From: a virus
Length of the DNA: 61,307 nt
Strand: one strand, 5' to 3'
IMG/VR virus record: IMGVR_UViG_3300033475_000023
Coordinates: 1 to 61,307 of that record
The notes under the pieces were generated by a model. The model saw only the letters and a program-made list of their open reading frames with translations, had not been told where the DNA came from and did no database searches. The position numbers and the translations under genes are program-made. The stretch's first letter is position 1, and each line of letters starts with the position of its first letter. This document shows positions 1 through 61,307 of the stretch, piece by piece.

Positions 1-121
1 ATATAAAACTGTTCAATACGTGGCTACAAAAACAACCGTTATACACCATAACAGGCCAAATAATAGTTGACAGTTTATTAACTAAAAAGTTCAACTATAC
101 ACAATCGGTTAATCCACCACC
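1..121. repeat. Terminal direct repeat, identical to 61187-61307 (circular-assembly overlap or terminal redundancy; unit length 61186 bp)
   Basis: Read directly: 'atataaaactgttcaatacg...tcggttaatccaccacc' is present at both window ends. Confidence 0.95.
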
Positions 122-1985
122 ACCCCCACCGCCGCCACCACCTGCAACAGCCGGTCAATATAGGTATGACGCAACACAGGCATATAAACTAAATAGTTTT
201 GGTAGCGGGCAAACAATTGGCGGCCCAATGGCACAATTACAAGATAATGACACATTAACAAGTATACAAGAGGGATACGGGCAATTATTAAATACATCTA
301 ACTATTGGATACCACTAACAAATACTACATCAGGCGTAACATTTACGGATATAAAATTATATAGTTATACGGGTAGTGGCGCAACGCCTGTTAATATTTA
401 TGCGTGGAATAATGGTGTTGAAACCCTTTTGGCTTCATTCACAGGTGGAAAATATAAAGCGTGGATAGATTATCCAATTAAAAACGTATTGGCTACAAGG
501 TTGCATATTGTTTATACGATAGGGGGTTCATTGTGGCCTACAGAAATGCGGTTATATGGTGGGTACACATCAAAAGCAATTAGTTATTCAAAACCACCGA
601 CAATAGCATTTAACGATGAATTAGGAGTTAATTCATTTTGGTGGAGTGTATTAAATGCAAATTCGCCAAGCACAATAATTAACCTACCGGCGTTTACATC
701 TACATTTACTGGCATAAGAATGTATTGTGATTGGCAAACAGTAGAACCAAACACAAAGGGTTTAAACACATTTGCACCATCACATTCCGGTAGTTGGAAT
801 ATAGATACAGCACTTTACACGTTAAAGAAAAATGGAATAATAACATTATTTGATATTAAAACACAAGCGCCGTGGATGCAATCAACTTGGCCCAATGGTG
901 GTAATGGAGAAAATATCCCGGTTATGTATATTAATTACCCAAACATAGCTTCACCATCAGCATATAAAGAACAAGCGCGTACGGCGTTTCAAATAGCAGC
1001 CAGGTATGGAGCAACTAAAGTTCCTTTATCAATGCTAACCATTGACAAAACAACACAATGGACAGGAGATAAACCAAACGTAGCGCGTACAGGGTTGAAT
1101 ACATTATCATATATTGAATGCGACAACGAACGTGATAAATGGTGGAAGGGGTTAAACGCCTTTCAAAATGGCTATCAATATGCAGCAAATTTATCAGCTT
1201 TTTATGATGGTGATTTAGGTAAGTTAGGTACAGGGTATGGTGTTAAAACAGCAGACCCAAATATGAAAGTAGTTTACGCCGGTACAGCAGATGTAACACC
1301 TAACGGATTTTTAGCAGCTATACAATGGTGCAAAGATAACCGTGGCGGAAAATTGGCATGGAATGTATTTAATGTGCACGATTATGCAGGTAGGGTAAAC
1401 CCAGAGGCGGGATTAGTTAATTTATTGCCATTGATAAAAATAGCACAACAATACAATATGCCGATATGGTTAACTGAAACAGGGTATGACCAACAATCAG
1501 GAAGTCCAGATCAAGCACCAGCAATAGGAAGCAAAACAACACCAATTGTACAAGCAGATTGGATTTTAAGGACAGTATTATGGGCCGCGCGTAATGGAAT
1601 ATCAAGAACGTTTATATATCAAGACTATGACGGCAACCCAGGCAATCCAACTGTTTATGCCACAAGCGGAATACTAAGCACATCAACACCCACACAAAGG
1701 AAACCGGCGGGGGATTTTTTAGCTCAGGCTAAAACATTAATGGCAGGTTTTAACTTTGTGTCTACAAATGTATCAAATGGGGTTACAGTTGATGTTTATA
1801 AGAATGCAGCAGGTAAAACTTGTGAAGTGTTATTTTTAGCAACGATGACGGGGGCATCTATAAATTTTAATGCCCCTATGGGAACAATTTACACACCAGT
1901 ATCAGGTGCGTCTGTTATGGCATCAAAAGCAACTACAGGTGTGGTAACTGTTACAGAAACACCTATATTTGACATGTTAAATTAA
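1..1985 (+). CDS. Secreted discoidin/CBM32-like plus clan GH-A (TIM-barrel) glycoside hydrolase. This is the body of a gene that starts at 61102 and crosses the junction (join 61102..61307,122..1985; 689 aa)
   Basis: The frame is open from base 3 with no stop back to ATG 61102. Ten Pro codons at 114-143. 'PTEMRLYGG' ends a discoidin-like domain. 'IECDNE' fits an acid/base NE and 'WLTETG' a nucleophile TE, as in GH-A enzymes. Confidence 0.7.
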   Translation, partial: IKLFNTWLQKQPLYTITGQIIVDSLLTKKFNYTQSVNPPPPPPPPPPATAGQYRYDATQAYKLNSFGSGQTIGGPMAQLQDNDTLTSIQEGYGQLLNTSNYWIPLTNTTSGVTFTDIKLYSYTGSGATPVNIYAWNNGVETLLASFTGGKYKAWIDYPIKNVLATRLHIVYTIGGSLWPTEMRLYGGYTSKAISYSKPPTIAFNDELGVNSFWWSVLNANSPSTIINLPAFTSTFTGIRMYCDWQTVEPNTKGLNTFAPSHSGSWNIDTALYTLKKNGIITLFDIKTQAPWMQSTWPNGGNGENIPVMYINYPNIASPSAYKEQARTAFQIAARYGATKVPLSMLTIDKTTQWTGDKPNVARTGLNTLSYIECDNERDKWWKGLNAFQNGYQYAANLSAFYDGDLGKLGTGYGVKTADPNMKVVYAGTADVTPNGFLAAIQWCKDNRGGKLAWNVFNVHDYAGRVNPEAGLVNLLPLIKIAQQYNMPIWLTETGYDQQSGSPDQAPAIGSKTTPIVQADWILRTVLWAARNGISRTFIYQDYDGNPGNPTVYATSGILSTSTPTQRKPAGDFLAQAKTLMAGFNFVSTNVSNGVTVDVYKNAAGKTCEVLFLATMTGASINFNAPMGTIYTPVSGASVMASKATTGVVTVTETPIFDMLN

Positions 1986-2017
1986 GAATTAATATTAACC
2001 TTTAAATAAAATAAAAG

Positions 2018-2503
2018 ATGACAACGCAAAATGAACAAACAAGTATTTTTGAATGGATTTGGAATGAACTGAAAAAGATATTCCCATTCTTAAATACAGA
2101 GGCGCAAAAAATTGCTAATCTCGCCAACGCTATCGTTAATGATATTAAAAACATTGAAGGCGACCCAACATACCAGGCTATTTATACCATTGTAGTTAAT
2201 GCAGTTGAAGCAATAGCGCCGGAACTAAAACCGCTTATTGATGGGCTGATGAACGAATTAAATAAAATATTTTCGTTTATACTTAACATACCAACTTCTA
2301 CAAATGAAAATTTTATAGCATCGCAAGCTGTTACATATCTTAAAAATTCAGGTGATGTGAGCACAACTCTATATGCCGGGTTACACGGTACATTATCAGC
2401 CGTGATACAAGCTTACTTTGCAAACAATACAGGCGTAGAAAATACAGATGCACAATTAATTGTTTCAAGTCAAATTTCTCACCTACAAAATAGTAGAGCA
2501 TAA
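2018..2503 (+). CDS. Hypothetical helical protein
   Basis: ORF track; tight packing between the hydrolase and peptidase genes; no motif recognised. Confidence 0.55.
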   Translation: MTTQNEQTSIFEWIWNELKKIFPFLNTEAQKIANLANAIVNDIKNIEGDPTYQAIYTIVVNAVEAIAPELKPLIDGLMNELNKIFSFILNIPTSTNENFIASQAVTYLKNSGDVSTTLYAGLHGTLSAVIQAYFANNTGVENTDAQLIVSSQISHLQNSRA

Positions 2504-2505
2504 TT

Positions 2506-3294
2506 ATGGAAACGAAAAGAATATATGGGTGGAAAAAGGCACAGCCGGATGAACGGAATTTTAAATATGCTAAAATGGCTATGGTTAAAGATCAGCAAAC
2601 AAGCCTTCCACCATCAGCTGATTTAAGCCATTTGATAAAAGAGGTATTAGATCAGGGCCAATTAGGTTCATGTACCGCAAATGCAGGCGCGCAATTAGTT
2701 AGAATGCTTTTAAGTATTTGCAATAAACCTGATTTTTTACCATCGAGATTAGCTATTTATTACGAAGAACGCAAAGCAGACGGCGATATAAACGAAGATG
2801 GCGGGTCAACAATAACTCAATGCTTTAAAGTGCTTTCAAAAATAGGTGCATTCCCGGAAAGTGAATGGCCTTATGATATTGAAAAGTTCAAAAAAGCACC
2901 GCCGGTAGCAAGCGTAAAAGAAGGATTAAATACTTTGATTGATACATACCAACAGTTGGACAACACAAACTTGGAAGAAATAAAAACATGTTTAGCAGCA
3001 GGCTTTCCAATAGAGTTTGGATTTACAGTTTATCCAGGCTTTGAAAGCCCAACAACAGCTAAGACAGGTTTAGTACCTATGCCAACCAAAAGTCAACAGC
3101 CATTAGGTGGACATGCAAATGTAATTGTAGGTTATGATGACAATAAAAAAGTACATGGGCACAAGGGGGCGTTTAAATGTATCAACTCTTGGAGTTCGCA
3201 ATGGGGGCTACAGGGCTTTTATTTTATTCCATACAGTTACTTAACTAATGAAAATTTAGCAAGTGACTTTTGGACTGCCAGGCTTGTTTCATAG
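2506..3294 (+). CDS. Papain-like (C1 family) cysteine peptidase
   Basis: 'QGQLGSCTANAG' (Gln/Cys), 'GGHANVIVGYDD' (His) and 'INSWSSQWGLQGFYFI' (Asn-Ser-Trp) occur in canonical order. Confidence 0.8.
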   Translation: METKRIYGWKKAQPDERNFKYAKMAMVKDQQTSLPPSADLSHLIKEVLDQGQLGSCTANAGAQLVRMLLSICNKPDFLPSRLAIYYEERKADGDINEDGGSTITQCFKVLSKIGAFPESEWPYDIEKFKKAPPVASVKEGLNTLIDTYQQLDNTNLEEIKTCLAAGFPIEFGFTVYPGFESPTTAKTGLVPMPTKSQQPLGGHANVIVGYDDNKKVHGHKGAFKCINSWSSQWGLQGFYFIPYSYLTNENLASDFWTARLVS

Positions 3295-3318
3295 GGTTAA
3301 TAATTGGTTAGTAAAAAA

Positions 3319-3346
3319 GGCCGCTTTAATTGGCGGCTTTTTTGTT
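3319..3346 (+). terminator. Rho-independent terminator
   Basis: gccgc / gcggc stem followed by a T-run ('ggccgctttaattggcggcttttttg'). Confidence 0.6.
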
Positions 3347-3392
3347 TTAACTTTATATCGTGAATAGGCGGTTAAGATTTAAAAATAAAGAT

Positions 3393-4028
3393 ATGATACA
3401 GGGAATAGACATCAGCCATAGGGATAATCCAATTAACTGGAAGAAAATTTCACCAGACATAAAATTTGTGTTTGCAAAAGCAGCAGAGGGGGCAACCTAC
3501 AAAGACCCAATGTTTGATAAATATTGGCAAATATTAAAGGCAACTACGCTTATACGCGGAGCATATATGTTTTGGAATTGCACAGCAACACCGCAACAGC
3601 ATATAGATAATCTACTTTCTTTAAATATAGACTTTTCAAAAAAAGGCGTATTACCATTAATGCTCGATATTGAAAATCAAAAAACAACAGAATTAGATAA
3701 AATGGTTGCACAAAACGCTTGTAAATATGTAGGCGAAATAAGTGAACTACTTTGTTTGATAAAACAACATACAGGCAGGGAAGCAATTGTATATTCAGAC
3801 CCATCTTATTTTAAAGACTATCTAAATTCAGCATCATGGCCCAATTCTCCTTTGTGGCTTGCAGCAATACAGGCAGAACCGCCGAAACCAATTAAGGGGT
3901 ATAGTAAGGTCACTTTTTGGCAAAACAGTTGGAACGGGCTTATAAATGGCGAATTAACAGGTGGTAACTTAGATATGAATTATTTTTTAGGGACATTAAC
4001 AGATTTACAAACATTAGCAAATTTTTAA
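3393..4028 (+). CDS. GH25 muramidase (endolysin). ATG 3393 is preferred over the upstream GTG 3360
   Basis: 'IQGIDISH..INW..FVFAKAAEGATYKDPMFDKYW...RGAYMF' matches the GH25 N-terminal signature. Confidence 0.85.
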   Translation: MIQGIDISHRDNPINWKKISPDIKFVFAKAAEGATYKDPMFDKYWQILKATTLIRGAYMFWNCTATPQQHIDNLLSLNIDFSKKGVLPLMLDIENQKTTELDKMVAQNACKYVGEISELLCLIKQHTGREAIVYSDPSYFKDYLNSASWPNSPLWLAAIQAEPPKPIKGYSKVTFWQNSWNGLINGELTGGNLDMNYFLGTLTDLQTLANF

Positions 4029-4032
4029 AATT

Positions 4033-4284
4033 ATGACAGCAACATCATGGAAAACCACATCAGCCGGGATTGTGATGATAGTGGGAGCACTGGTAGGACT
4101 TTTTTTCGCCTATAAAAACAATGCGTTAAACGAAACAAATATTATGGCAGGCGTGACAGCAATATTAGGCGGGATTGGTTTAATATTCTCAAAAGATGCA
4201 GATGTGACAGGCGGGACTAAATTAAACCACAAAAATGATGCTTCGGTAGTTAAGCAATCAGCGGCACACGACAAGGGAATTTAA
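4033..4284 (+). CDS. Holin-like small membrane protein (2 TM)
   Basis: 83 aa with two hydrophobic helices ('GIVMIVGALVGLFFA', 'MAGVTAILGGIGLIF'); starts 4 nt after the endolysin. Confidence 0.5.
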   Translation: MTATSWKTTSAGIVMIVGALVGLFFAYKNNALNETNIMAGVTAILGGIGLIFSKDADVTGGTKLNHKNDASVVKQSAAHDKGI

Positions 4285-4303
4285 ATAAACCACACGTTAA
4301 GCA

Positions 4304-4333
4304 AAGCCTCTTTAATCAAAGGGGCTTTTTTAT
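4304..4333 (+). terminator. Rho-independent terminator
   Basis: 'agcctcttt aatc aaaggggct' stem followed by a T-run. Confidence 0.6.
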
Positions 4334-4345
4334 TTGCTAAAATAT

Positions 4346-4377
4346 TTTGGTTTAATAAAAATAATTTTATACTTTTG
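4346..4377 (+). promoter_or_regulatory. Bacteroidota-type promoter (TTTG-N20-TActTTTG)
   Basis: TTTG at 4346-4349 and TACTTTTG at 4370-4377, about 20 nt upstream of ATG 4396. Confidence 0.5.
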
Positions 4378-4395
4378 TTATGAACAAAAAAGGAT

Positions 4396-4674
4396 ATGAT
4401 TTATACTCACCAAGATTTTAAAGCTATAGTGGCTTTAAATAGTAAGTTTGTACGTAAAGAATTAAATTTAACTCAGCAACAATTAGCAGAATTAGTAAAT
4501 ACTAAACGTGCAAACATTGGCGCTATTGAGGAACAACGCGCATTATCACTTGAAATAATTAATCAAATAGCTTTTTTATACGATGTCTCATTGGATGTAT
4601 TTCTTAAAGAAAATCTTAATGATTATAAGTTTTTTTGTGAAAAAAGAAAGCCCGGTGTTGAAACCAGGCTTTGA
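4396..4674 (+). CDS. XRE/Cro-CI family HTH transcriptional regulator
   Basis: 'LNLTQQQLAELVNTKRANIGAIEEQR' is a typical HTH_3 motif. Confidence 0.75.
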   Translation: MIYTHQDFKAIVALNSKFVRKELNLTQQQLAELVNTKRANIGAIEEQRALSLEIINQIAFLYDVSLDVFLKENLNDYKFFCEKRKPGVETRL

Positions 4675-4753
4675 ACAAAAAGGCACTTTTAAAAAGGTGA
4701 CCGAGCGGTCATGCTTATTAAAGTATAATGCAAAAATAGCAAAATAAAACAAT

Positions 4754-4945
4754 ATGGGTAGGAAAATTAAGGTAACAGATGAAGTTAAAGTCATAAACCC
4801 ACTATCAAAATTAAAAGACCTTGAGGGGAAAGTTGTTGAGATAAAGGAATACGCGCCTGCATGGGCCTTTGTTGTTGACCTTAAGGAATATGGCAAATGG
4901 TCATTTAGAGAAATAGATATAGAACTTAAAAAACAAAATAAATAA
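4754..4945 (+). CDS. Hypothetical protein
   Basis: ORF track; gene packing. Confidence 0.5.
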   Translation: MGRKIKVTDEVKVINPLSKLKDLEGKVVEIKEYAPAWAFVVDLKEYGKWSFREIDIELKKQNK

Positions 4946-4949
4946 CAAT

Positions 4950-5471
4950 ATGAAAAAGGGAGATTTAATAAAAGCAAAAGCAGGCAGTAATGTTGATGTA
5001 TTACCAGGTTTAGGGATTGTAATTGATGTTAGTTTAGATTGCAGCTTAGCAACTATCAGGCCAGAAGGAAGTATGGAAGAATATGTTGTATTTACAGATA
5101 TATTAGAGTTATACAAAACACCAGAAACCGAAACAAAAGTAACTACAGCCAATGTAAGGGTAATGATAAGCCATAATTATTCGAATTTTGAGGTGGCAAT
5201 GCAGCTTGAAAATGTAAACGGCATAAACCCAACTGAAATAGAGTTGGCACGTATGGACTGCCAAAGGCTTGCAACAGATGCGGTAGACCAGTATAAAAAC
5301 GCAAATGCAGCAACACCGGCGCAAGAAATTGAGCGCCTTGAAAATAAGATAGCAGACATTAAAGCAACTATTGGTAAACACAAAGAAGTTACAGACCCTA
5401 TAGAAGTTGCCAAGATTGAAAACTTGCCTTTATACGATGGCAAAAGAACAGAAGCTAAGGAGAAAAAATAA
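4950..5471 (+). CDS. Hypothetical protein
   Basis: ORF track; its stop overlaps the next start (TAATG). Confidence 0.55.
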   Translation: MKKGDLIKAKAGSNVDVLPGLGIVIDVSLDCSLATIRPEGSMEEYVVFTDILELYKTPETETKVTTANVRVMISHNYSNFEVAMQLENVNGINPTEIELARMDCQRLATDAVDQYKNANAATPAQEIERLENKIADIKATIGKHKEVTDPIEVAKIENLPLYDGKRTEAKEKK

Positions 5472-6232
5472 TGGCAGAAGTAGATATTTCACAGTTCATA
5501 AAGCCACATACAGAAGCGTGGTACGCGGCCCGGCGTGAACGGCTTACAAGTTCTGAAATACATAAGATATTTGTAAGTGGGCAAAAAAAAGGTCAGTTAA
5601 TAGGCCAGGGCGGTATGACCTATGTAAATAAGATAATAGCCCAAATATTAACAGGTGAGGTTAAAGAAACACCAGAAACGCCCGCTATATTATGGGGATT
5701 AACAGAAGAACATGATGCCAAGCTAAAGTATCAGATTAAAACAAATCAGATAGTAGAAGACAGCTTTTTCGTAGCCTATAGCACCATATTAGGCGGTACA
5801 AATGATGGCTATGTTAAAGAAAACAATAAGCTTAAATCTATTATTGAAATAAAGAACCCGGATAGCGCAAAACACATACAGATTTTAAGATGTTTGGATT
5901 GGAGTGATTTAAAAGATGTTGACGCGCAATATTATCACCAACCCCAGGCTAACATGATGTTTTGCGATGCTGAGTATTGTGACTTTATCAGCCATGACAG
6001 TAGAATAAAATACCCTGATTTACAATTGAAAATAATGCGTATTTATCCTTCAATGTTTTGGCGTAGGGAATTTACAGAACGTATAGATTTTGTAGCTGAC
6101 TACATGAATGAAACACTGCAAAGAGCTTTACAAACACCAGAGTTAAACGAAGCTTTTAGGGTTGCAGATAAAATAAAAGCCATAGATAATTTAGTGAACG
6201 CTATGGAAAGTGTTAAACAAATAGCAAAATAG
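5471..6232 (+). CDS. YqaJ-like (lambda Exo family, PD-(D/E)xK) recombination exonuclease
   Basis: N-terminal 'EAWYAARRERLTSSEIHKIF' fits the YqaJ signature; 'NDGYV...IIEIKNP' fits the nuclease core. Confidence 0.6.
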   Translation: MAEVDISQFIKPHTEAWYAARRERLTSSEIHKIFVSGQKKGQLIGQGGMTYVNKIIAQILTGEVKETPETPAILWGLTEEHDAKLKYQIKTNQIVEDSFFVAYSTILGGTNDGYVKENNKLKSIIEIKNPDSAKHIQILRCLDWSDLKDVDAQYYHQPQANMMFCDAEYCDFISHDSRIKYPDLQLKIMRIYPSMFWRREFTERIDFVADYMNETLQRALQTPELNEAFRVADKIKAIDNLVNAMESVKQIAK

Positions 6233-6233
6233 A

Positions 6234-6533
6234 ATGATTTATATGGAAGGGATATTTGAATGCGTTTCACATTCACCTTTAGATGAAATGGATACAAAGC
6301 CACCATTTAATACTGCTTTTACGATCAATAAATTCTTAAAAAAGGGAGCATTTGTTGGTGTAAATACAGAAGGGAGAAACGTATCAACGGCATGTGATTG
6401 TGTTACATTGAATGAATTACACAATAGAATTTGGAAAGGCATAGTTGTTCCGTTTCCATTTTCGTGTTTCAGAGAAATACAAATGCCTAAACACATAAAA
6501 GAAATTGTAGAACAAGAATTTGAATTAACATGA
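6234..6533 (+). CDS. Hypothetical protein
   Basis: ORF track; gene packing. Confidence 0.5.
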   Translation: MIYMEGIFECVSHSPLDEMDTKPPFNTAFTINKFLKKGAFVGVNTEGRNVSTACDCVTLNELHNRIWKGIVVPFPFSCFREIQMPKHIKEIVEQEFELT

Positions 6534-6907
6534 ACGAACAATATTTCAACACAAAACGTGAACGTGATGAATGGCTTGAATTACACGAAAAGAAAGTTGA
6601 AAAGCCAAAAGGAGAAAATAAAGCACATTGGACAAAGGCAGAAAAGAACTTTTTATTAAATAATGGTGCAGCAGAAAGTTTAACTCAATTAAACAGAAGT
6701 GAAAAAGCCATAAGCCGAAAGCTAAAGCAATTAACAAAAGATACAGAAATTAAGTTAAAAAGGAAAAATAGTATTCAAAAGCGTATTAAATTCCAAGATG
6801 ACGTTGGAGAAATTTTGCAATTGAATTACAAGAATGATTATTCACACCATGAAAAAATGCCGACTTATAAATCAAGCGTACCAATAAGAAGTTTGCTTCA
6901 TAAATAA
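6530..6907 (+). CDS. Hypothetical basic protein
   Basis: ORF track; ATGA overlap with the upstream gene. Confidence 0.5.
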   Translation: MNEQYFNTKRERDEWLELHEKKVEKPKGENKAHWTKAEKNFLLNNGAAESLTQLNRSEKAISRKLKQLTKDTEIKLKRKNSIQKRIKFQDDVGEILQLNYKNDYSHHEKMPTYKSSVPIRSLLHK

Positions 6908-6925
6908 AACATTTTTATAACTTTA
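6892..6925 (+). promoter_or_regulatory. Candidate promoter (TTTG ... TAacTTTA). Its core 'tttttataactttacaaa' recurs at about 17776-17793
   Basis: Boxes read at 6892-6895 and 6918-6925; the spacer (22 nt) is slightly long. Confidence 0.35.
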
Positions 6926-6944
6926 CAAACGAACAAAAAAGGCA

Positions 6945-7559
6945 ATGAGAAAGAAAAAGGCAAAAGACCAAGCGGTTGAGAATTTAATCAACTTTCTTAA
7001 TCAGGTTAAATTATTTTCAGACATGCGAAACAGTGCTAAACTACATACCATATCATCGATAGCAAAGGACTTTAGCGTGTCATCAACAGCCGGGGCAGCC
7101 ATTAAGCAACTTAAAATAATAAAGCAAGAAGATACTTATACCTGGTATTGGATAGCCAAAGAACCAAGTAAAGAAATGGCTTTATTGGTACTTGATAACC
7201 TGCTTCACAGAAATAAAAAAGCATCCGACATAGCATTTCCTGAATTAGAGGCCATATCTAAGCAACTTTCAATTATTTCGGAGAGCATGGCACAAAGTAC
7301 GGCTCAAAATAATATTGTCTTAAATCGCATAAAAAGTGGCAATAAAAGCCTTGACAAATCAGAGAAAAGTTTTCATAATGAATTAGATTTATTTTCAGAA
7401 CAACAAAATAAACAAAGAGATAGGATTTATATTGCAGGGCAAATAGCATCAAGGCTTTATCCAAACGGGGTAGAAAATCTTTATTTAAATGAAATAAAAC
7501 TTATAAACTCACATATAGTTTCAGCTACCGATGATCTTTTAAAACAACTTAATAATTAA
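6945..7559 (+). CDS. Hypothetical protein
   Basis: ORF track. Confidence 0.55.
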   Translation: MRKKKAKDQAVENLINFLNQVKLFSDMRNSAKLHTISSIAKDFSVSSTAGAAIKQLKIIKQEDTYTWYWIAKEPSKEMALLVLDNLLHRNKKASDIAFPELEAISKQLSIISESMAQSTAQNNIVLNRIKSGNKSLDKSEKSFHNELDLFSEQQNKQRDRIYIAGQIASRLYPNGVENLYLNEIKLINSHIVSATDDLLKQLNN

Positions 7560-7562
7560 AAA

Positions 7563-7850
7563 ATGGAATATTTAAAATACGTTGGAATATGTTATGCCAT
7601 TATAGGCTTAATATATGCTATAACTTTATTCATAGTGAGGCCAAAGCAGTTTTATAATTATTGGCTTTCAGGGTTTTTAAAGGACGTACTTTTATTTTTA
7701 ATGTGTATATCACTTTGGCCGGTATGGTTATTACTTTCAAAGTTTAAATATGACATAGCCAAACATGAAGCGAGAATAAAAGCAGCACAAGAACCCAAAA
7801 AAGAACCTAAAATAGTTAGAGAAGGGCCTCAACCAGTAAGAACAAATTAA
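7563..7850 (+). CDS. Small membrane protein (2-3 TM)
   Basis: Hydrophobic segments 'VGICYAIIGLIYAITLFIV' and 'VLLFLMCISLWPVWLLL'. Confidence 0.55.
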   Translation: MEYLKYVGICYAIIGLIYAITLFIVRPKQFYNYWLSGFLKDVLLFLMCISLWPVWLLLSKFKYDIAKHEARIKAAQEPKKEPKIVREGPQPVRTN

Positions 7851-7851
7851 T

Positions 7852-8157
7852 ATGGAAATAAACGGCAAAAAAATACAAGAAACATTCAGTTATTACAATG
7901 TACTGGTAGAGAAAAATGAACCTAATTTAAATCTGCCTCAATCGGTTCCTGTAGTAAGAGATTATCAATTAGATAAAGTTATTGGTATTGCAAAGCCAAG
8001 ATATTTAAACGGTGGAATATTGTGCGATATTTTTGTTTTTGATGATTGTCAAGGACTTTTTCCAGGCATTGGATTTAATACACATCCGCACAATAACATG
8101 CTTTTTTTAAGTATTGGAACCGAACACAATATAGACCACGATATTCAAAAATTATAA
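7852..8157 (+). CDS. Hypothetical protein
   Basis: ORF track. Confidence 0.5.
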   Translation: MEINGKKIQETFSYYNVLVEKNEPNLNLPQSVPVVRDYQLDKVIGIAKPRYLNGGILCDIFVFDDCQGLFPGIGFNTHPHNNMLFLSIGTEHNIDHDIQKL

Positions 8158-8174
8158 TTTTAAATCAATTAAAA

Positions 8175-8753
8175 ATGAGCAACACAGCACCAAGCAGCAC
8201 AGCAATCCCAAAATGGATAAAGTCAGTCCACTTTCTGGACAAGAAAAAAAGTAAAAAAACAAAAATTGGCTACAATGAACGCTATAAGCCTACCAATTCA
8301 GAGGATATTATTACCAGTGAATTGCAGGGCACAAGCGATCAGATACGTCACCCGGCGTTTGACAGGGCAATGGAAGTATTTGCAGTACACGCAGTAATAC
8401 GTACCGGCTTTGAAGAGCCAAAAGACAGGCATGGAAAAGCAATAGACGAAGATTGGTTCAAAGAACATTTGTATGAAGATGATGAACGCTTCAATACAGT
8501 AAAAGTCACCGGGATAATTATAACAAGCAAAAGCGGCGCGGATAAGTTCCAGATACTTTATGAAAAAGAAGCTGAGGACGGCGCTATCAGCAAGATTAAA
8601 TCACCATCAATATCGTTAATAAAGGTTGATGGATGGAACTATTCATTGCAGGCATTTGCACAAAAGCATTTGGAAACATTACTTATTGAAGCAGCCGAGT
8701 TTCACAAAGGTAAAAGCGCAAACGGTCAGTTGACGATGAAGCTTGTCGCCTAA
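8175..8753 (+). CDS. Hypothetical protein
   Basis: ORF track; followed by a terminator. Confidence 0.55.
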   Translation: MSNTAPSSTAIPKWIKSVHFLDKKKSKKTKIGYNERYKPTNSEDIITSELQGTSDQIRHPAFDRAMEVFAVHAVIRTGFEEPKDRHGKAIDEDWFKEHLYEDDERFNTVKVTGIIITSKSGADKFQILYEKEAEDGAISKIKSPSISLIKVDGWNYSLQAFAQKHLETLLIEAAEFHKGKSANGQLTMKLVA

Positions 8754-8778
8754 CAATTTTTAAACTGAACACTTACCG

Positions 8779-8804
8779 GCCCGGCTAACAACCGGGCTTT
8801 TTTA
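8779..8804 (+). terminator. Rho-independent terminator
   Basis: gcccgg / ccgggc stem followed by TTTTTT. Confidence 0.7.
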
Positions 8805-8815
8805 TCCTTTTAAAA

Positions 8816-9361
8816 ATGGGAGCTGATTATTATTTAGAATTAAAAAATGACTTAATAGCATTGGGGTATAAACACGAAATAGATTGGCAAACAAATTTAC
8901 AGCCAGTAAGTGACGCGTTTGTATTCAGGAATGAATGTATTTGGGTAATATTAAACAGCGGGCTGAAAGAACAAATTGCACGTTCAATTTGGAATAGCAT
9001 TCAAAGCGCGTGGGCACACGGGTTTAATACAGATTTTGCTTTTAAACACCCAGGCAAAGTAAAAGCAATTGATTTTATAAGAGAAAACTATGAAGCTATT
9101 TTTGACGGTTATTGTACATCACTTGATAGATTAACATATCTGCAAAACATACCGTTTATAGGGCCAATAACCAAATATCATTTGGCTAAAAACTTAGGCT
9201 ATGATGTAGTAAAACCTGACAGGCATTTAGTAAGAATTGCCAAAGAATACGGGTATGATAATCCAACTGAACTATGTAATTCAATAAGCGCTGCAACAGG
9301 CGATAAAATATGCGTAGTTGATTTGGTTCTTTGGAGAAGCGCTAATTTGGGTTTATTATGA
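8816..9361 (+). CDS. HhH-GPD superfamily (endonuclease III-like) DNA glycosylase-like protein
   Basis: 'ECIWVILNSGLKEQIA' resembles the N-terminal helix motif. 'IPFIGPITKYHLAKNLGYDVVKPDRHLVRIA' reads as hairpin-helix plus Asp. 'VDLVLWRSANLG' closes the pattern. Confidence 0.5.
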   Translation: MGADYYLELKNDLIALGYKHEIDWQTNLQPVSDAFVFRNECIWVILNSGLKEQIARSIWNSIQSAWAHGFNTDFAFKHPGKVKAIDFIRENYEAIFDGYCTSLDRLTYLQNIPFIGPITKYHLAKNLGYDVVKPDRHLVRIAKEYGYDNPTELCNSISAATGDKICVVDLVLWRSANLGLL

Positions 9362-10044
9362 CAGCAACAGAAATAATACGCGCTGTCAGGGAACTTTATC
9401 ACAACCAAGAATACAAGCTTAATAATACCTATTGGTACGGATGGGAAGCCGATTTCGGCTGCATAAGTTCAAACGGGTACATAACAGAAGTAGAAGTTAA
9501 GATAAGCCGGAGCGACTTTTGGGCTGACTTTAAAAAGGTTGATAAGCACAGGTATTTAGCCAACCACAGAGCAGAAGCATTGTTGGAAAGCAAATACCCA
9601 TTTTATTCATTACAAGAGAAAGCACGTGATGAATTTTTAGCCAGGCATTTAACCAAAGAACCATACGAGTTTTATTTAAGAAAGGATAAAGAGGGGCCGT
9701 CAAGTCATGTTAGTTTTTGCAAACCATCCAATAGAATACCAAATAGGTTTTATTACGCGTGCCCTAAAGACTTGATAGGGCCTGATGAAGTACCAAAGTA
9801 CGCCGGGTTGTATTACTATGTACCAAACCCCTTGTACCCTCAGCAAAAATTAACAGAAGTTAAACCCGCGCCGTTCCTGCATAAAGAGCAGCATGATAAA
9901 AGAGATATGCTTTTGGGTAAATACTATGCTATAAATAACAATTATGGTAATTCACTTTATTATATCAAAGAACAACTTTGGCATCATCTTGATGAAGAAG
10001 GAAAATTGATTTTGGAAAATGTAATAAAAAAAGCAAGTGTATAA
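9358..10044 (+). CDS. MmcB-like PD-(D/E)xK nuclease-fold protein
   Basis: 'EADFGCISSNGYITEVEVKISRSDFWADF' matches the D...E-x-K plus 'SRxDF' pattern of MmcB-type proteins; ATGA overlap with 8816..9361. Confidence 0.45.
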   Translation: MTATEIIRAVRELYHNQEYKLNNTYWYGWEADFGCISSNGYITEVEVKISRSDFWADFKKVDKHRYLANHRAEALLESKYPFYSLQEKARDEFLARHLTKEPYEFYLRKDKEGPSSHVSFCKPSNRIPNRFYYACPKDLIGPDEVPKYAGLYYYVPNPLYPQQKLTEVKPAPFLHKEQHDKRDMLLGKYYAINNNYGNSLYYIKEQLWHHLDEEGKLILENVIKKASV

Positions 10045-10064
10045 AATATTTTTTACATTTGTGT

Positions 10065-10325
10065 ATGGCAACAAACAAACAACCATTTGAATTTGACAGG
10101 CAATTTTTTAATAAAAACTTTTCGCTAACGTTTGCACCGGCTAAGGAAAAGATAAAGCCAATACTGGTAAAAAAGAAAGCAAGCCTGATAACTATTGACA
10201 GACTTTATCAAATAGCAGGCGTGAAAAAAGCAGATTTTTTAATCAAAAGTATATTAAAAATGAAGTGCGATAAAAAACAATACAAAGTGTCGGGTAAGGG
10301 CATTTTGTATGTTGCGGTGAAATAG
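10065..10325 (+). CDS. Hypothetical basic protein (the track starts it at TTG 10059)
   Basis: ORF track; first ATG is at 10065. Confidence 0.45.
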   Translation: MATNKQPFEFDRQFFNKNFSLTFAPAKEKIKPILVKKKASLITIDRLYQIAGVKKADFLIKSILKMKCDKKQYKVSGKGILYVAVK

Positions 10326-10464
10326 TAATTTTAAAGCCTTTAGAACGATTTTTAATATATCAACGGTTGTTTGTACAAAAACAAAATAATAATGTGTTAA
10401 AATTAAGAAACAATATTTTTAGAATTGCTTTTAATTGCTGAAAAAGCATTATACTTGTAACCAT

Positions 10465-10570
10465 TATTTAAGGTATAGTTTTTGTGAAGTAGTGAGCATA
10501 GAAACCATACAACTGGGGTCAATTTTAAAATTGCCGGGACGTAAACTCACTACACGTTTCCGGCTTTTTT
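10465..10570 (+). promoter_or_regulatory. Structured leader ending in a strong intrinsic terminator 6 nt before ATG 10577 (attenuator or ~100-nt sRNA candidate)
   Basis: Terminator stem 10533-10542 / 10554-10564 plus T6. 'gtagtgag' (10489-10496) is complementary to 'ctcactac' (10546-10553) in the terminator loop. Palindrome 'caattttaaaattg' at 10520-10533. Confidence 0.35.
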
Positions 10571-10576
10571 ATTTTA

Positions 10577-11302
10577 ATGGCAGATTTTATAATACGAGAA
10601 CGTTTTGAAAGTGGATTTGCACAAGTGCCAACTTCTGCATTAAGGGATAAAACACTTTCATTGAAAGCTAAGGGGCTATATGCCTATCTTTTTTCATTAC
10701 CGGAAGATTGGAAAGTTTATAAAACTGAAATAGTAAATAATTTTTCTGACGGAAAAGATAGTATGAATGCGGCTTTTAAGGAACTTGAAAACAATGGTTA
10801 TATAACAGTTAAAACCATACGAGATGAAGCATCTAAACAATTTAAAGGTTCTGTATTAACATTGCATATAAAGCCATTGCGGGAAACCCGCAGCGGGAAA
10901 CCCGTTTACGGGGAAGCCGTTAATGGCAAATCCGCACCTACTAATATTAATAATACAAATACTATACAGAATAATATTTCTTTATTTAACAATAAAGAAG
11001 ATCTTTTTTCTAAATTCATAAAAGAGTTTAATATAGCTACAGGGAAAAAATGCAAGGAAATAGAAAAGGTAAAAAGGCAATTTATACAAAGGCTTAAAAC
11101 ATATTCATTTGATGAAATAATGCAAGCGGTTAAAAACGCAGTAAAAGACGAGTTCCTTGCATCAAAGAATTTTAATGACCTTACGCCTGAATTTATAACC
11201 AGGGCGGATAAATTGGATCGCTATATTAACTACAAGCCAAATATTAAGAAAGAAGAACCCAAAATAACCATAACATCAAACAGAATAAATCACAGGAAAT
11301 GA
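10577..11302 (+). CDS. Replication initiator / replisome organiser (winged-helix, DnaD-like)
   Basis: 'FAQVPTSALRDKTLSLKAKGLYAYLFSLPEDWKVY...AFKELENNGYI' is typical of the phage replication-protein N-terminal domain; lies immediately upstream of dnaB. Confidence 0.5.
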   Translation: MADFIIRERFESGFAQVPTSALRDKTLSLKAKGLYAYLFSLPEDWKVYKTEIVNNFSDGKDSMNAAFKELENNGYITVKTIRDEASKQFKGSVLTLHIKPLRETRSGKPVYGEAVNGKSAPTNINNTNTIQNNISLFNNKEDLFSKFIKEFNIATGKKCKEIEKVKRQFIQRLKTYSFDEIMQAVKNAVKDEFLASKNFNDLTPEFITRADKLDRYINYKPNIKKEEPKITITSNRINHRK

Positions 11303-11457
11303 GCAAAAAGCAGATAATAGTTCCACCACAAGTAGGAGATATAATTCCAATTTGGGGGAACGCCATAAATAGAAGCCTTAAGGATTTTATAAAATGGTTT
11401 AATGAAAATTATAAAGTTGAGAAAATAGAAAAAGATGACGCACCGCAACCAAAATAA
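11299..11457 (+). CDS. Small hypothetical protein (52 aa, below the track cutoff)
   Basis: ATGA overlap with the upstream stop; fills the gap before dnaB. Confidence 0.35.
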   Translation: MSKKQIIVPPQVGDIIPIWGNAINRSLKDFIKWFNENYKVEKIEKDDAPQPK

Positions 11458-12811
11458 TTTAGGGAAATTACCACCACAGGCCGTTGACCTTGAAGAAATG
11501 GTATTGGGTGCTGTAATGCTTGAGCGAGATGCTTTGGGAAGTGTAATTGATTTTTTACGGGCCGGTATGTTCTACATGGACAAGAACCAAAAGATATTTG
11601 ATGTTTGCTTGCAACTGTTTGCAGATGGAAGACCGATAGACATTGGCCTCGTAACACAAGAATTAAGAGCAAACGGTCAGCTTGAAATGATAGGCGGCGC
11701 TTACTATATAACTGAACTTACAAACAGGGTTGCATCAGCAGCTAATATAGAATTTCATGCAAGGATTATCCTACAAAAGTTTTTGCAGCGTGAAATGATA
11801 AGACTTTGCACTGGCTGTATTCAATCAGCTTATGAAGATACTACAGACGTTCTTGAATTAATGGATTTATTGCAGGTGGAGTTATTTAAGCTTAATGAGG
11901 TAAAGGGTTCAAACAAGATACAACGTATAGACGAAATAATTTTAAACCGCATTGAACAGTACAAAATAAAATACGATGATGAAGTTACCGGCATACGCTC
12001 TGGTATAAACCCACTTGACAAAAAAACAAACGGTTGGCAAAATGGCGATTTGATTATCATAGCCGCTCGACCAGGTATGGGGAAAACAGCATTTGTCTTA
12101 ACGTGTGCAGCATCAGCAGCCAAAGCCGGTATTCCAACGCTTGTGGATGAACTTGAAATGTCGGCAGAGCAATTAGGTGACCGCGTGATAGCCAGTGAAA
12201 CAGATTTTTATCTTGAAGACTTAATAAAACATCATATATCAGATAATGAAATTAAAGAATTAACAACCAAGCTAAAGGCTATATTTGGCGCACAACTTTT
12301 TATTGACGATACACCGGGCCAAACAATTGTCACCTTACGTAGCAAAGCCATACAACACAAAAAGAAACACGGCCTAAAACTGTTAATCGTGGACTATCTG
12401 CAACTAATGGAAGTAATAGGCGATAACCGTGAGGCCGGGATAGGAAGCATATCGAGGGGGCTTAAAAAGCTTGCTAAGGAACTTGAAATTCCAATTATAG
12501 CCCTGTCACAGTTAAGTCGTGAAGTTGAGAAAAGACAAGACAAGACGCCAAAGCTTTCAGACCTACGTGAAAGCGGCTCAATAGAACAGGATGCAGACCT
12601 GATTATATTCTTACTACGTCCAGAGTATTACGGTGTGAAAACAATGCCAGAAGAAGGGTTTGTAAATACAGATGGGTTATGTTTGGCTATCATAGCAAAG
12701 CACAGGAACGGCAACCCAGGCGACATGATACCTATGAAGTTTAACGGCGCTTTGATGCAGTTTTCACAATGGGAAGCAGATGGCCCAGAACAACAAACAG
12801 CTAACTTTTAA
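11435..12811 (+). CDS. dnaB: Replicative DNA helicase DnaB
   Basis: 'LPPQAVDLEEMVLGAVML' N-terminal motif, Walker A 'ARPGMGKTAF', 'IALSQLSREVE', 'LRESGSIEQDADL'. Confidence 0.9.
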   Translation: MTHRNQNNLGKLPPQAVDLEEMVLGAVMLERDALGSVIDFLRAGMFYMDKNQKIFDVCLQLFADGRPIDIGLVTQELRANGQLEMIGGAYYITELTNRVASAANIEFHARIILQKFLQREMIRLCTGCIQSAYEDTTDVLELMDLLQVELFKLNEVKGSNKIQRIDEIILNRIEQYKIKYDDEVTGIRSGINPLDKKTNGWQNGDLIIIAARPGMGKTAFVLTCAASAAKAGIPTLVDELEMSAEQLGDRVIASETDFYLEDLIKHHISDNEIKELTTKLKAIFGAQLFIDDTPGQTIVTLRSKAIQHKKKHGLKLLIVDYLQLMEVIGDNREAGIGSISRGLKKLAKELEIPIIALSQLSREVEKRQDKTPKLSDLRESGSIEQDADLIIFLLRPEYYGVKTMPEEGFVNTDGLCLAIIAKHRNGNPGDMIPMKFNGALMQFSQWEADGPEQQTANF

Positions 12812-12813
12812 TT

Positions 12814-13098
12814 ATGTGGTATATCTATGTAATGTGCAATAGCGATAACCAATGTTTCCACACCGGCGTATGTCTTGATGTAGAAAAATGTGTAGCGTTT
12901 TATAATAGTATAATTTGCATTAAAAAAGAATTTAAGCTTAACCGGCTTGTGTATCTTGAGGGGTACGAAGAAAAAGAAAATGCACAAGCCAGGTTTATGG
13001 AACTTGTCAGCGTGCCCACGGCTCAACTTGTAGAAATAGTCAAGGCTGTAAACCATGAATTAACAGAATATATCATTGGAGAAAATATAGAATTATGA
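12814..13098 (+). CDS. GIY-YIG-like (degenerate) small protein
   Basis: 'WYIYVMCNSDNQCFHTGVCLD' loosely resembles the GIY...YIG motif. Confidence 0.3.
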   Translation: MWYIYVMCNSDNQCFHTGVCLDVEKCVAFYNSIICIKKEFKLNRLVYLEGYEEKENAQARFMELVSVPTAQLVEIVKAVNHELTEYIIGENIEL

Positions 13099-13286
13099 AC
13101 ACAATGCAAGTAAGATTTATGCTGCATATTAACGGCATAAACCAAAAATTAAGGCAAATAATGGCATTTGATAAAACCGGCTTAACAGATGAAGAAATAG
13201 CCGATTTAAGGCAGTCATTTACTATCAACCAAATGAGACTTGAAAACGGGATAAAAGCATTTCAAAACCCTTTACATGTCAGATAA
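13095..13286 (+). CDS. Hypothetical protein
   Basis: ORF track; ATGA overlap. Confidence 0.45.
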   Translation: MNTMQVRFMLHINGINQKLRQIMAFDKTGLTDEEIADLRQSFTINQMRLENGIKAFQNPLHVR

Positions 13287-13512
13287 TTTACAAGAATGGC
13301 AAGAAGCAAAAGTATTTTGCAAGCTATTAACAGAAACAGAGGCCGGTTTGAAAACAATAAAGCCAGGTAATGAATATGCGATAAGAAGCATGAAAATGTT
13401 TAAGCAATATGGTGAGGAAGTGGCTATCGAAGTTTGCAAATTATTCATAGATATTAATTCAGATTATTATTTAAGTAACAATTATAAATACATTAAAAGA
13501 AATAAGGCATAA
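13276..13512 (+). CDS. Hypothetical protein
   Basis: ORF track. Confidence 0.45.
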   Translation: MSDNLQEWQEAKVFCKLLTETEAGLKTIKPGNEYAIRSMKMFKQYGEEVAIEVCKLFIDINSDYYLSNNYKYIKRNKA

Positions 13513-13579
13513 AATTTGCTTTGTATTTAATTATAAAATATTTATTATATTTGTACCGAAATGATTAGTCAAACAGAAA

Positions 13580-13936
13580 ATGAATGCGCGCTCATACATA
13601 TATACGTTGAAAGACGATATTAAAGGGAACCCTCGTTTATCCTATGACCTCGGATTGCAAATTATTTCGGAAGACACCAAGTATCTTGAATTATCAACAC
13701 CAAAAGGCCCGGTTAAACTGGACAAGTTTGAATATATGAACAAATTCAAAGTTTTTGACAACGGCTCAGTTTTCTTTGTGGTTTGCAATAAGCAAGCGAA
13801 TGCAGATTATGTATTTGACTTTTTGCTTAACTATGCAATAAATAAGATTGATACAAGGGTTGACTTTTTACATAATTTAAAACAGCGTTACCGTAATTTA
13901 TTAAATCAAAGAAAGGGACTTATTGCAGCAGCATAA
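13580..13936 (+). CDS. Hypothetical protein
   Basis: ORF track; preceded by 'tatatttgtacc' (-7-like box). Confidence 0.55.
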   Translation: MNARSYIYTLKDDIKGNPRLSYDLGLQIISEDTKYLELSTPKGPVKLDKFEYMNKFKVFDNGSVFFVVCNKQANADYVFDFLLNYAINKIDTRVDFLHNLKQRYRNLLNQRKGLIAAA

Positions 13937-13970
13937 GTAAATATAGATTGTTTTATGTTTTTGTTTACAG

Positions 13971-14000
13971 GCCCGGTAAAGTGATTTATCGGGCTTTTTG
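13971..14000 (+). terminator. Rho-independent terminator
   Basis: gcccg / cgggc stem followed by TTTTT. Confidence 0.6.
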
Positions 14001-14002
14001 GT

Positions 14003-14066
14003 TTAATAAAAATTATTTTATATTTTATTTGCAAGTAATATAAAAATTATTTTATATTTGTAGTGT
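14003..14066 (+). promoter_or_regulatory. 64-bp promoter repeat, copy A (TTTG 14028-14031, N21, TATATTTG 14053-14060)
   Basis: 63/64 identical to 23232-23295. Contains an internal duplication of 'aaaaattattttatattt'. Confidence 0.6.
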
Positions 14067-14105
14067 CAATAAGGCAATGAAGCATGAGACATAAAACTTG
14101 CAAAA

Positions 14106-14357
14106 ATGAAAACTTTAAAATTAACACAATTCGCAGCAGAAGTAGAAAAATTAGCTTTATCAGTTGGACAAGCATATTCATGTGTTAAAGTTGGTATAAC
14201 TACCAGTAAATGGAAAGATAACCCAACAGAATATCAAAATGAATTTATGGCTTATATCAATGGTTACAATTGGGTGGCAGCAACTACACCAACAGCTTGT
14301 TTAGATGCAATGAAAAAAGAAATTAAGAAAGAAGAATTAATAGAAATAGTTATATAA
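14106..14357 (+). CDS. Hypothetical protein
   Basis: ORF track; sits between promoter repeat A and hairpin element 1. Confidence 0.55.
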   Translation: MKTLKLTQFAAEVEKLALSVGQAYSCVKVGITTSKWKDNPTEYQNEFMAYINGYNWVAATTPTACLDAMKKEIKKEELIEIVI

Positions 14358-14362
14358 TACTG

Positions 14363-14440
14363 TAAAGTTCCGCAAGTCTTTGCGGTCTACCAACCCCATA
14401 GCCAGAAACGGCATGGGGATTTGGTGGTGAACAAAAAGAC
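14363..14440 (+). repeat. Composite intercistronic hairpin element, copy 1
   Basis: 'TAAAGTTC', then hairpin ccgcaa/ttgcgg, then the bulged hairpin 'ccccatagcc-agaaac-ggcatgggg', then 'atttggtggtgaacaaaaagac'. Confidence 0.6.
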
Positions 14441-14448
14441 AAAACATT

Positions 14449-14703
14449 ATGAAACTATTAAACCTGTTTAAAAGGAAACAAACACCTGTAGAATGGTGGG
14501 GCTATAAGGCCATAGATGGCACTTACCACGCATTCAAATTAGTAGACATTAGGGATTATTATTTGGTTAAACAATCAGATTATTGCCTGATACCTGTAGC
14601 GCCTTTTATGGCATTAAACAAACAAACAGCATTACAAACCATTAAAGACACCACAGATGAAAAAGTTACCCACACTCATAAGGACACTTTGCTTACCGCG
14701 TAG
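14449..14703 (+). CDS. Hypothetical protein
   Basis: ORF track. Confidence 0.5.
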   Translation: MKLLNLFKRKQTPVEWWGYKAIDGTYHAFKLVDIRDYYLVKQSDYCLIPVAPFMALNKQTALQTIKDTTDEKVTHTHKDTLLTA

Positions 14704-14926
14704 GGTATGTCAGCACCTTTTTGGTGATAAACATACTTTTACGCACAGGCTTATCGCGGGTTTAATTATAGCAATGATAGGTGTGATTTTTGCCAAATGG
14801 CTTGAAAAATCACAGTATGAAATAGTATCAGGTTTAGGAGATTTGGCAGGCTACACATTCCACGGAATAGGCATCACGCCAATAATTGAGGAGCTTTCAA
14901 AAGATACAGCAGAAGATATAATTTAA
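14657..14926 (+). CDS. Small membrane protein, paralogue of 36974..37255
   Basis: Shared pattern 'HLF.D.....HR...G.....IGV..A......GD..GY..HGIG..PI.E.L' with the 36974 product. Confidence 0.5.
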   Translation: MKKLPTLIRTLCLPRRVCQHLFGDKHTFTHRLIAGLIIAMIGVIFAKWLEKSQYEIVSGLGDLAGYTFHGIGITPIIEELSKDTAEDII

Positions 14927-15048
14927 AAAATGAAATTAATAAAGGGGTAGTTCACACTGTAAAGGTGTGTTACAACTTTAGGATAGCGAGAAAGTACTAT
15001 CAACCCCTTTATTTAATATTTAAAAATAAAAAAACGAACGAACAGAAA

Positions 15049-15693
15049 ATGGAAGGGGTATTTAATTTATTTGAATTGCCAGTTGGCGAAACAGTAAAAA
15101 ATGGAGTTGCTACATTAGCAAGCTATAAAATAAGTGGTGAGCAAGCCATGATGGAAAACTTAAGATTGGTAAGAGATGGCGGTTGGTTATTTAGAGTTAC
15201 AGAAGGTGAATATATTAAGCTTATTGTAAATAACCAATTGATGATGTCAGATACACCAATGGAAAAAAACTCAAATCAAGAATTTGTTAGAAACGCAAAT
15301 GGTCATGTTTTTATAGCAGGTTTAGGTATAGGTTTAATATTAAACGCCTTAAGGGATAAGGTTAAAAGCGGCATAGTAAACAAAATAACAGTTATTGAAA
15401 AATACCAAGATGTTATAGATTTAATATCGCATAAGTTTAGTGATATGCCAATAGAATATATCTGTGATGATGTTTTAAATTATAAACCCAATAAAGACCA
15501 AAAATATGATACCATATATTTTGATATATGGCCCACAATAAGCACAGATAATTTACCGGAAATAAGCAAATTGCATAATAGGTTCAAAAACCATAAGAAT
15601 AAAAATAATCCATCTTGTTGGATGGGTTCATGGATGCAAAAGTATTTACAAAATAAAAAGCGAGAAGAAGCAAGGTATTCATATTACTGGTAA
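15049..15693 (+). CDS. Class I SAM-dependent methyltransferase / spermidine-synthase-like fold protein (the track starts it at GTG 14965)
   Basis: 'HVFIAGLGIGLILNAL' (motif I-like), 'ITVIEKYQDVIDL', 'YDTIYFDIW'. Confidence 0.45.
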   Translation: MEGVFNLFELPVGETVKNGVATLASYKISGEQAMMENLRLVRDGGWLFRVTEGEYIKLIVNNQLMMSDTPMEKNSNQEFVRNANGHVFIAGLGIGLILNALRDKVKSGIVNKITVIEKYQDVIDLISHKFSDMPIEYICDDVLNYKPNKDQKYDTIYFDIWPTISTDNLPEISKLHNRFKNHKNKNNPSCWMGSWMQKYLQNKKREEARYSYYW

Positions 15694-15702
15694 TAACATA
15701 AA

Positions 15703-15990
15703 ATGAAAAATTTTAAAATAGAAAAATCAAAACAAGGGTATAAGGTTATACCCTTTACAAAGCAAGATTGCCGCGACCTATTTGGATCGCCAGGCATTTG
15801 CGATATGTGCGGGAACATTGCTGATAATGGCAAATACATTTTTGTACTTCATAATTATGAATGCCAGGCCTGCTTTAAGAACTTTGAAAAAACAATACCG
15901 TTTTTTACTGAGGACTTAAAAGCAGAGGAAAGAAACGTTTTAATATTTAAACAAAGACACGCCGGTAAGGCAGAATTAATAGAACAATAA
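15703..15990 (+). CDS. Cys-rich (zinc-finger-like) protein
   Basis: 'CDMCGN...YECQAC'. Confidence 0.5.
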   Translation: MKNFKIEKSKQGYKVIPFTKQDCRDLFGSPGICDMCGNIADNGKYIFVLHNYECQACFKNFEKTIPFFTEDLKAEERNVLIFKQRHAGKAELIEQ

Positions 15991-16008
15991 CTTTAAAAAT
16001 CAAAAATC

Positions 16009-16431
16009 ATGTTAACAGAAAAACAACAAGAAAACGACAAAGTATTTAAGCAGATTATGGACTTAATCGCAAAGCTTGATATACAAAGAAAAGACAATAC
16101 TGAAAAAACAGATGATGCAGTATTTTTCATAGCTGTACAAAACCACAAAGATGGTAAAGGTGACAAAATAAATGTATTGACAAGTTTTGCGGGTTCAGAT
16201 GCAGGATTAGCAGATGGCTTTAATGAAATACTTCAACAAGGCGATGATAATCCATTGCCAGGGCCTATCCTAAATGCAGCATCTAACATACTTGGCATGT
16301 CAGATAATCCAATGATACAAGCATTAGCCGATATGGTAGCAAGTTACGCTCAATCAGAATATAACGCTATGGAATGTGATTGTGCTGAATGCAGGGCTGA
16401 ACGTGAAAGAAATAAATGTAAAGACGAATAA
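16009..16431 (+). CDS. Hypothetical acidic protein
   Basis: ORF track. Confidence 0.55.
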   Translation: MLTEKQQENDKVFKQIMDLIAKLDIQRKDNTEKTDDAVFFIAVQNHKDGKGDKINVLTSFAGSDAGLADGFNEILQQGDDNPLPGPILNAASNILGMSDNPMIQALADMVASYAQSEYNAMECDCAECRAERERNKCKDE

Positions 16432-16459
16432 AAACAAACAAACTTTAAAACTTAAAAAA

Positions 16460-16819
16460 ATGTACAACGAAGAACAAAAAAGGAACAGGGTTATAGTAGC
16501 CGAAATGACCGAAAGATTAAAGGATATTAAAATGAATACATCAGACCTTAGAGACGATGCTATTATGTTGATAGGTTTAACAAATGATAATGATACAAAC
16601 GAAAGTGAGTTAAGTAATTTAACGACTGGCACAAATGTGTCATTGCAGCGCGCTTTAATGATGAGCGGTAAAAAAGAGCCTCGCTTTAAAAAAGCACTAT
16701 ATTTAGCAGCCGCTGAACTATTAAAGGACGAAAAGGAAGTACCGCTACTTTTTGCGGCCCTTGAAATAGTTAAAAGTGTAACCAATAAAAAACCACAAAC
16801 ACCGCCTTGTAAGGCATAA
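16460..16819 (+). CDS. Hypothetical protein (first ATG after the upstream stop; the track starts it at 16376)
   Basis: ORF track; start chosen to avoid a 56-nt overlap. Confidence 0.5.
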   Translation: MYNEEQKRNRVIVAEMTERLKDIKMNTSDLRDDAIMLIGLTNDNDTNESELSNLTTGTNVSLQRALMMSGKKEPRFKKALYLAAAELLKDEKEVPLLFAALEIVKSVTNKKPQTPPCKA

Positions 16820-16831
16820 CAAACAAACGAA

Positions 16832-17098
16832 ATGGAGAAAGTAACATTTAAAACCGGGCTGTTAAGAATTGTAATAGCCGGAATGACAATAAACGATACA
16901 AACAAAGTGCCTATTGGCTAAAACCTATCAGATGACCCTGAAATAGGTGGGTTGATAAAAACATTAAAAAGTTACGATAAAGGGCAAAACACTACAGAAA
17001 TGGTAGAAATTGATTTAACTGAAATTCAAAAGCAGATACTCAGCTATTCAATGAGTAAATTAGGTGAGTTATTAATGTTTGAAGCAAGCTGTATATAA
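16832..17098 (+). other. 88-codon reading frame interrupted by one in-frame TAA (16919-16921). Options: readthrough, pseudogene or two mini-ORFs
   Basis: I translated it codon by codon: 'MEKVTFKTGLLRIVIAGMTINDTNKVPIG*NLSDDPEIGGLIKTLKSYDKGQNTTEMVEIDLTEIQKQILSYSMSKLGELLMFEASCI*'. It abuts ATG 17099. Confidence 0.4.
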
Positions 17099-17380
17099 AT
17101 GTCAGAACAGGAGTTTTTAAGCGTTGATGCAGGTAAAGTATTTGCCAAAGGCGAAATAGAAAACAGCCCAAAAGGGATTTATATGACAGACAGCAACCCA
17201 GGCAAATTATTGTGTTGGGTTGCTAAAAAAGGGTATAATGAAGATTGGGTCATTTACATATATTGGGATGACGCCGGTTACGAATATTGCACAACAAACG
17301 GCGATAAGGTTCAAAACGAAGCTAACATTAAAAAGCTGTTACCAGGCTGTGACGGCATCTTAAACAGGTACAGGCATTAA
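17099..17380 (+). CDS. Hypothetical protein
   Basis: ORF track. Confidence 0.55.
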   Translation: MSEQEFLSVDAGKVFAKGEIENSPKGIYMTDSNPGKLLCWVAKKGYNEDWVIYIYWDDAGYEYCTTNGDKVQNEANIKKLLPGCDGILNRYRH

Positions 17381-17382
17381 AT

Positions 17383-17751
17383 ATGAAAACAGTTTACAGG
17401 GTTGAAGATAAAAACAACCAATATGGGCCTTATTGGAAAAACCTTAATTATTCAGATATGTTTCCATCGCTTGAACGTCATTCAAGGTACAATCAACGAC
17501 CAGGTTGGTTATCAGGATTTAAACAAAGCGAACTATGGGATTTCAGGGAAGATGCCGAAGATAACAACCAAGAATGTGTATCAGGGTTTGCAAATATTAG
17601 GGATGTGTATAAATGGTTTGGCGGTTTGATACCTCAGTTTTATAAAAAATCAAAACTAAGAATAGTTAAATACACAGTAAAAGACGAAGATGTTTTAACA
17701 TCAACGCTTGGAAATCAGATAATATTTAGGAGACCCAAAAAACAAATATGA
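17383..17751 (+). CDS. Hypothetical protein
   Basis: ORF track. Confidence 0.55.
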   Translation: MKTVYRVEDKNNQYGPYWKNLNYSDMFPSLERHSRYNQRPGWLSGFKQSELWDFREDAEDNNQECVSGFANIRDVYKWFGGLIPQFYKKSKLRIVKYTVKDEDVLTSTLGNQIIFRRPKKQI

Positions 17752-17814
17752 TAAAATATATTTTATAAATAAATTATTTTTTATAACTTTACAAAGAACA
17801 GAAAGGAGAAGAAA

Positions 17815-18003
17815 ATGAACAAAGTAGTAATAGCAAACGCCTTACAAGCTGCATTATCAACAGCTGAAAATTCACTCAAGTATTATCAAGAACAGATACC
17901 ATACTATGAGAACAAAATAGCCGAAGAAAAAAATAATATAGAAGCTTTAAAAGCTGAATTGGAAGCTATACAAACCGGGCAAACAACAGCCACGGAATTA
18001 TAA
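17815..18003 (+). CDS. Small coiled-coil protein
   Basis: ORF track; heptad-like 'IAEEKNNIEALKAELEAIQ'. Confidence 0.45.
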   Translation: MNKVVIANALQAALSTAENSLKYYQEQIPYYENKIAEEKNNIEALKAELEAIQTGQTTATEL

Positions 18004-18017
18004 AACAAAAAGCAATT

Positions 18018-18044
18018 AGCCTCAACATAAAGTTGGGGCTTTTG
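18018..18044 (+). terminator. Hairpin terminator (short T-run)
   Basis: 9-bp stem agcctcaac / gttggggct followed by TTT. Confidence 0.45.
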
Positions 18045-18077
18045 CGGTAAATAGTAATAGAGATAATTAACAAAATC

Positions 18078-18329
18078 ATGGACAAAATCATTAACAACCT
18101 ATTTAAGTACATTAAAAGAGACAATTTTTTAATTGATTTTACGCAAATCAACCCCAAAGGCGGTATAGCCCACCGTGGGTCAGGAAAGTTAACAAACTAC
18201 AAAGCCGGTAAAGGGTACACCAACGAAGACCTGATTGGCTTAAAGGAAGGTTTGTTAAAATTGGGCAACCACATTATAAAAGAAGCCAACAACATTGTAG
18301 TGGAAATACAGGAAACACCAACAGAATAA
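18078..18329 (+). CDS. Hypothetical protein
   Basis: ORF track. Confidence 0.5.
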   Translation: MDKIINNLFKYIKRDNFLIDFTQINPKGGIAHRGSGKLTNYKAGKGYTNEDLIGLKEGLLKLGNHIIKEANNIVVEIQETPTE

Positions 18330-18330
18330 A

Positions 18331-18594
18331 ATGGAACTTTTTGAACATGACTATGGGACGGCTTCTAAAGAAATAGACGAAACCGACATCACAACCACGT
18401 TATTGTACTTCTCAACAGAAGAACTAAAAGAATTTAAAAAGCTATCCAAAAAAGGCATTAAAGAACTATTTGGTGCTGATTATTTGGAAAAAGGCAACTT
18501 GTCGGATTTATTGTTACACCTTTTAAGGGAAAAATATGGAACACCAACAGCGCAAAGCGCCACAAGTGATAATAGCAAAGAAGAAACTAACTGA
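18331..18594 (+). CDS. Hypothetical acidic protein
   Basis: ORF track. Confidence 0.5.
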   Translation: MELFEHDYGTASKEIDETDITTTLLYFSTEELKEFKKLSKKGIKELFGADYLEKGNLSDLLLHLLREKYGTPTAQSATSDNSKEETN

Positions 18595-19427
18595 TGACGA
18601 AGCCGAAAAACTTTCCGGTAAGTTTTTAACAGATAAAGACTACGACCAGGTAATAAGGGAAGATACAGATTGTTACTCAACAGACGGCACGTTGTTGTTT
18701 AAGTTCAGGAAAAAGGTAATACCGATGCGTATTTTAAAATCAGGTTACGATGCTTTTAAAGGCAGCATAGAACTAACAGAGGGGCGTGGAATTGCTTCTG
18801 GTAGTTCACACAAGCGTATAAGAAAAGATGGCTCTACATCTAAAATAACAGTAGGCAACAAAGTACGTAGTGGCAATGTGGGTTATATGGACCCGAGCGC
18901 TATGATAAAATATTGCAGGCGTACAGGCTTTGCTAAAAAATATTTTGAAGAGTTTAAGCAAGGAATACCGTTTGTGGAGTTTGTAGATGGACTGTATAAA
19001 GAACTTTGCCCACAACACCACAAAATACAATCAAACATAGCTAACGGCACAAACATCAACTACATGATAGGCAACAGCAGTTTTACAACCGGTGACCGTA
19101 AACCAAAACTTTATGACAGCAGTTCACAAAGATAGCGGTGATTTGCCGCAAGGGTTTGGAAACCTTTGCATTTACAGAGAGGGCAAATACAAAGGTGGCT
19201 TTTTTTGCTTGCCACAATACAGAATAGCTATAGACCTAAAAAATAGGGATATGTTATTTGTAGATGTTCATAAATGGCATGGTAACACGCCGTTTAATGC
19301 AGTTAGTGAAGATGCTTTAAGAATAGCCTTTGTTATGTATTACCGCGAGTATATGTACAAATGTAAAAGCCCGGCTGAAGAATTATTAAACACTAAAGTA
19401 CAGGAAACTGGATATTGGAGATTATGA
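18536..19427 (+). CDS. 2OG/Fe(II) dioxygenase, TET/JBP-like. Split as assembled into 18536..19135 and 19092..19427 by a +1 frame change near 19089-19092
   Basis: HxD 'TAVHKDSGD', distal His 'VHKWHGNTP' and Arg 'RIAFVMYYR' lie in the second frame. The N-terminal half '...GRGIASGSSHKR...SGNVGYMD...SSFTT' lies in the first. Frame 2 is open only from 19071. Confidence 0.6.
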
Positions 19428-20512
19428 CATTAAGCAATGTAGAAAATATCAGCGACTTACACGTTGGTATGGACTTTAGGAAAGCAGAATACCGACGTGA
19501 AGTTTTTTTAAGGTTCTATGAGTTCCATACCAAGTATAAAGCGCACCCAGGCGCGGTATATTACACAATGCCATATTTGTTTGAAGCCTTTAATTTAAAC
19601 ACAGAACAAAAATATTGGCTTTGCTTTTTAAATGGTGTTTGCCAAAACATCATAACCACATGGGAGATTTTTAACAGGTTTCCAGAAGTACCAAAAGATA
19701 AAAACAGGTTGGATGAATTAAGTATTTTTTTTAGGGCAAACTATAAAAAATTTGGTTGGGATACAGATAGGAGATATGTTAAAAACCAATTTGAAAAGTG
19801 TGTTGAAAAATACATGGAATTATTAGCAGGCGGCACACAGGAAGAATACTTTGACGCATATTGCAATGAAAATGCCACGGTTAATTTTGACAACCTGTGG
19901 AATGTAGTCATGTCACAATTCTATTTATTTGGCAGATTAAGCACATTTAGTTATTTGGAGTATTTGAAAATAGCCGGGCTAAATATAGAATGCAGTACCC
20001 TATTTTTATTTGACCTTGATGGCAGCAAAAGCCATAGGAACGGCCTTTGTAAAGTATTGGGCCGTGACGACCTTGATTGGCATAGTAGCAACCCGGCATT
20101 TAATGGCTATGAAAAAACACATCTAAAGGCTCTTGAATACGAGGGTGAAATACTCCTGCAGGAAGCAAAAGCGCGCGGCATAGATGCAAGTTACTTTACG
20201 CTTGAAAGCACACTATGTTGTTATAAAAGTTGGTATCGCAAAAACAGGCGTTACCCTAACGTTTATAACGATATGTTTTATGAACGCATATTAAGGAATG
20301 AAAGGGAATGGGGACGCAAGAACTTTTTATTCCGTGAGATAAGGCAAAGCTGTTTACCACCACATTTATTGATAGAAGAAAATTACCGTGACCCAGGGTT
20401 GAAGCCCGAAAAGCAAAATTGGTTCAGGGACACCGGCGAAGTAATAATGATGGACAAAGAATGGCATTGTTTTAAAAACGGCTTTAACGATACATACTAT
20501 GGAATTATTTGA
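19424..20512 (+). CDS. aGPT-pyrophosphorylase / amino-acid:DNA transferase-like protein (ATG 19424; the track uses TTG 19415)
   Basis: All-helical; 'EYRREVFLRFYEFHTKYKAHPGAVYY' and 'GRLSTFSYLEYLKIAG...GSKSHRNGL' recalled as family-like (unverified). Sits between the dioxygenase, PLP enzyme and kinase. ATGA overlap. Confidence 0.45.
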   Translation: MTLSNVENISDLHVGMDFRKAEYRREVFLRFYEFHTKYKAHPGAVYYTMPYLFEAFNLNTEQKYWLCFLNGVCQNIITTWEIFNRFPEVPKDKNRLDELSIFFRANYKKFGWDTDRRYVKNQFEKCVEKYMELLAGGTQEEYFDAYCNENATVNFDNLWNVVMSQFYLFGRLSTFSYLEYLKIAGLNIECSTLFLFDLDGSKSHRNGLCKVLGRDDLDWHSSNPAFNGYEKTHLKALEYEGEILLQEAKARGIDASYFTLESTLCCYKSWYRKNRRYPNVYNDMFYERILRNEREWGRKNFLFREIRQSCLPPHLLIEENYRDPGLKPEKQNWFRDTGEVIMMDKEWHCFKNGFNDTYYGII

Positions 20513-21392
20513 ACTGACGCCGGTTGAAAAAATAGGGGATTTATACTTTAAGCGGGAAGATAAATTTCTACCAGATGGGCCACGCAGCATAAACGGAACT
20601 AAATTAAGGCAACTGATTTGGCTTGTAGGTCACCAAGTAGCAATAACCCCAAATATTAAAGGCATCATATACGGAACCGTGACAGGTAGCCCCCAACACG
20701 CTTATAGTGCATGGGTAGCAAACCATTATGGATTGGATTGCATAGGAGTTATATCAGCAATTGATATAGATAAGTATAAAAACCTTAAGTATGCAGAGCA
20801 GAACGGCGTTGAATTTATTTACAGTAAAGTAGGGTACGCAAAAACATTGGAAGCTAAAGCTTTTCAATTGCAAAAAGAACACTATCCGGATTATTACCTG
20901 ACTGAAACCAATATTGTAGTAAACAACAAAAGAAACAATCCGCAAATAGTAAGGCGTTTTCACAATGTTGGCGCTGTACAGGCTGCAAACATTCCAGACC
21001 ATATTGAAACGCTAATCATACCATGCGGGAGCGGCACAAGTACTATCAGTATCTTATACGGGCTTTATTTAAACAAGCCTAAAAATCTAAAAAAGATTGT
21101 ACTGATGGGCATCGGCAACGTTGGCAGTAATAATATAGGGTTTATTTGGAAGCGACTTGACTACATAGACCCGTTTATAAAAATGTATTTGCGTGAATTT
21201 GATTTTGTGCATTACAACCTAAACGGAACCGGGTACTGCAAGTATGAACAGCTATTTAAAGAACAATACAACGGGGTAGTTTTCCATCCACGCTATGAAG
21301 CTAAATGTTGGAGATATCTAAAAGAGTACCACCCGGAATTATTAAATGATAAAACACTTTTTTGGATAATAGGAAGCGATTATGAAGTCTAA
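20499..21392 (+). CDS. Fold-type II PLP-dependent enzyme (ACC deaminase / D-cysteine desulfhydrase-like)
   Basis: 'YFKREDKF...INGTKLRQL' (compare GGNKxRKL with the PLP lysine); Gly-rich loop 'IPCGSGTSTISILYG'. Confidence 0.7.
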   Translation: MELFELTPVEKIGDLYFKREDKFLPDGPRSINGTKLRQLIWLVGHQVAITPNIKGIIYGTVTGSPQHAYSAWVANHYGLDCIGVISAIDIDKYKNLKYAEQNGVEFIYSKVGYAKTLEAKAFQLQKEHYPDYYLTETNIVVNNKRNNPQIVRRFHNVGAVQAANIPDHIETLIIPCGSGTSTISILYGLYLNKPKNLKKIVLMGIGNVGSNNIGFIWKRLDYIDPFIKMYLREFDFVHYNLNGTGYCKYEQLFKEQYNGVVFHPRYEAKCWRYLKEYHPELLNDKTLFWIIGSDYEV

Positions 21393-21882
21393 CATTATAC
21401 TTATAATAGGCGCGCCAGGCACAGGAAAGACGTGGCTCATGCAGCAGCTTATTTCACATTATGGCATAAACAAAAACGTTTACAGCTATGCTACGGGCCA
21501 ATACAAGTACCTTAAACAAAATGGGGTCATGATTATAGGCGTATATGATGGTAGCACGTTCCAAGGTAGCGACAAGCTAAGTATGTCTATTATGCAAAGC
21601 AATAAACTGATAGAGCCGGTTTTTAAGACGGTGGATGCAGTATTTTGCGAGGGTGACAGGTTTACTAACAGTACGTTTATAAACACGTTCAACCCTACTA
21701 TCGTGCGGATAAAAGGAGATGGCGCGCAGGGCCGTGAGCAAAGAGGTAGTTCACAGTCAGAAAGACAAATAAAAAGCATAACAACGCGGGTAAACAATAT
21801 AACGGCTGATATTGAATTTGAAAATTCATTGGATTGCTTTAACTACCTGATATCACTACACCACGTTTATAATGACAACTGA
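21382..21882 (+). CDS. P-loop kinase (size and context of a 5-hydroxymethyl-pyrimidine DNA kinase)
   Basis: Walker A 'IIGAPGTGKTW' at the N-terminus; 166 aa; overlaps both neighbours. Confidence 0.55.
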   Translation: MKSNIILIIGAPGTGKTWLMQQLISHYGINKNVYSYATGQYKYLKQNGVMIIGVYDGSTFQGSDKLSMSIMQSNKLIEPVFKTVDAVFCEGDRFTNSTFINTFNPTIVRIKGDGAQGREQRGSSQSERQIKSITTRVNNITADIEFENSLDCFNYLISLHHVYNDN

Positions 21883-22573
21883 GCAAAAGCTTGCAACTAT
21901 TGACTTTGAAAATTCATGGTTAATAGGCTGTGAAAATTCACAGGTGATAACAAACGCATTACGGGCCAAAGGTGTAAACGCATATTCATGCGACCTGTTA
22001 CCAACTTCAGGCAACGATGAGTATCATTTACAATGTGACGTTTTGGAATTGCTGAACATGGGATGGTTTGCCGGTATATTCCATCCTGATTGCACATTCT
22101 TGACAGCAGCAAATACTTACATAAAGCGCGGCTGTAGTAAATATACACCCGAGCAAGCTATAGAGTTTAGGGAGCAAGCTATAGAGTTTAGGGAGCAAGC
22201 TATAGAGTTTTTTCTAAAATTTACAAATTCTAAAATCCAAAAATGGGCTATAGAAAACCCTATTGGAATAATGTCATCCATATATCGCAAGCCTGATCAA
22301 ATAATCCACCCGTGGCAATTTGGGCATGATGCAAGTAAAGCGACTTGCCTGTGGATAAAAAATTTTCCTTTGCTTAGGCCAACGCAGCACATAGCGCCGC
22401 GATTAGTAAACTATAAACCCAGGCGAGGCAATCAAACAGACAGCGGACAAAACAGATTAAGCCCGTCTGAGGACAGGTGGAAAGAAAGGGCTGAAACATA
22501 TCAGGGGATTGCTGATGCTATTGCAGCTCAATGGAGCGTTCCTTATATGGATAACCAATTAGCATTATTTTAA
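21872..22573 (+). CDS. Short DNA C5-cytosine methyltransferase-like protein carrying a 3x7-aa tandem repeat
   Basis: 'GCENSQVITNALRAKGVNAYSCDLLP' (motif I region), 'FHPDCTFLT' (PC motif IV-like), 'WAIENPIG' (motif VI ENV-like), 'PWQFGHDASKATCLW', C-terminal 'YQGIADAIAAQW'. Confidence 0.45.
   Translation: MTTEQKLATIDFENSWLIGCENSQVITNALRAKGVNAYSCDLLPTSGNDEYHLQCDVLELLNMGWFAGIFHPDCTFLTAANTYIKRGCSKYTPEQAIEFREQAIEFREQAIEFFLKFTNSKIQKWAIENPIGIMSSIYRKPDQIIHPWQFGHDASKATCLWIKNFPLLRPTQHIAPRLVNYKPRRGNQTDSGQNRLSPSEDRWKERAETYQGIADAIAAQWSVPYMDNQLALF
22151..22210 (+). repeat. Perfect 21-bp tandem repeat, 2.9 copies ('gagcaagctatagagtttagg'), in frame (EQAIEFR x3)
   Basis: Read directly at 22151-22171, 22172-22192 and 22193-22210. 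Confidence 0.95.
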
Positions 22574-22574
22574 A

Positions 22575-22772
22575 ATGAAAGGTTGGAGAAAAGTTTTATA
22601 TGCAGCAGATTGTGAATATGAGGATTGGGATGATGAGCATGAGTGCCCAATTTGCCCAAAACATAAAATAGATTATGCAGAATGTGATTGCCCCGGCCCA
22701 ACACAAGATGACTTATACTACTACAGGGTAATAAAAGTCGTACTGTACGCAAAAAAGAAACAAGATGAATAA
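22575..22772 (+). CDS. Small Cys-rich acidic protein
   Basis: 'CEYEDWDDEHECPICPKHKIDYAECDCPG'. Confidence 0.5.
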   Translation: MKGWRKVLYAADCEYEDWDDEHECPICPKHKIDYAECDCPGPTQDDLYYYRVIKVVLYAKKKQDE

Positions 22773-23235
22773 CTTATTTGACCTACCAGAATTAAGCAAA
22801 AGCGAAAAGCTTAAAAAATCACGAAAGGTAACAACAGACCTAACGCGTCAAGTTATTGATTGGCTTAATAACACCATGCAGTTTAAGGTACACAGGTCAA
22901 ATAACTTTCCATCACCACGTATAAGCCGTACAAAGGAGCAATTCAAATACCAAGACAGTAATGGTGATGAGCAGGTTTTTGAGTATGATAAGGTAGAGAT
23001 ATTCTTTAAAAAGAACAACATTAAAGAAAAGATATTGGATATAAGTGGCTTTAGAATAGGTGATGGGAAGCATATAGAAATAGAGGTGAAAACCGGCAAA
23101 GACGAACTGTCAGAAGGCCAAGTTAACCGCATTAAAGAAATTACAGCAGCAGGCGGGATAAGCTTTGTGTTTGATAGCATGGAGACATTTTTAATGCAGA
23201 TAAAACCGTACGTGGAAACCAAATACGCATTTTAA
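22765..23235 (+). CDS. VRR-NUC domain nuclease
   Basis: 'DISGFRIGDGKHIEIEVKTGKDELSEGQVNRIKEITAAGG' fits D...ExK...Q. Confidence 0.6.
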   Translation: MNNLFDLPELSKSEKLKKSRKVTTDLTRQVIDWLNNTMQFKVHRSNNFPSPRISRTKEQFKYQDSNGDEQVFEYDKVEIFFKKNNIKEKILDISGFRIGDGKHIEIEVKTGKDELSEGQVNRIKEITAAGGISFVFDSMETFLMQIKPYVETKYAF

Positions 23236-23295
23236 TAAAAATTATTTTATATTTTATTTGCAAGTAATATAAAAATAATTTTATATTTGTAGTGT
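23232..23295 (+). promoter_or_regulatory. 64-bp promoter repeat, copy B (TTTG 23257-23260, N21, TATATTTG 23282-23289)
   Basis: 63/64 identical to 14003-14066. Confidence 0.6.
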
Positions 23296-23332
23296 AATAA
23301 CAATGTAGTTATTATTTAAACGCTTGACGGCA

Positions 23333-23545
23333 ATGAAAACTTTACCATTAAACTCACAATTAGGCAGCAATGAAGAAATTGCATCATCTGTAATAATGTT
23401 TGCACCTTCAAAAAGATTTGATACCGAACAGGCAGAATATACACTTTCTTTTATTGAAAGAAGCAGGGGTTATAAATTACTTAGTTGTGATAGAGAAAAC
23501 ATATTAAATCTTGTTGAAAGTCATTTAGAAGCCTGTTATGATTAA
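23333..23545 (+). CDS. Hypothetical protein (ATG 23333; the track uses TTG 23324)
   Basis: ORF track; sits between promoter repeat B and hairpin element 4. Confidence 0.5.
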   Translation: MKTLPLNSQLGSNEEIASSVIMFAPSKRFDTEQAEYTLSFIERSRGYKLLSCDRENILNLVESHLEACYD

Positions 23546-23554
23546 TTAAGCCCT

Positions 23555-23627
23555 TTAAGTCCGTCAAGCTACGGGTTAAACATTAGCGCAACGCTCATAA
23601 GGCTTGCGCTTTTGGTGGTAAAAGCAC
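23555..23627 (+). repeat. Composite intercistronic hairpin element, copy 4 (variant)
   Basis: 'TTTAAGTCC', then hairpin ccgt/acgg, then hairpin agcgcaa/ttgcgct, then 'tttggtggtaaaagcac'. Confidence 0.5.
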
Positions 23628-23636
23628 TTTATAAAA

Positions 23637-24125
23637 ATGGAACAAACAAACAAACTCGGATTAATACCATTAAGAAACTTTGGTATAGTTAACAAAGAAA
23701 GTCAAGTTTACAGATCAGCACAACCAATTTATAGCTATGAATATGAATGGTTGCGTAAAATGTTAAATATAGACTGCATTATAAACCTAAGAGCAGAAAG
23801 CAGGCATGATAATAACTTAGCACCAAAACACGGGATAGAAGTTGTGAATATTGACGTAGAAGATCACAAAGCACCAACAAAAGAACAAGCTGATTTATTC
23901 ATTAAAATATTACATGATAAATTAGATAAACGCGAAAGTGTGCTGATACATTGTGAACATGGGCATGGGCGCACTTCTACATTTTCAGTATTGGCAGCTA
24001 TAATAATGGGCCAAACATTAGATCAAGCCATTGCACAGGAAAATAATGACTTTCATTACCAATTTAGGCATCCGCAACAAATTGATTTTTTAAATAAATA
24101 TTGCGAAAAACTACAACCGGCATAA
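23637..24125 (+). CDS. Cys-based dual-specificity / tyrosine protein phosphatase
   Basis: Active-site loop 'VLIHCEHGHGRTSTF' (HCx5R[ST]). Confidence 0.75.
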   Translation: MEQTNKLGLIPLRNFGIVNKESQVYRSAQPIYSYEYEWLRKMLNIDCIINLRAESRHDNNLAPKHGIEVVNIDVEDHKAPTKEQADLFIKILHDKLDKRESVLIHCEHGHGRTSTFSVLAAIIMGQTLDQAIAQENNDFHYQFRHPQQIDFLNKYCEKLQPA

Positions 24126-24127
24126 TT

Positions 24128-24415
24128 ATGTTAACAGCAGAATTTAAAAAACAACTTGAAGATATGGGGTATCACCATATAGTTGAATTTCCAAATAAAG
24201 GGATATGTGCATTGTTTAACTTCATTTATACAACTGGATTAGTGATTGGAATTGATGAATATAGTTATCAGGGTAGGTATTGCTATAGTCACCCGGTTCA
24301 TGCCATTAAAGCATTAAAAAAATGGGATGGTGTTGGTGACCCGCCGGGGGATTGGATTAAATATAAAGGTATAGGGGGTGAACGGTGCAATCAAAAAGTT
24401 GAATATGATTTTTAA
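24128..24415 (+). CDS. Hypothetical protein
   Basis: ORF track; first ATG after the upstream stop. Confidence 0.5.
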   Translation: MLTAEFKKQLEDMGYHHIVEFPNKGICALFNFIYTTGLVIGIDEYSYQGRYCYSHPVHAIKALKKWDGVGDPPGDWIKYKGIGGERCNQKVEYDF

Positions 24416-24986
24416 AAAAGTAAAAAAGGGGCAACAATTCTTATATAATAATAGCATTGTTTGGGTTGTACACCAAAAGTCAGCCAGCGATGTTGTTATA
24501 AAATTAATTGAACACCCGTGGGATGAAACCGACATTATAATAGTAAACATTGATGACCTTAAAGAGATAAAAGCAGTAAAAACAGTTATAAAACAAAAGC
24601 CAATAAAGGCAGAAAAAAAAGTTGATATTAGAGAAAAAAATGTATTTTTTGCCTCACAAATGTTAACTATGCCTAATAACTGCGAAAACTGTAATAAAAC
24701 ATTAAACGCCAAATCAAACTTTGCAAAAAGATGTGTAACAGCTCATATATTACCCAAAAGCACATTTAAGAGTGTGGCAACAAACCCCAAAAATATAATG
24801 TTTTTAGGGGTTGGAATATTGGGTATTTGCCAATGTCACGATACTTGGGATATGTTAGATGCAGAAACCAGGCTAAAAATGAAATGCTATGATATAGCTA
24901 TAAAGCGTTTTGAAGAATTTAAACACCTACTTACACCACATGAATATAATAGGGCATTAACTTATCTTGGGATAACAAAAAAATGA
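24405..24986 (+). CDS. Hypothetical Cys/His-rich protein
   Basis: 'CENCNKTL...CVTAHILPK...CQCHDTWD'. Confidence 0.5.
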   Translation: MIFKKVKKGQQFLYNNSIVWVVHQKSASDVVIKLIEHPWDETDIIIVNIDDLKEIKAVKTVIKQKPIKAEKKVDIREKNVFFASQMLTMPNNCENCNKTLNAKSNFAKRCVTAHILPKSTFKSVATNPKNIMFLGVGILGICQCHDTWDMLDAETRLKMKCYDIAIKRFEEFKHLLTPHEYNRALTYLGITKK

Positions 24987-25183
24987 TAAATACAGAACAT
25001 TTATTATGGTTACTGATACCAATTGGGTTTATAATTGCGGCGTTGATAAGTGAACGCGTGGTTATAAAAGAAAATAAACGCGGTAGGGCCGCACACCAGG
25101 CAAATAGTATCTTTAGTTTATGTGCTATGCTTGCTATAATATCATTTACTATAATTGCAATTTACATAGGTATAAATGGATAG
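24983..25183 (+). CDS. Small membrane protein (2 TM)
   Basis: 'LLWLLIPIGFIIAALI' and 'IFSLCAMLAIISFTIIAIYI'. Confidence 0.5.
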   Translation: MINTEHLLWLLIPIGFIIAALISERVVIKENKRGRAAHQANSIFSLCAMLAIISFTIIAIYIGING

Positions 25184-25186
25184 AAA

Positions 25187-25453
25187 ATGAGAGTATCGCG
25201 AAAACATATCAATAAAATCCAAATAAAAGGGTTTAGGCGAAAATTGGTTGAAGAAAACGCAGCCAAAAGAAACAGCCTTAATTCCATAGCCACTTGTGAA
25301 GAGGGCAAGTATTTTGTAATATGCCCTAAATGTGGAGTTAAGAAAAAAATATCAATAATGAAAACAGATGAACTACTAACATTTGGAAGCATTAGTTTTC
25401 ATTGTAGTGAATGCAGAAATTATAAATATCCATATACAATAACCTTAAAATAA
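25187..25453 (+). CDS. Zinc-ribbon protein
   Basis: 'CPKCG...CSEC'. Confidence 0.5.
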   Translation: MRVSRKHINKIQIKGFRRKLVEENAAKRNSLNSIATCEEGKYFVICPKCGVKKKISIMKTDELLTFGSISFHCSECRNYKYPYTITLK

Positions 25454-25457
25454 ACAC

Positions 25458-25733
25458 ATGAAAAAACTACTAATCATCGGATCATTATTATTTGCTACAG
25501 TAGCAGTAAAGGCACAAACAACAGACGCTAAAATTGACACCAATTCAGAAAAGATACTTTTCAGGAACGTAAACATTCTACAAGGTTATTTGCATAAAGT
25601 ACCAATAGACGCAATATTAAGGGACAAATTGGATAGTGTTTATACGCAAACAGTAAACATTATAAACCGTGATTACAACCGAGCAAAGATGCAGGTGCAA
25701 AAACCTGAGCATAAAATAACAAAAAAACCATGA
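25458..25733 (+). CDS. Small secreted protein
   Basis: Signal peptide 'MKKLLIIGSLLFATVAVKAQ'. Confidence 0.55.
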   Translation: MKKLLIIGSLLFATVAVKAQTTDAKIDTNSEKILFRNVNILQGYLHKVPIDAILRDKLDSVYTQTVNIINRDYNRAKMQVQKPEHKITKKP

Positions 25734-25939
25734 TGGGAAAGTGTTTGCTTGAAATAGTCCTTAATAATCCGTTTATAGAGATAAAGACGGACAAGATAAT
25801 TGATGTAGTGGAAAGTGTGTTTGAAGAAACCGGCAAAAGGATTAACTTTAAGCAGGCTGTTCTTTATTACAAAAACAACAGAGGGCAAGACAGGAAGCGC
25901 AAACTAAAAAATACATTTATGTTATGGCTAATAAATTAA
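25730..25939 (+). CDS. Hypothetical protein
   Basis: ORF track; ATGA overlap. Confidence 0.45.
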   Translation: MMGKCLLEIVLNNPFIEIKTDKIIDVVESVFEETGKRINFKQAVLYYKNNRGQDRKRKLKNTFMLWLIN

Positions 25940-26133
25940 CAGATGAAAGCTTAATGCCATTTGGCAAACATGCCGGTAAAAAAATGGTAGATGTACCACC
26001 TGATTATCTTTTATGGTATAAAGAACAAAAATGGGAAAAGAATAAACAGGTAATGGATTACATCAATGAAAACATGCAAGTGTTGTTACAGGAAATTGAC
26101 CTTGCTAATATAGCTAAGAATAAAAATGCTTGA
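25924..26133 (+). CDS. DUF3820-like protein
   Basis: 'MPFGKHAGKKMVDVPPDYLLWY' resembles the DUF3820 motif (from memory). Confidence 0.45.
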   Translation: MANKLTDESLMPFGKHAGKKMVDVPPDYLLWYKEQKWEKNKQVMDYINENMQVLLQEIDLANIAKNKNA

Positions 26134-26440
26134 AATATTATTTGAACCATATAGATATTCCAAATCATACTACGAAAAACACGCTAATTATAATGATTGG
26201 AATAATCAAAATAATACAATCAGGGATTTACGTGGCAGGCCCACAATATGGGCTAATGGAAAGAGAATAAAAATAACACCATTAGGTAGCTTAGATAAGG
26301 CATTTGATATTACTAACATTTCATGGCTAATAGAATGTGAAAACGTAATTACAGGAGAAATAATAAAACTACGCTGCGGATCAAAGTTTGGTGAAGATAC
26401 TTTAAAATCAAACTTGCCAAAAGCGGTTAAGTTCATATAA
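26126..26440 (+). CDS. Hypothetical protein
   Basis: ORF track. Confidence 0.5.
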   Translation: MLEILFEPYRYSKSYYEKHANYNDWNNQNNTIRDLRGRPTIWANGKRIKITPLGSLDKAFDITNISWLIECENVITGEIIKLRCGSKFGEDTLKSNLPKAVKFI

Positions 26441-26620
26441 ATGTATTATAACAAACTACAAAAGTTAGAATTGGTATTAGCTATAATCAACAAGGTTGAT
26501 GAAGAACTCAACAATGTTTTTAAAGAACCACAACCAGGTAATTATACACAGCAGGAAATAAAAAACCACCTTGAAAAGATTGCACATAACAGGTATAAAA
26601 AAAATAATATAAATAAGTAA
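26441..26620 (+). CDS. Small hypothetical protein (59 aa, below the track cutoff)
   Basis: ATG immediately follows the upstream TAA; 'MYYNKLQKLELVLAIINKVDEEL...'. Confidence 0.4.
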   Translation: MYYNKLQKLELVLAIINKVDEELNNVFKEPQPGNYTQQEIKNHLEKIAHNRYKKNNINK

Positions 26621-26647
26621 AAACATATAAAATTTTTATTATATTTG

Positions 26648-26794
26648 TATTCAGCAACGATGATAACAAAAAGGTATAACAATTAAAAAAGGGGGAAACA
26701 TGAAATAAGAAATTTTTAAGCATAATATATTAGGATATAAAATTTGATATTAATAGCCTCATAGCGCCATAGCCATAAACCGGCATGGCGTTTT
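26648..26794 (+). ncRNA. ORF-free transcript candidate between a -7 box (TATATTTG 26640-26647) and hairpin element 2
   Basis: No ORF above 10 codons; same promoter/hairpin architecture as the neighbouring small-gene cassettes. Confidence 0.25.
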
Positions 26795-26812
26795 GAGGTG
26801 AACAAAAAGAAC
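26757..26812 (+). repeat. Composite intercistronic hairpin element, copy 2
   Basis: 'cctca-tag-cgccatagcc-ataaacc-ggcatggcg-ttt-tgagg' followed by 'tgaacaaaaagaac'. Confidence 0.6.
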
Positions 26813-26822
26813 ACTTTTTAAC

Positions 26823-27002
26823 ATGAGCAGAAAAAACTATATTATAAATTTAAGTGTAATGTCAACAGATGAGTTGATAAGGGAGCACGAAAGCATTTCA
26901 GATATGTTACCACAACTAACATTAAGATGGCCGCTTTGGAAGGGGATGTTGGCCCTTGTTGAAGATGAAATGAACAAAAGGGTAGTAAACGCTTTACCTT
27001 AG
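26823..27002 (+). CDS. Small hypothetical protein (59 aa)
   Basis: ATG lies 24 nt after hairpin element 2; 'MSRKNYIINLSVMSTDELIREHE...'. Confidence 0.4.
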   Translation: MSRKNYIINLSVMSTDELIREHESISDMLPQLTLRWPLWKGMLALVEDEMNKRVVNALP

Positions 27003-27008
27003 ATTGCT

Positions 27009-27197
27009 ATGATATATACAAAATGCACCAACTGTCACAAAGGAACAGGATTTAAAATTTGCACTTGTGGCTATGATAAAGAACACGGTAAGATGCTGAA
27101 TAAAACTCAACGGTTTTTTAATAGATATTTTTGGCCGGGAATATTAATAGCATCCATATTATCAGCACTTGCAATAGTCCATTATATAAACAAATAA
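27009..27197 (+). CDS. Zn-finger plus C-terminal TM anchor protein
   Basis: 'CTNCHKGTGFKICTCG' and 'WPGILIASILSALAIV'. Confidence 0.5.
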   Translation: MIYTKCTNCHKGTGFKICTCGYDKEHGKMLNKTQRFFNRYFWPGILIASILSALAIVHYINK

Positions 27198-27216
27198 AAA
27201 ATATTTTATATTTTAT

Positions 27217-27247
27217 TTTGTAGTATAAAATTTTTATTATACATTTG
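27217..27247 (+). promoter_or_regulatory. Bacteroidota-type promoter (TTTG-N19-TAcaTTTG)
   Basis: TTTG at 27217-27220, TACATTTG at 27240-27247. Confidence 0.5.
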
Positions 27248-27288
27248 TTTCAACAAACAAACGTTATAAACTTTAAATTTTAGAAAAC

Positions 27289-27420
27289 ATGGAATTTGCA
27301 CAGTCATTCAAAACCATTTGGGAAACCACTTCAAAAGCCGGTAAAGCGCTGATAGTAGTAGTAGGGGTAGTTACAGCGGCATTAATTGTTGTTGCGGCTA
27401 TAACAGGCCCAAAATATTAA
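27289..27420 (+). CDS. 43-aa single-pass membrane peptide
   Basis: 'MEFAQSFKTIWETTSKAGKALIVVVGVVTAALIVVAAITGPKY'. Confidence 0.4.
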   Translation: MEFAQSFKTIWETTSKAGKALIVVVGVVTAALIVVAAITGPKY

Positions 27421-27492
27421 TAAAGTCCATTACAGCGCTTTATTTAAGCCCATAGCCACACAAGGCATGGGCTTTTAGTAGTACAAAAAGCA
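27421..27492 (+). repeat. Composite intercistronic hairpin element, copy 3
   Basis: 'TAAAGTCC' ... 'aagcccatagcc-acacaa-ggcatgggctt' followed by 'ttagtagtacaaaaagcac'. Confidence 0.6.
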
Positions 27493-27509
27493 CTTAATTT
27501 TAATAACAA

Positions 27510-27785
27510 ATGGCAAAAGCAACTTACAGCTATAAGGTCCAGAATGATTTTATTATCATAACAGACCAAGATTGCGGGGGAATGTCAGTTACCAACGACA
27601 TTGAAAACGTAATTAAAGAAATAGAACAAGCGGAAAATATTGACGCGTGTAACTATCACATTATTTATAGAGATAGCATGGGATTATGGGATGGGTTTGA
27701 CGCTTACAGTCAAGAGTTTATTTCACTATGTGAGCTTAATGAAGAAAACGCTATTAACCACTTTAATAAACTTTTAAAGGTTTGA
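27510..27785 (+). CDS. Hypothetical protein
   Basis: ORF track. Confidence 0.55.
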   Translation: MAKATYSYKVQNDFIIITDQDCGGMSVTNDIENVIKEIEQAENIDACNYHIIYRDSMGLWDGFDAYSQEFISLCELNEENAINHFNKLLKV

Positions 27786-28057
27786 AAAGATACAGTATAC
27801 AAAAGCAACCGGCAATACTTGAATTGAAAAAACAGATTGCTTTAAAGATTAAAAGGGATAAAGATTTCATTTTGCTTAACGATAAAATGCCTTATTCATG
27901 GTTTGGTGTTTTAAAAATAAACGAGCAAAACATAATACAAGTTGAATTTAAAAACTTTATAATACTCAAAGGTGTAAATTACGTTCACATTAGGGATGGG
28001 TTTAGAAAGCACTTAACAATAAAAGAACTAAAAGAGCTTAACGAATTACTAACATGA
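27782..28057 (+). CDS. Hypothetical protein (TTG start as given by the track)
   Basis: ORF track; no nearby ATG alternative. Confidence 0.45.
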   Translation: MKRYSIQKQPAILELKKQIALKIKRDKDFILLNDKMPYSWFGVLKINEQNIIQVEFKNFIILKGVNYVHIRDGFRKHLTIKELKELNELLT

Positions 28058-28221
28058 AAAAATACATACTAACAGAGGTTGTGATAGCCATAATTTTATT
28101 GGCTTTGCAACTAACAAATAAAATACAAACAGGCCAGGCATTCCTTTTAATGTTTTGCCTTTCAGGTGTAATAATTATTTACTTATCAATAAAGAAAAAT
28201 GGCAAAAGAAGCTACAGCTAA
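28054..28221 (+). CDS. 55-aa 2-TM membrane peptide
   Basis: ATGA overlap; 'MKKYILTEVVIAIILLALQL...FLLMFCLSGVIIIYL'. Confidence 0.35.
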   Translation: MKKYILTEVVIAIILLALQLTNKIQTGQAFLLMFCLSGVIIIYLSIKKNGKRSYS

Positions 28222-29119
28222 AAAACGCGATATGTATAGCGGCGCGTGGATAACCGAAAATGCTATCAAAATAATTAAGCGTTACGAAAAAGGTGTTTTA
28301 ACATTGCGCGCGCTGCATTACCAACTTGTAGCCATTGGAATGACCAACACCATACAGCACTATAAACGTGTTGTAAATGCAATGATTGAAGCCAGGTGGA
28401 ACGGCCTTGTAGATTTTGCTGCATTTAGTGACCACGACCGCGAAGTTTTAGGCATCACAGATTATGTTGAAACAAATGTTGATGATGCAATATCAGAAGC
28501 CAAAAAAAGTATTGAAAGTTGGATGAAGTACTACTTTAAAAACAAGTGGGAAAACCAACCTATTTACCCAGAGGTATGGATTGAAAAGAAAGCATTGCAG
28601 GGCGTATTCCAAAGACCTTGCCAAAACCAGAGAGTAGCACTTGCACCGTGTAAAGGCTACCCATCATTAACGTTCTTGTATGAAGCAACCAAACGTTTTG
28701 AAGCCGCTGAATTTGCCGGTAAAAGGGTAGTGATACTTTACTTTGGTGACTATGATGCAAGTGGCGAAGATATACCGCGTAGCATTTACGAAAACTTTAA
28801 AAAGTTTGGCCTTGAAATAGAGGTTAAACGCATAGCATTAAAAGAAGAACAGGTTATAGAGTGGAACTTACCACCCGCGCCAACAAAATCAACAGATACC
28901 AGGGCGGCAAATTGGGACGGTTTAGGACAGGTGGAATTGGATGCTGTGGATATGAACCAACTAAGGCAATTATGTACTGACGCAATAAATGAACTATTTG
29001 ATGATGACCTATACGATGAACTTAACGAGCAGGAAACAACTGAGCGCACCCAATACGTGCGTGAACTTAAACAGTTTGTTAGCAACATGGATATTGACTT
29101 AGACGAAAATGAAGAATAA
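28199..29119 (+). CDS. Spo11 / topoisomerase VI-A-like protein (winged-helix 5Y-CAP-like plus Toprim; 'mini-A'-type)
   Basis: 'LTLRALHYQLV' (Tyr region), 'EVWIEKKALQGVF' (Toprim Glu), 'CKGYPSLTFLYEATKRF', 'ILYFGDYDASGEDI' (DxD) follow the Topo VI-A order. Confidence 0.5.
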   Translation: MAKEATAKKRDMYSGAWITENAIKIIKRYEKGVLTLRALHYQLVAIGMTNTIQHYKRVVNAMIEARWNGLVDFAAFSDHDREVLGITDYVETNVDDAISEAKKSIESWMKYYFKNKWENQPIYPEVWIEKKALQGVFQRPCQNQRVALAPCKGYPSLTFLYEATKRFEAAEFAGKRVVILYFGDYDASGEDIPRSIYENFKKFGLEIEVKRIALKEEQVIEWNLPPAPTKSTDTRAANWDGLGQVELDAVDMNQLRQLCTDAINELFDDDLYDELNEQETTERTQYVRELKQFVSNMDIDLDENEE

Positions 29120-29337
29120 TGGGAAGTGGAAATAAAATTAACGACTTCAAACCGGGTGATAGTGTGGTTTATGTTCCTACGCACGCGCAAACAATTCCAA
29201 TGACATGGAGTAAAGATGCAGAACCAGGTATTGTAAAAAGATGCAATGAACATACAGTATTTGTAAATTACATCAAGAACGGTATTTTGCAAGAAACGGC
29301 ACAAGGCACAGACCCTAATGATTTATGGCATAACTAA
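29119..29337 (+). CDS. Hypothetical protein
   Basis: ORF track; TAATG junction. Confidence 0.5.
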   Translation: MGSGNKINDFKPGDSVVYVPTHAQTIPMTWSKDAEPGIVKRCNEHTVFVNYIKNGILQETAQGTDPNDLWHN

Positions 29338-29342
29338 AATTT

Positions 29343-29699
29343 ATGGATAAGATAAAGACAGTTCCAATAACAGATAATATACGATGCTACGTTGAAACAA
29401 ACGGAAACACAATATTTATTTACCTGCAAGAGCGTAGAAAGCATTGGTATGGGTGGACGTGGGATAAAATATATTTTACTGAGGCTTATGAATTAAGCTT
29501 AAACTATAATAGAGATACAGGATTAAGATTAGAAACAATGTTTGAGGGTAGAATTGGACACGCTGATTTACACATACGTAAGGCCGATGAATTTGACTTA
29601 GAAACTGAAATAGCAAAGCTATTCAACAGGTATATGGATGCAGTCAAATACAGGAAAGAAGTTGATGAAGCAATTCAAAAAGCATTTGATAAAATATAA
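29343..29699 (+). CDS. Hypothetical protein
   Basis: ORF track. Confidence 0.55.
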   Translation: MDKIKTVPITDNIRCYVETNGNTIFIYLQERRKHWYGWTWDKIYFTEAYELSLNYNRDTGLRLETMFEGRIGHADLHIRKADEFDLETEIAKLFNRYMDAVKYRKEVDEAIQKAFDKI

Positions 29700-29703
29700 A
29701 ATT

Positions 29704-29922
29704 ATGGAGAAGATTTTACCAAGAATAGAAAAGCCGGTTATACACGTTTTTAGGGGTACGGATAACAAAATGACAATTCATACCAATGAAAAAATAAAAG
29801 CCGGTGACGAAATAAACATATGGAACGATAAGGTAATAGTACTTAAGGTACAGAGGTTTGAAAAGTCAACTATCTACCAAAACGCAAATTTTTACGAATT
29901 AGAATTTCAAAAAATAAATTAA
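29704..29922 (+). CDS. Hypothetical protein (first ATG after the upstream stop)
   Basis: ORF track frame; start adjusted from 29638. Confidence 0.5.
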   Translation: MEKILPRIEKPVIHVFRGTDNKMTIHTNEKIKAGDEINIWNDKVIVLKVQRFEKSTIYQNANFYELEFQKIN

Positions 29923-29929
29923 AATAAAA

Positions 29930-30175
29930 ATGGATACACAAAACACAATGAAATCATCAGATGGTGAACTTTTAGCGGAAAAAGTAATGGGTGAATTAGC
30001 TTCATATTCACATGTAGACCAAGTGCTATTTTTTAGGAGCATTCAATCACGTTTAATTGAACACCGTAAAGAAAGAGCACAATCACAAGGCGAATATGCA
30101 AAACAACAAGCCTGCATATTACAAGAAATTCAACAAGGTACTGACTTGATAGCAGCCGGTTTACCACAACAATGA
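29930..30175 (+). CDS. Hypothetical protein
   Basis: ORF track. Confidence 0.5.
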   Translation: MDTQNTMKSSDGELLAEKVMGELASYSHVDQVLFFRSIQSRLIEHRKERAQSQGEYAKQQACILQEIQQGTDLIAAGLPQQ

Positions 30176-30182
30176 TAAAAAA

Positions 30183-30410
30183 ATGAGCGGTATATTATCA
30201 CAAAACGAATTGAACGCCTTACAAGGTAAGCGTGATGATTTGCAAAGGGAAATTAACTCATACGGGAAAGAAAAAGTAGACTTTAGCGTATTTGTTAAGA
30301 CAAAAGAAGAACGACAGGATGTTAAACAGGCCAAAAGCTATTTTAAACGTTCGGGTTTATTGCAGCAATGGAACGAAAGGAACAGGCCAGGTAACAACAA
30401 AAATGAGTAA
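30183..30410 (+). CDS. Hypothetical protein
   Basis: ORF track. Confidence 0.5.
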   Translation: MSGILSQNELNALQGKRDDLQREINSYGKEKVDFSVFVKTKEERQDVKQAKSYFKRSGLLQQWNERNRPGNNKNE

Positions 30411-30651
30411 GCCATTAAGCATTAGAACCCCAACAAAAATTAAAGCAATGAAATTAGATTTAATTAAGAAAACGTTGTATAAAGAAAAACCAACAGCCAA
30501 ATTAAATAACATAGGCAAACTTTTTTATAGATTTTTGGCTCAAACATCAATTGGTGAAATTGAATTTCATGTTCCAGTTTCAGAAATGGGCGAAATACCT
30601 TTTGGCGATACAGAACAAGCGCAATTATTAATCAGGTGGATAGTGTTATGA
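30403..30651 (+). CDS. Hypothetical protein (start adjusted from 30292)
   Basis: ATG 30403 overlaps the upstream stop by 8 nt. Confidence 0.5.
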   Translation: MSKPLSIRTPTKIKAMKLDLIKKTLYKEKPTAKLNNIGKLFYRFLAQTSIGEIEFHVPVSEMGEIPFGDTEQAQLLIRWIVL

Positions 30652-30737
30652 GAGATTTAATATTATTATTAATTGGGTTTGGTGTTGGATGCTTTTATTG
30701 TATAGCAGCATTGGTATTATTTAAAAAAGATAAATAA
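30648..30737 (+). CDS. 29-aa membrane peptide
   Basis: ATGA overlap; 'MRDLILLLIGFGVGCFYCIAALVLFKKDK'. Confidence 0.3.
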   Translation: MRDLILLLIGFGVGCFYCIAALVLFKKDK

Positions 30738-30739
30738 CA

Positions 30740-31081
30740 ATGAGTACAAAATCAGATATAGTTTGGGGTGCAAATGATATACGTGTGTATAGTGATTGTT
30801 CACTTCCAAGAATAGTATGGGGCAAGCATATTGGAGATGATGTAATTGTAATTATAGAAAAAAACATCATAAAGCAATTAACAGTTACCCTTGAAGAAAA
30901 TCCAACAACGATTAAAATAATGTTTACGACAGGCTCGGAAGCATTTAAAGCAATAGGATGTTGTATGCAAATACCATGCTATGATGTTGATGAATTTGAA
31001 ATGGATGATACAGATTTAACTATTGTTATAAAAGGCGGCTCAACTACCGCTAAAAACTTTTTTAATAAAAAATTTATTTAA
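30740..31081 (+). CDS. Hypothetical protein
   Basis: ORF track. Confidence 0.55.
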   Translation: MSTKSDIVWGANDIRVYSDCSLPRIVWGKHIGDDVIVIIEKNIIKQLTVTLEENPTTIKIMFTTGSEAFKAIGCCMQIPCYDVDEFEMDDTDLTIVIKGGSTTAKNFFNKKFI

Positions 31082-31093
31082 AAACATTCAACA

Positions 31094-31259
31094 AAGGGGC
31101 TAAGACTTCGGCGCTTAGTGAGTATGTTGGCAAAGCCGGATAAAAAAGGGAGTTAGCCAGTCATCAAGTAGGAGATTTACGGAACAAGCCGAAGCTGCTT
31201 TTGAATACTTGATGTACTTCCGCGTATTAGCCTTGTATAGAAATATGCGGGGCTTTTTT
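31094..31259 (+). ncRNA. Structured ORF-free RNA candidate (3' UTR element or sRNA) ending in an intrinsic terminator
   Basis: C(UUCG)G hairpin inside ctaag/cttag (31100-31118). Perfect 9-bp stem catcaagta/tacttgatg (31162-31170 / 31207-31215). Terminator ccgcgtatt/aatatgcgg plus T6 (31220-31259). Confidence 0.3.
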
Positions 31260-31298
31260 AATCAACAAAAAAATAAATAAAAAATATTTTATAAAAAG

Positions 31299-31330
31299 TT
31301 TGGTAGTTTATAAAATTAATTTTATATTTG
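31299..31330 (+). promoter_or_regulatory. Bacteroidota-type promoter (TTTG-N20-TAtaTTTG)
   Basis: TTTG at 31299-31302, TATATTTG at 31323-31330. Confidence 0.55.
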
Positions 31331-31352
31331 TTCAACAAAACAAACAAACATT

Positions 31353-31655
31353 ATGAACACACAGTCACAAAACATTCAGAACATTGCAGACTTAGTAACC
31401 GTACTAATGTTGAACGACAAAAAATTTGATATGTCTACAGTTGAACATTGCACCACTATTGAGATGCAAGAAACAGGCTTATCATTTAGACCAATAAATG
31501 ACGTTATCACAGACAGTAATGTAGACATTGATGATGACGTACAGGTTTGGTTTTCAAAGTTTGAGGACACAGAAGATTACTTCTTTGACGCCATTAACGC
31601 CGTAAACATCACAGAGAGTAAAATACAATCATTAGTTAACCTTTGTATAGCTTAA
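31353..31655 (+). CDS. Hypothetical acidic protein
   Basis: ORF track. Confidence 0.55.
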   Translation: MNTQSQNIQNIADLVTVLMLNDKKFDMSTVEHCTTIEMQETGLSFRPINDVITDSNVDIDDDVQVWFSKFEDTEDYFFDAINAVNITESKIQSLVNLCIA

Positions 31656-31657
31656 TC

Positions 31658-31813
31658 ATGAAAACAACTTATAGGCACGATTTAAAGGCTCAAGCGTTTG
31701 CCCGATTACAAGACTATAGAACAGATTACAAAGAAGCAGATCATACCAAAACACAGCGATTTGCTAAAGCGTTCATGAGGCAAGAATTAGCCTTTATAAA
31801 GCAATTAAGATAA
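31658..31813 (+). CDS. Small hypothetical protein (51 aa)
   Basis: 'MKTTYRHDLKAQAFARLQDY...'; starts 2 nt after the upstream stop. Confidence 0.35.
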   Translation: MKTTYRHDLKAQAFARLQDYRTDYKEADHTKTQRFAKAFMRQELAFIKQLR

Positions 31814-32027
31814 TATCATTTAGGTGATAGGGCAGTAATAACTATTATAGTTAAAATACTATAAAGTACTTATATGAAGCTATTCAAAAAAGCTGAGGTA
31901 ACTGTGTGTGGCAACTCAAAGCATTTATGAGATTTATCTACGTAGATGATGCTATATAAGAATTACTGCTTAAACCAACAACTCAACAAATCTAAAGTAG
32001 TTGAGGTGATAAAACAAACAAACAAAA

Positions 32028-32345
32028 ATGAAAAAACCTTGTAAAGAATGCCCTTACTTAAAGAATAGTTTACCAGGCTATTTAGGTGATGCAAGTTACT
32101 ACCCTGAATTATTTTTAAACCAACTTGAAACACCAGTGTTGCACCCATGCCATACGGCAATAAATTGGGAAGAAGCAACAGCGGAAGAAATTGAAAACGC
32201 ACCAATTTGCACCGGCGCGCTACAGTTCATGAACAATACCTGCAAAAGTTCAAGGTATGGGGGTACAAGGACCAAACAACATCAGGCCGGTAAAAACGCC
32301 AATGTGTTTGACCGTAGAAGTGAATTTATAAAACACCATTCTTAA
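32028..32345 (+). CDS. Cys-rich protein
   Basis: 'PCKECPY...HPCH...CTGALQF'. Confidence 0.55.
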   Translation: MKKPCKECPYLKNSLPGYLGDASYYPELFLNQLETPVLHPCHTAINWEEATAEEIENAPICTGALQFMNNTCKSSRYGGTRTKQHQAGKNANVFDRRSEFIKHHS

Positions 32346-32348
32346 AAT

Positions 32349-32675
32349 ATGAAAAAACTTATAATACTTTTAGCCGTATTATTAACCGGCTGCACAGCCA
32401 ACCTAAGCAAAGGTTATAGAATGTGCGATAGCGCTGATAAGTGTTACGACAGCGTTAAGAAATACCAAAAACTATCATGGCAGGAATTACAAAACCATGA
32501 GCCACTTGCGTCTGAAATTTGTGATGCTCAAGAAGATGTTTGGCTTGATAAAATGCAGGCGTATGCTGATAGTATGAAGTTTTATTATGACCATAAATAT
32601 GAACTTAAATTAGCAATCAAAAAAGATACATTTAAGGTTGATACTTTTATAATTACCGGGCAAAAAAATCAATAA
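32349..32675 (+). CDS. Lipoprotein
   Basis: 'MKKLIILLAVLLTGC' (lipobox LTGC). Confidence 0.65.
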   Translation: MKKLIILLAVLLTGCTANLSKGYRMCDSADKCYDSVKKYQKLSWQELQNHEPLASEICDAQEDVWLDKMQAYADSMKFYYDHKYELKLAIKKDTFKVDTFIITGQKNQ

Positions 32676-32680
32676 AAAAA

Positions 32681-33331
32681 ATGAAAACATACATCCCATT
32701 TAAAGAAGGCGATAACTGGAAGCTGAAAGAAGAAAATCCTATTTTAAACCCTTTCATAGAACATTCATGGGATGACTTTGAAAACTGGCCTGATAAAACA
32801 CATGATAATTGTGATGGATTGGAGTGGGCTAAACTATTTAACAAATTTGAAACAGAAGCCATTGCCAACGCACGTATCCTAATCAACCATGTAGAGGGTA
32901 AGGATAGGTATGAAGAAAGTGAGTTGAAGCCTGTTTGGCGTTATTACAATGACGTTTATAAACACGAAAATGGAAATATAGGCCAATGGTTTACACTTTT
33001 AAGTGAGCCTGTTGGAAGCCAATTTAAATATGAATTAGTTTGGCAGTACATCGGCAACCATGAAAAGGTTATTGAAGTCACTTCAGGTAAAGACTTTTTA
33101 GATAAAATAGTTTCTGAAAAATCAGACTTTCATGATATAATTCATATTGAAGGCAAGTCTGAAGATTATATAAGTATCAGCTATGCGTACCAAGCGGTTC
33201 AAGCCGAACAACAGCGCATTCTATCATTGATTAGTGAACGTAAAGCGGTTTTTAATAAACTCAATATTCCAGAAAGTAGCCCTATAATTGATGAATTAAC
33301 TTTTTTTGAAACCAAAATACAGGAACCATGA
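32681..33331 (+). CDS. Hypothetical protein
   Basis: ORF track. Confidence 0.6.
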   Translation: MKTYIPFKEGDNWKLKEENPILNPFIEHSWDDFENWPDKTHDNCDGLEWAKLFNKFETEAIANARILINHVEGKDRYEESELKPVWRYYNDVYKHENGNIGQWFTLLSEPVGSQFKYELVWQYIGNHEKVIEVTSGKDFLDKIVSEKSDFHDIIHIEGKSEDYISISYAYQAVQAEQQRILSLISERKAVFNKLNIPESSPIIDELTFFETKIQEP

Positions 33332-33459
33332 AAGAACGATTTTATATAGAAAATTCAGGTAAACAGTTTTTAAAGTTTGAAACCGAAGCTCATATCAAAG
33401 ATACTTTAAACGAAGATTGTACTATTATAGTTCAATCCGGGTACTCAACTTTAAAGTAA
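33328..33459 (+). CDS. Small hypothetical protein (43 aa)
   Basis: ATGA overlap; 'MKERFYIENSGKQFLKFETEAH...'. Confidence 0.35.
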   Translation: MKERFYIENSGKQFLKFETEAHIKDTLNEDCTIIVQSGYSTLK

Positions 33460-33496
33460 ACAGACGAATATGCAGAAATTATCTTATCAATATTAA

Positions 33497-33661
33497 ATGC
33501 AAATGACAGAACAACAAGTGTGTGAGTTACTCGGAGTAAAGCACGCAAGCGATATACAGCAAAAAATCTATAATGGCCATAGGCATCTTATAAACGCTTC
33601 GGATATTATTAACGTCATTCGGTTTTTAAATGAAAATGGATTTACAGTAACCAAACTTTAA
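33497..33661 (+). CDS. Small hypothetical protein (54 aa), possibly HTH-like
   Basis: 'MQMTEQQVCELLGVKHASDIQQKI...'. Confidence 0.35.
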   Translation: MQMTEQQVCELLGVKHASDIQQKIYNGHRHLINASDIINVIRFLNENGFTVTKL

Positions 33662-33663
33662 CC

Positions 33664-33876
33664 ATGAACGATATTGCAGAAAATAACCGATTGAAGCAAC
33701 AGACCGAAAAGCAAAAATATAGTAAGTCTCCGTTATGCGGCTATCGTAAACCAGAACGTGAAGAAATCAACGGCCCATTATTTTGCAGATGCACAATACC
33801 AACGTTAACGTCTAATTACGATATAGGCCCCGGCGCTGCATCGTGCATGAGATGCGGTTTCGCCTATTATCATTGA
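33664..33876 (+). CDS. Cys-rich small protein
   Basis: ORF track; 'CRCT...CMRCG'. Confidence 0.5.
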   Translation: MNDIAENNRLKQQTEKQKYSKSPLCGYRKPEREEINGPLFCRCTIPTLTSNYDIGPGAASCMRCGFAYYH

Positions 33877-33921
33877 AGCCACTTACACAGCAGTAGTACA
33901 ATTCATTAAACAAAATAAAGT

Positions 33922-34170
33922 ATGAAAGAATTTGAATTAAAATTAGGTGCAATTACTTATAAATGTACCTCAAACGTATCAACAAGGGATAGTCAAAATT
34001 GGAATATACATGCTAAATTCCACGATTTAGAATTATCAATGACTATACCAGAACAGTCGAAAGTAAGCATGGATAAAGTAATGATTTTCGTTACCGCGTT
34101 AGATGAAACTTTGAAAAGAGTACAACAAGAAAAGGGTAGAGAGTTGACCTTTATTAACCAGTTAGCCTAA
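33922..34170 (+). CDS. Hypothetical protein
   Basis: ORF track. Confidence 0.5.
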   Translation: MKEFELKLGAITYKCTSNVSTRDSQNWNIHAKFHDLELSMTIPEQSKVSMDKVMIFVTALDETLKRVQQEKGRELTFINQLA

Positions 34171-34190
34171 TTCATTAAACAGCAAAAGAA

Positions 34191-34385
34191 ATGAAAGATG
34201 GATTAACAGAAGCTATAATAGCTAAAGACACGGTAAAAATAGTAGAGTTGTTTGATATGGAACTTACCAGGTAACAGCAAAGGACTAATAAATTAACAGA
34301 ATTTATACTTGAATTAAGCGAAACGCAAAACTTTGACCTTTTAACACATCAAAAAATAGGGGCACTCTTAAGGGGTGAAAAATAA
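34191..34385 (+). other. 64-codon reading frame interrupted by one in-frame TAA (34272-34274)
   Basis: Translated codon by codon: 'MKDGLTEAIIAKDTVKIVELFDMELTR*QQRTNKLTEFILELSETQNFDLLTHQKIGALLRGEK*'. There is no ATG/GTG/TTG in the second part. Confidence 0.35.
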
Positions 34386-34397
34386 AAACAAATTAAA

Positions 34398-34598
34398 ATG
34401 AATGAAATTATAAAAAATACCTGCAAAATAGGCCAAGGCGAAAAATGTTGCAAATACTTAGTTGTGGGTACAGGCGGGTTTGAATGTATGAAATTACATA
34501 ACAAAGAATTTATAGACCGACAATGGGCTAAAACCCAACATGTAGCACAGGGTGATAATTGCGAAGGTAAAGAACAAAGCGAATTAAATATGGAATAA
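34398..34598 (+). CDS. Cys-containing small protein
   Basis: ORF track. Confidence 0.5.
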   Translation: MNEIIKNTCKIGQGEKCCKYLVVGTGGFECMKLHNKEFIDRQWAKTQHVAQGDNCEGKEQSELNME

Positions 34599-34918
34599 TG
34601 GTAGATAAAAGCATATTTAACAGCCCGTATTCAACCGGAACAATGGTAGGCGTCACATACGTTAAAAAGCTGTTACACCCAAAAGTAAAGCAACTGTTTG
34701 ATGTGATGAGCAAAACCAAGAATTGCTATATTGGTATTAGTGAAAACACAGCACAGCTTTTTATTGATGACCAACCAATAATAAAGATAGAAACAGAGTT
34801 TATAGAACAAGTTAAATTGATGCTTAATGATGACGTTAAGGAATACAACGAAATGACCGAATACAGGTTATCAATACAACGCAAAAGAGATATACTGATA
34901 TACTATCAAAGCTATTAA
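34598..34918 (+). CDS. Hypothetical protein
   Basis: ORF track; TAATG junction. Confidence 0.5.
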   Translation: MVDKSIFNSPYSTGTMVGVTYVKKLLHPKVKQLFDVMSKTKNCYIGISENTAQLFIDDQPIIKIETEFIEQVKLMLNDDVKEYNEMTEYRLSIQRKRDILIYYQSY

Positions 34919-35096
34919 AACAACGCGCCGGGAGTTTGATAACGCGAGGTTACAAAGAATACGAGCCACTATAAGAAACCGGATAGTGTTTTATAAAAGC
35001 CTTTTACAGTAAAATGTAGAGGCTTTTTTTATTTGGGGAAGTTTGTATAAATTTGTTTTTATAAAAAAGGCAACAAACCAACGGAAAAGCAACGAT

Positions 35097-35489
35097 ATGG
35101 CTAAGTTTGAAAAGGGTAATAAATTGGGTAATAGATTTACAGCAGAAAACCAACCTGAAAACAATACAGGCAGGCCACCAGGTGTAAAGAATAGAAGCAC
35201 CATAGCGCGTGAGGTTTTAAATACGATGCTACAAATGCCGCAAGACATTTATGATAAGGTTAAAGAAATACACCCAAATATAGAAAGAAGCTTAACAGCG
35301 GAACAGTTTGCAACATGGGCAGTGCTATTTAAAGCGATACGACAAGGTGATCAGATGGCTTTAAAAGCTTTATTAGATAGCGCCTACGGTAACACAAAAC
35401 AAGAAGTTGATATAGTAGGTGAAATAAAGATTACAGATAATAAAATTGGCATAAGAATTAAAGCGCCGGTTATAGACGAAGAGGATTAA
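35097..35489 (+). CDS. Putative terminase small subunit (ATG 35097; the track starts it at 35043)
   Basis: 'MAKFEKGNKLGNRFTAENQPENNTGRPPGVKN' is typical of a TerS N-terminus; immediately upstream of TerL. Confidence 0.45.
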   Translation: MAKFEKGNKLGNRFTAENQPENNTGRPPGVKNRSTIAREVLNTMLQMPQDIYDKVKEIHPNIERSLTAEQFATWAVLFKAIRQGDQMALKALLDSAYGNTKQEVDIVGEIKITDNKIGIRIKAPVIDEED

Positions 35490-35493
35490 TTAT

Positions 35494-36882
35494 ATGACCG
35501 ATGATTTAGAAGTAACTATTGTTTGGGAAAAGGTTTGGGAAGCTATACACAAGTTTGAACCAGATGGGACAAGAACATACAAATACATTATATTAAAAGG
35601 CTCGTCGCGCTCGGGTAAAACATACTCACTAATTGACATTATTGACCTATACTGTAGAAGTGAAGATGCAAAGCGCTGCACAGTTTGGCGTAATACAAAG
35701 ACTGACTGTAAACAAACAGTGTTATTTGATACCGAAAAGCATTTAAGGGAAACCGGGCGGTTTGGACTTGCCCAGGTACTTAACAAAACAGAAAGCATAT
35801 TTACCTATGCTACAGGCAGCCGCTTTGAAATACACGGTACAGAGGAAGTAGATACGGTGATGGGCCTTACGCAAGATGTAGTGTGGCTAAACGAGCCGTA
35901 CAAAATCAGCCGTGATATATTTGACCAACTTGACCAACGTACATCAGATTTTATCCTAATAGATTTAAACCCCAAAATTAAACATTGGGTTGATGATTTA
36001 GAAAAGGATAGCCGCGCTCTCGTGATTCATAGCACTTTCAGGGACAATCCATTTTGCCCAATTGAACAAAAACGCAAAATTCTAAGTTATCAGCCGGTAA
36101 GCATGTGCGATATTGTACTAAGTGGTAAGCTTTCAATAGAAAAGGCAAACAAATACGATATAGCCAACAACCCTAAGAACTTTACACCAAAGCAGATAAA
36201 AGAACTATCGCGCTGCATAGAAAACGAATACAAAAAATCAGCCAGTGAATACAACTGGAAAGTATTTGGTTTAGGCCAAGCAGCGGAACGACCTAACAGG
36301 ATATTCAGGTGGAAAGAAATACCGATAAGCCAGTACAATGAAATTAAAGAGGACGTATATTATGGAGTGGATTGGGGAGCTGTAGACCCGTGGGGGATTG
36401 TAGAGGTTAAATACTATGACGGTGCACTGTATGTTAACGAAATAAATTATAAGTCCGAAAATGAGATAAGAATGATGTTATCAGCCACAGAACGTTCACA
36501 GATAATGACAGGGGAAGAAGGCTTTGTAACGTGGTATTTTAGAAAGTTCGGAATAACAGAAGGGAGTATTTTAATATGTGATGACAACCGGCCCAAAAAG
36601 ATTGCAGCACTAAGGCTTATAGGGTATAACGCTATGAAAGCTGATAAGGGTTCAGACCAATTCGGCAACTTAGTGGATAGCATAGACTTCTTAAACGATA
36701 CACAGGTGTACTATACAAGCACATCAACTAATTTGGCATTTGAACAAGAAAACTATTCCCGTAAGATTGATAGATACGGTGTTGTAACAGAAGAACCAGA
36801 GGATGCCAACAATCACCTGATTGACCCTATCCGTTACGTACATGGTTTTTTGCGTAGAATGGGCATTATAAGAAAAATGTAA
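35494..36882 (+). CDS. terL: Terminase large subunit
   Basis: Walker A 'LKGSSRSGKTYS', 'VVWLNEP' (Walker B-like), C-terminal nuclease 'NNHLIDPIRYV'. Confidence 0.85.
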   Translation: MTDDLEVTIVWEKVWEAIHKFEPDGTRTYKYIILKGSSRSGKTYSLIDIIDLYCRSEDAKRCTVWRNTKTDCKQTVLFDTEKHLRETGRFGLAQVLNKTESIFTYATGSRFEIHGTEEVDTVMGLTQDVVWLNEPYKISRDIFDQLDQRTSDFILIDLNPKIKHWVDDLEKDSRALVIHSTFRDNPFCPIEQKRKILSYQPVSMCDIVLSGKLSIEKANKYDIANNPKNFTPKQIKELSRCIENEYKKSASEYNWKVFGLGQAAERPNRIFRWKEIPISQYNEIKEDVYYGVDWGAVDPWGIVEVKYYDGALYVNEINYKSENEIRMMLSATERSQIMTGEEGFVTWYFRKFGITEGSILICDDNRPKKIAALRLIGYNAMKADKGSDQFGNLVDSIDFLNDTQVYYTSTSTNLAFEQENYSRKIDRYGVVTEEPEDANNHLIDPIRYVHGFLRRMGIIRKM

Positions 36883-36931
36883 AATTATTTTTATATTTTA
36901 TTTGCATAATAAAATAAATTTTATACCTTTA
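36881..36931 (+). promoter_or_regulatory. Promoter repeat, divergent copy C (TTTG 36901-36904, N19, TAccTTTA 36924-36931)
   Basis: 'aaaattatttttatattttatttgca.aataa' closely matches copies A and B. Confidence 0.5.
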
Positions 36932-36973
36932 CATCAACAAACAAACGTATCATCAAATTAAAATCAAAAAGCA

Positions 36974-37255
36974 ATGGAAACCAACGAACAAACAATTGCA
37001 AATGGCACTAACAGCGCAAACACAATTATTTACAACCCTGTAAAAATTGTTTCAGAACACTTATTTAATGACGATAAATACACACCTATACACCGTATAG
37101 CTTGTGGCGTTTGCTTTATTGTAATAGGTGTAGAAATAGCCCAGGTAAGCGCCGGTACAATTTATCACTTTGTAGGTGATGCGACAGGGTATTTAATTCA
37201 TGGGATTGGCTCGTTGCCAATATTGGAAAGATTAGAAAAATGGATAAAGAGTTAA
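36974..37255 (+). CDS. Small membrane protein, paralogue of 14657..14926
   Basis: 'HRIACGVCFIVIGVEIAQ...GDATGYLIHGIGSLPILERL'. Confidence 0.55.
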   Translation: METNEQTIANGTNSANTIIYNPVKIVSEHLFNDDKYTPIHRIACGVCFIVIGVEIAQVSAGTIYHFVGDATGYLIHGIGSLPILERLEKWIKS

Positions 37256-37407
37256 CAACAACAGAAGAAGTAGTACAGGTGCGCGGCATCTGTGCTACTA
37301 TTGCAGCAATGCATACACCAAAATTTCACAACCTTGATGAACTATTAAGGTCATTCGGGTACAAGCTAACAAAGATTAATAACCAACAAACACAACAACC
37401 AAAATGA
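37240..37407 (+). CDS. Small hypothetical protein (55 aa)
   Basis: 'MDKELTTTEEVVQVRGICATIAAMH...'; fills the gap. Confidence 0.35.
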   Translation: MDKELTTTEEVVQVRGICATIAAMHTPKFHNLDELLRSFGYKLTKINNQQTQQPK

Positions 37408-37553
37408 ACACTATAGGAGACGCATTAATTTGCATTACATGGGTTGTTTTAATGTGGGTGATATTTGGTATCGCCAACAGCAAAACAACACCACAGAGGG
37501 AAGAAACAAGCACTGAAACTTACGAAGAAAGGCAAAGGAGACTTTACAAATGA
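37404..37553 (+). CDS. 49-aa membrane peptide
   Basis: ATGA overlaps at both ends; 'ALICITWVVLMWVIFGIA'. Confidence 0.35.
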   Translation: MNTIGDALICITWVVLMWVIFGIANSKTTPQREETSTETYEERQRRLYK

Positions 37554-37894
37554 GAACCATAGTAAAAGAAAGCCCATTACAAAGGCATAGGGGAATAGGA
37601 TTTGATTTTGGTTGGGGGAATGGATATGCTTTAATTCCAAAAGGGCACAAGTGTTGGGGTAAGGATTACGAAGACGATGTTTTTAATAGTATAAATGTCA
37701 ATGGCGGCCTAACGTTTTCACAGGAAGTTGATGATGATTTAATTGAACATTGGCAACTGAAGCCAAAAGATAAAGGCATGTGGATCGTTGGATTTGATAC
37801 AGCGCATTGTGGTGACACATTAGCAAAATGGCCTCGTGAAGCTGTAGTTGCTGAAGCCAAAAGATTAGCCAGGCAATTATCTAAAATAAAATAA
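37550..37894 (+). CDS. Hypothetical protein
   Basis: ORF track. Confidence 0.55.
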   Translation: MRTIVKESPLQRHRGIGFDFGWGNGYALIPKGHKCWGKDYEDDVFNSINVNGGLTFSQEVDDDLIEHWQLKPKDKGMWIVGFDTAHCGDTLAKWPREAVVAEAKRLARQLSKIK

Positions 37895-37915
37895 CCAACT
37901 TAACAAACAGAAAAA

Positions 37916-38245
37916 ATGAAAGCAATTTTAATAAACGTTAACGAACGCACAATTACAGAAGTAGAAGTAAGTAAGAAAAACACCCTGCAAGATTGGTATA
38001 AACTAATGGGTGTAGAATTGGTGACAACAGCTTGTTACCTTGACAATGGCGATAGCATACTTGTAGACGACGAGGGTTTGCTAAAAGAAAACAAATATTT
38101 TACCTATAACGGAGAAGTGTATGCCGGTAATGGCCTTGTAGTAGGCACTAAAGATGATGGTGAAAGCTGTTCATGTAAAACAAATATTGCTGTAATTGAA
38201 AACACCGTGGAGTTTTATGATAAGCCAGTAATGTTTTATTTATGA
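37916..38245 (+). CDS. DUF3846-like protein
   Basis: 'MKAILINVNERTITEVEV...LQDWYKLMG...ILVDDEGLL' resembles DUF3846 (from memory). Confidence 0.4.
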   Translation: MKAILINVNERTITEVEVSKKNTLQDWYKLMGVELVTTACYLDNGDSILVDDEGLLKENKYFTYNGEVYAGNGLVVGTKDDGESCSCKTNIAVIENTVEFYDKPVMFYL

Positions 38246-38652
38246 CGTACAAAGACATACAAACGGGCGACAAGGTTAAGCCAGTTTATTTCCCTGACAA
38301 TCAAAAGAACATCACAGAGGGGAAAGAATATGAGGTTATAAGAACCTACAAAAGTGAGTACTTTAACAAAATAAAAATTATTAATGACGCCGGTCAAAAG
38401 AAGTGGTTTAATGACCGCGCATACAATACTTATTTTAAAAAGATAATAGACAAACCGTCAGTAGAACACTTAGTACACACTTCGTTAAGTGATTTATCAT
38501 TAGCGGATTTACAGACAACTTTAGATATGCTAATAAAATACGATACATATCACAATCAACTCAATATGCAAACGCAAATACAAAATGAAATAACCAACAG
38601 GCTTAAAGAAGTTTTCCCTAATTTAAGAACAGTCTGGGAAAGAATACAATAA
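38242..38652 (+). CDS. Hypothetical protein
   Basis: ORF track; ATGA overlap. Confidence 0.55.
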   Translation: MTYKDIQTGDKVKPVYFPDNQKNITEGKEYEVIRTYKSEYFNKIKIINDAGQKKWFNDRAYNTYFKKIIDKPSVEHLVHTSLSDLSLADLQTTLDMLIKYDTYHNQLNMQTQIQNEITNRLKEVFPNLRTVWERIQ

Positions 38653-38724
38653 AGCGATTTTGTGGAAGTTACAACAGCAGTACGTTCACAATTAAGATTA
38701 ATGAAATAAGCAAAAAAACAAACA

Positions 38725-38880
38725 ATGACAAAAACAGTTGGTGAAATATCAAAACTTGCAGAAAAGTCAAAAGAACGATATATGAAATATGATTTAAATA
38801 AAGAATTACCTGCAATGGAAAAATTGAGAATGAGGATAGGGTATCATTCTGGGTATTTAGATGGGTACAACAAGCATTAA
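38725..38880 (+). CDS. Small hypothetical protein (51 aa)
   Basis: 'MTKTVGEISKLAEKSKERYMKYD...'. The antisense 38669..38905 ORF looks spurious. Confidence 0.35.
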   Translation: MTKTVGEISKLAEKSKERYMKYDLNKELPAMEKLRMRIGYHSGYLDGYNKH

Positions 38881-38916
38881 AAGACCATAAAATTTGGCCG
38901 TACAACTATTAAAAAC

Positions 38917-39324
38917 ATGAAAAAGAAAGACATTAACCTGATACAGCAAGTTTGTAAAATAGTTACAGACGGATTGAAGAAAGCTGATGAACTAAATGCA
39001 CATTTACATCAGGACGGGACTTACAGAACATACCCAATTGATAATGGACAAGTAGATAGCCACGGAGATATTATACTACCAGGTGCATTCACTAAATCAA
39101 TGAACATGAGTGAAAAGACAAATAGGCTTGCAAATGATAAATTAAACAACCCTACCAAGTATGCACATTTAAAAAAGAAAGCAGAAAAGCCATTTGATTA
39201 TACCATGAGAATAAGGTTTAACAATGAAGCATTAAACGATGTGATAATCAACAAAGATGGTTCAACAACAGTAAACGACAACACCGAGGACATTGATTAC
39301 ATAGAAGTTAAAGATGATGAATAA
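38917..39324 (+). CDS. Hypothetical protein
   Basis: ORF track. Confidence 0.55.
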   Translation: MKKKDINLIQQVCKIVTDGLKKADELNAHLHQDGTYRTYPIDNGQVDSHGDIILPGAFTKSMNMSEKTNRLANDKLNNPTKYAHLKKKAEKPFDYTMRIRFNNEALNDVIINKDGSTTVNDNTEDIDYIEVKDDE

Positions 39325-39385
39325 TAATACCTGTTTTTGTTTTTAAATATTTTATTACTTTTACAAATAAAAAAATCAGAAAGCA

Positions 39386-39847
39386 ATGAAAAGAATTTTA
39401 TTCCTAACAGGATTGTTAATTACGCTGGCCGTGGGAGTACGTGCCCAAAGCGTAACCACTAAAGGCGTATCAGTATTATGGAGTACATTACCTGCGCCTA
39501 ACAAGTATGTTGATACAGTAACCAACACAGGTGTTAAAAGCCAGGTATTCCAAATTAGCAATGCTACGGGAATAGGCATTCAGGTAGTTGTAACAAAAGC
39601 AAGCGGGACAGGCGCGGGACAGGTAAACCTTTTAGGTTCTGTTGATGGTGTTAACTACGAAAGAATACCTACACTTAAATCAAATGGTACTGTAGGTTTG
39701 GATAGTTTAACTGTAACCAATGTAACCACAAGTACCCATACATTCCAGATACCTAAAGTTTATCATAATTGGTATAAACTGACTTTTACCGGAAGCGGCA
39801 CTGAGGTTGCGTATTTAACTTCATTTGCAAGTTCAAAGAATAAATAA
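39386..39847 (+). CDS. Secreted beta-rich protein
   Basis: Signal peptide 'MKRILFLTGLLITLAVGVRAQ'. Confidence 0.6.
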   Translation: MKRILFLTGLLITLAVGVRAQSVTTKGVSVLWSTLPAPNKYVDTVTNTGVKSQVFQISNATGIGIQVVVTKASGTGAGQVNLLGSVDGVNYERIPTLKSNGTVGLDSLTVTNVTTSTHTFQIPKVYHNWYKLTFTGSGTEVAYLTSFASSKNK

Positions 39848-39925
39848 AATATTAAACAGAACCCGCACTTTAGCAGTGTAAAGACAACCATGCAGCGGAA
39901 AAGGGGCATCCGGCGAAAATGCAAG

Positions 39926-39957
39926 AAAGGGCGTAAGAAATTACAGCCCTTTTTTAT
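39926..39957. terminator. Bidirectional terminator between convergent genes
   Basis: aaagggc / gcccttt stem flanked by an A-run and a T-run. Confidence 0.6.
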
Positions 39958-39958
39958 T

Positions 39959-40423
39959 TTACATCATTACTAAATTACCACTTGCATCTAACCCCAAAGT
40001 TGGCATAGGATCAAACCTTAATTGTTCAGCAGTAATTTCATTGTTGAGAAGATTTAAAATTGTTTGAATTGAATCAGAAAGCGCAATATCTTTTAAATGT
40101 AGTTCACTATCCGGCAGCTTAATGCCAAATTCAAATAAGCCATCATTGTGCTTTTTATAAAGCACAATTAAGCAACCAAAATGACTTTCAACTTGTGGCA
40201 AAATTGGGTGAAAGCAATTACCTGTTTGTGTGAAATAAGCAGAACGCGTATGTAGCAATTGAGCCAACTCTAATTCAGAAAACTCATATTTAGATGTGTA
40301 TTCATAAATAGGAACTTCCTCTAAAATTGAGTTGATACGCTTTATACATACCGGCAAAACACGGTATCCAGGTTGATTTTTAGCAAGATTATGAGTTGCT
40401 TCTTTAAAATTTAACGGTTCCAT
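39959..40423 (-). CDS. Opposite-strand moron, 154 aa, unknown function (start at internal Met 27 of the track ORF)
   Basis: 'MEPLNFKEATHNLAKNQPGYRVLPV...'. Minus-strand -7 box TAATTTTG (plus-strand coordinates 40453-40460) lies about 30 nt upstream. Confidence 0.6.
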   Translation of the reverse strand: MEPLNFKEATHNLAKNQPGYRVLPVCIKRINSILEEVPIYEYTSKYEFSELELAQLLHTRSAYFTQTGNCFHPILPQVESHFGCLIVLYKKHNDGLFEFGIKLPDSELHLKDIALSDSIQTILNLLNNEITAEQLRFDPMPTLGLDASGNLVMM

Positions 40424-40499
40424 ACTATAAAAAAATGCTTTAATGTTCGCACCAAAATTACCTATTTTTATACAAATATTTATTTTTACATTTACACAC

Positions 40500-40637
40500 A
40501 TGGAAAAGCAGCCGACAAATAAAAAACAAACAGCCTACAAAATGCTGAAAGAAAAATTAGGCAAGCAGAATAAAAATCAACCAGGCCAAAAGCCAAACTC
40601 TACTTTTGAACAAAGATTAAACCTTACTAAAAAGTAA
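40500..40637 (+). CDS. Small basic protein (45 aa)
   Basis: 'MEKQPTNKKQTAYKMLKEKLGKQNK...'; precedes the portal gene. Confidence 0.4.
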   Translation: MEKQPTNKKQTAYKMLKEKLGKQNKNQPGQKPNSTFEQRLNLTKK

Positions 40638-40640
40638 AAA

Positions 40641-42101
40641 ATGGGATTAGTTGACAAGATTAAAAACGGCTTAACTGCAATAAAAGAGGACATAACATTT
40701 GCGGGTGGCAATTGGGCCGGGTTGCCAATTATAGACCCATCAACATTTAGAGGCTTTGGCGAAAGTGATTATGACGGTGGTATGTGGTTCTTTGGTGATG
40801 GCAGCAAAGAAATAAGACCCTTCACATACATTAACAAGCAATCACCTGTATTAGCCTATAACCTTTGCCCACCTGTATCAGCAATCATAAATAGAAAGAC
40901 CCAGGCGTTTTCAAATGGTAATACCACACTCACAAATATTGCAGGGAAGGCCAAAGGGAAAGAAAGCGATGGTTTGTTTGCTACCAAGATTAGAACGCTA
41001 CTAAATCAGCCGAATAGAATACAATCAGGGTCACAATTTGAAGCGCAATTATATGCAATGGTGCAACTGTATGGGTGGGCATTAGTAATGCCTATGATAC
41101 CTTATGGTTTTACAGAAATATCAGATGCGACAGCCCTATGGATATTACCAAATTGGTTGATAGATATTTACTATTCTACAAGCTTATTTTTTGACCAAAA
41201 TAGCCAAATAATCAACAGAATAACCATCACATATGGCGGGAGAGTTGTTGAACTCCCAATTGAAAATATGATGTTGATTAAGGATTTAACGCCGGTACTT
41301 TCAAATCCAATTATACCAAACAGTAGAATATTATCACTTGAAAAGCCAATAAACAACGTGATAGGCGCTTATGATAGCCGCAATACGTTAATCAACAAGC
41401 GCGGGCCAATGGGGTTCATTACGCAAACTCCGGATGCAAACGGATTAATGCCATTAACAGCAAAAGAAAAACGTGAATTACAGCGTGAGTTTATGAACTA
41501 TGGTTTACGAAGAGATCAATTACAGGTTGTATTAGCCGGGATGCGTAACCTTAAGTTTGAAAGCATGGGGTACAACACAAAGGACTTAATGTTAATGGAA
41601 GAAGTTAGTGAAAGCGGGATTGCTATAAGCACAGGGCTATCATACCCACCTTTCCTTTTGGGGTTGTCTGATACCACCTACAACAACCAAAAAGAAGCAA
41701 GCCGTGGCCTTTACATGGAAAGTATTATACCAGAGAGCGCAAACATCTATCAACAATTAGGAAACTACTTTAAAACCACACAAAACGGCATCCAAATAGG
41801 TAAAAACTATGACCACGTATCAGCTTTACAAGAAGATAGATTAAACACCGCACAAGCAGATAAATTAACAGCAGACTTAACAGAAAAACAATTTAAAAAT
41901 AACTGGATAACGCTTGACCAAGCCAGGGTATTGAATTGTTTAGACCCGGTTGGGGATGCTTTTGGTAAACTTTATTATAAGGACTTAATAGCTTTAGGGT
42001 GGAATTTTGGTAACACAGGCATACAAGCAGGTGATACAAATTCAACTACACCACCGGATGTAGGAACAACACAACCGGCAAAAGTTGTCAATATGCGTTA
42101 A
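40641..42101 (+). CDS. Portal protein
   Basis: 486 aa; lies between the terminase and the prohead protease/capsid genes. Confidence 0.6.
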   Translation: MGLVDKIKNGLTAIKEDITFAGGNWAGLPIIDPSTFRGFGESDYDGGMWFFGDGSKEIRPFTYINKQSPVLAYNLCPPVSAIINRKTQAFSNGNTTLTNIAGKAKGKESDGLFATKIRTLLNQPNRIQSGSQFEAQLYAMVQLYGWALVMPMIPYGFTEISDATALWILPNWLIDIYYSTSLFFDQNSQIINRITITYGGRVVELPIENMMLIKDLTPVLSNPIIPNSRILSLEKPINNVIGAYDSRNTLINKRGPMGFITQTPDANGLMPLTAKEKRELQREFMNYGLRRDQLQVVLAGMRNLKFESMGYNTKDLMLMEEVSESGIAISTGLSYPPFLLGLSDTTYNNQKEASRGLYMESIIPESANIYQQLGNYFKTTQNGIQIGKNYDHVSALQEDRLNTAQADKLTADLTEKQFKNNWITLDQARVLNCLDPVGDAFGKLYYKDLIALGWNFGNTGIQAGDTNSTTPPDVGTTQPAKVVNMR

Positions 42102-42152
42102 TTTTAATATTAATTATTTTTAATATACTTTTACATCAAAAAATCATAAGCC

Positions 42153-43025
42153 ATGCCTGACATTGCAAAAACAGAAAAAGCTTTAGCACTAAAAAGGGAA
42201 AAGCTTTACGCTATCAAAAGCAGCGACACAGCTAACAAAGAATTAGTGATAAAGGACGTTGATTTAAGCCAAAGGATTGTGACTGGCTTTTACAATACAG
42301 CAATGTACTTTGACAGTGATTATGATGTTTTACTAAAGGGTTCAGCAAATAAATCTATAACAGAGCGCGGCCCGGATAGTAATTCAGTAGCTAAGATAAA
42401 ACACCTAATGTTCCACGACTGGACATTGTTACCAGGTAAGATAAAAACCCTTAAAGAAGATACAGCAACGGTAAACGGGCAAAATGTAACAGGTATTTAT
42501 TTTGAAACCAAAATGGCTGATACAACACTCGGTAATGATACGGTGATAAACTATCAAGAAGGCGTTTATGATAACCACTCTATAGGATTTCAATATCTTG
42601 ATGGTGAATACATAGACGAAGAAGCAAAAGATTGGCAAGTATGGTTAAATCAATTACTTAACCCGGCAGACGCCGAAGCAGCGGGATTTATGTTCCTTTG
42701 GAAAGAAATAAAACTGTTTGAGGGTTCAACAGTAGCGTTCGGCGCAAACGCATTAACCCCATATTTAGGCGTTAAATCACAAAATAAAGAAGCTTTGGCA
42801 CTAAAGCTATCAGATAAAGTAAAATCACTTACTGCACAGCTTAAAAACGGCACACAAAGCGACAAAACCATGTATAACTTTGAGATGCAGTTATTACAAC
42901 TCAATCAAATCATAAAAGAACTTTTCATTGTTGAACCGGATATAAAGGACACGCTACCACAGCGCCGTACTGATGATACGTTTAATTTAAGTGAAGCTAT
43001 AAAGTCCACTAAGTTTTTAATTTAA
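42153..43025 (+). CDS. HK97-type (S78) prohead protease with a C-terminal scaffold-like coiled coil
   Basis: 'KHLMFHDW' (His) and 'DNHSIGFQY' (Ser in SxGF); coiled coil 'LKLSDKVKSLTAQLK...MQLLQLNQIIKEL'. Confidence 0.55.
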   Translation: MPDIAKTEKALALKREKLYAIKSSDTANKELVIKDVDLSQRIVTGFYNTAMYFDSDYDVLLKGSANKSITERGPDSNSVAKIKHLMFHDWTLLPGKIKTLKEDTATVNGQNVTGIYFETKMADTTLGNDTVINYQEGVYDNHSIGFQYLDGEYIDEEAKDWQVWLNQLLNPADAEAAGFMFLWKEIKLFEGSTVAFGANALTPYLGVKSQNKEALALKLSDKVKSLTAQLKNGTQSDKTMYNFEMQLLQLNQIIKELFIVEPDIKDTLPQRRTDDTFNLSEAIKSTKFLI

Positions 43026-43048
43026 TTCACACTTAAAAAAGCAAAATC

Positions 43049-44272
43049 ATGCCAATTACAAAAGAAGAGTATGGTGAGATTTCAAAACAGTTAGGCGAAG
43101 AAGTTTCTACAAGGATGAAAACCGAAGTAGAAGCCGCTCAGAAGTCCATCACAGAGAAATTTGAGGAAGCCCAAAAGGGTTTAATCAACAACGAAACGTT
43201 TGAAGCGTTTAAAAAAGATGCGTTAGGCCCGGTTAACGAATTGCTGCAAAAACTTGACACAGCAGTTAAAGACCAAGGAACAAAGGTTAACAGCTTGCTT
43301 GAAAAAGCCAAACCAGGTAGTAAATCTTTTGAAGAATTTTTGGTTGAAAAAGCACCAGAAATTAAAGAGCTTTACAGTAAAGGCGGTTATATGGAATTTA
43401 CTGGTAAACAGTTGAAAGATGCGGGCATCACTTCAATTGCCGGTGCAATACCAACACCATCACCTTACGCGCCGGGTATAGGCGGCCCTGACCTGCAAAT
43501 ATTTGATTTGCCACTTAACCCAAATTACATTACCAATAAAGTGAATTTAGGTTCAACAAATCAAAGTATCCTTGCATGGGCTAATGAACTGCCAATGTTG
43601 GGTCAGCCTGATTTGGTAACTGAAGGTAACTTAAAACCACTTGTTGAATTTCAATTCGATGTGGAATTATCTAAAGCCAAAAAAGCAGCCGCTTATCTTC
43701 ATTTAACAGAAGAATTTGACCAAGATTTACCAAACTTCTCAACACGCGTACGTCGTATGTTACAAGACCGCGTTATACGCCGTTGGGATGACCTTGTTCA
43801 ACAGGATGTTATTGCAGCCGCGCGCCCTTATAACATTACACAGTTGAACGGCTTAATTCAGGATGCAAACTTCTGGGATGCGTTGTTGGCTGAAATGGGC
43901 CAAGTTGGTTATTACAATTTTACGCCAAACACAGTTGCAATAAACTGGTTGACAAATGTTCTGCTTAAAACAGAAAAAGACACCGAAAACCGTTACTTAT
44001 TGCCACCATTTGTACAGGATATAGCTGACCTTATCAACTATGCTAACAAGGTAGCTGTAGGTTATGGATTAGTAGGCGATTTACAACAATACAACGTGGA
44101 TATCTACAAAGATTTCGTGTTGAAAGTAGGTTGGATTAATGATGACTTAATCCGTAATGAATTTGTGATATTAGGAGAAATTCGTTATCACTCATACATT
44201 AGCGAAAACCGCAAAAACGCAATATGCTATGATAGCCTTAACACTATAGACGGTTTAATTAACGCAGCCTAA
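43049..44272 (+). CDS. Major capsid protein (HK97 fold with an N-terminal delta-like coiled coil)
   Basis: 407 aa; follows the protease; N-terminal helical 'EEYGEISKQLGEEVSTRMKTEVEAAQKS'. Confidence 0.7.
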   Translation: MPITKEEYGEISKQLGEEVSTRMKTEVEAAQKSITEKFEEAQKGLINNETFEAFKKDALGPVNELLQKLDTAVKDQGTKVNSLLEKAKPGSKSFEEFLVEKAPEIKELYSKGGYMEFTGKQLKDAGITSIAGAIPTPSPYAPGIGGPDLQIFDLPLNPNYITNKVNLGSTNQSILAWANELPMLGQPDLVTEGNLKPLVEFQFDVELSKAKKAAAYLHLTEEFDQDLPNFSTRVRRMLQDRVIRRWDDLVQQDVIAAARPYNITQLNGLIQDANFWDALLAEMGQVGYYNFTPNTVAINWLTNVLLKTEKDTENRYLLPPFVQDIADLINYANKVAVGYGLVGDLQQYNVDIYKDFVLKVGWINDDLIRNEFVILGEIRYHSYISENRKNAICYDSLNTIDGLINAA

Positions 44273-44301
44273 ATTAAGTTTAACCATTAAATTTTAAAAT
44301 C

Positions 44302-44538
44302 ATGTATTTAAAAATTAAAAAACCGTTTGGTAAACTTAAAGCAGGTGTACCACACGAAACGCTTACTGATGAACAGGGTGAATTGCTTAAGGAGAAAGGT
44401 TACGCTGAAGAAATTTCAGCAAAGGAATTTAAAGACCTGAACGGTACTAAAGCAAGCAAGCTTAAACCCGTACCGGCAAGCACAACAACAACAAAAGCAG
44501 CAGGAAAGCCAGTAGCTAAAACAAGCGAAGAAGAATAA
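44302..44538 (+). CDS. Small head-associated protein
   Basis: ORF track; position after the capsid gene. Confidence 0.45.
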   Translation: MYLKIKKPFGKLKAGVPHETLTDEQGELLKEKGYAEEISAKEFKDLNGTKASKLKPVPASTTTTKAAGKPVAKTSEEE

Positions 44539-44544
44539 ACGAAA

Positions 44545-45084
44545 ATGGCAAACATTGTACAGGTTGACGATTTTACAGGGTTAATAACAATAGCCCAAAT
44601 AAGCCAACAAGAGGTTAGAGATGCGGTAACTGAATTTATTGAAATTTATGAACCTGAATTTCTAACAATGGCTTTAGGTGTTGACCTGTACAACTTGCTA
44701 TTAGATGGTTTGGTTTTTAACGAAGATGGCACAATTAATGAAGACGAAACACCTGAAATATGGTTGAAATTAATCACACAATTAGGCACATCAATAGCTA
44801 ATTACATTTACTATAAATACCAACAAGAGAACAACACACAAACATCAGGTATAGGCGAAACAAAAGGCAATTTGGACAATGCAGTTTCAGCCACGCCAAT
44901 GATTAAAATGTGTCGCCGTTGGAATGAAATGGTTGAAATAGTACACTCTACAGTAACCTTTATAAACAACAACCAGGCAGATTATGAGGCATATTATATC
45001 GCAAATCTGTTTTGCTATGGTTATTTTAATTGGTACTGCAACAGGCCGGAAATATTTGATAAAATAAACAGCCTCGGATTATGA
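44545..45084 (+). CDS. Head-tail connector/adaptor candidate
   Basis: Position only. Confidence 0.4.
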   Translation: MANIVQVDDFTGLITIAQISQQEVRDAVTEFIEIYEPEFLTMALGVDLYNLLLDGLVFNEDGTINEDETPEIWLKLITQLGTSIANYIYYKYQQENNTQTSGIGETKGNLDNAVSATPMIKMCRRWNEMVEIVHSTVTFINNNQADYEAYYIANLFCYGYFNWYCNRPEIFDKINSLGL

Positions 45085-45644
45085 AACCAATTTATATAGT
45101 AGATGAAATTGGCGCTGTAGTTGCAAACGTAAGCACAGTTTTATTGCCAAAACTTCAGATAGTAGATCCAAAAATACAAGCCGTAAATTATTTATACGGG
45201 CATCCAAACGAAATAATAGCAACGTTAACAGCGAGAGATAAAAGCCCGCAATTACGTTTCAAAAAATACCCTTTGGTTGCATTGTTTCAAGATTTCCCTG
45301 AAGTAAAAGGTAAGGTAGTAGGTGAAGATAACACGGTAACGTTACACTTACTTATTGCAAGCGCAACACTACCAACATATAAAGCAGACGAACGTTATGC
45401 AAGAAACTTTAAACCTATTCTTTACCCAATTTATAACGAACTGTTAAGGCAGTTAGATTTTAACGGTAACTTTTTTACAAAAAGCCCGGAACAAATAGAA
45501 CATACCAAAATAGACCGTTTATATTGGGGAAATAAAGGAATAGAGTTTACATCAGGTAAAGAAACCAAAAACATTTTCGTTGATTGGATAGACTGCATAG
45601 AATTATTAAATCTTACATTACCCACTTATACAAAAATTTGTTAA
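45081..45644 (+). CDS. Head-tail joining / tail terminator candidate
   Basis: Position only; ATGA overlap. Confidence 0.4.
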   Translation: MKPIYIVDEIGAVVANVSTVLLPKLQIVDPKIQAVNYLYGHPNEIIATLTARDKSPQLRFKKYPLVALFQDFPEVKGKVVGEDNTVTLHLLIASATLPTYKADERYARNFKPILYPIYNELLRQLDFNGNFFTKSPEQIEHTKIDRLYWGNKGIEFTSGKETKNIFVDWIDCIELLNLTLPTYTKIC

Positions 45645-45645
45645 G

Positions 45646-46602
45646 ATGAACATTATTAATCAACTTGCTAATTGCAATACACCAGGTGGAAACACCGGGT
45701 ACGGCTCTTGCTTTAATAACATAACCTTTATTAAGGGTGCGTTATTTGTTCCGGCAGGGGTTGACTATTCGGCGACAGACCTTGCCACTTTAAAGGCTGC
45801 ATTAGAAGCCGGTATATTGCAAGACGACCCATTACAGAGGATTTATCCCGTAGGTGGGTTTAAGGCCGTTACAGATAACACATCAAAAGCGGCTGAACAA
45901 ACGTTTGCAGATGGTAGCATCAGCATAGTACGCCCACCGTTTTATGATTGGAGTTTCCAATTTACAGACGGCGGGTTGTGCTTATCAGTAGCACTACAGC
46001 GCGCCAATGGTTTAAACCGTTGGGTTATGTTTTATGACGACCAGGGCCGTTTATATGGACGGAACGGAGTAGCAGCGGATACAATACGCGGCGTAGACCC
46101 GAACTTGGGATATACACCGCCATTTACCTTAAACGATGGCTCTAAGGTAACAGTTTATGAAACACGTATAAACTTTAGTGCAGATCAATTAAACGTAAAC
46201 GCAGCGGTTATTGACTTTGGTGCAGCAGGCGTTGGATTATCATACCTAACAGGCTTAACAGGCTTGCAGGATGTAACACTTTACCAGGCAGCGGCAAGGG
46301 CATCAGGCGTTGTTAAAATAGGTGCTAAAACATCATGTGGAACAGTAGATTTGCATATAGAATTTGCAACTGCATTGGCAGATACAGGAGCATGGCAAGC
46401 GCGTAACACAGCAACTAAAAAACCTATTGCAATATCATCTGTAGCTGACGACCCAACAGATTTAGGATGGACAATTACACTTACTACAGCGGATGCAAAT
46501 TATTCAGCAGCAGCAGGCGGTGTAGAAATATCATTAGCCGGACCTACTGAATTGGATGGTTTAGACGTAACAGGTTATGAAAGTAATTGGATTGCTCAGT
46601 AA
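45646..46602 (+). CDS. Major tail (tube) protein candidate
   Basis: 318 aa; position upstream of the chaperone-like pair and the tape measure. Confidence 0.45.
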   Translation: MNIINQLANCNTPGGNTGYGSCFNNITFIKGALFVPAGVDYSATDLATLKAALEAGILQDDPLQRIYPVGGFKAVTDNTSKAAEQTFADGSISIVRPPFYDWSFQFTDGGLCLSVALQRANGLNRWVMFYDDQGRLYGRNGVAADTIRGVDPNLGYTPPFTLNDGSKVTVYETRINFSADQLNVNAAVIDFGAAGVGLSYLTGLTGLQDVTLYQAAARASGVVKIGAKTSCGTVDLHIEFATALADTGAWQARNTATKKPIAISSVADDPTDLGWTITLTTADANYSAAAGGVEISLAGPTELDGLDVTGYESNWIAQ

Positions 46603-46620
46603 CCATTAATCATTATTAAA

Positions 46621-46794
46621 ATGGCAAAGTATGGAAAAATAGGCTTTAATGCTGAAGCAGCAAAAAGCCAGTCAAAAGAAGATTGGATTAAAGACAACAA
46701 TCATTTAAAAGATGATGTTGACCTAAGCGCCAAATACGATGAACTTGTAGGTGAAAAGAAAGATGATAAACCTGCAAAGAAAAAAGCAGAATAA
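46621..46794 (+). CDS. Small Lys-rich protein (57 aa)
   Basis: 'MAKYGKIGFNAEAAKSQSKEDW...'. Confidence 0.35.
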   Translation: MAKYGKIGFNAEAAKSQSKEDWIKDNNHLKDDVDLSAKYDELVGEKKDDKPAKKKAE

Positions 46795-46830
46795 AAAAAA
46801 GCCCGGAATTAAAAACAACCGGGCTTTTTA
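46793..46830. terminator. Bidirectional terminator
   Basis: A8, then gcccgg...ccgggc, then T5. Confidence 0.7.
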
Positions 46831-46832
46831 AT

Positions 46833-47297
46833 TTAAAAAGAAATGCTATCAATATTTTTCATAAGATCGCATGCCTCTTCTAAACTCATACCTTCATCCA
46901 TTAATTCAGGCACTTTTTGAATTTCCTTAATTCTTTGTGGAAGAGTGGTATTTGTTTGTATAAAACAATGTTTACCCTCATTACGACGGAAGAAATTCAA
47001 ACCATCATTTAGGCGTGTATTGAATTTACAAGGTTGTTCACCACAATTGCAACGTTCTATTTCGTCAAAAGCCAGTAGTAACGCGGCGTCAATAAGGAAG
47101 CCAGTAGTAACGCCAACTTTAGTACCAATTTCTGTTTCTTCAATACAATTTTTATCGCTGTATGAAAGCTTAGATAAAGCGACAAGGAAAGCCTTTGCAA
47201 CACCTTTAGTAAAGCCAAAAGCATCATCGCGTGTGTAGCAGATTAGGTCAGGCGAACCTACGCCAATACCTTCATTAAATAATTTGTTTACGTCCAT
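46833..47297 (-). CDS. Opposite-strand moron, 154 aa, unknown function (start at Met 49 of the track ORF)
   Basis: 'MDVNKLFNEGIGVGSPDLICYTRDD...'. It has its own copy of the promoter module on the minus strand. Confidence 0.6.
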   Translation of the reverse strand: MDVNKLFNEGIGVGSPDLICYTRDDAFGFTKGVAKAFLVALSKLSYSDKNCIEETEIGTKVGVTTGFLIDAALLLAFDEIERCNCGEQPCKFNTRLNDGLNFFRRNEGKHCFIQTNTTLPQRIKEIQKVPELMDEGMSLEEACDLMKNIDSISF

Positions 47298-47323
47298 TTT
47301 TAAAAGTTTTATTTTGTTCAGTA

Positions 47324-47346
47324 CAAATATAAAATAAATTTTATAA
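47324..47346 (-). promoter_or_regulatory. Minus-strand copy of the promoter module ('ttataaaatttattttaTATATTTG')
   Basis: The reverse complement of 47324-47346 matches the repeated + strand module; about 25 nt upstream of ATG 47297. Confidence 0.5.
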
Positions 47347-47382
47347 ATAACATAAAACAAATTTAAAGTAATTTTATACCAA

Positions 47383-47832
47383 ATGAGCACTATAAGAAAC
47401 ATGGTTAACAGATGGCAAAACGTTGATATAGTTAATATCATTCCTGAAATAATACAATCACAAGCCGATATATTGATAGTTAAAGAAAAATATAGACTTT
47501 ATAATCAATCGTTATTAGCAACCGGAGAAAAACTTGCATTGTATCAAGACATTAAATATGCCATTAAAAAAGAGCAGTTAAACCCAACGCCAGGGTTCTT
47601 GCATCCAGATTTATTTTTAACTGGTGATTTCTATAAAGGTTTTACAGTGCAGGTAAAAGCAAAACAAATATATTTTACTTCTACAGACATAAAAACAGAT
47701 GAATTAGTTTTGAATTACACTCAATATATATTTGGTTTAACGGAAAAACAAAAAACAGAATACGCACTAAATGAATTTTATGAAGCGCTCAAAACTTATA
47801 TCACAACCCAAACAGGAATTTCATTTAGATAA
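47383..47832 (+). CDS. Tail assembly chaperone candidate (G-like)
   Basis: Position between the tube and tape measure genes. Confidence 0.4.
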   Translation: MSTIRNMVNRWQNVDIVNIIPEIIQSQADILIVKEKYRLYNQSLLATGEKLALYQDIKYAIKKEQLNPTPGFLHPDLFLTGDFYKGFTVQVKAKQIYFTSTDIKTDELVLNYTQYIFGLTEKQKTEYALNEFYEALKTYITTQTGISFR

Positions 47833-48424
47833 AGCATACGAAAGTCTGTTTGAACTACCTTTATACAATTGGGTTAAAAGAATTTTAGAAGATGATAATA
47901 AGTGGTTAGTCATTTCAGGCAATCCAAGCGGATTAGAGGAACTTTGGGAACAATTGAAAGGGCAATACCAAGATATGATAGAAAGTGCGGATACGAGCCA
48001 GATTATAGACCTGACAAGGGATATTTCAATGTTGCGGGTAAGGCTTAAGATAATTGAAAGTGTAGTAGCACATTTAAAAATAAGACGCAGTGAAAAGTTA
48101 ATAGAAATATTAAGGAACGATTTAGGTTTTTTTAAGCTTAAATACGATGACTTAGAAAAAGATTTAGAGCGCACACTTAACCGGGCCAAAGCTGATATAG
48201 TTGAATTAAAAAGGAAAATAACCGAGCGTGACGTACTTTATAAAGTTGATGAACACGAAAAGGAATGGACAGAGTACGATTATATAAAGCAATTAAGTGA
48301 ATTAAGCAAGTTCCAAGGCGGCGGGGTGATACATATTAAGCAAATAAATGTCGCCGAATACGTAGCTTTGTTAAATAGGTTCAAAGCTTATTGTAAAGAA
48401 ACAGAACAAGCATACAGAAAATGA
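47771..48424 (+). CDS. Second chaperone-position ORF, overlapping the first by 62 nt in the +1 frame
   Basis: Position; coiled-coil-rich. Confidence 0.4.
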   Translation: MNFMKRSKLISQPKQEFHLDKAYESLFELPLYNWVKRILEDDNKWLVISGNPSGLEELWEQLKGQYQDMIESADTSQIIDLTRDISMLRVRLKIIESVVAHLKIRRSEKLIEILRNDLGFFKLKYDDLEKDLERTLNRAKADIVELKRKITERDVLYKVDEHEKEWTEYDYIKQLSELSKFQGGGVIHIKQINVAEYVALLNRFKAYCKETEQAYRK

Positions 48425-48621
48425 ATTTAACAAGATTATTAATTAGGTTCATTCCAATTAGCAAAGAGAGGCTTTTGAAGTCTGGATTTGATAAAATACA
48501 TGAAGAAGTCTACGTTATGGCAGATTTAGTAATAGAATGCCGTAATAAGCGATTTTATATCGATAATAAGCGAGTTAAAAATATGTTACAGGTAGCAAAT
48601 TACGTTTATGGCAGGGAATAG
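48421..48621 (+). CDS. Hypothetical protein
   Basis: ORF track. Confidence 0.4.
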   Translation: MNLTRLLIRFIPISKERLLKSGFDKIHEEVYVMADLVIECRNKRFYIDNKRVKNMLQVANYVYGRE

Positions 48622-51600
48622 CGAATTAATTGACAATATAATTGACCCGAAAGCGGTCAAGCAGGTTAAAGATTTAACTAAACAACTTGAAGACTTAGAA
48701 GCGCAATTTGTTGAAACAACAAAGCAGGCTATTGCATTAAACAACGCTACTGCAAAAGCCAACACGTTTAAAAAAATTCAGACAGATGCGAATAACGCGG
48801 CCATAGCCCTTGAAAAACTACAGCAGCAACAAAATAAAACAGCCATTACCCAGGCGCAACTAAACAAGGCAAAGCAAGCAGAAGAAGCCCAAACAATACG
48901 CACAACACAAGCGCAGGAAAGGTATAATCAACAACAGCAAAAAGCGGCTGATGCGGCTAAAAAAGCATTAAGCCCATATCAGCAGTTAAGTAAGGAACTT
49001 GATCGTTTACGTGCATCTGCTAAAGACATAGCTATCCAATTTGGAACTAATTCAGAAGAGTTTAAAAAAGCATCTAAAAATGTTCAGGATTTAGACGGCA
49101 AATTAAAAGGGATAGACAAAACATTAGGTCAATCACAAAGAAATGTAGGTAATTACGCGAGTGCATTTAGGGGGATATTGTCACAATACCTACCATTCGG
49201 TGAGGGAACATTAAAAATATCAGAAAACTTAAAAACACTTGGTGGGGATATTGAAAAAGATGAAGAAAGTTTAGGGGGATTAGGAGCCGGATTTGCAGAA
49301 TTTACAACAGCTACATTCGTTGTAGCAATAGCTTCGGCAACATATTATTTATCACAATTTAAATCGACAGCAGACAAAGTAAGTGAAATAAAAGGGGGTT
49401 TAAAAAACCTATTCGCGGCGTTGGGTGAAGAGGTTATAAGCGGCGGTGGCCCAAACACAGCAAATAAAGAGGCAAACGCGTTTTCTGTAGGTAAGGCAAC
49501 AACTAAAGCAACTATTGAACTGCAAGATAAACAGCAGGTAGAAGAAATACACAACGCAAGCTTAGAGGCACAAACGCAATATTATAGGGCATTATCAGAT
49601 GATAGGACAAGGGACATATCTGACAGGGTTAAATATTTAAAGAAAGCGCAGGAAATAGAAAAAGAAATTCTTGAAAGCCAAAAGAAAACAGCAGAGGAAA
49701 CTATAGCAACTGCATTAAAGGTAGGTTTTTTAAATTCATCACTTAGTGATAAAGAAATTTCAAGACAAAAAGGGTTGTTGGCGTATGCTGCATCGCAGGG
49801 TAACTTTAAGGTAGCACAAGATTTAGCCAAAGATGGCACAAAATTTACAGAAGCCGGGTTGGATTTGTATCAACAGGGAGTAAAACAAATTGTACAATAC
49901 CAGGCGAATGCTCAAAACCAAATAGTTCAAATAAATGCCGATAAGAATAATAAAGAATTAAGGTCGGATTTAGCTTATGCAGCAGCCCAAAATGAATTAA
50001 GAAAAGCACAGTTAGAAAGCGAAAAGCTAAATGCGAAACTTATTTTAGAAGATGTTTATTCAAGTAACACCCAAAAGTTAGCCGCAAACAATGATTATGT
50101 AAACAAATCTATTGAGTTAATAAAATTACAGGAGCAGGAACAGCTTGATGCAGCGGGATTAGGTTCTACACGCGGCGGTAGAGACACCAGAACACAGGCC
50201 ACACAAAGGCAGGCTATTACACAGGCGGCACAAAATCAAATCACACAGATTGTAGCTGATAGTCAAAAAACACGTCAAGGTATTGTTAAGGCTGAAATAG
50301 ACGCTGAACTTGCTTATGATAAATCAAGAATTGCAGGCATACAAGCCACTGATGAAGCTATTATAAGCAATTCAAATGAAACGTATCAAAGAAGATTGTC
50401 AGCTAATAGAGATTTTATAGAACAATCTATAAGGCTTGCTAAAGACCAATATAACGCGACGATAAAATCATTAAACCTACCAGGCAATGCAAAGAACGAT
50501 GATGCAACCCAACGGACACAACGCGCAACAGCATTAAGTGACTATAATAATCAAATAGCTGATATAGAAAGCAAAGGCGCTAAAGAACGGCAAAGTATTT
50601 TAACAGATTATTACAATAGCGTTCAAAAGCAATTGGATGATATTTTGAAACTAAACAAAGATGCAGCGGATAACACCGTAACTGTATTAGACGACCAAAA
50701 TAATGCCGAACTTCAAAAACTACAACAATCTCAGGCAAATAAAATAAGGGCAAAAACAGATGAATATATAAAAGGGAAAATAACACAACAAGATTACAAC
50801 CGTGATTTATTAACCATTGATGATCAATATAACATCAAAAGGCTTGAGCAAGAAGTAAAAACAGATCAGGCCATATTAGCAGTTAGAAAAAGCGCGTTAC
50901 AAGCCACTATAAATGAAATTAACAGGCAAAATCCAATAACTGTAGCAAGCGTTTTAGGCAACCCGTTTTCTATACTTGATAATATATCAAAAATAGCCGA
51001 GGCAAAGAAAAATTCAGGCGTATCGCAAGCATCAAATAAATTGTCTACCGATCAATTGGCGTTGGGTAATGCAGTAAGCAAATCAAACATAGATGACGCA
51101 CAAACAGCAAGGGATAAAGCTATTGAACATGCCAATGAAGTTGCGCAGGCAGTAGGGGATATCCAGATCTTGCAAAACGATGCTTCAAAAATATTACAAG
51201 CTAATTATCAAAATGAAATAGACTTACTTGAGCAGAAAAAACAGGTTATACAGCAAAACGCACAGCTTGAAATAGATGCAGTAAATGGTTCTATAGCAAG
51301 CGAAAAAACGAAACAGCAAGAAATTAATTTAATAAATGCTAAAGCGGCTATAGAGCAACAAAAAGTAACAGACCAACAAAATAGATTAAAAACAAGGCAG
51401 GCTGAATATGAAAAAGCCTTAAATATAGCAACCATAGTACAAAATACAGCCGTGGCTATTACTAAAACACTTGCAGAGGGGGGATTTATACTCGGAGTGC
51501 CATTAGTGCCGGTTATTGCCGCTTTGGGCGCGGCTGAACTGGCTATTGCTATAGCTACACCATTACCAAAATATGAACACGGTACAACCAATGCAAAAGG

Positions 51601-51922
51601 CGGCCCGGCAATAGTTTCAGAAAAGGGTAGAGAGGCCGTTATAACACCACGAGGCGAGTTCTTTTTAACACCTGAAAAGGAAAGTATAATAGATATTCCA
51701 AAGGGTTCAGAAGTTATCCCAACAAACAAATTAATGAAAATGATAACATCACCTCAAAAACTAAACTTTGTTGGTGGACAAGTTACAGATATGGCATCGG
51801 TTGAAAAATTATTGCTTGATATAAAGCGAAATACAAAACCACAAAAAGGAAACAATAAAATGTATTTTAAAATGCCGGGTTCTACGGAATGGGTTGCTTT
51901 TGAAAGGGGGAAAAGAAGATAA
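48608..51922 (+). CDS. Tape measure protein
   Basis: 1104 aa; Q/A/K-rich coiled coil; hydrophobic segment 'GFILGVPLVPVIAALGAAELAIAIA' near the C-terminus. Confidence 0.85.
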   Translation: MAGNSELIDNIIDPKAVKQVKDLTKQLEDLEAQFVETTKQAIALNNATAKANTFKKIQTDANNAAIALEKLQQQQNKTAITQAQLNKAKQAEEAQTIRTTQAQERYNQQQQKAADAAKKALSPYQQLSKELDRLRASAKDIAIQFGTNSEEFKKASKNVQDLDGKLKGIDKTLGQSQRNVGNYASAFRGILSQYLPFGEGTLKISENLKTLGGDIEKDEESLGGLGAGFAEFTTATFVVAIASATYYLSQFKSTADKVSEIKGGLKNLFAALGEEVISGGGPNTANKEANAFSVGKATTKATIELQDKQQVEEIHNASLEAQTQYYRALSDDRTRDISDRVKYLKKAQEIEKEILESQKKTAEETIATALKVGFLNSSLSDKEISRQKGLLAYAASQGNFKVAQDLAKDGTKFTEAGLDLYQQGVKQIVQYQANAQNQIVQINADKNNKELRSDLAYAAAQNELRKAQLESEKLNAKLILEDVYSSNTQKLAANNDYVNKSIELIKLQEQEQLDAAGLGSTRGGRDTRTQATQRQAITQAAQNQITQIVADSQKTRQGIVKAEIDAELAYDKSRIAGIQATDEAIISNSNETYQRRLSANRDFIEQSIRLAKDQYNATIKSLNLPGNAKNDDATQRTQRATALSDYNNQIADIESKGAKERQSILTDYYNSVQKQLDDILKLNKDAADNTVTVLDDQNNAELQKLQQSQANKIRAKTDEYIKGKITQQDYNRDLLTIDDQYNIKRLEQEVKTDQAILAVRKSALQATINEINRQNPITVASVLGNPFSILDNISKIAEAKKNSGVSQASNKLSTDQLALGNAVSKSNIDDAQTARDKAIEHANEVAQAVGDIQILQNDASKILQANYQNEIDLLEQKKQVIQQNAQLEIDAVNGSIASEKTKQQEINLINAKAAIEQQKVTDQQNRLKTRQAEYEKALNIATIVQNTAVAITKTLAEGGFILGVPLVPVIAALGAAELAIAIATPLPKYEHGTTNAKGGPAIVSEKGREAVITPRGEFFLTPEKESIIDIPKGSEVIPTNKLMKMITSPQKLNFVGGQVTDMASVEKLLLDIKRNTKPQKGNNKMYFKMPGSTEWVAFERGKRR

Positions 51923-54357
51923 TGGATTTTACCCCACAACCAAAGAAATTCAGATACACACTAAACATACGCGGTGTAGATGAAGAAGTTTTAGAAAACG
52001 CTCCAGATACGTGGTTGAACACATCAATTAAGTTTACCAGGTCACAAACATATAGCGGTTTATTACGTAGCTATACTTTACCATTAAAGTTCACCTATAA
52101 AGCAGCAACCATTTTAAGGAACGAATTTTTTGTAGTAGGTTTTATATCTGTTGTTAAAATATTGATAGAAAAACTAATCTCGATACCTATGGGATGGGAT
52201 TACGCAACCCTGTATGATGGCAAAATAGATTTTTCAGCAGCAGAAACAGAAGATAATGAAACGGAATTTATAGGTGTAGCAGTTAATAATGATTTTTCAA
52301 CAAATGTAGACGCTTACGATAGTATTAAATATGCCATACCAATAAATGTTCCACAGGCTATTAATTTGGAATTAACGCCATTAAAACTAAAAGAAACAGC
52401 AACAATATTACCAGGCAGTCCCCCGGATGGTGTTATACATTCAGACTACTTTCCACCGATTACATTGGTTAATAATCAACAAAATTCAATAAATGCAAGC
52501 GTTCAAAATGTGGATTATAGACAGTTTAGAAACCCAAATTACGCTACTGATGTAAGTTGGTTTTTTAACGCACAGCTTGACACAAAGCTTTATATACAAG
52601 GAACTTTAAATATATTATCTGTAAACACATTTGCAGGTGATAAGGATATAAGGCTTGATATAGTTGACCAAAATGGCAATTCTGTTTATAAAATACTGGA
52701 ATATAATCCAATATCAAACGGCGACATAAAAAAAGATACAGTTAACATAAATACCATTTTAAATATAACAAAAGGGACAAGGTTGTTTTTATATATGAGA
52801 ATAGTGAACCCGGAAGCCGATGGTGTGGGAATGACTATTTCAGGTGGGCAATTAAATTTATCATATCAAACCATAAGCCCATCATCTATGTGTAAAGCTG
52901 TACCGGCTTATTATTTGTTTGAGCAACTATTACAGGCCATGAATGTAAATACAGATAGCGGCCCTAACCTACCAGTACCGAACAGGAGCTTTTTGCTTGA
53001 CCCTGCATTAAACGCACCTTTAAAGAACCTATACATCACATGTTCAGAAAGCATAAGAGCAGCCGTAGGGAGTATTTATCACGCGGGTGATACAATATTT
53101 GATGGTGTTTATAAAGTTCTTTCAGGGACAGCTACATACAATGGCAACAATTATGTAACAGGTACATCATTTACGTTTGCACAGGGTGTTTTTACATTTA
53201 CAGGAGACGGTGTTGTACAAAAGACATCAAGCATCAGCACAGGTAATGTTTATAATCCAGGTGATACATTACAAGCCGGTGGAAGCTATCTTGTAGGTGG
53301 TGATGCGGGTACGTATATAGTTTATAATAGCATAAGACGCAATGTGGGTGATTTCTTTGATTATGTTTTGGGTCAAGATACATTTACAGGCAGTGATGAT
53401 AGTTCTTATGTGTTACAGACAGCAGAAGCACCACAGATGATTATATCTTTCGCAGATTATTACCAGTCAATAAAATCGATACAAGGCGGCGACTGTGCTT
53501 TTGGAGTTGACAATGGAATTGCCTTTATAGAAACATTAAGTAACGTTTATAGAAAAACAGGTGCGCGGGTTAATATGGGCAATGTAAATAACTGGAAGTT
53601 CAAACCGGCTACTGATATGATGGCAAATGCTATTGATATCGGGTATAAAGACCAACAATATTCAGTTATCAACGCTTTTGCTGAGGTAAACTCAACACAA
53701 ACATATACAACAGCACTATTATCACCACAAACTAAGCTAAATTTAGTATCTGTTATACGTGCTGACCCTTATGGAATTGAAGAAATCAGGGTTACACAGC
53801 AAAACACAGCCGCAAGCCGTTCGGATAACGACCTGTTTTTTGTATGGGTTAAAGACGCGCCTGAAGAGACAGAACCAGTAGAATATTATCACCCATTAAC
53901 AACAGAAACATTAACAAGCATAACGGGAGTTGACCCATCATATTATAACTGGTTTTTAAGCCCAAAACAGAATTTATTACGTGGGAGTTCTTATTTGGCA
54001 TCTATATTTTATAACATGAAAGGTTATCAAATCACACTTGCAAACGCGTTGAAAAATAATGCAATGGTGACAATAGATAATAATGGTAGACGAGTAGCAG
54101 AGGCAGACCCAATAAATATATCTTCACTAACAGCGCCGTATTTTATACCAATGTATTGTCAGTTTAACCCAGGCATAGAGGGTTCTGTAGGTGATATGGT
54201 AAACTCCACACCTTACGCAGATATGAAAGCAAATGTTAATGGAGTAGTAGTAAAGTTCTTTATAAGTGAAATAACATTGGATGAAAGTCAAAACAGTCAG
54301 CAGGAATTTAAAACATTATTATCACCAGATAACGACTTAACCAAATTTGTTTATTAG
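51922..54357 (+). CDS. Distal tail / baseplate protein
   Basis: 811 aa; directly follows the tape measure (TAATG junction). Confidence 0.5.
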   Translation: MDFTPQPKKFRYTLNIRGVDEEVLENAPDTWLNTSIKFTRSQTYSGLLRSYTLPLKFTYKAATILRNEFFVVGFISVVKILIEKLISIPMGWDYATLYDGKIDFSAAETEDNETEFIGVAVNNDFSTNVDAYDSIKYAIPINVPQAINLELTPLKLKETATILPGSPPDGVIHSDYFPPITLVNNQQNSINASVQNVDYRQFRNPNYATDVSWFFNAQLDTKLYIQGTLNILSVNTFAGDKDIRLDIVDQNGNSVYKILEYNPISNGDIKKDTVNINTILNITKGTRLFLYMRIVNPEADGVGMTISGGQLNLSYQTISPSSMCKAVPAYYLFEQLLQAMNVNTDSGPNLPVPNRSFLLDPALNAPLKNLYITCSESIRAAVGSIYHAGDTIFDGVYKVLSGTATYNGNNYVTGTSFTFAQGVFTFTGDGVVQKTSSISTGNVYNPGDTLQAGGSYLVGGDAGTYIVYNSIRRNVGDFFDYVLGQDTFTGSDDSSYVLQTAEAPQMIISFADYYQSIKSIQGGDCAFGVDNGIAFIETLSNVYRKTGARVNMGNVNNWKFKPATDMMANAIDIGYKDQQYSVINAFAEVNSTQTYTTALLSPQTKLNLVSVIRADPYGIEEIRVTQQNTAASRSDNDLFFVWVKDAPEETEPVEYYHPLTTETLTSITGVDPSYYNWFLSPKQNLLRGSSYLASIFYNMKGYQITLANALKNNAMVTIDNNGRRVAEADPINISSLTAPYFIPMYCQFNPGIEGSVGDMVNSTPYADMKANVNGVVVKFFISEITLDESQNSQQEFKTLLSPDNDLTKFVY

Positions 54358-54387
54358 ATTTACCAATGGTGGATTAGACCTAATATC

Positions 54388-54425
54388 AAAGGGGTGGACG
54401 ATAAAAAGTTTACCCCTTTTGTTTT
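54388..54425 (+). terminator. Rho-independent terminator
   Basis: aaagggg / ccccttt stem followed by a T-rich tail. Confidence 0.55.
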
Positions 54426-54467
54426 AAAATATTTTGTTACTTTGTAAGGCATTAAAGCGGATAGGTA

Positions 54468-56159
54468 ATGACATTTGAAATTCCTCTACTCAACCCTTTC
54501 AGATTTGTAAATATTAACGCTGTAATTAACCCGCGCTACAATACTCTCCCATTTGATTTGCAAAACGATGTAAATAACCCAAACGGGCCTTACATTCAAA
54601 AATGGCAAACAAACGACACGGCTAAAATCCAAATACTTTCAGATTATACTCCGGGTGAAGGGGAAGGACAAAATAACCTTTCTTTAGATTTTTATAAATG
54701 CACAGGAGAGTTTTATTTAAACGTACCGTTAAACCCAATAGCACTAACAATTACAGGTGAAACATTTACAGCATACGAAGCAGAGGTTGATTTTGGGGAC
54801 TTTGACCCGGGTCTATATGTCGGAGAGATTAGCTACGTGGATGAAAACGAAAATGAACAGATTTGGCAAACGTCAAAAATGGATGTTCAGGTTTTACATA
54901 ACAAAACGCAATTGATAGAATATTGTAATTCGGTTAATGATAAAGCAGTTGTTTTTGATACGGGCATAGTTTTTAATTTTAGAATAGAAAGCATCATAAG
55001 GGAATATACGCCTAAATCATTATCGCAAGATTACATTGACCAAGAATACAACAATTATTCATTAAATGATATTCCATACAGGACGTTTAAATACTACATA
55101 GGCACAGCAGCCGGGTTGCCGGGGTGGGTTATTGATAAAATGAATTTAATTTTTTCATTAAACACCATACAAATAGACGGCACATATTACAATAAAGTTT
55201 CAGGGCAGGAATTTGAATTAACCAGGCCAAGCGGCGCGGTTAATGATGACGGGTTTATGTCCATAGACATCATACCAACAAATAATTTTAATTTAAGTAA
55301 ATTTGACACAAGCAATTTACCAACAGGAGATTACAAGGTGATTAGAGACGATATACATTATCCCAACAATTCAGCCGACATTGTGATTGCCGGTAAATTT
55401 AAAACCTACACAAACCTTGTAGGTATTTATATTATCAATAACAACCTTGAATTAGGGCCTTTTGATGTTACTGTAGGTACTACAGGTGCGGGTTCACAGG
55501 ACATCACAAAAATACATGTTCCCGCAACAGAAACAAGTGTACATTTTATAAATAAATACTTCAAAACAGCCAAGACAGTTTATTTAAGTGGACTTGCCGG
55601 TTCAAGTTGTGATATATACATCATATTTGACCAATTGGATGCTTCTGTAATAAGTACACCACCAACAGAAAGTAAAATACCAATTGGAACACTATGTTGG
55701 TATTATGAAGTTAACCCAGGCGATTTTGAATTAGACTGGAACATAGCAGACGGAACTGGATTACGAGATTACGCCGGTTGTGTTCTTGTGGGTACAAATG
55801 ATATAGGCGATGGTTCAGCAGAAGGTATCCCAAATTTAGTGGGTAAATCACTTGAAGTGTGGGATAGGGCGCAACCAACTGAAAGGCAAACAGAAACAGG
55901 GTCAGATGAAATATCGTTGACCAAAAGCAATATGCCGAATGATTTAATACCAATATTAAAGGGAGCACCAGGCCCAAAACCTGCATTCGGTAGTGGTGTA
56001 GCGGGTATTTGGGTGACTTATGACCCAAGTCCTATTGTAAACCCAAACAAAAATATAGGAACACCAATACAACTTGACCCATTAAATACAGACCCACAAG
56101 TACCAATTCAAAATAAACCACCGCGTGTAAGATTAGCGGCATACGTTAGAGTAGCATAA
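54468..56159 (+). CDS. Tail fibre protein with a tail-collar-like C-terminal region
   Basis: 'GIPNLVGKSLEVWD...GSDEISLTKSNMPND' resembles the phage tail-collar motif. Confidence 0.45.
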   Translation: MTFEIPLLNPFRFVNINAVINPRYNTLPFDLQNDVNNPNGPYIQKWQTNDTAKIQILSDYTPGEGEGQNNLSLDFYKCTGEFYLNVPLNPIALTITGETFTAYEAEVDFGDFDPGLYVGEISYVDENENEQIWQTSKMDVQVLHNKTQLIEYCNSVNDKAVVFDTGIVFNFRIESIIREYTPKSLSQDYIDQEYNNYSLNDIPYRTFKYYIGTAAGLPGWVIDKMNLIFSLNTIQIDGTYYNKVSGQEFELTRPSGAVNDDGFMSIDIIPTNNFNLSKFDTSNLPTGDYKVIRDDIHYPNNSADIVIAGKFKTYTNLVGIYIINNNLELGPFDVTVGTTGAGSQDITKIHVPATETSVHFINKYFKTAKTVYLSGLAGSSCDIYIIFDQLDASVISTPPTESKIPIGTLCWYYEVNPGDFELDWNIADGTGLRDYAGCVLVGTNDIGDGSAEGIPNLVGKSLEVWDRAQPTERQTETGSDEISLTKSNMPNDLIPILKGAPGPKPAFGSGVAGIWVTYDPSPIVNPNKNIGTPIQLDPLNTDPQVPIQNKPPRVRLAAYVRVA

Positions 56160-56160
56160 A

Positions 56161-56625
56161 ATGGCAAATAAACATAACATATACATAGACGGTATTTACT
56201 CCAATGAAAATGGAGATGGCAACGTTGAAAACATTTCTATTGGAGACATATTAGAATATGTATATGCTTATACATACGATGATTTAACTGACAATTCAGC
56301 AATACCACGGCGCGTCTTAGATGAAAAGTTGGAAGCTTTTGTACAACAGCCACCGCTACAAATAGCACTACCATCAGGGTCGGCATTACCTTATAATCTT
56401 GATTTAACTGAAACGGTCTACGCGGTTGGGTTTATACTCAAAGTGGAATTAAGTTTAACAGCTTCAAAAAGTAGAATTATATACGATGTTGTTGTTGAAG
56501 AAAACTTTAATACAGATACCGGGCTAATAGATAGTATTGATATTTACGGGCACGATAGCGGGGACGGCGTAACAACGCAAGATGATTTAATAATTACTTT
56601 AGTACCAACACCACCATCAATATAA
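56161..56625 (+). CDS. Hypothetical tail-associated protein
   Basis: Position. Confidence 0.45.
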   Translation: MANKHNIYIDGIYSNENGDGNVENISIGDILEYVYAYTYDDLTDNSAIPRRVLDEKLEAFVQQPPLQIALPSGSALPYNLDLTETVYAVGFILKVELSLTASKSRIIYDVVVEENFNTDTGLIDSIDIYGHDSGDGVTTQDDLIITLVPTPPSI

Positions 56626-56627
56626 TT

Positions 56628-59576
56628 ATGAAAAAACTAAATATATTCTTTTTAAGTATATGCCTGTTAATTGGGCATTTTGCTTTTGGGCAAACATCAC
56701 CAGTGACCCCCGCATTTAGGGCAAACACAACACAGCATCCCCATTATGACCCTTTAATTTATAATTACCCAGGTAAAATAGGGGGCCCAGATAGTATTTA
56801 TACAAAAAGATACATTGATAGTGTATTTTCCAACATAGGGGAAATATTCATACCCACAAATGGAAATCAACTTATAGGATCTAATAGCATAGGGCAAGGT
56901 GGGCAATTCACACAGGAAACAGATTTTGATTTAAACGGACAGTTGATTACCTATACAGACATACTCAATGCGCTTTCATTTGGTCAAGGACATTTTTATT
57001 ACCGTGCATCCGGTAATATTAATGCGGGTGGTATACATATTGATACTCTTTCATCTTATTTATATGGCGCAGGTAGTCTTAATAGTGGGCAAGTAATAGC
57101 CGATACGACAGGTTCAGCGCTTGAAGCTTCAAAATCAGGCCCAGGAACACCACCTCATTATGATTTAAAGCTTGATATTGTTAATCAAATAGCAAGGTTT
57201 ACAGATGCGGTTAATTATAGGGGGATAGATTATAATGCGGATTATATACCCGGCATCCATACATTGTTAGATAAGCACATGGGGGATAGTCTGTATATGT
57301 CTCAAACAGGATCAGTTACTTTAACAGGTAATACCACTATTGACCCTTCTGGTGGTTTAGGCGCACCGGGATTAAGATTTAATCATGGTTCTTATATAGA
57401 TTTTTACGATAATACAAATACAACATTTACAAGATTTGCACAACAAAATGGCGAGATGTGGTTAATAAATTCGGGCTCTCCACCTAATATTCCAGTTATC
57501 AAAGATGGCCAATTATATAACCGAGACAGTGGTGGTATTGAAAAGCCATACGCTTTACAATCAGCAGTAGATAGTGTATATACAAATGAAAGAGATGTTT
57601 TTTTAATTATAGGTCAATCAAATGCCGCGGGCGTAGCTGTAACAGATAGTAGCGAAAGGTCTATTAGTGGGAATATTTATTATTATGGGGGGAATGTTTA
57701 TCCCGCAAATGATCCGTTTTTGGGAACGGGCGAAAACAATTATCAAGGCAGTATGTGGCCTTCTTTTGGAAATAGATACACAACATTAAATAGTAGGAAA
57801 ATATGTTTTGTACAGGCTTCTAAAGGTGGTTCTGCAATGATACCAGGTAATGATGTATTGGGACGTGGATATTGGGCAAATGCAACAGGTGGTGCGGGTT
57901 CTCTATATCCACAAGCAGCTACAGCACTACAACACTGTTTGGATAGCTTAGGTATATTGGGTTATAAGCCAGTGTTAAAAGGTATTTTAATATCACAAGG
58001 TGAAGCAGATGCACTTTATATAGGTAATGGAACTGTAACAGCGAATGCTTATCGTGATACATTAATATCTGTACACAAAAGATTTCAAAAGCAATTCTAT
58101 GCCTATAATCAAAACCTACCAATGTTTGTTTTTAGGACTGGAATACACAACCCATTACCAGACTATTTGAATTATGTTAGAGCACCGCAAGAAGATGCAG
58201 CCAGGCACGATAGTTTACTTTTTGTGGTTGCTCGCAATGCAATTACATTTGGTTACAGACATTTAATGAACCCTGATACTACATTAAACCATTTACATTA
58301 TAGCCCGGCAGGATATAGGGAAATGGGACGTACAGGTGCCGAAGATGTGGTGTTAAATTCAAAAACGATTAATCCGGTCGTAAGGCAGTATTTAAATACA
58401 GGATTTGGCGGCATAACAGAACCAACAGCATTTTTAAGCACTCAAAAATCAAATGATACCACGGCATCAATTAATATACCAATAGGGGTTATACCTGCTA
58501 CAAGAGTTTATGAAGGCGATATTTATAATAGTTCATCACACCATCTAAATGTATATTTAAACGGAACGTGGAGACAATTGGATAATGCACCTATAGCAGC
58601 AATAGCAAACGGCGGGACAAACAATACAACATATACCACAAATTCAATCCCATATTTTGATGGTACAAAACTGGCTGAGGATAATCTAAATTTTTATTAT
58701 AAAGCATCAAACAGACAATTAAACGTAGGTACAACGTTAACACCAGGTTCTTTAACATTAACAGGTAAACTCACCACAACCAATACTATAATAAGCTCTA
58801 CGGGTGATATTTCGCGTAATGCGTGGGGAACAGCAGGCCCAAGTTTTTTAATAGGACAAAGGAACGTAACAGATACTACAACAACAAACGGTTCAACGGT
58901 AACAAATACCGTTATGAATGCTTTTAACACGCCAACGTTACAGGCTACCTTAGCAACAACAGGCATAACCTACACAAACGTAGCCAATGTTTATATACAG
59001 GCCGCGCCGGTAGCCGGTACAAATGTTACTATAACAAATCCTTACGCCTTATGGGTAGGGGGTGGAAATGTTCGTTTTGGGCAATATGCGGCGGGATTAG
59101 CCCATTTCAATTCTACTGGTGTATTTAGTTCATCAACATTGGCAACAGGTGATATTGCTAATAATGCGGTTACTTATGGGAAAATGCAAGCCATGACCAC
59201 CAATAAATTATTAGGTAGTGGTTCTGGAACAGCAGTTAGTGAAATTACACTAGGAACAGGCTTTTCGTTTTCTACATCAACACTAAACTATACAGCACCT
59301 AATCGCTCGCACACTATATTCGCACCAACTACAGGGGGGACAGTAACAACAGTTAACAACCAAGATAATATAATTAATCCCGCAGGAACATTAGCAACGT
59401 TAACGATAGCATTACCTTCATCCCCTGCGAATAATGACAAGGTATATCTTACTTTTACCCAAGCTATAACTGCAATTACATATTCAAATGGAACAGTTGT
59501 TGGTGTACCGTTATCTGCAACATTAGGCAGCCAATGGTTCTTAACTTATGATAGTGCATCAACTACATGGTATTAA
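56628..59576 (+). CDS. Large fibre/spike-like protein with an internal SASA/DUF303-type carbohydrate O-acetylesterase domain and an N-terminal signal-peptide-like segment
   Basis: 'VFLIIGQSNAAGV' (GQSN motif) and 'ILISQGEADAL' (QGExD); N-terminus 'MKKLNIFFLSICLLIGHFAFGQ'. Confidence 0.6.
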   Translation: MKKLNIFFLSICLLIGHFAFGQTSPVTPAFRANTTQHPHYDPLIYNYPGKIGGPDSIYTKRYIDSVFSNIGEIFIPTNGNQLIGSNSIGQGGQFTQETDFDLNGQLITYTDILNALSFGQGHFYYRASGNINAGGIHIDTLSSYLYGAGSLNSGQVIADTTGSALEASKSGPGTPPHYDLKLDIVNQIARFTDAVNYRGIDYNADYIPGIHTLLDKHMGDSLYMSQTGSVTLTGNTTIDPSGGLGAPGLRFNHGSYIDFYDNTNTTFTRFAQQNGEMWLINSGSPPNIPVIKDGQLYNRDSGGIEKPYALQSAVDSVYTNERDVFLIIGQSNAAGVAVTDSSERSISGNIYYYGGNVYPANDPFLGTGENNYQGSMWPSFGNRYTTLNSRKICFVQASKGGSAMIPGNDVLGRGYWANATGGAGSLYPQAATALQHCLDSLGILGYKPVLKGILISQGEADALYIGNGTVTANAYRDTLISVHKRFQKQFYAYNQNLPMFVFRTGIHNPLPDYLNYVRAPQEDAARHDSLLFVVARNAITFGYRHLMNPDTTLNHLHYSPAGYREMGRTGAEDVVLNSKTINPVVRQYLNTGFGGITEPTAFLSTQKSNDTTASINIPIGVIPATRVYEGDIYNSSSHHLNVYLNGTWRQLDNAPIAAIANGGTNNTTYTTNSIPYFDGTKLAEDNLNFYYKASNRQLNVGTTLTPGSLTLTGKLTTTNTIISSTGDISRNAWGTAGPSFLIGQRNVTDTTTTNGSTVTNTVMNAFNTPTLQATLATTGITYTNVANVYIQAAPVAGTNVTITNPYALWVGGGNVRFGQYAAGLAHFNSTGVFSSSTLATGDIANNAVTYGKMQAMTTNKLLGSGSGTAVSEITLGTGFSFSTSTLNYTAPNRSHTIFAPTTGGTVTTVNNQDNIINPAGTLATLTIALPSSPANNDKVYLTFTQAITAITYSNGTVVGVPLSATLGSQWFLTYDSASTTWY

Positions 59577-59592
59577 ATAATAAATTAAAACA

Positions 59593-59796
59593 ATGACAAA
59601 AAACGAAAAAAAGTTAAGGGAAGATTTCAACGCCCTTACGGAAGAACAGAAAACAAACGTATTCATTAACTATGTAAAGATGAAAGAAAACACATTTTTA
59701 AAGGAAGGTTCTGGTGGTGGAACATGTAATGGATGCCCAGGCCATTCAGGGCAATGCGGTGTTTGTATATGCAATACATTCGTGCCATGCGGTTAA
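59593..59796 (+). CDS. 67-aa peptide with a Gly-Gly-containing leader and a 7-Cys C-terminal core
   Basis: '...FLKEGSGGGTCNGCPGHSGQCGVCICNTFVPCG'. Confidence 0.5.
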   Translation: MTKNEKKLREDFNALTEEQKTNVFINYVKMKENTFLKEGSGGGTCNGCPGHSGQCGVCICNTFVPCG

Positions 59797-60155
59797 CGGT
59801 TATATTAATAGGGATAGTTTTTACTATCCTTTTTTTATATTTCTCAGATTTGATGCAACAAACAAATTCAGACCCAATGTATTTTATAAAGGTTGATAAT
59901 AGCAGAATTGCAACAGTGAGCGCGTTTGCCTCAATTATTTTAATATTGTATGGTACAAAAAGTAAAAGGATTGAATTTTTTGTATTGGCTGCATATTTGT
60001 TGCTATACGGTATCAGTTGCTTATATCCATTTTCGCCAACAGAAAACCACATTATTTTTTATAATGCAGTAAGGGGATTACGGTTTTATGTTTTAGGGTT
60101 GATATTAATGTATATTTGTTTAGAAAAATTATGGCAAAGAATATTCGGTTCATAG
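59787..60155 (+). CDS. 4-TM membrane protein, translationally coupled to the Cys-rich peptide (start adjusted from 59733)
   Basis: ATG 59787 overlaps the peptide stop by 10 nt; 'LTVILIGIVFTILFLYF', 'VSAFASIILILYG', 'FFVLAAYLLLYGISCLY', 'FYVLGLILMYICL'. Confidence 0.5.
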   Translation: MRLTVILIGIVFTILFLYFSDLMQQTNSDPMYFIKVDNSRIATVSAFASIILILYGTKSKRIEFFVLAAYLLLYGISCLYPFSPTENHIIFYNAVRGLRFYVLGLILMYICLEKLWQRIFGS

Positions 60156-60778
60156 CAATAAGCGCATATCTAACATTGTTAATGATATCATGCGGAAATG
60201 GTGATAAATATATGACCAAAATTGACTTTTACAATTATGTAAGGACACATAGGCCGGTAGTACCACCACCTATTTATAAATATACTGTTAAGCATGATAC
60301 TGTTAGGGTGGATACTAAACACATGACGACAGAACAATATAAACAATATCTTGAACAGGTATATAAAGCGGGTATTGATAGTTTAATTTCACCACAATTT
60401 AAAAGTATAGCGAAAAGCAACCAAGTTGTAACATCTTTAATAAAGAGAATGTTCAACCAAGATGTAGAATTACGCAAGCGCACAAGGAAATATAAGGACA
60501 GTATAGCCAACAAAAACGACAGCACTGAAGTAGTAGCTAAAAGGCGTATAGACAGCGCGACAAAGGTTGCAAATGACAGGCAGACAGAAATTTTAAAACT
60601 TAATCAACAGGCAGCCAAAGACAATGCAGCTACAGCAGAGGTTTCTTGGGATATAGTTAAAATATTATTAGCCCTTACAGTAGTTATTATTGCTACCTTA
60701 ATCATAGTTTACAGGAGAGTTAGTAAATTAGGTAAAAAGGTAGAAGCCCTTGAAAAAACACTTCTCACAAATGAATGA
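60131..60778 (+). CDS. Lipoprotein with a C-terminal TM anchor (unimolecular-spanin-like architecture)
   Basis: 'MAKNIRFIAISAYLTLLMISCGNG' (lipobox-like) and the C-terminal 'ILLALTVVIIATLIIVY'. Confidence 0.45.
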   Translation: MAKNIRFIAISAYLTLLMISCGNGDKYMTKIDFYNYVRTHRPVVPPPIYKYTVKHDTVRVDTKHMTTEQYKQYLEQVYKAGIDSLISPQFKSIAKSNQVVTSLIKRMFNQDVELRKRTRKYKDSIANKNDSTEVVAKRRIDSATKVANDRQTEILKLNQQAAKDNAATAEVSWDIVKILLALTVVIIATLIIVYRRVSKLGKKVEALEKTLLTNE

Positions 60779-61083
60779 ACCTAAACATTACACCCAAAAA
60801 AGACATAGAGCAGAAAGCCGGTTCGCTTCAAAAGATACTTGCAAGTATATTGGGGAGTACTGTTTTGGCCCTATGGATTTCATATTTTGATTGGTTTGTA
60901 GGTATTTTTAAAGTAGAACCAAAGATATTAGATTACCTACGCATAGGAATAGCGTGTTTTGGGTTAATAACAACCTGTTTTATAGGCATACAAAGTATAG
61001 TATGGCTCGTGGGCAGGTTGATTGAGTTTAAACAGAATTACCAAGAACTTATAGAACTAAAAAAAGAAAAAGATGAAAAATAA
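60775..61083 (+). CDS. 2-TM membrane protein with a charged C-terminus (holin-like)
   Basis: 'ILASILGSTVLALWISYF', 'IGIACFGLITTCFIGIQSIVWLV', tail 'ELKKEKDEK'. Confidence 0.45.
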   Translation: MNLNITPKKDIEQKAGSLQKILASILGSTVLALWISYFDWFVGIFKVEPKILDYLRIGIACFGLITTCFIGIQSIVWLVGRLIEFKQNYQELIELKKEKDEK

Positions 61084-61101
61084 TTAAAACAAGAAAAACT
61101 T

Positions 61102-61307
61102 ATGAAAAGGTTACTTACTCTCGCATTGCTGATATTCACAATCAGCAGCTTTGCGCAAACAGATACCACCAGGGTATCGACAATCAATATAAAACTGTTC
61201 AATACGTGGCTACAAAAACAACCGTTATACACCATAACAGGCCAAATAATAGTTGACAGTTTATTAACTAAAAAGTTCAACTATACACAATCGGTTAATC
61301 CACCACC
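61102..61307 (+). CDS. N-terminus (signal peptide plus linker) of the junction-spanning secreted glycoside hydrolase; continues at 122..1985
   Basis: 'MKRLLTLALLIFTISSFAQ' signal peptide; same frame as 228..1985 with no intervening stop. Confidence 0.7.
   Translation, partial: MKRLLTLALLIFTISSFAQTDTTRVSTINIKLFNTWLQKQPLYTITGQIIVDSLLTKKFNYTQSVNPP
61187..61307. repeat. Second copy of the terminal direct repeat (identical to 1-121)
   Basis: Same 121-nt string as the window start. Confidence 0.95.

Follow-up and report, generated by a model that had tools for sequence, protein, structure and literature searches.

A Tet/JBP-type gene cassette of a circular phage genome, probably of the post-replicative thymidine hypermodification kind, with a frameshift in its dioxygenase gene

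The window considered here, i.e. the whole 61,307-nucleotide stretch of DNA that was analysed, is a complete circular phage genome whose termini overlap by 121 nt. It carries a compact gene cassette, headed by a small ORF, with the following features.

18331..18594, plus strand: up87, small ORF of 87 aa, conserved directly 5' of close TET homologues
18536..22573, plus strand: cassette genes, co-directional, with overlapping ends
18536..19135, plus strand: Tet/JBP (5mYOX) dioxygenase, N-terminal fragment, 199 aa (weak Tet_JBP match)
19089..19092, plus strand: frameshift site, one extra base in CCGG (DNA alignments)
19092..19427, plus strand: Tet/JBP dioxygenase, C-terminal fragment, 111 aa (Pfam Tet_JBP)
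19424..20512, plus strand: amino-acid:DNA transferase (ADDT, formerly aGPT-Pplase2), 362 aa (Pfam ADDT PF18724)
20499..21392, plus strand: fold-type II PLP enzyme, homologue of the ViI gp226 decarboxylase (similarity to gp226)
21382..21882, plus strand: P-loop kinase, 166 aa, Walker A GAPGTGKT (Pfam Ploopntkinase3)
21872..22573, plus strand: compact C5-cytosine-methyltransferase-fold protein, 233 aa (phrog_757; AF2 model)
22151..22210, plus strand: perfect 21-nt tandem repeat, 2.9 copies, inside the methyltransferase-like gene (TRF)

The overlaps amount to 4 nt between the dioxygenase and transferase genes (the latter starting with the ATG at 19424), 14 nt between the transferase and PLP genes, and 11 nt at both the PLP/kinase and the kinase/methyltransferase-like junctions. 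A first-pass annotation had described five co-directional genes with overlapping ends; orientation and overlaps hold, but the dioxygenase is not a single ORF. The motifs it quoted were all found in the translations (AVHKDSGD, HKWHGNTP, RIAFVMYYR, GSKSHRNGL, GRLSTFSYLEYLKIAG, INGTKLRQL, PCGSGTST, GAPGTGKTW, HPDC, ENPIG and AIAAQW), and each of its five family guesses was borne out by profile or fold, the first two genes falling in Tet_JBP and ADDT and not in unrelated families. The upstream ORF up87 has no match in Pfam, PHROG or NCBIfam. Its homologues (52–81% identity, tblastn) are found immediately upstream of the TET gene in the related loci L001 (P12024L gp25), L002, L006, L027–L030, L033, L034, L037 and L070–L072, and up87 thus appears to be a conserved upstream partner of this dioxygenase subclade.

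The segment 18536..19427, previously taken as one gene, is 892 nt long, which is not divisible by 3, and holds two ORFs, each in its own frame; that the seeding dioxygenase gene is frameshifted had been overlooked. DNA alignments with L072, L070, L071, L001, L002, L027, L028 and L038 reveal a single inserted base, which falls in the invariant FTT[V/I]TVN motif, nine codons ahead of HxD. The premature TAG that ends the N-terminal fragment results from this frameshift. Removing one base of CCGG (19089–19092) gives a 296-aa protein, which aligns without gaps to gp26 of the Nonlabens phage P12024L (64% identity, E 7e-134) and shows 84% identity to a 295-aa homologue, itself intact. Dioxygenase homologues are intact in 120 of 120 cases among the best matches listed (266–291 aa). 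The same two split gene calls are found on another JGI contig (61,255 bp). The JGI call for the N-terminal fragment begins at 18566.

The C-terminal fragment of the dioxygenase matches Pfam Tet_JBP with 50.7 bits (E 1.6e-13, profile positions 79–164 of 164) and carries the Fe ligands HKD, the distal His (HKWHGNT) and the 2OG-binding Arg (RIAFVMYYR), while the weak match of the N-terminal fragment spans profile positions 15–78. The family profile also matches human TET2 (E 1e-8), and the HxD, His and Arg of the two line up. When the AF2 model of a homologue with 79% identity was compared with the PDB, its 26 best matches were TET2, CcTet, NgTET1 and CMD1, and this predicted structure confirms the TET fold for that homologue. 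In the alignment, the window enzyme has Asp and Arg where TET2 has N1387 and H1904, which we take to be residues contacting 5mC.

The transferase matches Pfam ADDT PF18724 with E 7.5e-22 (78.6 bits, cut-off 26.2), a family also matched by ViI gp247 and M6 gp51. It is 29% identical over ~350 residues (E ~2e-29) to gp247, which has been shown experimentally to be a serine:DNA transferase (Lee 2021, PMC8989533). Enzymes annotated as aGPT-Pplase2 use glycine, serine or putrescine (Lee 2021, PMC8989533), and 29% identity to gp247 leaves the amino acid unfixed. The kinase, presumed to act on nucleobase hydroxymethyl groups, has a marginal match to Ploopntkinase3 (28.3 bits, cut-off 27), a family in which no experimentally tested member was found, and no match to HMUDK_HMUD1 or HMUD2, the Pfam families of the validated kinases. 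Its family profile nevertheless aligns with the 5-hmdU DNA kinases M6 gp54 (hhalign probability 91%, E 1e-6, 86 columns) and ViI gp67 (87%, E 4e-6), and the alignment reaches beyond the P-loop.

The PLP enzyme is 32% identical to ViI gp226 over almost its full length (E 2.6e-54), its score against Pfam PALP being 23.8 bits, under the cut-off of 35. The Lys of its INGTKLRQ motif aligns with INGSKLRQ of gp226, so that the catalytic Lys is kept. Decarboxylation of O-seryl-T by gp226 has been shown experimentally, and this PLP step requires a free alpha-amine (Lee 2021, PMC8989533); the window has no radical-SAM isomerase. In L072 and L070, the transferase gene abuts the kinase gene and window bases ~20504..21378 have no counterpart. 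Set against these closest relatives, the PLP gene is a clean insertion, which accounts for the unusual order TET-ADDT-PLP-kinase.

The methyltransferase-like protein matches phrog_757, 'DNA methyltransferase' (E 2.9e-50), with no Pfam DNA_methylase match, and belongs to a family of at least 8000 homologues of ~200 aa each. Every one of the 23 best PDB matches to its AF2 model (pLDDT 85), at E <= 0.001, is a C5-MTase; DNMT3A ranks first (E 2.9e-5, TM ~0.45). P-C of motif IV and E-N of motif VI are invariant in the family, and motif I is atypical. The 21-nt repeat (100% matches, TRF score 120) adds two in-frame EQAIEFR copies, where homologues hold one. The earlier idea that this gene is a conserved cassette member does not stand, since it is missing from all 60 related loci and its closest homologues are stand-alone, in phage contexts without TET, ADDT or kinase. 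It is probably a neighbour and not a conserved pathway part, most likely an independent orphan modification gene in a variable 'methyltransferase slot'.

In 50 of 57 related viral loci, the transferase (ADDT) gene is followed directly by the kinase gene; 20 of 35 loci have a Tet_JBP homologue no more than 1.5 kb upstream, and 17 of 35 have a PLP gene. Such clustering exceeds chance. None of the ORFs scanned in the complete genome encodes a DNA polymerase, a thymidylate-synthase-like hydroxymethylase or a dNTP-pool enzyme, in agreement with the first-pass annotation. Its inference that the hydroxymethyl handle is made on polymerised DNA is thereby upheld, since there is no nucleotide-pool route.

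Such wiring, which had been presented as an uncharacterised hybrid, is not new. Thymidine hypermodification clusters in which Tet/JBP replaces the dUMP hydroxymethylase have been described (Lee 2021, PMC8989533, Fig. 2 sequences 22-25, section 21), as have C5-MT/TET contigs with P-loop kinase and aGPT-PPlase (Burke 2021, PMC8256090) and phage T-dioxygenases tied to kinases and amino-acid:DNA transferases (O'Toole 2026, PMC13229309). A five-gene system of this type was annotated in a 2025 genome announcement (PMC11955845). Like Lee's sequences 22-25, clades C1/C2 of O'Toole 2026 and Rhodococcus phage Tonitrus (PMC11955845), the window and the 60 related loci found here combine Tet/JBP dioxygenase, P-loop kinase and amino-acid:DNA transferase without dUMP hydroxymethylase. 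The window differs by its gene order, its frameshift, its adjacent C5-MT-fold gene and the absence of a ParB gene, which is present in more distant PLP-carrying relatives such as L043.

The ViI 5-NeOmdU pathway (Lee 2018, Lee 2021) uses the 5-hmdU DNA kinases gp67/gp243, then the transferase gp247 and the PLP decarboxylase gp226 on a hydroxymethyl pyrimidine in DNA, and the window transferase and PLP enzyme are full-length homologues of the last two. However, in ViI 5-hmdU is supplied by a thymidylate-synthase-like dUMP hydroxymethylase together with the phage's own DNA polymerase; the window lacks both and has a Tet/JBP dioxygenase instead. The window kinase falls in Ploopntkinase3 and not in HMUDK_HMUD1 or HMUD2, and the ViI genes are scattered, whereas those of the window form one compact operon. 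The clusters of Burke 2021 also place a Tet/JBP gene at most a few genes away from one of C5-MT type, contigs 72, 80 and 86 adding P-loop kinase and aGPT-PPlase. Yet the products demonstrated there are glycosylated 5hmC, made via glycosyltransferases, and the active clades have canonical C5-MTs with HSP/redoxin or polymerase neighbours. Nonlabens (Persicivirga) phage P12024L (gp25–gp28) shares the upstream ORF, the dioxygenase and their orientation, but there the tailoring genes are one for a TET-associated glycosyltransferase and, after it, one for an N6/N4 methyltransferase; transferase, kinase and PLP enzyme are absent. In trypanosome base J synthesis (JBP1/2 plus glucosyltransferase), thymine is also oxidised post-replicatively and the hydroxymethyl decorated, although in a eukaryote and by glucosylation instead of phosphorylation and amino-acid transfer.

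Family memberships, homologies, gene order, conservation of the cluster and the lack of a nucleotide-pool route are established by this analysis, and from them we infer the substrate base, the amino acid and the product. Post-replicative hypermodification of thymidine, of the kind described for phages without dUMP hydroxymethylase, seems fairly likely. ParB-independent phage 5mYOXs of ~290–300 aa have been shown experimentally to oxidise T, and they are encoded next to glycosyltransferases, cytosine/adenine methyltransferases and endonucleases (O'Toole 2026, PMC13229309). P12024L has an intact TET and, in its complete genome, no C5-MT of either type; L070 has an intact TET (77% identical) and no C5-MT within 16.8 kb. 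C5-MT genes are missing in most related loci. L072 and L071 do have canonical ones beside intact TETs, but both are degenerate, one without motif X and the other broken by frameshifts. Against thymine stands the presence of a C5-MT or C5-MT-like gene near the cassette, both in the window and in several of its close relatives (right after the kinase in L072, one gene further in L003/L006, three genes past the TET in L071), which is commoner than the 6% reported overall. This recurrence keeps in play a cytosine route, in which the C5-MT-fold protein would write 5mC, the dioxygenase would convert it to 5hmC and kinase, transferase and PLP enzyme would tailor it. We regard this route as rather improbable, and likewise its product, an amino-acid-derived cytosine adduct, e.g. 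5-(2-aminoethoxy)methylcytosine. The methyltransferase-like gene does overlap the kinase stop by 11 nt, and its protein is predicted to have a C5-MTase fold with conserved catalytic Cys and ENV-type Glu. The canonical C5-MT gene of L072, the nearest relative, shows the same position and 11-nt overlap, with a 36%-identical methyltransferase-like gene upstream, and that of L003/L006, two genes past the kinase, is intact (PF00145, E 2.3e-58). P-loop kinases occur in clusters of active 5mC-dioxygenase clades, and 5hmC phosphorylation was proposed (Burke 2021, PMC8256090), and 5mYOX97 oxidises T and 5mC in vitro. The cytosine route is opposed, besides the missing or degenerate C5-MTs, by the absence of the methyltransferase-like family from the 60 related cassettes, by the Asp and Arg aligned to N1387 and H1904 of TET2, and by the lack in the window of the HSP plus redoxin, or DNA polymerase, context of active clades A and B (Burke 2021, PMC8256090). 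Oxidation of both T and 5mC, with the downstream enzymes decorating both pyrimidines, is very improbable. TET89 and 5mYOX97 do act on both bases, and the window has a T-type tailoring set as well as a C5-MT-fold gene; however, the same arguments against the methyltransferase-like gene apply, and neither ADDT-family enzymes nor these kinases are known to accept 5hmC.

A further reading concerns the activity of the cassette and not its identity, and is compatible with thymidine hypermodification: the frameshift would be real, the dioxygenase inactive and, for want of a hydroxymethyl handle, the downstream enzymes idle in this lineage. We hold this to be a serious possibility, although short of an even chance. 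The split recurs in both contigs (61,307 and 61,255 bp), which may however come from the same or related samples and share an assembly or sequencing error. The insertion lies within an invariant motif, catalytic residues are divided between the fragments, and no slippery site for +1 recoding is recognisable on reading the sequence. An N-terminally truncated 209-aa homologue was inactive (O'Toole 2026, PMC13229309), so that in this phage the pathway may be idle. Modification genes of relatives decay too, as do the C5-MTs of L071 and L072, but here the lesion is a single one, and all four genes downstream remain whole and keep their catalytic motifs. If the insertion is not a sequencing error, the genome as assembled probably cannot carry out the first step, and the cassette is possibly inactive here.

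In thymidine hypermodification by this already described kind of cassette, the chemistry would most likely follow, by analogy with phage ViI, the path T to 5hmU, 5-phosphomethyl-U, O-seryl-T and 5-(2-aminoethoxy)methyl-U. The ParB-independent Tet/JBP-type 5-methylpyrimidine dioxygenase would oxidise thymine in polymerised DNA to 5-hydroxymethyluracil, and the P-loop kinase would phosphorylate the hydroxymethyl to 5-phosphomethyl-dU. The transferase would then swap the phosphate for an amino acid, most likely serine attached via its side-chain oxygen, as by ViI gp247, and the gp226-type PLP enzyme would decarboxylate it to 5-(2-aminoethoxy)methyl-dU or a close analogue. The final product would shield the phage DNA from host nucleases.

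A Tet/JBP dioxygenase, a P-loop kinase and an ADDT transferase are brought together in one cluster at 18536..22573, in a genome without a dUMP hydroxymethylase, which is the combination that marks a thymine-hypermodification cluster. A PLP enzyme is encoded between transferase and kinase, and a C5-methyltransferase-like (MT-like) protein after the kinase. As described in the first-pass annotation, every gene is carried by the + strand with overlapping ends, and each of the motifs quoted there is present in the window. The transferase ATG lies 4 nt ahead of the dioxygenase stop codon; the PLP gene overlaps the transferase gene by 14 nt, and overlaps of 11 nt are found both between the kinase and PLP genes and between the MT-like and kinase genes. 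Features defined by Pfam families or catalytic residues are as follows:

18536..19135, + strand: Tet/JBP dioxygenase, N-terminal fragment, 199 aa, without iron ligands
19092..19427, + strand: Tet/JBP dioxygenase, C-terminal fragment, 111 aa, holding the HxD, the distal His and the 2OG Arg
from ATG 19424, + strand: amino-acid:DNA transferase, Pfam ADDT (aGPT-Pplase2, PF18724)
21382..21882, + strand: P-loop kinase, Walker A GAPGTGKT, Ploopntkinase3 (PF18751)

An exact 121-nt terminal overlap (1..121 identical to 61187..61307) indicates that the window is a complete circular contig with 61,186 bp of unique sequence. Its + strand ORFs of at least 150 aa, plus 66 smaller + strand ORFs, were scanned with Pfam or PHROGs, and matches were obtained for a DnaB helicase, a YqaJ exonuclease, a topoisomerase-like protein, a lysozyme, terminase, portal, protease, tape measure and a DSP-type phosphatase. 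Neither a DNA polymerase nor a thymidylate-synthase or ThyX-type enzyme, a dUTPase or a dCMP deaminase was found among the ORFs scanned. The hydroxymethyl handle would thus have to arise on polymerised DNA, a deduction already made in the first-pass annotation and which is sound. No tRNA gene or Rfam match was found in the window by tRNA and Rfam scans, promoter and terminator scans gave nothing above background level, and NCBIfam and PADLOC brought no further information.

The TET/JBP-like nature proposed for the first gene is confirmed by several lines of evidence. Its C-terminal fragment scores 50.7 bits with Pfam Tet_JBP (PF12851), above the cut-off of 34.9. The family profile matches human TET2 (E 1e-8) with the catalytic residues aligned, the HKD, HGNT and RIAFV motifs facing HRD, HATT and RISLV of TET2 (iron ligands and 2OG Arg). 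The TET-type double-stranded beta-helix was recognized in an AF2 model (pLDDT 68, pTM 0.69) of P0121, an intact 79%-identical homologue used in place of the split window gene, and the top 26 PDB matches of this model are all TET2, CcTet, NgTET1 or CMD1 (E 2e-8 to 8e-6). At the base-contact positions N1387 and H1904 of TET2, the window enzyme has Asp and Arg, and the ParB-type enzymes of the loci, members of a class with demonstrated activity on T, have Asn and Leu; use of these positions as a predictor of thymine versus 5mC specificity was rejected, as the classes are not cleanly separated. Direct sequence searches of the PDB with the dioxygenase repaired as described below, the PLP enzyme and the MT-like protein returned chance matches only. 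Directly upstream, an 87-aa ORF (18331..18594, + strand) has no family match; it always precedes this dioxygenase subclade, with 52-81% identity in gp25 of Nonlabens phage P12024L and 13 metagenomic loci. Its product could be an accessory or regulatory partner, analogous to the ParB of the other subclass.

The first-pass annotation had described a single dioxygenase gene at 18536..19427. These 892 nt contain in fact two ORFs, 18536..19135 and 19092..19427: where one intact frame of about 290 aa would be expected, the insertion of a base at 19089-19092 leaves 199 and 111 codons. Removal of one base from the CCGG at 19089-19092 yields a 296-aa protein, which aligns without gaps to P12024L gp26 (64% identity, E 7e-134). 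DNA alignments with eight relatives place the inserted base within the invariant FTT[V/I]TVN motif. The best 120 of 920 homologues are all intact (266-291 aa) and all contain PF12851, and an intact 295-aa dioxygenase, 84% identical, is found in the viral locus L072. The same two gene calls are present on a second JGI contig, 61,255 bp long, and an exact-pattern search of viral and metagenome contigs, run also with a shortened pattern, returned no other copy of either allele (one or two bases at the site). Programmed +1 frameshifting or transcriptional slippage was rejected as unlikely, since neither a slippery nor a stall motif of any known type occurs in TTT ACA ACC GGT GAC. This leaves two explanations of the lesion: a genuine mutation that inactivates the gene, or an error that both assemblies share. 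The dioxygenase step is probably disabled in the window as assembled, because one fragment lacks the iron ligands and the other the N-terminal half. O'Toole 2026 (PMC13229309) found no activity in a homologue of 209 aa truncated at its N-terminus.

Relatives of the window transferase are encoded by 60 viral contigs. In 50 of 57 loci the gene directly after that of the transferase encodes the kinase; 20 of 35 have a Tet/JBP homologue just upstream, and 17 of 35 have a PLP enzyme. Two architectures can be distinguished: one with the 87-aa ORF, the dioxygenase (57-84% identical to that of the window), sometimes an intervening gene, the transferase and the kinase; the other with ParB (ParB_N in L043), a distant dioxygenase, the PLP enzyme, the transferase and the kinase. 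The nearest relative is L072 (dioxygenase 84%, transferase 80%, kinase 78% identical), and L070 is also among the nearest (77, 77 and 78%, respectively). An IS605 OrfB/TnpB-like gene with a Cas12f-like TNB domain (3655..4731) lies about 4 kb upstream of the L072 cassette.

The two tailoring enzymes resemble those of phage ViI, in line with their initial assignment as an aGPT-Pplase-type amino-acid:DNA transferase and a fold-type II PLP enzyme. The transferase matches Pfam ADDT (PF18724; E 7.5e-22, 78.6 bits, cut-off 26.2), as do the ViI serine:DNA transferase gp247 and M6 gp51; its identity to gp247 is 29% across some 350 residues (E about 2e-29), and it has no BLAST-level similarity to gp51. 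The PLP enzyme is 32% identical over nearly its full length to the ViI PLP decarboxylase gp226 (E 2.6e-54), with the proposed PLP-binding Lys kept (INGTKLRQ versus INGSKLRQ), and the match to M6 gp52 is weaker (E 5e-5). Its Pfam PALP score, 23.8 bits, is under the cut-off of 35, and gp226 itself reaches 30.7. Since the transferase is nearer to gp247 than to gp51, and its partner is of the gp226 type without a radical-SAM isomerase, the transferred nucleophile is presumably serine, among candidates such as glycine and putrescine. The PLP gene (about 20504..21378) is a clean insertion relative to L072 and L070, both devoid of it, in which the transferase and kinase genes abut; its nearest homologues (44-49% identity) come from ParB-type cassettes.

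The kinase call also holds, with the Walker A motif and a marginal Ploopntkinase3 score (28.3 bits for a cut-off of 27). No match was obtained with HMUDK_HMUD1 (PF18748) or HMUD2 (PF18747), the families of the validated 5-hmdU DNA kinases, which are matched by ViI gp67 and M6 gp54 and by ViI gp243, respectively. Profile comparison with hhalign points to a possible remote relationship of the kinase family with M6 gp54 (probability 91%, E 1e-6, 86 columns) and ViI gp67 (87%), both alignments extending past the P-loop, and gives 22% for gp243. The start at 21382 is backed by alignment with 16 homologues. On the second JGI contig, the kinase call begins at the equivalent of window position 21439, which would remove the Walker A motif. 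Some public annotations are in error: RefSeq names the validated 5-hmdU DNA kinases ViI gp67 (13204..13866 in L064) and M6 gp54 (21686..22249 in L065) 'terminase small subunit'. In genes 2-3 of Microbacterium phages Cinna, MementoMori and others, the neighbour of a kinase-like gene goes under the name 'oxidoreductase' or 'queuine tRNA-ribosyltransferase'; such genes may be mislabelled Tet/JBP homologues, since the latter label fits phrog_6059, which the repaired dioxygenase also matches.

The last protein was initially described as C5-MTase-like, and this stands only in part. It gives no match to Pfam DNA_methylase (PF00145) at E <= 1, and an hhalign probability of only 1.9% with a canonical C5-methyltransferase. 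It matches phrog_757 'DNA methyltransferase', and its homologues, about 200 aa long, number at least 8000. The fold predicted with confidence (AF2, pLDDT 85) agrees with the call, as each of the 23 top-ranking Foldseek matches in the PDB (E <= 0.001) is a C5-cytosine methyltransferase (DNMT3A/B, DNMT1, DNMT2, with M.HhaI lower in the list). P72 and C74 of motif IV and E128 and N129 of motif VI are invariant in 26 homologues. Motif I is atypical: a GCExSG consensus with an invariant Glu stands in place of the canonical glycine-rich AdoMet-binding FxGxG. A perfect 21-nt tandem repeat (22151..22210, 2.9 copies) inserts two in-frame EQAIEFR copies in the long helix that separates motif IV from motif VI; homologues hold one copy, so it arose by recent slippage or is an artefact of assembly.

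This MT-like family is absent from all 60 related loci, and its closest homologues (56-59% identity) are found in phage contexts without any cassette gene. The region beside the cassette nevertheless repeatedly holds a methyltransferase among relatives, with none in L070. In L072, a canonical C5-methyltransferase gene (10450..11358) follows immediately, overlapping the kinase stop by 11 nt, and its product lacks motif X (PF00145 positions 7-293 of 324); a 36%-identical MT-like gene is also found upstream of the 87-aa ORF and dioxygenase. The canonical enzyme is intact two genes after the kinase in L003/L006; in L071 its gene (4144..5062), the third after the dioxygenase, is split over at least four frames. 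P12024L has an N6/N4 methyltransferase in that slot: its gp28, labelled 'DNA methyltransferase', was thus rejected as a C5-methyltransferase partner, being also unrelated to the window MT-like protein.

Other neighbours were observed in the window. A 156-aa nuclease-like ORF (22765..23235; PHROG endonuclease/Holliday-junction resolvase) has 40-61% identical homologues in L070, L071 and L072, directly after the C5-methyltransferase gene in the last two and about 6 kb upstream of the dioxygenase in L070. A class-I SAM-methyltransferase-like protein is encoded at 14965..15693 (phrog_15480, E 5.8e-28; no Pfam match), and in L070 a 41%-identical homologue precedes the small ORF and the dioxygenase by about 0.5 kb. 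A dual-specificity/PTP-type phosphatase gene lies 1 kb downstream of the cassette (23637..24125; several Pfam PTP families, best E 1.4e-15), and was rejected as a cassette member because none of the related cassettes has a counterpart nearby.

Thymine is the probable substrate of the dioxygenase. P12024L, a complete genome with an intact 64%-identical enzyme, has no C5-methyltransferase of either type, L070 and most related loci also lack one, and the canonical copies that L071 and L072 have next to intact dioxygenases are degenerate. The co-located ParB-like activator that characterizes the ParB-dependent 5mYOX subclass of these 5-methylpyrimidine dioxygenases is absent from the window, with no ParB or ParB_N match in any ORF scanned, and ParB_N is present in the distant L043. 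A protein length of about 290 aa fits the ParB-independent subclass, and so do the neighbours, namely cytosine/adenine methyltransferases, the nuclease at 22765..23235 and, in relatives, a glycosyltransferase. Members of this subclass are T-dioxygenases by experiment, among them TET89, which preferred T although its contig of origin contains a C5-methyltransferase (O'Toole 2026, PMC13229309). For Tet/JBP clusters without a neighbouring gene that could form 5mC, synthesis of 5hmU in situ has been argued (Lee 2021, PMC8989533); in the window, a gene with a C5-methyltransferase fold directly follows the kinase.

That the enzyme acts instead on 5mC is considered unlikely, even though C5-methyltransferase adjacency recurs in this sublineage, kinases go along with active 5mC dioxygenases (Burke 2021, PMC8256090), and in vitro oxidation of 5mC is known for one or more of the phage T-dioxygenases. 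The use of both bases is judged very unlikely here. A cytosine adduct built by the whole cassette, with 5hmC produced by the C5-methyltransferase-fold protein and the dioxygenase, then processed by the kinase and the gp247- and gp226-like enzymes, is distinctly unlikely; it is kept in view because C5-methyltransferase genes recur near the cassette in L072, L071 and L003/L006. Its amino-acid-derived product would be, for example, 5-(2-aminoethoxy)methylcytosine, and no report of a cytosine amino-acid adduct was found in the literature.

Starting from thymine, the preferred substrate, the dioxygenase would convert T to 5hmU, a reaction shown in the literature for this enzyme class. By analogy with the 5-hmdU kinases, the P-loop kinase would then produce 5-phosphomethyl-U, and the transferase would swap the phosphate for an amino acid, as shown for gp247, gp51 and gp109 of its family. 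The PLP enzyme would finally decarboxylate this product, the reaction shown for gp226 and gp52, which requires a free alpha-amine (Lee 2021, PMC8989533). Given this requirement and the lack of a radical-SAM isomerase in the window, O-linked serine, and hence 5-(2-aminoethoxy)methyl-dU, is the most economical prediction.

The wiring was presented in the first-pass annotation as an uncharacterised hybrid, a view which the literature does not support. Tet/JBP-containing T-hypermodification clusters have been depicted (Lee 2021, PMC8989533), C5-methyltransferase/TET contigs with kinase and aGPT-PPlase listed and 5hmC phosphorylation proposed (Burke 2021, PMC8256090), phage T-dioxygenases demonstrated and a 5mYOX-associated T-hypermodification pathway drawn (O'Toole 2026, PMC13229309), and a five-gene system of this type annotated in Rhodococcus phage Tonitrus (2025 genome note, PMC11955845). 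The window cassette is thus a kind of system already described and opens no new class; no paper reconstituting the complete pathway from the dioxygenase start was found. What sets the window apart is the insertion of a ViI-type PLP module into a cassette of the ParB-independent type, together with the frameshift in the dioxygenase gene and the neighbouring C5-methyltransferase-fold gene with its fresh 21-nt triplication.

If active, the cassette would form a ViI-type aminoethoxymethyl-uracil wholly after replication, from ordinary thymine, and would provide a further natural example of exchangeable modules, with an oxidising front end and an amino-acid tailoring back end. The inserted PLP gene, the variable methyltransferase slot, the decaying C5-methyltransferases and the frameshifted dioxygenase offer material on how such modules are swapped or lost, and the comparative picture also bears on whether some of them act on cytosine.
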